From an uncultured Chroococcidiopsis sp. (GTDB taxonomy: Bacteria; Cyanobacteriota; Cyanobacteriia; Cyanobacteriales; Chroococcidiopsidaceae), in assembly GCA_964248365.1 (NCBI GenBank), contig CAXTYC010000061.1, forward strand, positions 1 through 15,137: DNA of 15,137 nt. Reading direction: 5' to 3'. Of the stretch, positions 1 to 15,137 are shown piece after piece. A model generated the notes under the pieces. It worked only from the letters and a program-made list of their open reading frames with translations. It was not told the DNA's origin and made no database searches. The position numbers and the translations under genes were made by a program. Positions within the stretch are counted from its first letter, which is position 1, and each line of letters opens with the position of its first letter.

Positions 1-100
1 ACAGTGGCAGGTTGGGCAAGATGGCAGAGCTTCCGGCATGAGTCAACGCGCCAATGATAGTTCACTATTCTCATCTTATCCTTTCCTTTTGAGGACTACC
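1..100 (-). mobile_element. Left end of an IS1-family element (partial, runs off the window)
   Basis: The minus strand begins GGTAGTCCTCAAAAGG at 100, a GGTAGT-type end typical of cyanobacterial IS1. ATG at 39 gives MPEALPSCPTCHC, a CxxC zinc-ribbon start like IS1 InsA. Confidence 0.7.
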
Positions 101-570
101 TTCGCTGGTACTGTAAATCAAAAGTTTTCTCCCAGTCTGGTAGGTATTTAAATTCCTCTTCGGCTACTTTAATACCAATTAACATTTCTTTAACTAAACG
201 AGTATATGATTGGTCTAACTGAACAGCTTGGTTTGAGCAATTTCTTATCTTTCTTAAAGCTGTTTCATACGTATGCAACCGTTCATTATATATATCAGAA
301 GCCGCAACTAATTTAGCTAAATTACTTATTTTAATATATCGCTGGTCAAGCTCTTCAATTTCATCTAAAATTCGCAAGTGTTCTTGAATAATAGGAACTA
401 GTTGTAGATCTGTGGTTAGCTTGTAATTATTTTTTACTCCCTGTATTATCACAGATTATACTAGATTTGATACATGAGCTATAGAGTAGTTTTGAGAAAA
501 ATAGTCTAGCTCAACAATATTAGTCTCTTTATAATATATAATAATTGGAATAGTAAATGTATATAGCCAT
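96..570 (-). pseudogene. Degraded hypothetical gene, 3' end cut by IS1
   Basis: RBS AAGGAG precedes ATG at 570. One base out of register, the frame LYTFTIPIIIYYKETNIVELDYFSQNYSIAHVSNLV*SVIIQGVKNN runs into ORF 96..452 through one internal TAA. The terminal TAG at 96-98 lies inside the IS1 end. Confidence 0.55.
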
Positions 571-698
571 GACTCCTTCTTCACAGATACACTAGAGTCA
601 TATTTTAGACTTTTCATACATCCTCTAAATGCTGCTGCGTAAATTGGGCGATCCTGATGATTCAGAGGATCATCGTGCTTAATTTTGAATTTCTCCAG

Positions 699-2084
699 TT
701 AAGTTGACAATGCCTTAGCGCGCTTGTATACTTGCCCCATGATATAGGTGGCATGAATAGAGCGATCATCACCTAACACAATCGAGGTGAATAGTTGCTC
801 TGCTAGTGCTTCAATTGAGGTTGGCGTTACGTCTTTATTGCGCAATGCCAACAGATCGGTTGAGTGCAGATCCAAAACAATAAAATCTGCTTCTTTCCCA
901 GGCTCGAAGTTACCGATTTTATTATCCAAATTCAGCGCTCTAGCTCCTCCTAATGTTGCTAGAAAAAGAGCTTGAAAAGGGGATAGTTTTTGTCGTCGAA
1001 GTTGAGCAACTTTGTATGCTTCCAAAGCAGTTTGCAAGATAGAAAAGCTGGTTCCTGCTCCTACATCTGTTCCTAACCCCAATTTTACTGGATGTTCAAC
1101 GGATTTCGCTTGTTCAATTTTAAATAATCCACTACCTAAAAATAAGTTGGAAGTTGGGCAAAAGGCGATTGCTGCTTTTACTTCTGACAAACGTTGGAAC
1201 TCTTGATCGGTTAATTGTACGCCATGAGCAAATACAGAGCGATCGCGTACTAATCCCGCTTGCTCGTAAACATCTAAATAACCGCTACATTGGGGAAAAA
1301 GTTTTTTCACCCAAGCGACTTCTTCCTGATTTTCTGATAGGTGAGTGTGCAAATAAACATCAGGAAACTCATCTAACAATTTTCCGGCTAAGCGCAACTG
1401 CTCATCACTAGAGGTAATAGCAAATCTAGGCGTTACAGCATACAGTAAACGTCCCTTTTTATGCCATTTTTGAATCAGTTGTTTGCTTTGTTGATATGAC
1501 GATTCTGGTGTATCTTGAAGCGAGTCTGGAGCGTTTCGATCCATCATCACCTTACCTGCAATCATCCGCAGATTGCGGATGTGTGCTGACTCAAAAAAAG
1601 CCTCGACCGATTCTGGATAAACAGCAGCAAATACTAGCGCGGTTGTAGTTCCGTTTCTGAGCAACTCATCTAGAAAAATAGATGCTATTTTCTGAGCGTA
1701 AGCTTTATCTTTAAATTTTTGCTCGGTGGGAAAGGTATATTTAGTTAGCCATTCTAGAAGTTGTTCCCCGTATGCAGCAATCATTTCAGTTTGGGGAAAA
1801 TGAATATGTGTATCGATGAATCCAGGCATACACAACATTTTAGGATAAGCTGTGATTGGAATTCCTGAATATTTATCTTTCAAAAATTCATAGCTTCCCA
1901 GTTCTTTTACTTTGCCATTTTCTAAAATAAGTAATCCATCAAATATATAACGAACGCACTTTGTTTGAGACACATAAAATGGATCGTCAACAAAATCTAT
2001 AAAAGAACTGCGAAATGCTCGAAGGGAATTATTTGAAGATTGAACATTTAACATTTGTACGGGTAGGTTCACCAATAATTTCAA
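699..2084 (-). CDS. guaD: Guanine deaminase (amidohydrolase family); true start may be ATG at 2054
   Basis: Motifs PGFIDTHIHFPQ, GEQLLEWL..YTFP.E, NGTTTALVF, YAVTPRFA, HTHLSEN, FCPTSNLFLGSG, LGTDVGAGTS, ATLGGA and GKEADF. Confidence 0.95.
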   Translation of the reverse strand: MKLLVNLPVQMLNVQSSNNSLRAFRSSFIDFVDDPFYVSQTKCVRYIFDGLLILENGKVKELGSYEFLKDKYSGIPITAYPKMLCMPGFIDTHIHFPQTEMIAAYGEQLLEWLTKYTFPTEQKFKDKAYAQKIASIFLDELLRNGTTTALVFAAVYPESVEAFFESAHIRNLRMIAGKVMMDRNAPDSLQDTPESSYQQSKQLIQKWHKKGRLLYAVTPRFAITSSDEQLRLAGKLLDEFPDVYLHTHLSENQEEVAWVKKLFPQCSGYLDVYEQAGLVRDRSVFAHGVQLTDQEFQRLSEVKAAIAFCPTSNLFLGSGLFKIEQAKSVEHPVKLGLGTDVGAGTSFSILQTALEAYKVAQLRRQKLSPFQALFLATLGGARALNLDNKIGNFEPGKEADFIVLDLHSTDLLALRNKDVTPTSIEALAEQLFTSIVLGDDRSIHATYIMGQVYKRAKALST

Positions 2085-2123
2085 TTTACAACAAATAATT
2101 CAAATAAACTCGTACTTATTTTA

Positions 2124-3551
2124 TTATTTGTGGAAACGTACTGCCATAAATATGAAACGAGCGATAAAAATTCCGGCAATGATCCAGGTTCCGCGTGGTA
2201 CTTCGCTTGCTTTACCTTGAAAGGTTTTTATCAGTGGATAGGAAACAAAACCAAATGCTAACCCCTCAGCGATCGAGTAAGTTAACGGAATCATAAAAAT
2301 TGTCAAAAACGCTGGTATCGCCTCTGCCATATCCTCCCAGCGAATTTCTCTCACCTCAGCTAACATCATAGCTCCCACAATTACCAAGGTAGGTGTGGTT
2401 GCAAAGGCTGGAATAGCTTGAATAATCGGAATAAAAAACAAGGCAACGACAAATAATATAGCGACAACTAAAGCTGTAAATCCGGTGCGTCCTCCTTCCG
2501 CCACACCCGCGACAGATTCAACGTATGTCGTAACACTGGAAGTGCCAAACAATGGACCCACAGTTGTAGCCACTGCATCTGCCATTAGTGCTTTATTAGC
2601 TCGTGGAAGTTGACCATCAGCACCAATGTAACCTGCTCGCATTCCCACGCCTGTAAGTGTGCCGATTGTGTCAAAAATATCCACAAACAGAAAGACAAAC
2701 AAAACTGCTACCCAATTTACGAAGTTTTGGGCGTTGAGGTGAACTAGTCCGGCGATCGCTTGTCCAAATAGGTCTCTGGGAATTTCAGGTAGGGCAAATA
2801 CTCCTTTGGGTGGAGGCGAAACTGAAGTTATCCATGCTAATAAAGCTGTTGCCAAAATTCCGAAAAGTAAAGCACCTTTAACACGGCGCACGACAAAAGC
2901 AGACGTAATCAATAGCCCAATCACTGCTATCATCGTATTCGGTTGAGCGAGGCTACCAAAGCCTGTTTTTGTTGCTTCGTTGGCGACAATCAAACCCGCT
3001 CCACCTGTAGCCACATTGCCCGATAAACCGATATAGGCAATAAACATCCCAATACCGCCTGCGGTTGCGTGTTTGAGCGATGCTGGAATTGCTTCGATTA
3101 GCAAACGCCGAATATCGGTGAATGTGAGGATAATAAATATAATGCCTTGGATAAACACACAAGACAAGGCTAGCCGCCAATCGATCTTGAGTCCCAATAC
3201 CACAGAAAAGGCAAAAAAAGCGTTGGTTCCCATACCAGGAGCCAAACCGAAAGGATAGTTAGCAAATATTGCCATGCAGAACGTACCAACCGCCGCTGCA
3301 ATTACAGTTGCAACTGCCAATTGGGAGAATAAATCTCCTGATTTTTCTAAAAAGATAGCATTTGAAAGAATAATCGGGTTCACGACGAGGATGTAACCCA
3401 TTGTCATGAAAGTGGTTACACCCGCTAAAATCTCGGTTTTGAAATTGGTTTTGTAGAAATCAAACTGGAAAAAGTTGGCGAGTTTCGCCTGCCACCCAGT
3501 ATAAGATGGGTTTGGTGGGCTTGGTCTGTGAAATTCTAATTCATTACTCAT
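2124..3551 (-). CDS. NCS2-family (AzgA/PbuG/GhxP-like) guanine/hypoxanthine/adenine permease
   Basis: Motifs EILAGVTTFMTMGYILVVNP, APGMG.NAFFAF, DIFDTIGTL, GTSSVTTYVES.AGVAEGGRTG and PLTYSIAEG; many hydrophobic transmembrane segments. Confidence 0.93.
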   Translation of the reverse strand: MSNELEFHRPSPPNPSYTGWQAKLANFFQFDFYKTNFKTEILAGVTTFMTMGYILVVNPIILSNAIFLEKSGDLFSQLAVATVIAAAVGTFCMAIFANYPFGLAPGMGTNAFFAFSVVLGLKIDWRLALSCVFIQGIIFIILTFTDIRRLLIEAIPASLKHATAGGIGMFIAYIGLSGNVATGGAGLIVANEATKTGFGSLAQPNTMIAVIGLLITSAFVVRRVKGALLFGILATALLAWITSVSPPPKGVFALPEIPRDLFGQAIAGLVHLNAQNFVNWVAVLFVFLFVDIFDTIGTLTGVGMRAGYIGADGQLPRANKALMADAVATTVGPLFGTSSVTTYVESVAGVAEGGRTGFTALVVAILFVVALFFIPIIQAIPAFATTPTLVIVGAMMLAEVREIRWEDMAEAIPAFLTIFMIPLTYSIAEGLAFGFVSYPLIKTFQGKASEVPRGTWIIAGIFIARFIFMAVRFHK

Positions 3552-3661
3552 TTAAACTAAATTCCTCAAATTCTAATTACCCACTGGCTGGCAGTTTTTT
3601 AAGTATTTACTTATCTTGCATATTTTTTCGTTTTATGCTAAACAAATGTGAACGGCGATCG

Positions 3662-4711
3662 CTACGCCGTAAAAGATCGCCCCAGACCTAGTTTGGCTAA
3701 TCCCTTACGATACGCGATCGAGCTTTTATCACCTGCGATGTGTACTTCATCTTGCAGAACCAGCGGCAGATCTTCGGGATACTGCTGTTCTACAATTGCT
3801 TTATCTTCGGCAAACACTTGATGATTGAAATCAAGCGTGTCTTGTAGCGGAGCGTCTTTGTCAAAATTCCGGCAAATTGGCACAAATAGGCGGGTTTTCC
3901 GAGCAGAAATCGGTGAAGCTGCGTTGAGAATGTGAAGTTGTCCGTTGGGAAAGAAAACAGTCAGCTTTGCTGTGAACGGAAGCCAAACTTCAAACAGCCT
4001 GCGCCATAAAAAACCAGGGGGATTTCCATGCTTGAGGCTGAGCGGGTAATTGCTAACTGTGCTAACATAATCGGCACGGAATCCATGTGGGGTAGGCTCA
4101 ACTGAGTAATCTGGAACTTCTGGGTTATCAGGTTCACCAAACGAATCTGTGTGAATGAAAGCAAAATGACTGACATCAAGGAAACCTTCGACTTGACGAC
4201 CAGCCGCCGCATCCAAATCAACCTTATCAGGTAGAACACGAATATATTCTGGATCGTCCCACTCATTAAATTCGGGTAACTCGGTTAAACCGTCTACCAG
4301 CCGCACCCAAACTAATCCATAACGTTCGATCACACTAAAAGTCGTCAGTTTTAGTCTGGATGGAATAGCTGCATCGGGTTGAGCGGGAATGCAGGTACAT
4401 TGACCGTGCTTGTCATAGCGGACACCGTGATATCTACAGACAATTTCGTCATCCTCAACCCAACCAAGACTTAATGGCGCACCACGATGTAAACAGATAT
4501 CCCGTGCAGCAAAAACCGAACCAGATTTAAGCCGGAAAAGCACAATCCGCTCATCTAGCAGCCGCGCCGCATAAGGCTTGTTTGTAATTTCGTGGGAAAA
4601 AGCAACCGGATACCAAAACGGTGCAAGTGCTTTCCAATCGTTTTCACTAAAGGTGCAATTGCGCGGCAAGGTTATAGTTGAATTACCTGGTAATTCTTCA
4701 GTTTTATACAT
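3662..4711 (-). CDS. hpxD: Rieske non-heme iron oxygenase (VanA-like fold), probable HpxD-type (hypo)xanthine hydroxylase
   Basis: Rieske ligands CLH...CRYH, mononuclear iron motif EGFLDVSHFAFIH and distal FAED. Segments NCTF..DW, GRQVEGFLDV.HFA.IHTD, NAASP.S and DKSSIAYR.GL match my recollection of Klebsiella HpxD. The purine gene context agrees. The family call is firm; the symbol is tentative. Confidence 0.8.
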   Translation of the reverse strand: MYKTEELPGNSTITLPRNCTFSENDWKALAPFWYPVAFSHEITNKPYAARLLDERIVLFRLKSGSVFAARDICLHRGAPLSLGWVEDDEIVCRYHGVRYDKHGQCTCIPAQPDAAIPSRLKLTTFSVIERYGLVWVRLVDGLTELPEFNEWDDPEYIRVLPDKVDLDAAAGRQVEGFLDVSHFAFIHTDSFGEPDNPEVPDYSVEPTPHGFRADYVSTVSNYPLSLKHGNPPGFLWRRLFEVWLPFTAKLTVFFPNGQLHILNAASPISARKTRLFVPICRNFDKDAPLQDTLDFNHQVFAEDKAIVEQQYPEDLPLVLQDEVHIAGDKSSIAYRKGLAKLGLGRSFTA

Positions 4712-4747
4712 CGCTTGTATTTTAAAATAATATACTAATCGATGTTA

Positions 4748-4789
4748 AAGATATGACGTTTATATAAGGCTTTCTGTGTAATCAAATAC
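4748..4789 (-). promoter_or_regulatory. NtcA-activated promoter of the Rieske-permease-guaD operon
   Basis: Minus strand GTA-TTTGATTA-CAC (4789-4776, one mismatch to GTA-N8-TAC), then exactly 22 nt, then TATCTT (TAN3T, 4753-4748), 36 nt upstream of the ATG. Confidence 0.7.
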
Positions 4790-4824
4790 TTATTAATTTC
4801 CCAATATCTAAAATTCATCACAAC

Positions 4825-4981
4825 TATAGCAATCTTAGATGATTGGTAAAAATCTCTCATTAACTTTTATCTTTGCTTTCCTGGGGTTTAAACCCCAGGC
4901 TATGCGCCTAATCTACGAGAAGGCTACGCCAATGCGGTTCGTTAAAAAAGCCTATTTCACACATCAAATAGGCTCGCTATA
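4825..4981. mobile_element. Degenerate MITE-like dispersed repeat with nested palindrome
   Basis: Imperfect terminal inverted repeats TATAGCAATCTTAGATGATTGGTAAAA versus reverse-complemented TATAGCGAGCCTATTTGATGTGTGAAA (19/27 identical). Internal perfect 20-bp palindrome CCTGGGGTTTAAACCCCAGG at 4880-4899. Confidence 0.55.
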
Positions 4982-5118
4982 TAAGATAGCAGCAAGAAAT
5001 ACAAATACAATTTAATAGACGTGTTGCATAAGTATAATTTTCAGGCGGCATATACTGCACTTCAAGCCGCTTAAGCACTTGCTAGACACGAAGAAGATCG
5101 CTAATTCAGTAAAAAAAT

Positions 5119-5160
5119 GTATATGAATATACATAAGATCTATGTAAATTTTGCTAGTCT
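5119..5160 (+). promoter_or_regulatory. NtcA-activated promoter of the porin gene
   Basis: Perfect GTA-TATGAATA-TAC (5119-5132) within ATGTATAT..ATATACAT, preceded by an A-tract. After exactly 22 nt comes TAGTCT (5155-5160) with an extended TG. RBS GAGGA at 5191-5195. Confidence 0.85.
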
Positions 5161-5198
5161 GACGCTGCATTAAAATATGCTGACTGGTGTGAGGATAA

Positions 5199-7049
5199 AT
5201 GGGAAAATTGTTTTGGCAAGGATTGCTGATATATCTAAGTATATTGACATATAATTGCTGCACTGGTGCTGCGATCGCCACCGAAATTAATCACAACAAA
5301 GCAACTAACACCGATAAAATTCAAATTGATTCTATACTCTTAGCTCAGACAACGACATTAACACCATCCCCCGTCAAAGAATCAGAAGTAAATAATAGCT
5401 CAATGGCGCAAGTAACATCTGTGTCTCAATTATCAGATGTTCAACCCACAGATTGGGCATTTCTTGCACTACAGTCTTTAGTAGAACGATACGGTTGCAT
5501 TGCTGGGTATCCTGATAGCACTTTTCGAGGAAACCGTGCTTTAACAAGGTATGAATTTGCTGCTGGATTAAATAGCTGTTTAGAGCGAGTAAATGAACTA
5601 ATTGCAACAACCAACACAGTTAATAAACAAGATTTAATCATTATCCAACGGCTACAAAACGAATTCGCCGCCGAAATCACCACGTTGCGCGGTCGTGTAG
5701 ATGCTTTAGAAGCGCAAACAGCCGAATTAGAAGCAAACCAATTTTCGACCACAACTAAATTAACTGGTCTAGTTTGGGGTAATATCACTGGAGCTTTTGC
5801 AGATGGAGATGTTCGATTAGAGTCAGCAGATTTATCACCGCCTACTCGCTTTGGTGGAGTTGTAGCCAGAAGAGGAGGACGAAATGCAGCGACTGGTAGA
5901 CCTGTTATACAAACCAGAACAGATGATCCTAACATTACCTTTAGCGATCTTTTGTGGTTAAATTTTAATACCTCTTTTAGTGGTAAAGACAGCCTTGTAG
6001 TGCAGCTAGCAGCAGGTAACGGTGACTCTCCTGCTAATCAGTTTACATCAGCCGGTCTTTACAACACTTTTGGCGTACCTTTTTTTGACCAAACTGCTGG
6101 GATACAAGGACAGGGTAATAATGTGGTTATCCGCGAGTTATTTTACAGCTTTCCTGTTAGCAACACCTTTGAGGTAGTGGTAGGTCCTAGAATTAATTGG
6201 TATCGCTATTTTGATAATAACGCTTTTACATTTATTCTTACAGGGGCAAACAGTTTCAATTCTAATGGTAGTACGTTATTAAATGCAATTGATCGAGGTT
6301 CTGGAGCGGCGGTAATTTGGAAATTGAGTAAACAGTTGCGCTTTGCGGCTGCTTATTTAGGTGAAAATACAGAATTTTTATCCAGATCTATTGCACCTGG
6401 GTATAATACTGCTAGCGATCCAAATTTTGGGTTATTTGGTGGTACTTATACAGCAACAGCCGAGTTAACTTTTTCACCGAGCGATCGCTTTAACCTCAGA
6501 CTAATATATAATCGTTCTCGGATTCAACAAATTAACGGTGTAATTGGCGGTGCAACAGGAGAACCAATTTATGGAGTTGCAGACGATGGTGTATCAGCTA
6601 TTTTCGACCCTGCTACAGGTCAAGTAGCAAATGGTGGATTAGACAGTTCTACCGCTGATACTTATGGTGTTAATTTTGATTGGTTAATCGCTTCTGGCTT
6701 TGGGATTTTTGGGCGCTATACTTATGGTAGTACTCACCTCAAACCAATTGACGAAGATATTAATGCTCAAGCAGTTCAAGCGGGAATTGCCTTTCCTGAT
6801 TTAGGTAAAAAAGGAGCATTGTTAACACTTTCTTATGTCATCCCCTTCTCAATTTTGGACGGTCGGAATTTCTTGGTGTCTGGTGGTGGTAATGGTGGTG
6901 TACAATATGAATTTGAAGCAAATTACTACTTTCCACTAACTGATAATATTGCCCTTGTTCCAGCGTTTTACCTAATTGCCAACCCGAATAACTTCAGCGA
7001 CAACCCGAATATATATGTAGGAAATTTACGGGCGCAATTTAGTTTTTAA
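5199..7049 (+). CDS. Cyanobacterial outer-membrane porin, SLH + coiled coil + OprB-type barrel
   Basis: Signal peptide. MAQVTSVSQLSDVQPTDWAF.ALQSLVERYGCIAGYPD..FRGNRALTRYEFAAGLN is the SLH region, followed by LEANQFSTTTKL and a C-terminal RAQFSF beta-signal. Confidence 0.95.
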   Translation: MGKLFWQGLLIYLSILTYNCCTGAAIATEINHNKATNTDKIQIDSILLAQTTTLTPSPVKESEVNNSSMAQVTSVSQLSDVQPTDWAFLALQSLVERYGCIAGYPDSTFRGNRALTRYEFAAGLNSCLERVNELIATTNTVNKQDLIIIQRLQNEFAAEITTLRGRVDALEAQTAELEANQFSTTTKLTGLVWGNITGAFADGDVRLESADLSPPTRFGGVVARRGGRNAATGRPVIQTRTDDPNITFSDLLWLNFNTSFSGKDSLVVQLAAGNGDSPANQFTSAGLYNTFGVPFFDQTAGIQGQGNNVVIRELFYSFPVSNTFEVVVGPRINWYRYFDNNAFTFILTGANSFNSNGSTLLNAIDRGSGAAVIWKLSKQLRFAAAYLGENTEFLSRSIAPGYNTASDPNFGLFGGTYTATAELTFSPSDRFNLRLIYNRSRIQQINGVIGGATGEPIYGVADDGVSAIFDPATGQVANGGLDSSTADTYGVNFDWLIASGFGIFGRYTYGSTHLKPIDEDINAQAVQAGIAFPDLGKKGALLTLSYVIPFSILDGRNFLVSGGGNGGVQYEFEANYYFPLTDNIALVPAFYLIANPNNFSDNPNIYVGNLRAQFSF

Positions 7050-7070
7050 AGGGTCATTTATAACAGGCGC

Positions 7071-7091
7071 GCTATTAGCTATTAGCTATTA
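7071..7091. repeat. Heptamer tandem repeat (GCTATTA)x3, STRR-like
   Basis: gctatta gctatta gctatta downstream of the porin stop codon. Confidence 0.6.
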
Positions 7092-7140
7092 TCCCTCTTC
7101 TGTCACTTTCCGAGTAGAATGAATAAAGGAAATAGAAGAT

Positions 7141-8295
7141 GGGAGCATATCAGTTTTGCAAGCCGATTAAGCCATTGAGGTAGGCACAACGATGTGCCAG
7201 CACTTGTGGAACATTTTCGCTATTCCACTGTGCGCCGGAAATTTGAATCCGGCGGTCAATCTGTTTGATGGCAGACTCAACAGTACCGGAACCAATGGCG
7301 CAAAGCTGTTCAGCTTGAAAGTAGTCATAATTGACAATGGGATGTTGGTGTTTGCGTAAATATTGACAAAAATTTTGTGCCTGTTTTTTCTGGCAATTCT
7401 CAAACAAGACTTGGGTATCATCCACCCGACCTTTCCACAGCAAGGCTTCCGCCTGCTTGAGGCGCTTGATTGACCCGCCCACCTGGAGAGAGATTTTCTT
7501 TGAGATGATACCAATTGAGAATTTCCTGTCGTTGGTTGCCTAGTGCAAGTTGCTGCACTATGTTCCAAACGCCATCATGCCCATCTCCCAGACAAGTGAT
7601 TGGATTACTCAGGGGTTGAGCATTCACCCATTCAATCAGTTGTGCATTATTTTGGAAGTTGGCGATGATGCCAGAGTCGGTGGCAATAGCTTTGTAGTCT
7701 CGCCATTGACAAGCAAGCTTGGGCGGGCGTGCGCCCAGCACCTTGCCGCCATCAACGCACAATTCCTCCAGGGGTTCATCGGCGTTAGGTAAGGGAAACG
7801 TCTGACGATGCACCAAACGCTGCTGGGTTTTGGCTGGAATGCGAATGCCTACCAGGTAAGCAATATCTTGTTCCGCTTGCGCGTAGGAGACATTCGCACT
7901 CAGGCGCTCTCCAGCAGTTTTCTAGATGCGGACTCAATTGGCGGTAAGATTGAACCGCTAGCTTCTGTGCTTGCCGAGTCGTGATTTCTATCTCCCCCAA
8001 GCTACTTTTCAGTCTTCGGCGCTTGCCTACTTGCGTTCCTGTGACAGTTTGGATAAAAAACGCCCTAATTCTGAACTCACATGCGTCTGGATTTGCTGCC
8101 GCACAGTCAATTCGATCCCTGAAGCGCGTTTTCATTGCTTCTCGATCGCTTTCGTCATATAAGATTTGAGCAATCGCTTTGAGGTGGGATTTGAGGGCTT
8201 GTTCTTGTTCGGGAGTCATAGGGGTGGCAGTTGCAACAATTGATTGTCTTGATCCTGAACGATTTTGGCTCACTGTGCAAAGGTGACATACTCCC
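7141..8295 (-). mobile_element. ISKra4-family insertion sequence (inactive)
   Basis: Terminal inverted repeats GGGAGCATATCAGTTTTGCA (7141-7160) and TGCAAAGGTGACATACTCCC (8276-8295), 16/20 match. AT lies on both flanks. Confidence 0.85.
7150..8219 (-). pseudogene. ISKra4 transposase with several frameshifts
   Basis: Fragments MTPEQEQALKSHLKAIAQILY, LCVDGGKV, CLGDGHDGVWN, WYHLKENL and IGSGTVESAIKQIDRRIQISGAQW are spread over different frames. Confidence 0.85.
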
Positions 8296-8503
8296 ATGTA
8301 TATATTTTAGGTTGAGTGCTATTTTTTGTTAGAATGACATCAGGATTTAATAAATCATATTTATCATACTCTTGCTCAGATATTAGTAGGCAATTATCAT
8401 AATCAGAAAACTTACCAGGAGGTAAGTTACATAAAACTACACCATTGTTTTGGATATTTTTTATTTGTCTTTTTCTGATTAGAGATTGATATAGCTTTTT
8501 CAT
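8296..8503 (-). pseudogene. Small AT-rich hypothetical gene interrupted by ISKra4
   Basis: GAGG RBS before ATG at 8503. The ORF reads into the IS end at 8295. A possible C-terminal continuation lies at 7138-7089. Confidence 0.4.
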
Positions 8504-8582
8504 AATAAAACCTCAAACTGTTACAGAGAAAGGATGGTTTTAATTTAATTTCATTCAATTCAAACTGTATTTGCAGCAGATG

Positions 8583-8624
8583 AAAAAATTTTCCACCTGG
8601 CTTGGTAGCAGCCAGGGCGGAAAA
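8583..8624 (-). terminator. Intrinsic terminator after the P450 gene
   Basis: Minus strand TTTTCCGCCCTGGCT-GCTACCA-AGCCAGGTGGAAAA hairpin followed by TTTTTT, starting 17 nt after the stop codon. Confidence 0.7.
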
Positions 8625-8641
8625 ATTGTGAGATAGCTAGA

Positions 8642-10042
8642 TTAAACCAATACTGGGGTTTTTTGTGGTTGCCTTTGTGTTACCATCATCCGCATATTTG
8701 CTGGCGGAGCGACAGTTACCCCGCGACGAGTGGGTTTGATTTGGCGATCGCCAACCAATTTCAGTTCATAGCGTGACAGAATGGTAAACAGCACTAATTT
8801 CATTTCCAACAGAGCAAAGGCTGCTCCAATACAACGACGATTGCTGCCACCGAAGGGATAATACTCGTAGGGAGAAAATTGTCGTTCTAAAAAGCGCAGG
8901 GGTTTAAACCGCTTAGGTTCTGGGTAGATGTCCTCTCGTTGGTGAGTTAAATAAGTAGAAGCGAGTAGGATCGTACCCTTGTCAAACTGATACCCCATGA
9001 TCTCCATCGGTGCTGTTAAAATTCGTGGTAAGGGGTTTAAAGCAATTGGAAAGATTCGCAGCGTTTCATTACAAACTGCGCTTAGATAGGGTAGACGAGC
9101 AATCGCACTTGGATCTGCATCAGCATCAAGGGTATCAAGTTCCTTGTGCAGCTTTTCCCTAACTTCAGGTAGACGATCCACCCAGTAAAACGCCCACGCC
9201 AAGGCGGAAGCTGTAGTTTCATGTCCAGCAAACAGTAATGTGATTAATTCATCGCGCAATTCTTGATCGGTCATCGGCTGACCTGCCTCATCCCGCGCTT
9301 GTAGGAGTAAGCTGAGAATATCATCCCGCGCTGGAGACGCAAGATCTTGCATCTGTTGACGACGTGCTTGAATCTCAGCCATTAGCAGAGAGTCAATTTG
9401 CTGCTTCAACCGTAAGAAGCGTCCCCAAGGACTCCACGCGCCCCAATCTTTTTGTAGTGACCGAAAAAATAGTAAAGTAGAACTTACAGGAGAAGCAACC
9501 GAGTCTAACATTGACGTTAGCAGTTTTCTGAGTTGGTCATAACGCTCTCCTTCATACAGACCAAAAACAGTGCTGAGAATGACTCGCAGGGCGATTTCTT
9601 GTGTAGATGCACGGATAGTCACCGATTCACCTACTTTCCACCCACTAATGACGTGGTTGGTAATGTCACAAATTTGCTGTCCATAGGTGCGTAGGCGATC
9701 GCCATGAAACGGAGGCATTAGCAACTTACGCTGACGTTGATGCTTCATCCCGTCAAGTAAAAGCAATGAATTTACACCCACCAGTGGAATTAAAAGATCG
9801 TTTCCACTTCCGATCTCAAATAGTTCTGGATCAGCAGTCATAATCTGTTCAACTGCCTTTGGATGGCTAAAATACACCACTTGGGGCGATGTATTTTTTG
9901 AGACAACAAAAGGATCGCCATACTTCTTAGTACGCGCTTCTAAAACTTGCAAAGGGCGAAAAATCCACTGAATATAACTTAGCCTGCGAAGCAGATCTGA
10001 ACGGCTAGGACCATCAGGTAGTTTAATTGATGCTTGTGTCAT
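8642..10042 (-). CDS. Cytochrome P450, CYP110-like
   Basis: I-helix AGHETT, K-helix ETLR, heme motif PFGGSNRRCIG, and RKLLMPPFHG..L typical of cyanobacterial CYP110. Confidence 0.95.
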   Translation of the reverse strand: MTQASIKLPDGPSRSDLLRRLSYIQWIFRPLQVLEARTKKYGDPFVVSKNTSPQVVYFSHPKAVEQIMTADPELFEIGSGNDLLIPLVGVNSLLLLDGMKHQRQRKLLMPPFHGDRLRTYGQQICDITNHVISGWKVGESVTIRASTQEIALRVILSTVFGLYEGERYDQLRKLLTSMLDSVASPVSSTLLFFRSLQKDWGAWSPWGRFLRLKQQIDSLLMAEIQARRQQMQDLASPARDDILSLLLQARDEAGQPMTDQELRDELITLLFAGHETTASALAWAFYWVDRLPEVREKLHKELDTLDADADPSAIARLPYLSAVCNETLRIFPIALNPLPRILTAPMEIMGYQFDKGTILLASTYLTHQREDIYPEPKRFKPLRFLERQFSPYEYYPFGGSNRRCIGAAFALLEMKLVLFTILSRYELKLVGDRQIKPTRRGVTVAPPANMRMMVTQRQPQKTPVLV

Positions 10043-10100
10043 AAATTGTTGTTTTTAATATCTACTATCAAATTGCATTGTCTCCCCCTATTTCCCTATA

Positions 10101-10451
10101 TTAATTGGCAGGTGGATTACCAACTCGCTGATTTAATTCTCTCAATTGCTGATTCAACTCCCGCTGCCGTTTGATTAGAGCTTCAAAATCTGCCCTCGTT
10201 GCCCTATTGGTGTTGACTGGGAGAAGCTGATTTACTTGCTCTAAGCAAGCATTCAAAAGGGCAGCAAATTCATAACGAGCTGAGGAGCGATCGCCTTTGT
10301 AAGTACCATCAGGATACCCAGAAAGACAACGACCTTGAGGCAGATTCTCCTTAAAGGGGCTTGTTACTTGTGCCAGTGTAATTGAGGAAGAAAAGATAGT
10401 AGCCGCCAAACCTAGCCCAACTGCAAAAACCGCCTTTGTTAATAACTTCAT
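10101..10451 (-). CDS. Small secreted SLH-domain/coiled-coil protein
   Basis: Signal peptide ending ..ITLA-Q. CLSGYPDGTYKGDRSSARYEFAALLNACLEQVNQLL is SLH-like, followed by a heptad-rich tail. Confidence 0.8.
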   Translation of the reverse strand: MKLLTKAVFAVGLGLAATIFSSSITLAQVTSPFKENLPQGRCLSGYPDGTYKGDRSSARYEFAALLNACLEQVNQLLPVNTNRATRADFEALIKRQRELNQQLRELNQRVGNPPAN

Positions 10452-10508
10452 TTTCTTAGCGCCTTTACATCTATGCGCGAAACAAATCTAAAATTCTAAA
10501 TTCAAATG

Positions 10509-10599
10509 TAAGTAGGTGGACATAATTAAATGTAAAATGCGCTCCTACTTAAAACATGGCAGTAAAAGTTTTTCCCCTTTTCCCTTGTCCCTTCTACTT
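10509..10599. repeat. Collapsed MITE-like remnant with heptamer repeats
   Basis: TAAGTAGG (10509-10516) pairs with CCTACTTA (10544-10551). A second CTACTTA ends at 10599 after TTCCCCT/TTTCCCT/TGTCCCT heptamers. Confidence 0.35.
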
Positions 10600-10606
10600 A
10601 TAACCT

Positions 10607-11554
10607 TTAAATTCTTCTTTCTTGAAGAAAAGCATTGAAAGTCTCTCTATCGGGAATTGAAGATTGCGCCCCCCTTTTCGTTGCAGCCAAAGCACCCGCC
10701 GCCGCACCCCACACAACCGCTTCTTGTAAAGAAAGCCCTTCTACCAAACCTACTGCTAAACCACCATTAAACGCATCCCCAGCCGCTACTGTGTCAACAG
10801 CTGTAACCGAAAACGCAGGTACAAAAAAAGTTTGTGCAATTGTTGCACAATAAGCACCTTTAGCCCCCAATTTGACGATCGCACTTCCTACACCTCGTTG
10901 CAATAAAACATCTGCTGCTTGGGCGGCTGTGGAGGCATCATTTACAGCAAAACCAACCATACGCCCCGCCTCAGTTTCATTTGGTGTAATTATGTCAACC
11001 AATGAATAAAGTTCATCCGGTATATCCATAACAGCTGGTGCTGGATCTAAAATTACTTTGACTCCAGCTTGTTTTGCTACCTTTGTCGCAGATAAAACAG
11101 CACACATAGGTATCTCAAATTGTAGAAGTAATGCCGCAGATCCTGCTAACAAATTCTTCAGGCGTTCTACATCTGTCTGGTCCACACGCCCATTTGCCCC
11201 AGGAATGATAATAATCTGATTCTCTCCGATATCATCAACGGCGATCGCCGCAACGCCAGAACTAGTATTAGTATCAACTAACACATTGTCTGTATTTACT
11301 CCAGCACTTTGCAGACTATCGAGTAGTTCTGTTCCAAAACTTTCACCACCCACACGCCCTACCATTTGGGTAGACACTCCCAAACGTGCGATCGCCACTG
11401 CTTGATTTGCTCCTTTTCCTCCTGGTGCAGTAAAAAAATGTCGCCCCTGCAATGTTTCACCAGGAACAGGCAATCTGGGCGTTTTGGCAACCAAGTCCAT
11501 ATTGATGCTGCCAAATACCACCAGGGTGGGTTTAATTCCTTTCGCCTCAAGCAT
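10607..11554 (-). CDS. rbsK: Ribokinase (PfkB family)
   Basis: Motifs VFGSINMDLV, PGGKGANQAVA, GENQIIIIPGAN, ITPNETEA and VDTVAAGDAFNGG. Confidence 0.93.
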   Translation of the reverse strand: MLEAKGIKPTLVVFGSINMDLVAKTPRLPVPGETLQGRHFFTAPGGKGANQAVAIARLGVSTQMVGRVGGESFGTELLDSLQSAGVNTDNVLVDTNTSSGVAAIAVDDIGENQIIIIPGANGRVDQTDVERLKNLLAGSAALLLQFEIPMCAVLSATKVAKQAGVKVILDPAPAVMDIPDELYSLVDIITPNETEAGRMVGFAVNDASTAAQAADVLLQRGVGSAIVKLGAKGAYCATIAQTFFVPAFSVTAVDTVAAGDAFNGGLAVGLVEGLSLQEAVVWGAAAGALAATKRGAQSSIPDRETFNAFLQERRI

Positions 11555-11796
11555 TCGCCCTTATGTTTTCTCATCCGACTAGCTGCTACAAAAACTCTAA
11601 CTTGAGCACTCTTTCAAAACAAGTAGGAGACACAATGCAAATTGTTTATTAAGAAATATTTCTGGAAAATTTTTGATTTTTTCCCTTACCTGTTCCTTTA
11701 TCTAAGGAATCATGCTAATTTATTGGATAATGGACATATGTGCAAAATTATTTTTAAAGTCAAGATTTCCATTATAAAGTAAGCTTAGAGATAGAC

Positions 11797-12356
11797 GTGA
11801 AAACCACTTTGATTAAGCTTGCCGCTTGGTTGCTGCTCACCACGGCTATCTCTTCCTGCACGATCCCAGTCGACCAACTGTCCAGTTCTCAAAAGCCTGG
11901 TATCGCTGAGGCGACCAGTGGAGGACTTGTTCCCAACTACCGCCCCCAACCCGAGGACGTGGTACAGGTGCAGCCCACGCTTCTCCCAGAGATCGGTGGG
12001 GATACATCGGTGGACAACTCTATGCACAACTCCCGGAAGGTCAAGACCATGCTTTCTCCAACGCTCCGTATATCCTCAACAATGATCATGGCAGAATCTT
12101 CGGTCCTTACCGTTACGAAAGGACGTATCTTTTCATCGGCGCATTCAGCCGTGAGAAAGTGACTCCGTTGTCAAAAATCAAGCACAAGTACGTCTCCTTC
12201 GATCAGGCGCGAGATGATTTTGCCAAGAACATGAGTAGAAAAACAGAGTACCAAAAAAATGGGTATGTGAACTTAGGCAATGTGATTGTGAATGACCCAA
12301 AGATCACGACCGGCGATCATGACGGAATGGCTGTCTCGCTGAGGGCAGGAAAGTAG
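11797..12356 (+). pseudogene. Frameshifted putative lipoprotein gene (about 186 aa if rejoined)
   Basis: GTG start and lipoprotein-like signal MKTTLIKLAAWLLLTTAISS-C. The frame of ORF 12159..12356 is open back to at least 12000 (GYIGGQLYAQLPEGQDHAF...). A shift at the G run 11998-12001 would join the two parts. Confidence 0.5.
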
Positions 12357-12423
12357 TTCTTTGTGAAAGCAGTAGATTCAACTTGTCACGACAAATGCAA
12401 CCTTAGAGCCTGTTTGTAAATGA

Positions 12424-13282
12424 TTATGAAGTAATCGAAGAAGACTTTGTTAGTCGTTTCAACATTAAACGAATCATGACTGTATAAATCATAGATTCAC
12501 TGATTTCTGGTAAAAGTTCATAATCCTTACTCAGGCGACGGTATTGATTCCACCATGCAAATGTACGTTCGACAATCCAACGAGGCAATACTTGAAATCC
12601 AGGTTGAGTACGACAAATCACATCAACTTTAGCACTACATAATTGCCTCTCACGCGCTCAAAGTTCTTACCGCTAAAGCCTTGCACAACCCAAATCACAA
12701 CTAAATTTTCAGTGGCTTGTGCGGCTTCCATTACAACTGCTGCGCCGCCTAAACGTTCTGGAAAGTTGGCTTCTGTAACTATGGCAGCCAACACTAGTCC
12801 TAAAGTATCAACCAGAATAAAGCGTTTACGCCCCTTTACTTGTTTTCCACCGTCATAACCATATACCTCCCCTTTTTTTCTGCTGTCTTCACTGATTGGC
12901 TATCAATGATGGCGGCAGTTGGTTGTTCTTTTTTATTCATGGTTTCACGAACTTGGTATCGCAATTGTGTGTGAATTTCTTGCCATACTCCTAAACGTTG
13001 CCAATGACGAAAATAGTTATAAACGCTTTGCCAAGGTGGTAAGTCATGTGGCAATGCACGCCACGTACATCCCTCATGCAGAACGTAGAAAATTCCATTG
13101 AGAATTTCTCTTAAATCTACCGTTCGGACATCGGCGTGAGCAATCGGCGTGAGCTCGGTCGAACGCTCAGTTCACGGCGAAGCCTCACGGGGACGACCAA
13201 TGGGTTGTGAAGCGGGAAGTAAAGACTCTATAATTCCGCACTGTGTATCACTTACATCACTCGCGTACGCTTTACGTGTCAT
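12424..13282 (-). pseudogene. IS5 transposase, disrupted
   Basis: MTRKAYASD...GRPR, WRALPHDLPPWQSVY, IIDSQSVKT, slippery A7G4 near 12869-12879, GYDGGK.VKGRKR and [10 protein letters not shown]...RRLSKDYE. A 63-nt insertion carries a stop codon, and there is an extra frameshift near 12650. Confidence 0.88.
13127..13189. repeat. 63-nt nested short dispersed repeat inserted in the IS5 transposase
   Basis: Removing it restores GRP-RTVDLREILNGIFY in frame. It contains ATCGGCGTGAGC twice. Confidence 0.7.
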
Positions 13283-13633
13283 TATCGAACCATTACTCTA
13301 TCGCTTCATAATCAATTTTCATTTGTCGCGCTCGCCTTACTTTACTCTCTTTACATTTCTTTAGAGACAGCCTCTTACCAGAACTGCGGGGATGAGGCAA
13401 GCGATCGCCACAACAAAACCCAACTCAATTTTATTTAAGAGCTTATACCATTTTAGATTTAAAGATTATAAAACCCTTACTATACAATTGGTTTGCTGTA
13501 ATTCAAATATTGCACCAATAAAACCAAACGGTATTACCCAGCTAATTGGTAATAGATAATATAGGAATCATACTTGATTTTTGAAAAAGACTACAAGATA
13601 ATACCTCGAGTTACATCTGTCTAAGAGCGAACA

Positions 13634-14453
13634 ATGATAAACCAGCATCTACAAACCGCGATTGCAGAACTACAAGAATTTATAGATGCTCGCCCAGATG
13701 CACGTGAGGTAAGGAAAGCGTTGGCAGTCAAACTGGTTTATCAAGGCTACAAGTATGAGGAAATTCAAACAATTTTAGATGTATCACTTGGTTCGATAAT
13801 AGGCTGGAAGCAAACCTAGGAAGAATATGGAATTTCGGGACTACACCTGAACCATAAGGGAAGGAAAAGTTACTTAAGTGCAGGGCAACGAGAAGAAGTA
13901 TTAGGTTGGTTACAAACAAAAGCAAGTTGGGAAAGCGAACTTGAATATAAATTGGCTTTTGAATATGACGTAACTTATGAGTCAAAACGCAGCTATTACA
14001 ACTTGTTTGAAGCGGCAGGAATTAGTTGGAAAAAAACTACCTCTTTACATTTAGCGCCAAAAATAATTACCGGTCCGTCACAATAGATCTCCCGACTCAG
14101 ACAGATAAACTTCAACACACGGACCGGTAATTATTTTCAAGCTTCCTTTTTGAATCCAAAAGCTGACGAGGACGCTGTTGCTGAAAAAAAAAGAGATTTC
14201 TTGACTGTTGGCAAGTCGCCGAGAAGAAATAGAAGCAGGGCTATTGAGAGTTTTGCTACTTGCTCCCAACTATCCTTCCCAAAACCCTATAGAAGATATC
14301 TGGTTGCAAGCCAAAACTTGGGTTCGACGTTTGTGTGCTTTAATTCCAACATTCGCTCATTTAAAGTGGATGTTTGAGTGGTTTATTAAAAACACTACCT
14401 TTGATTTTATGGCTCTTCAGATGTACGGAGCTTTTTCAAAAATCAAATATTAG
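13634..14453 (+). pseudogene. IS630 transposase remnant
   Basis: HTH N-terminus with a premature TAG at 13817, then GISWKKT and an A9 slippery run at 14184-14192. C-terminal APNYPSQNPIEDIWLQAK is joined directly to LLRVLL, so the catalytic middle is missing. Confidence 0.85.
14045..14149. mobile_element. 105-nt non-autonomous insertion with a 19-bp subterminal inverted repeat
   Basis: Perfect inverted repeat AAAATAATTACCGGTCCGT (14060-14078) / ACGGACCGGTAATTATTTT (14119-14137). Removing the segment restores WKKTTS-LNPKADED in frame. Confidence 0.7.
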
Positions 14454-14458
14454 TCCTA

Positions 14459-15132
14459 TATGATGGAAATTACTTTAAATCTCCAACGACTGGAAAAGCT
14501 GTACTGAATTGGTCTAAATATAACGACGAGTATAGAGGAGAACTTTTTGAGTACAATGGTACAGATCCATTAGACCCTAGCGTAGATGTCTTTACGATGA
14601 GTGATGACAAACAATATGTATATAGCTATAAATATATTCGAGACAAAGATAATAAGATAGTAGGACGTGATTCCTAAAAAGATATGTACTCGCTCCTGAC
14701 GGAAACGGTGAGGTTTACTATCAATACGGTCCTAAAAACAATGACAAGTATTACTATAGATCCAACTATTTTTCAAATGACGAACAAATAAAATCGGGAA
14801 AAATTTATCCAAAGAAAATATTGGAAACAGCTCGAGGACATTTATCACCTAATGCAGATAGAAGTAGAAATCAAAAAGATAAAACAGCTACTTTTTTAAC
14901 AAGTAATCTACTTCCACAACAGTCTCAAAATAATCGTAATATTTGGCAAAAATTAGAGCTGAATGTTCAAGAGGTTTCGGATAAGTATCCAAATGTAGAT
15001 ACTTACGTCATTGCAGGTGGATATGATATCAATCAAGAGTATCCAGCAATATCATACAATCAGGATTTAGACCCCTCTGTAATAGCGGGACTTGAACTTT
15101 GTTCAAGCCCAAACAAGCCCCAAGTTGGCTAG
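14459..15132 (+). pseudogene. NucA-like DNA/RNA non-specific endonuclease domain, fragment
   Basis: ARGHLSPNADRS...TFLTSNLLPQ...NNRNIWQKLE...YVIAGGY is a beta-beta-alpha-metal nuclease signature. That frame is open from 14671. A second frame is open from 14459 to 14677, implying a frameshift near 14672. The 5' end abuts IS630. Confidence 0.75.
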
Positions 15133-15137
15133 ATGCG

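Follow-up and report, generated by a model that had tools for sequence, protein, structure and literature searches.

A candidate NtcA-controlled, molybdenum-independent purine-scavenging module in an uncultured Chroococcidiopsis

Can a cyanobacterium draw nitrogen from purines in its surroundings, and with which enzymes? This question is raised by a locus at positions 699 to 7,049 of a DNA stretch of 15,137 nt from an uncultured Chroococcidiopsis sp. (contig CAXTYC010000061.1; the whole stretch is called the window below). Three genes lie on the minus strand, separated by 39 and 110 nt: guaD, encoding a guanine deaminase of the amidohydrolase type (699..2084; 461 aa, TTG start with an alternative ATG at 2054), the gene of an AzgA-type NCS2 nucleobase permease (2124..3551; 475 aa) and that of a mononuclear-iron oxygenase of the HpxD clade, a predicted xanthine/hypoxanthine hydroxylase named Rieske A hereafter (3662..4711; 349 aa). 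Beyond a spacer of 487 nt, a divergent plus-strand gene encodes an SLH-OprB cyanobacterial porin (5199..7049; 616 aa), whose clade is frequent in purine/urate clusters. An earlier note had described three co-oriented genes and a divergent porin, with these four identities; the ORF calls agree with the former, and profile matches and orthology bear out the latter.

We consider it likely that the module is the uptake-and-oxidation front end of a molybdenum-independent purine-scavenging pathway, used under nitrogen starvation, governed by NtcA and probably fed by ferredoxin. NtcA is predicted to bind the spacer and to turn on transcription in both directions, the three minus-strand genes being presumably co-transcribed. 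The porin and the permease would import guanine, hypoxanthine or xanthine. GuaD would convert guanine to xanthine with release of ammonia, and the HpxD orthologue Rieske A would form urate from xanthine by a molybdenum-free hydroxylation, with electrons probably from a plant-type, photosynthetic ferredoxin. Urate would then enter the pathway encoded on another contig of the host, C15 (HpxO, HIU hydrolase, OHCU decarboxylase, PuuE and allantoate amidohydrolase), leading to urease. Waste purines would thereby support growth as a nitrogen source.

The claim of an NtcA-type promoter in each direction stands, since the full class II layout (box, 22 nt, TAN3T) is found both ways, following the consensus GTAN8TAC plus TAN3T (PMC3898017, in excerpt). 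On the porin side (5119..5160, plus strand), GTAN8TAC at 5119-5132, within TGTA-N8-TACA, is followed after 22 nt by the -10 motif TAGTCT (5155-5160). On the hpxD-azgA-guaD side (4748..4789, minus strand), a GTAN8CAC variant (4789-4776) precedes TATCTT (4753-4748) by the same distance. Transcripts are predicted to start near 5167 (plus) and 4741 (minus). Bare GTAN8TAC boxes are no more frequent in the window than chance predicts (2, against 2.27). Among 2000 dinucleotide shuffles of the spacer, the plus site arose in 0.15%, the minus site in 1.05% and both together in none; with a looser site definition, both arose in 7.5%. Because the site definitions were picked after the sequence had been seen, the footprint across genomes is the stronger test. 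Of the 44 cyanobacterial Rieske A orthologues, 33 have the same motif upstream (2.5 expected), against none of 35 other orthologues (locus L082, with 102 nt upstream, was omitted and L022 was taken as cyanobacterial). Moreover, a near-identical box lies upstream of the orthologous porin in 4/4 same-genus loci, and the host encodes ntcA. Genome-wide, counts of the exact box with TAN3T do not clearly peak at a spacing of 22 nt (59, against 35-67 at other spacings); those of the extended TGT..ACA form do (25, against 8-20). No enrichment was seen before guaD (3/32, 4.5 expected), azgA (1/14) or the gene of a second oxygenase, Rieske B (2/21), which is consistent with internal operon positions but lends no support. 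Comparison with sequencing runs gave no near-identical RNA run (shares all under 0.2). Contigs of one RNA library span all four genes, but they also cover the promoter and are thus no proof of transcription.

GuaD scores 589 bits against TIGR02967 (cut-off 375), is also over the cut-off of PRK09228 and matches E. coli GuaD (6ohb) at E 1e-157. The metal/catalytic motifs HIH (93-95), HTHLSE (246-251) and GTDVG (338-342) are present. The permease belongs to Xan_ur_permease (PF00860); its PDB matches are limited to AZG1 and AZG2, an NCBIfam search gave no UapA/ncs2 match and, as judged from sequence, it is closer to AZG1/2 than to the UapA/XanQ type. Rieske A combines Rieske and VanA_C domains. 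It is 52% identical over 340 aa to K. pneumoniae HpxD (the name is that of the NCBI annotation) and joins it in one clade (SH-aLRT 98) in two trees, both quick searches on subsets of 45 and 38 rows, one of them with just two Rieske B rows. The Rieske ligands (C73, H75, C92, H95), the bridging D179 and the ligands of the mononuclear iron (H182, H187, D303) are invariant between the two proteins. An AF2 model (pLDDT 86.8) resembles Rieske oxygenases at a TM of about 0.8. At E 1e-30, none of the curated HpxD models matched the Klebsiella protein itself. By sequence comparison, Rieske A is an orthologue of Klebsiella HpxD and not of NdmA/B; xanthine/hypoxanthine is its predicted substrate, 52% identity leaving the substrate unfixed.

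Where does urate go? The urate and allantoin genes, stated by the earlier note to lie outside the window, are found on contig C15. This contig carries uapA-hpxO-uraH-uraD-puuE, an allantoate amidohydrolase gene, a porin paralogue that has an NtcA box to itself, and Rieske B. The four genes hpxO, uraH, uraD and puuE all score over cut-off, HpxO being 48% identical to Klebsiella HpxO, and the host has a member of the allantoate amidohydrolase family as well as urease. The reading from guanine through xanthine to urate is thereby supported, Rieske A being the HpxD orthologue. Among the genes for which a search of the host had been suggested, those of HpxO, HIU hydrolase and OHCU decarboxylase are present, and those of uricase and xanthine dehydrogenase are absent: the genome (99.97% complete) has no xdhB, no Mo-cofactor-binding domain and no uricase. 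In same-genus genomes, XdhB is present and Rieske A absent. The late steps are incomplete, since the host search gave no enzyme of the AllE type. Three reductase queries matched only ferredoxins there, HpxE queries only plant-type ones, and the sole NAD_binding_1 protein is PetH; among the fetched loci, reductase queries matched proteobacterial loci only. An outside electron donor is therefore needed, and a plant-type ferredoxin is the probable one, the genome having no HpxE reductase. The "complete entry route" claimed earlier thus holds for gene roles and pathway order, but it is not self-contained.

The distribution of Rieske A follows that of urate catabolism (kin are included, and entries are not independent, in any of the counts given here). 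uraD occurs in 29 of the 30 orthologue-bearing genomes, against 49/301 in a phylum sample, where 10 of 11 Rieske A carriers have it; in the exception, G062, the Rieske A gene is split over three frames and guaD is absent. Of 20 cyanobacterial entries whose Rieske A gene is intact, 18 have guaD (13/15 and 5/5, some genomes being entered twice). In the 80 orthologue loci fetched, Rieske A adjoins guaD in 10 cyanobacterial ones and, in non-cyanobacterial ones, uricase in 14, allantoinase in 8, uraD in 6 and uraH in 6; on a Pseudomonas plasmid, the orthologue adjoins hpxO. Two lineages therefore put it in the same pathway slot. In 56/80 loci, no purine gene lies within the fetched flank. Wide conservation of the four-gene order, for which a synteny survey had been suggested, is rejected: the linkage is limited to near relatives, and the porin stands beside 0/80 of the more distant orthologues. 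Strict replacement of Xdh by Rieske A is also rejected because 14 of 22 cyanobacterial carriers have XdhB over cut-off.

This persistence beside XdhB may suggest a division of labour, where Rieske A would mainly oxidise hypoxanthine or another upstream purine and the xanthine to urate step would fall to Rieske B. The host has both proteins, which are unrelated; Rieske B lies inside the urate cluster, where it could do the xanthine step, and it accompanies hpxO/uraH/uraD/puuE in 8 of 20 Rieske B loci fetched. However, among 21 uraD-positive, XdhB-less genomes of the class, five have Rieske A only, ten Rieske B only and one both, so that each usually works without the other. The neighbours of the Rieske A gene also include guaD, the enzyme of which forms xanthine, and the gene of uricase, which consumes urate. 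Such a division is therefore unlikely. Xanthine hydroxylation by Rieske A is even more strongly preferred over a role as an NdmA-like N-demethylase of methylated purines, feeding xanthine to another oxidase, which we regard as very improbable. The example substrate for such an enzyme is 7-methylxanthine made from 7-methylguanine. NdmA is the best PDB sequence match of Rieske A (E 7e-53), N296 and F300 align with NdmA N282 and F286, presumably selectivity residues, and coexistence with XdhB would fit as well. Nevertheless, NdmA leads by default, as the PDB copy searched holds no HpxD structure, and Klebsiella HpxD carries the same N and F. The known enzymes closest to this reading are the caffeine N-demethylases NdmA/NdmB of Pseudomonas putida CBB5; Rieske A is 33-36% identical to the two caffeine-cluster Rieskes, against 52% to HpxD, and falls in a separate clade; moreover, the genome has no NdmD-type reductase.

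The porin scores 371 against NF033921 (cut-off 100), with an SLH domain and an OprB barrel. It is 64% identical to the porin of the host urate cluster, against 31-38% to six other host porins. Its clade occurs in 24/29 uraD-positive genomes, physically inside purine clusters in many, and the porin-hpxD linkage is repeated in three metagenome studies. Conversely, 15 of 39 porin-clade genomes have no uraD, 13 of 20 porin loci fetched show no purine gene by the queries used, and the orthologue stands alone, with its NtcA box, in four same-genus genomes. Its purine specificity is unproven, given these solitary copies and its absence beside the 80 distant orthologues; that the porin alone is not purine-selective has a little less than an even chance. 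These data could also fit minus-strand genes that reuse endogenous purines, or supply salvage, during nitrogen stress, with the porin as a general nitrogen-starvation channel linked to them by the common promoter region only; same-genus AzgA indeed adjoins adenine deaminase and HPRT genes. We give this little credence, since internal recycling needs no importer, the host has neither that adenine deaminase nor HPRT, and the porin clade keeps company with uraD and hpxD as described.

The proposed front end resembles the Klebsiella hpx system (HpxDE, HpxR, HpxO, HpxP, uraD/uraH), where hpxDE takes hypoxanthine to urate for use as a nitrogen source (PMC7373994, PMC13751858, both in excerpt). HpxD, HpxO, an NCS2 permease, uraH, uraD and PuuE are common to both. 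In contrast, the host has no hpxE, hpxD is grouped with guaD, AzgA and the porin behind NtcA-type promoters, and the pathway is split over two divergent porin/permease units with Rieske B in addition. No LysR gene of the hpxR kind adjoins the module; host LysR matches reach 23-26% and lie on other contigs. The molybdenum route (XdhAB, B. subtilis puc, SAR11) achieves the same overall conversion and is absent from the host; it occurs in 8/29 uraD-positive genomes of the class and in the same-genus genomes. Xdh generates NADH, in contrast to a Rieske hydroxylase, which uses up reductant and O2. In B. subtilis, the Xdh route is nitrogen-regulated (excerpt of PMC13751858). The cyanobacterial heterocycle hydroxylases SxtT and GxtA are the top structural matches of the Rieske A model (TM 0.82-0.84) but are 29-32% identical to it, and its gene context is purine catabolism. 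Cyanobacterial NtcA-controlled units such as urt, nir and glnA share the class II promoter; the purine cargo sets the present module apart, and our literature search found no purine-catabolic operon with hpxD. The view that the arrangement had no earlier description in cyanobacteria holds for its wiring, the chemistry being the known Klebsiella route.

The fresher leads lie in Rieske B and in the porin clade. Older physiology papers describe growth of some cyanobacteria on uric acid or other purines, so this ability as such is probably known already. Work on cross-feeding mostly casts cyanobacteria as suppliers of purines (PMC11698098, in excerpt); the present data point to a subset, with Microcoleus of soil crusts and freshwater Pseudanabaena among its members, that would be equipped to recover purines as a nitrogen source (habitat labels were not taken as evidence). 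Candidate genes on offer are an HpxD that lacks its reductase, a Rieske family of urate clusters that awaits characterisation, and a porin clade offering a candidate substrate class where cyanobacterial porin functions are poorly defined (PMC9705863, in excerpt). A molybdenum-free route would matter at low molybdenum. More tentatively, one may picture a light-powered, Mo-free purine harvest, in which photosynthetic ferredoxin would feed HpxD directly, the as yet nameless Rieske B family would fill the missing purine-oxidation step in 10 of 21 XdhB-less urate degraders among cyanobacteria, a porin clade would be dedicated to this harvest under NtcA, so that a cyanobacterial porin would acquire an organic-nitrogen substrate, and the four-gene unit would be gained and lost as a block between close relatives.

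No Rfam match was found in the window, hence no xanthine or purine riboswitch; sigma-70 (17 against 17.2) and terminator (8 against 5.6) scans were at chance level, and no notable repeats were seen. Base composition does not support a recent transfer from a donor of foreign composition, GC3 being 0.27-0.38 against 0.38 +/- 0.05 for the genome. The right edge of the module is marked by an ISKra4-family transposase remnant in pieces (7150..8297, minus strand), of which 7150-7482 and 7418-7816 match NF033572 partially and under its cut-off, and 7785-8297 not at all. In metagenome contigs, position 457 is joined to 8297/8548, the module and the remnant being absent together.

The four genes that the earlier note combined into a nitrogen-controlled purine-scavenging module lie where it had placed them, and all the open reading frames are intact: guaD (699-2084, minus strand), azgA (2124-3551, minus), the oxygenase gene Rieske A (3662-4711, minus) and a divergent SLH-OprB porin gene (5199-7049, plus), with intergenic gaps of 39, 110 and 487 nt. 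The guanine deaminase scores above the TIGR02967 cut-off and matches E. coli GuaD (E 1e-157). The solved relatives of the NCS2 permease AzgA are AZG1/AZG2 only, and Rieske A has the full set of cluster and iron ligands. As far as function can be predicted from sequence, the module is a real and coherent purine-scavenging front end.

In a PDB sequence search, the top match of Rieske A is NdmA, and its modelled fold is closest to SxtT/GxtA and NdmA (29-34% identity). Annotated plasmid records contain full-length matches at 50-57%, many labelled molybdenum cofactor-independent xanthine hydroxylase HpxD. The K. pneumoniae hpxD product, encoded in a uraH-uraD-permease-hpxO-hpxR-hpxD cluster, is 52% identical to Rieske A. 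In two quick trees, both proteins form one clade (SH-aLRT 98), which excludes the caffeine-cluster Rieskes as well as Rieske B, the second Rieske protein of the host. Rieske A is an HpxD orthologue and a predicted xanthine hydroxylase; according to passages in PMC7373994 and PMC13751858, hpxDE lead from hypoxanthine to xanthine and then urate. Tandem HpxD-clade genes occur in a planctomycete and an acidobacterium (L031, L074), the second copy being 53% identical to Rieske A.

By analogy, the module would work like the Klebsiella hpx route, its oxygenase falling in the HpxD clade. However, the Klebsiella system has the reductase HpxE and the LysR regulator HpxR; the module lacks both and is therefore a variant. 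No account of hpxD or of an NtcA-controlled purine operon in cyanobacteria was found in a literature search that covered a minority of subscription journals; genes of this kind may be named among the NtcA targets tabulated in supplements.

The proposed linkage is conserved in part. Among the closest orthologues of Rieske A (best 80 of 181 loci), 24 have purine-catabolic neighbours, 56 have none, and the porin is adjacent in none. The neighbours are uricase (14 loci), guaD (10), allantoinase (8), azgA (7, one partial), uraD (6) and uraH (6). The partner of hpxD is guaD in cyanobacteria and uricase in Verrucomicrobia and Acidobacteria, that is, the enzymes immediately before and after the xanthine step. 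The co-oriented order with a complete azgA recurs in only one of the 80 loci (L003), and guaD is convergent in five Microcoleus loci. At 8642-11554, the minus strand encodes a cytochrome P450, a short SLH-like protein and a ribokinase; a ribokinase gene lies near only 1/80 orthologue loci, and it was therefore left out of the module.

The host is a cyanobacterium with ntcA above cut-off. As the earlier note had it, the 487-nt spacer carries an NtcA-type promoter motif in each direction, with box, 22 nt and TAN3T (consensus as in PMC3898017). The bare box count in the window is at chance level; the two-way layout arose in 0/2000 shuffles of the spacer. Because the sites were defined after being seen, their conservation was tested across orthologues (a box allowed a single mismatch, then 21-23 nt and TAN3T, within 250 nt 5' of the gene). 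The motif precedes 33/44 cyanobacterial Rieske A orthologues (many of them kin, with six named families represented) versus 2.5 expected, and 0/35 non-cyanobacterial ones. It is found in 14/27 porin-clade loci versus 4.4 expected, and an exact box is confined, among eight host porins, to the two clade members. The front end is thus probably NtcA-controlled, judging from these motifs. Short repeats at 4820-4985, mid-spacer, have copies on several other contigs, and the spacer is shorter in relatives.

Downstream urate and allantoin genes, sought elsewhere in the host, are present on contig C15: HpxO, HIU hydrolase (uraH), OHCU decarboxylase (uraD) and PuuE, together with allantoate amidohydrolase, GntR, a small GGCT-like gene, a UapA-type permease, Rieske B and a porin 64% identical to that of the window. 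The layout matches that of the window, the porin being divergent from the permease with an NtcA-type motif each way. Urease is present in the host. Neither the xanthine dehydrogenase marker XdhB, nor the Mo-cofactor-binding domain of its family, nor uricase was found in this 99.97% complete genome. The small allophanate-hydrolase-C-terminal/GGCT-like gene (2041-2448, plus strand, of the C15 urate locus L002) is also found in 7 other urate-cluster loci; since AllE has no match in the host, a role for this gene in late ureide breakdown is possible. An unassigned phosphoribosyltransferase gene in a further locus (L213:1483-2001), with no NCBIfam match at 1e-15, resembles Gpt; if it is Gpt, salvage of some imported guanine is possible.

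In a phylum sample of 301 genomes, Rieske A is found in 11 and uraD in 49, 29 of them in the class of the host. Ten of the 11 Rieske A carriers have uraD, the exception having a broken Rieske A copy, as do 29/30 carriers in a separate set. The presence of XdhB in 14/22 named cyanobacterial carriers as well argues against a simple replacement of XdhB by Rieske A. XdhB above cut-off is lacking in 21 uraD-positive members of the class: Rieske A alone occurs in 5 of them, Rieske B alone in 10 and both in one, the host; of the others, 2 carry an Xdh-like gene of weaker score and 3 carry none of these. Genomes G002, G093 and G155, uraD-positive without over-cut-off XdhB, have neither Rieske at the thresholds used; G155 also carries guaD and azgA. 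Same-genus genomes have guaD, urate genes and an XdhB-type enzyme, and neither Rieske. Rieske B (L002:8523-9617, or C15:86522-87616, minus strand) is 35% identical to Rieske A and 29% to HpxD, and forms its own clade. It occurs in 21/301 genomes and lies within urate clusters in 8/20 fetched loci, several with an 8-oxoguanine-deaminase-like gene (one above cut-off); the host has no such deaminase above cut-off. Rieske B is a candidate new purine hydroxylase. B-like genes in tandem pairs, forming two sister clades, are seen in four loci (L127-L130, from G017, G291, G011 and G231), some with NMT1-type ABC transporter genes and GntR nearby; a two-subunit oxygenase is possible.

HpxE-type queries matched only plant-type ferredoxins in the host genome, and its sole NAD_binding_1 protein is PetH; ferredoxin is therefore favoured as the likely electron donor of Rieske A. 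A review reports that NdmA is supplied by a plant-type ferredoxin domain. No reductase gene lies near Rieske A orthologues in the best 80 of 181 loci. In Paraburkholderia (L084:8034-9379), hpxD is followed by rubredoxin and FAD oxidoreductase genes in place of hpxE, a third donor arrangement. Nine of the 80 loci, mostly verrucomicrobial (L006-L008, L048, L057, L060, L063, L078, L081), combine hpxD, uricase and a conserved class III aminotransferase, with no reductase.

With four candidates scored per genome, the porin clade is found in 39/301 genomes, including 24/29 uraD-positive class members and 15 carriers without uraD. It lies within purine clusters in 5/20 Rieske B loci, 7/20 porin loci (several chosen for nearness to uraD) and 4/4 family-level urate loci. 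In 4/4 same-genus loci, the direct orthologue of the window porin is solitary, with its own NtcA box. The best reading is that these are nitrogen-starvation porins strongly tied to purine use and possibly purine-selective.

Metagenome contigs span the hpxD and porin 5' ends in runs X3, X4, X8 and X12 (three studies), and link guaD to azgA (X3) and azgA to hpxD (X4, X5). Others, from X3, X4 and X5 (three studies), connect window position 457 to 8297/8548, the cluster being absent; they are only ~87-92% alike and so possibly from another species. Near relatives differ in having or lacking the block at this position, a pattern that shows nothing on how it moved. An ISKra4 remnant lies downstream of the porin. 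More broken transposase-like sequences are seen at 12400-14450, and the 12451-13051 segment is multi-copy in one same-genus genome.
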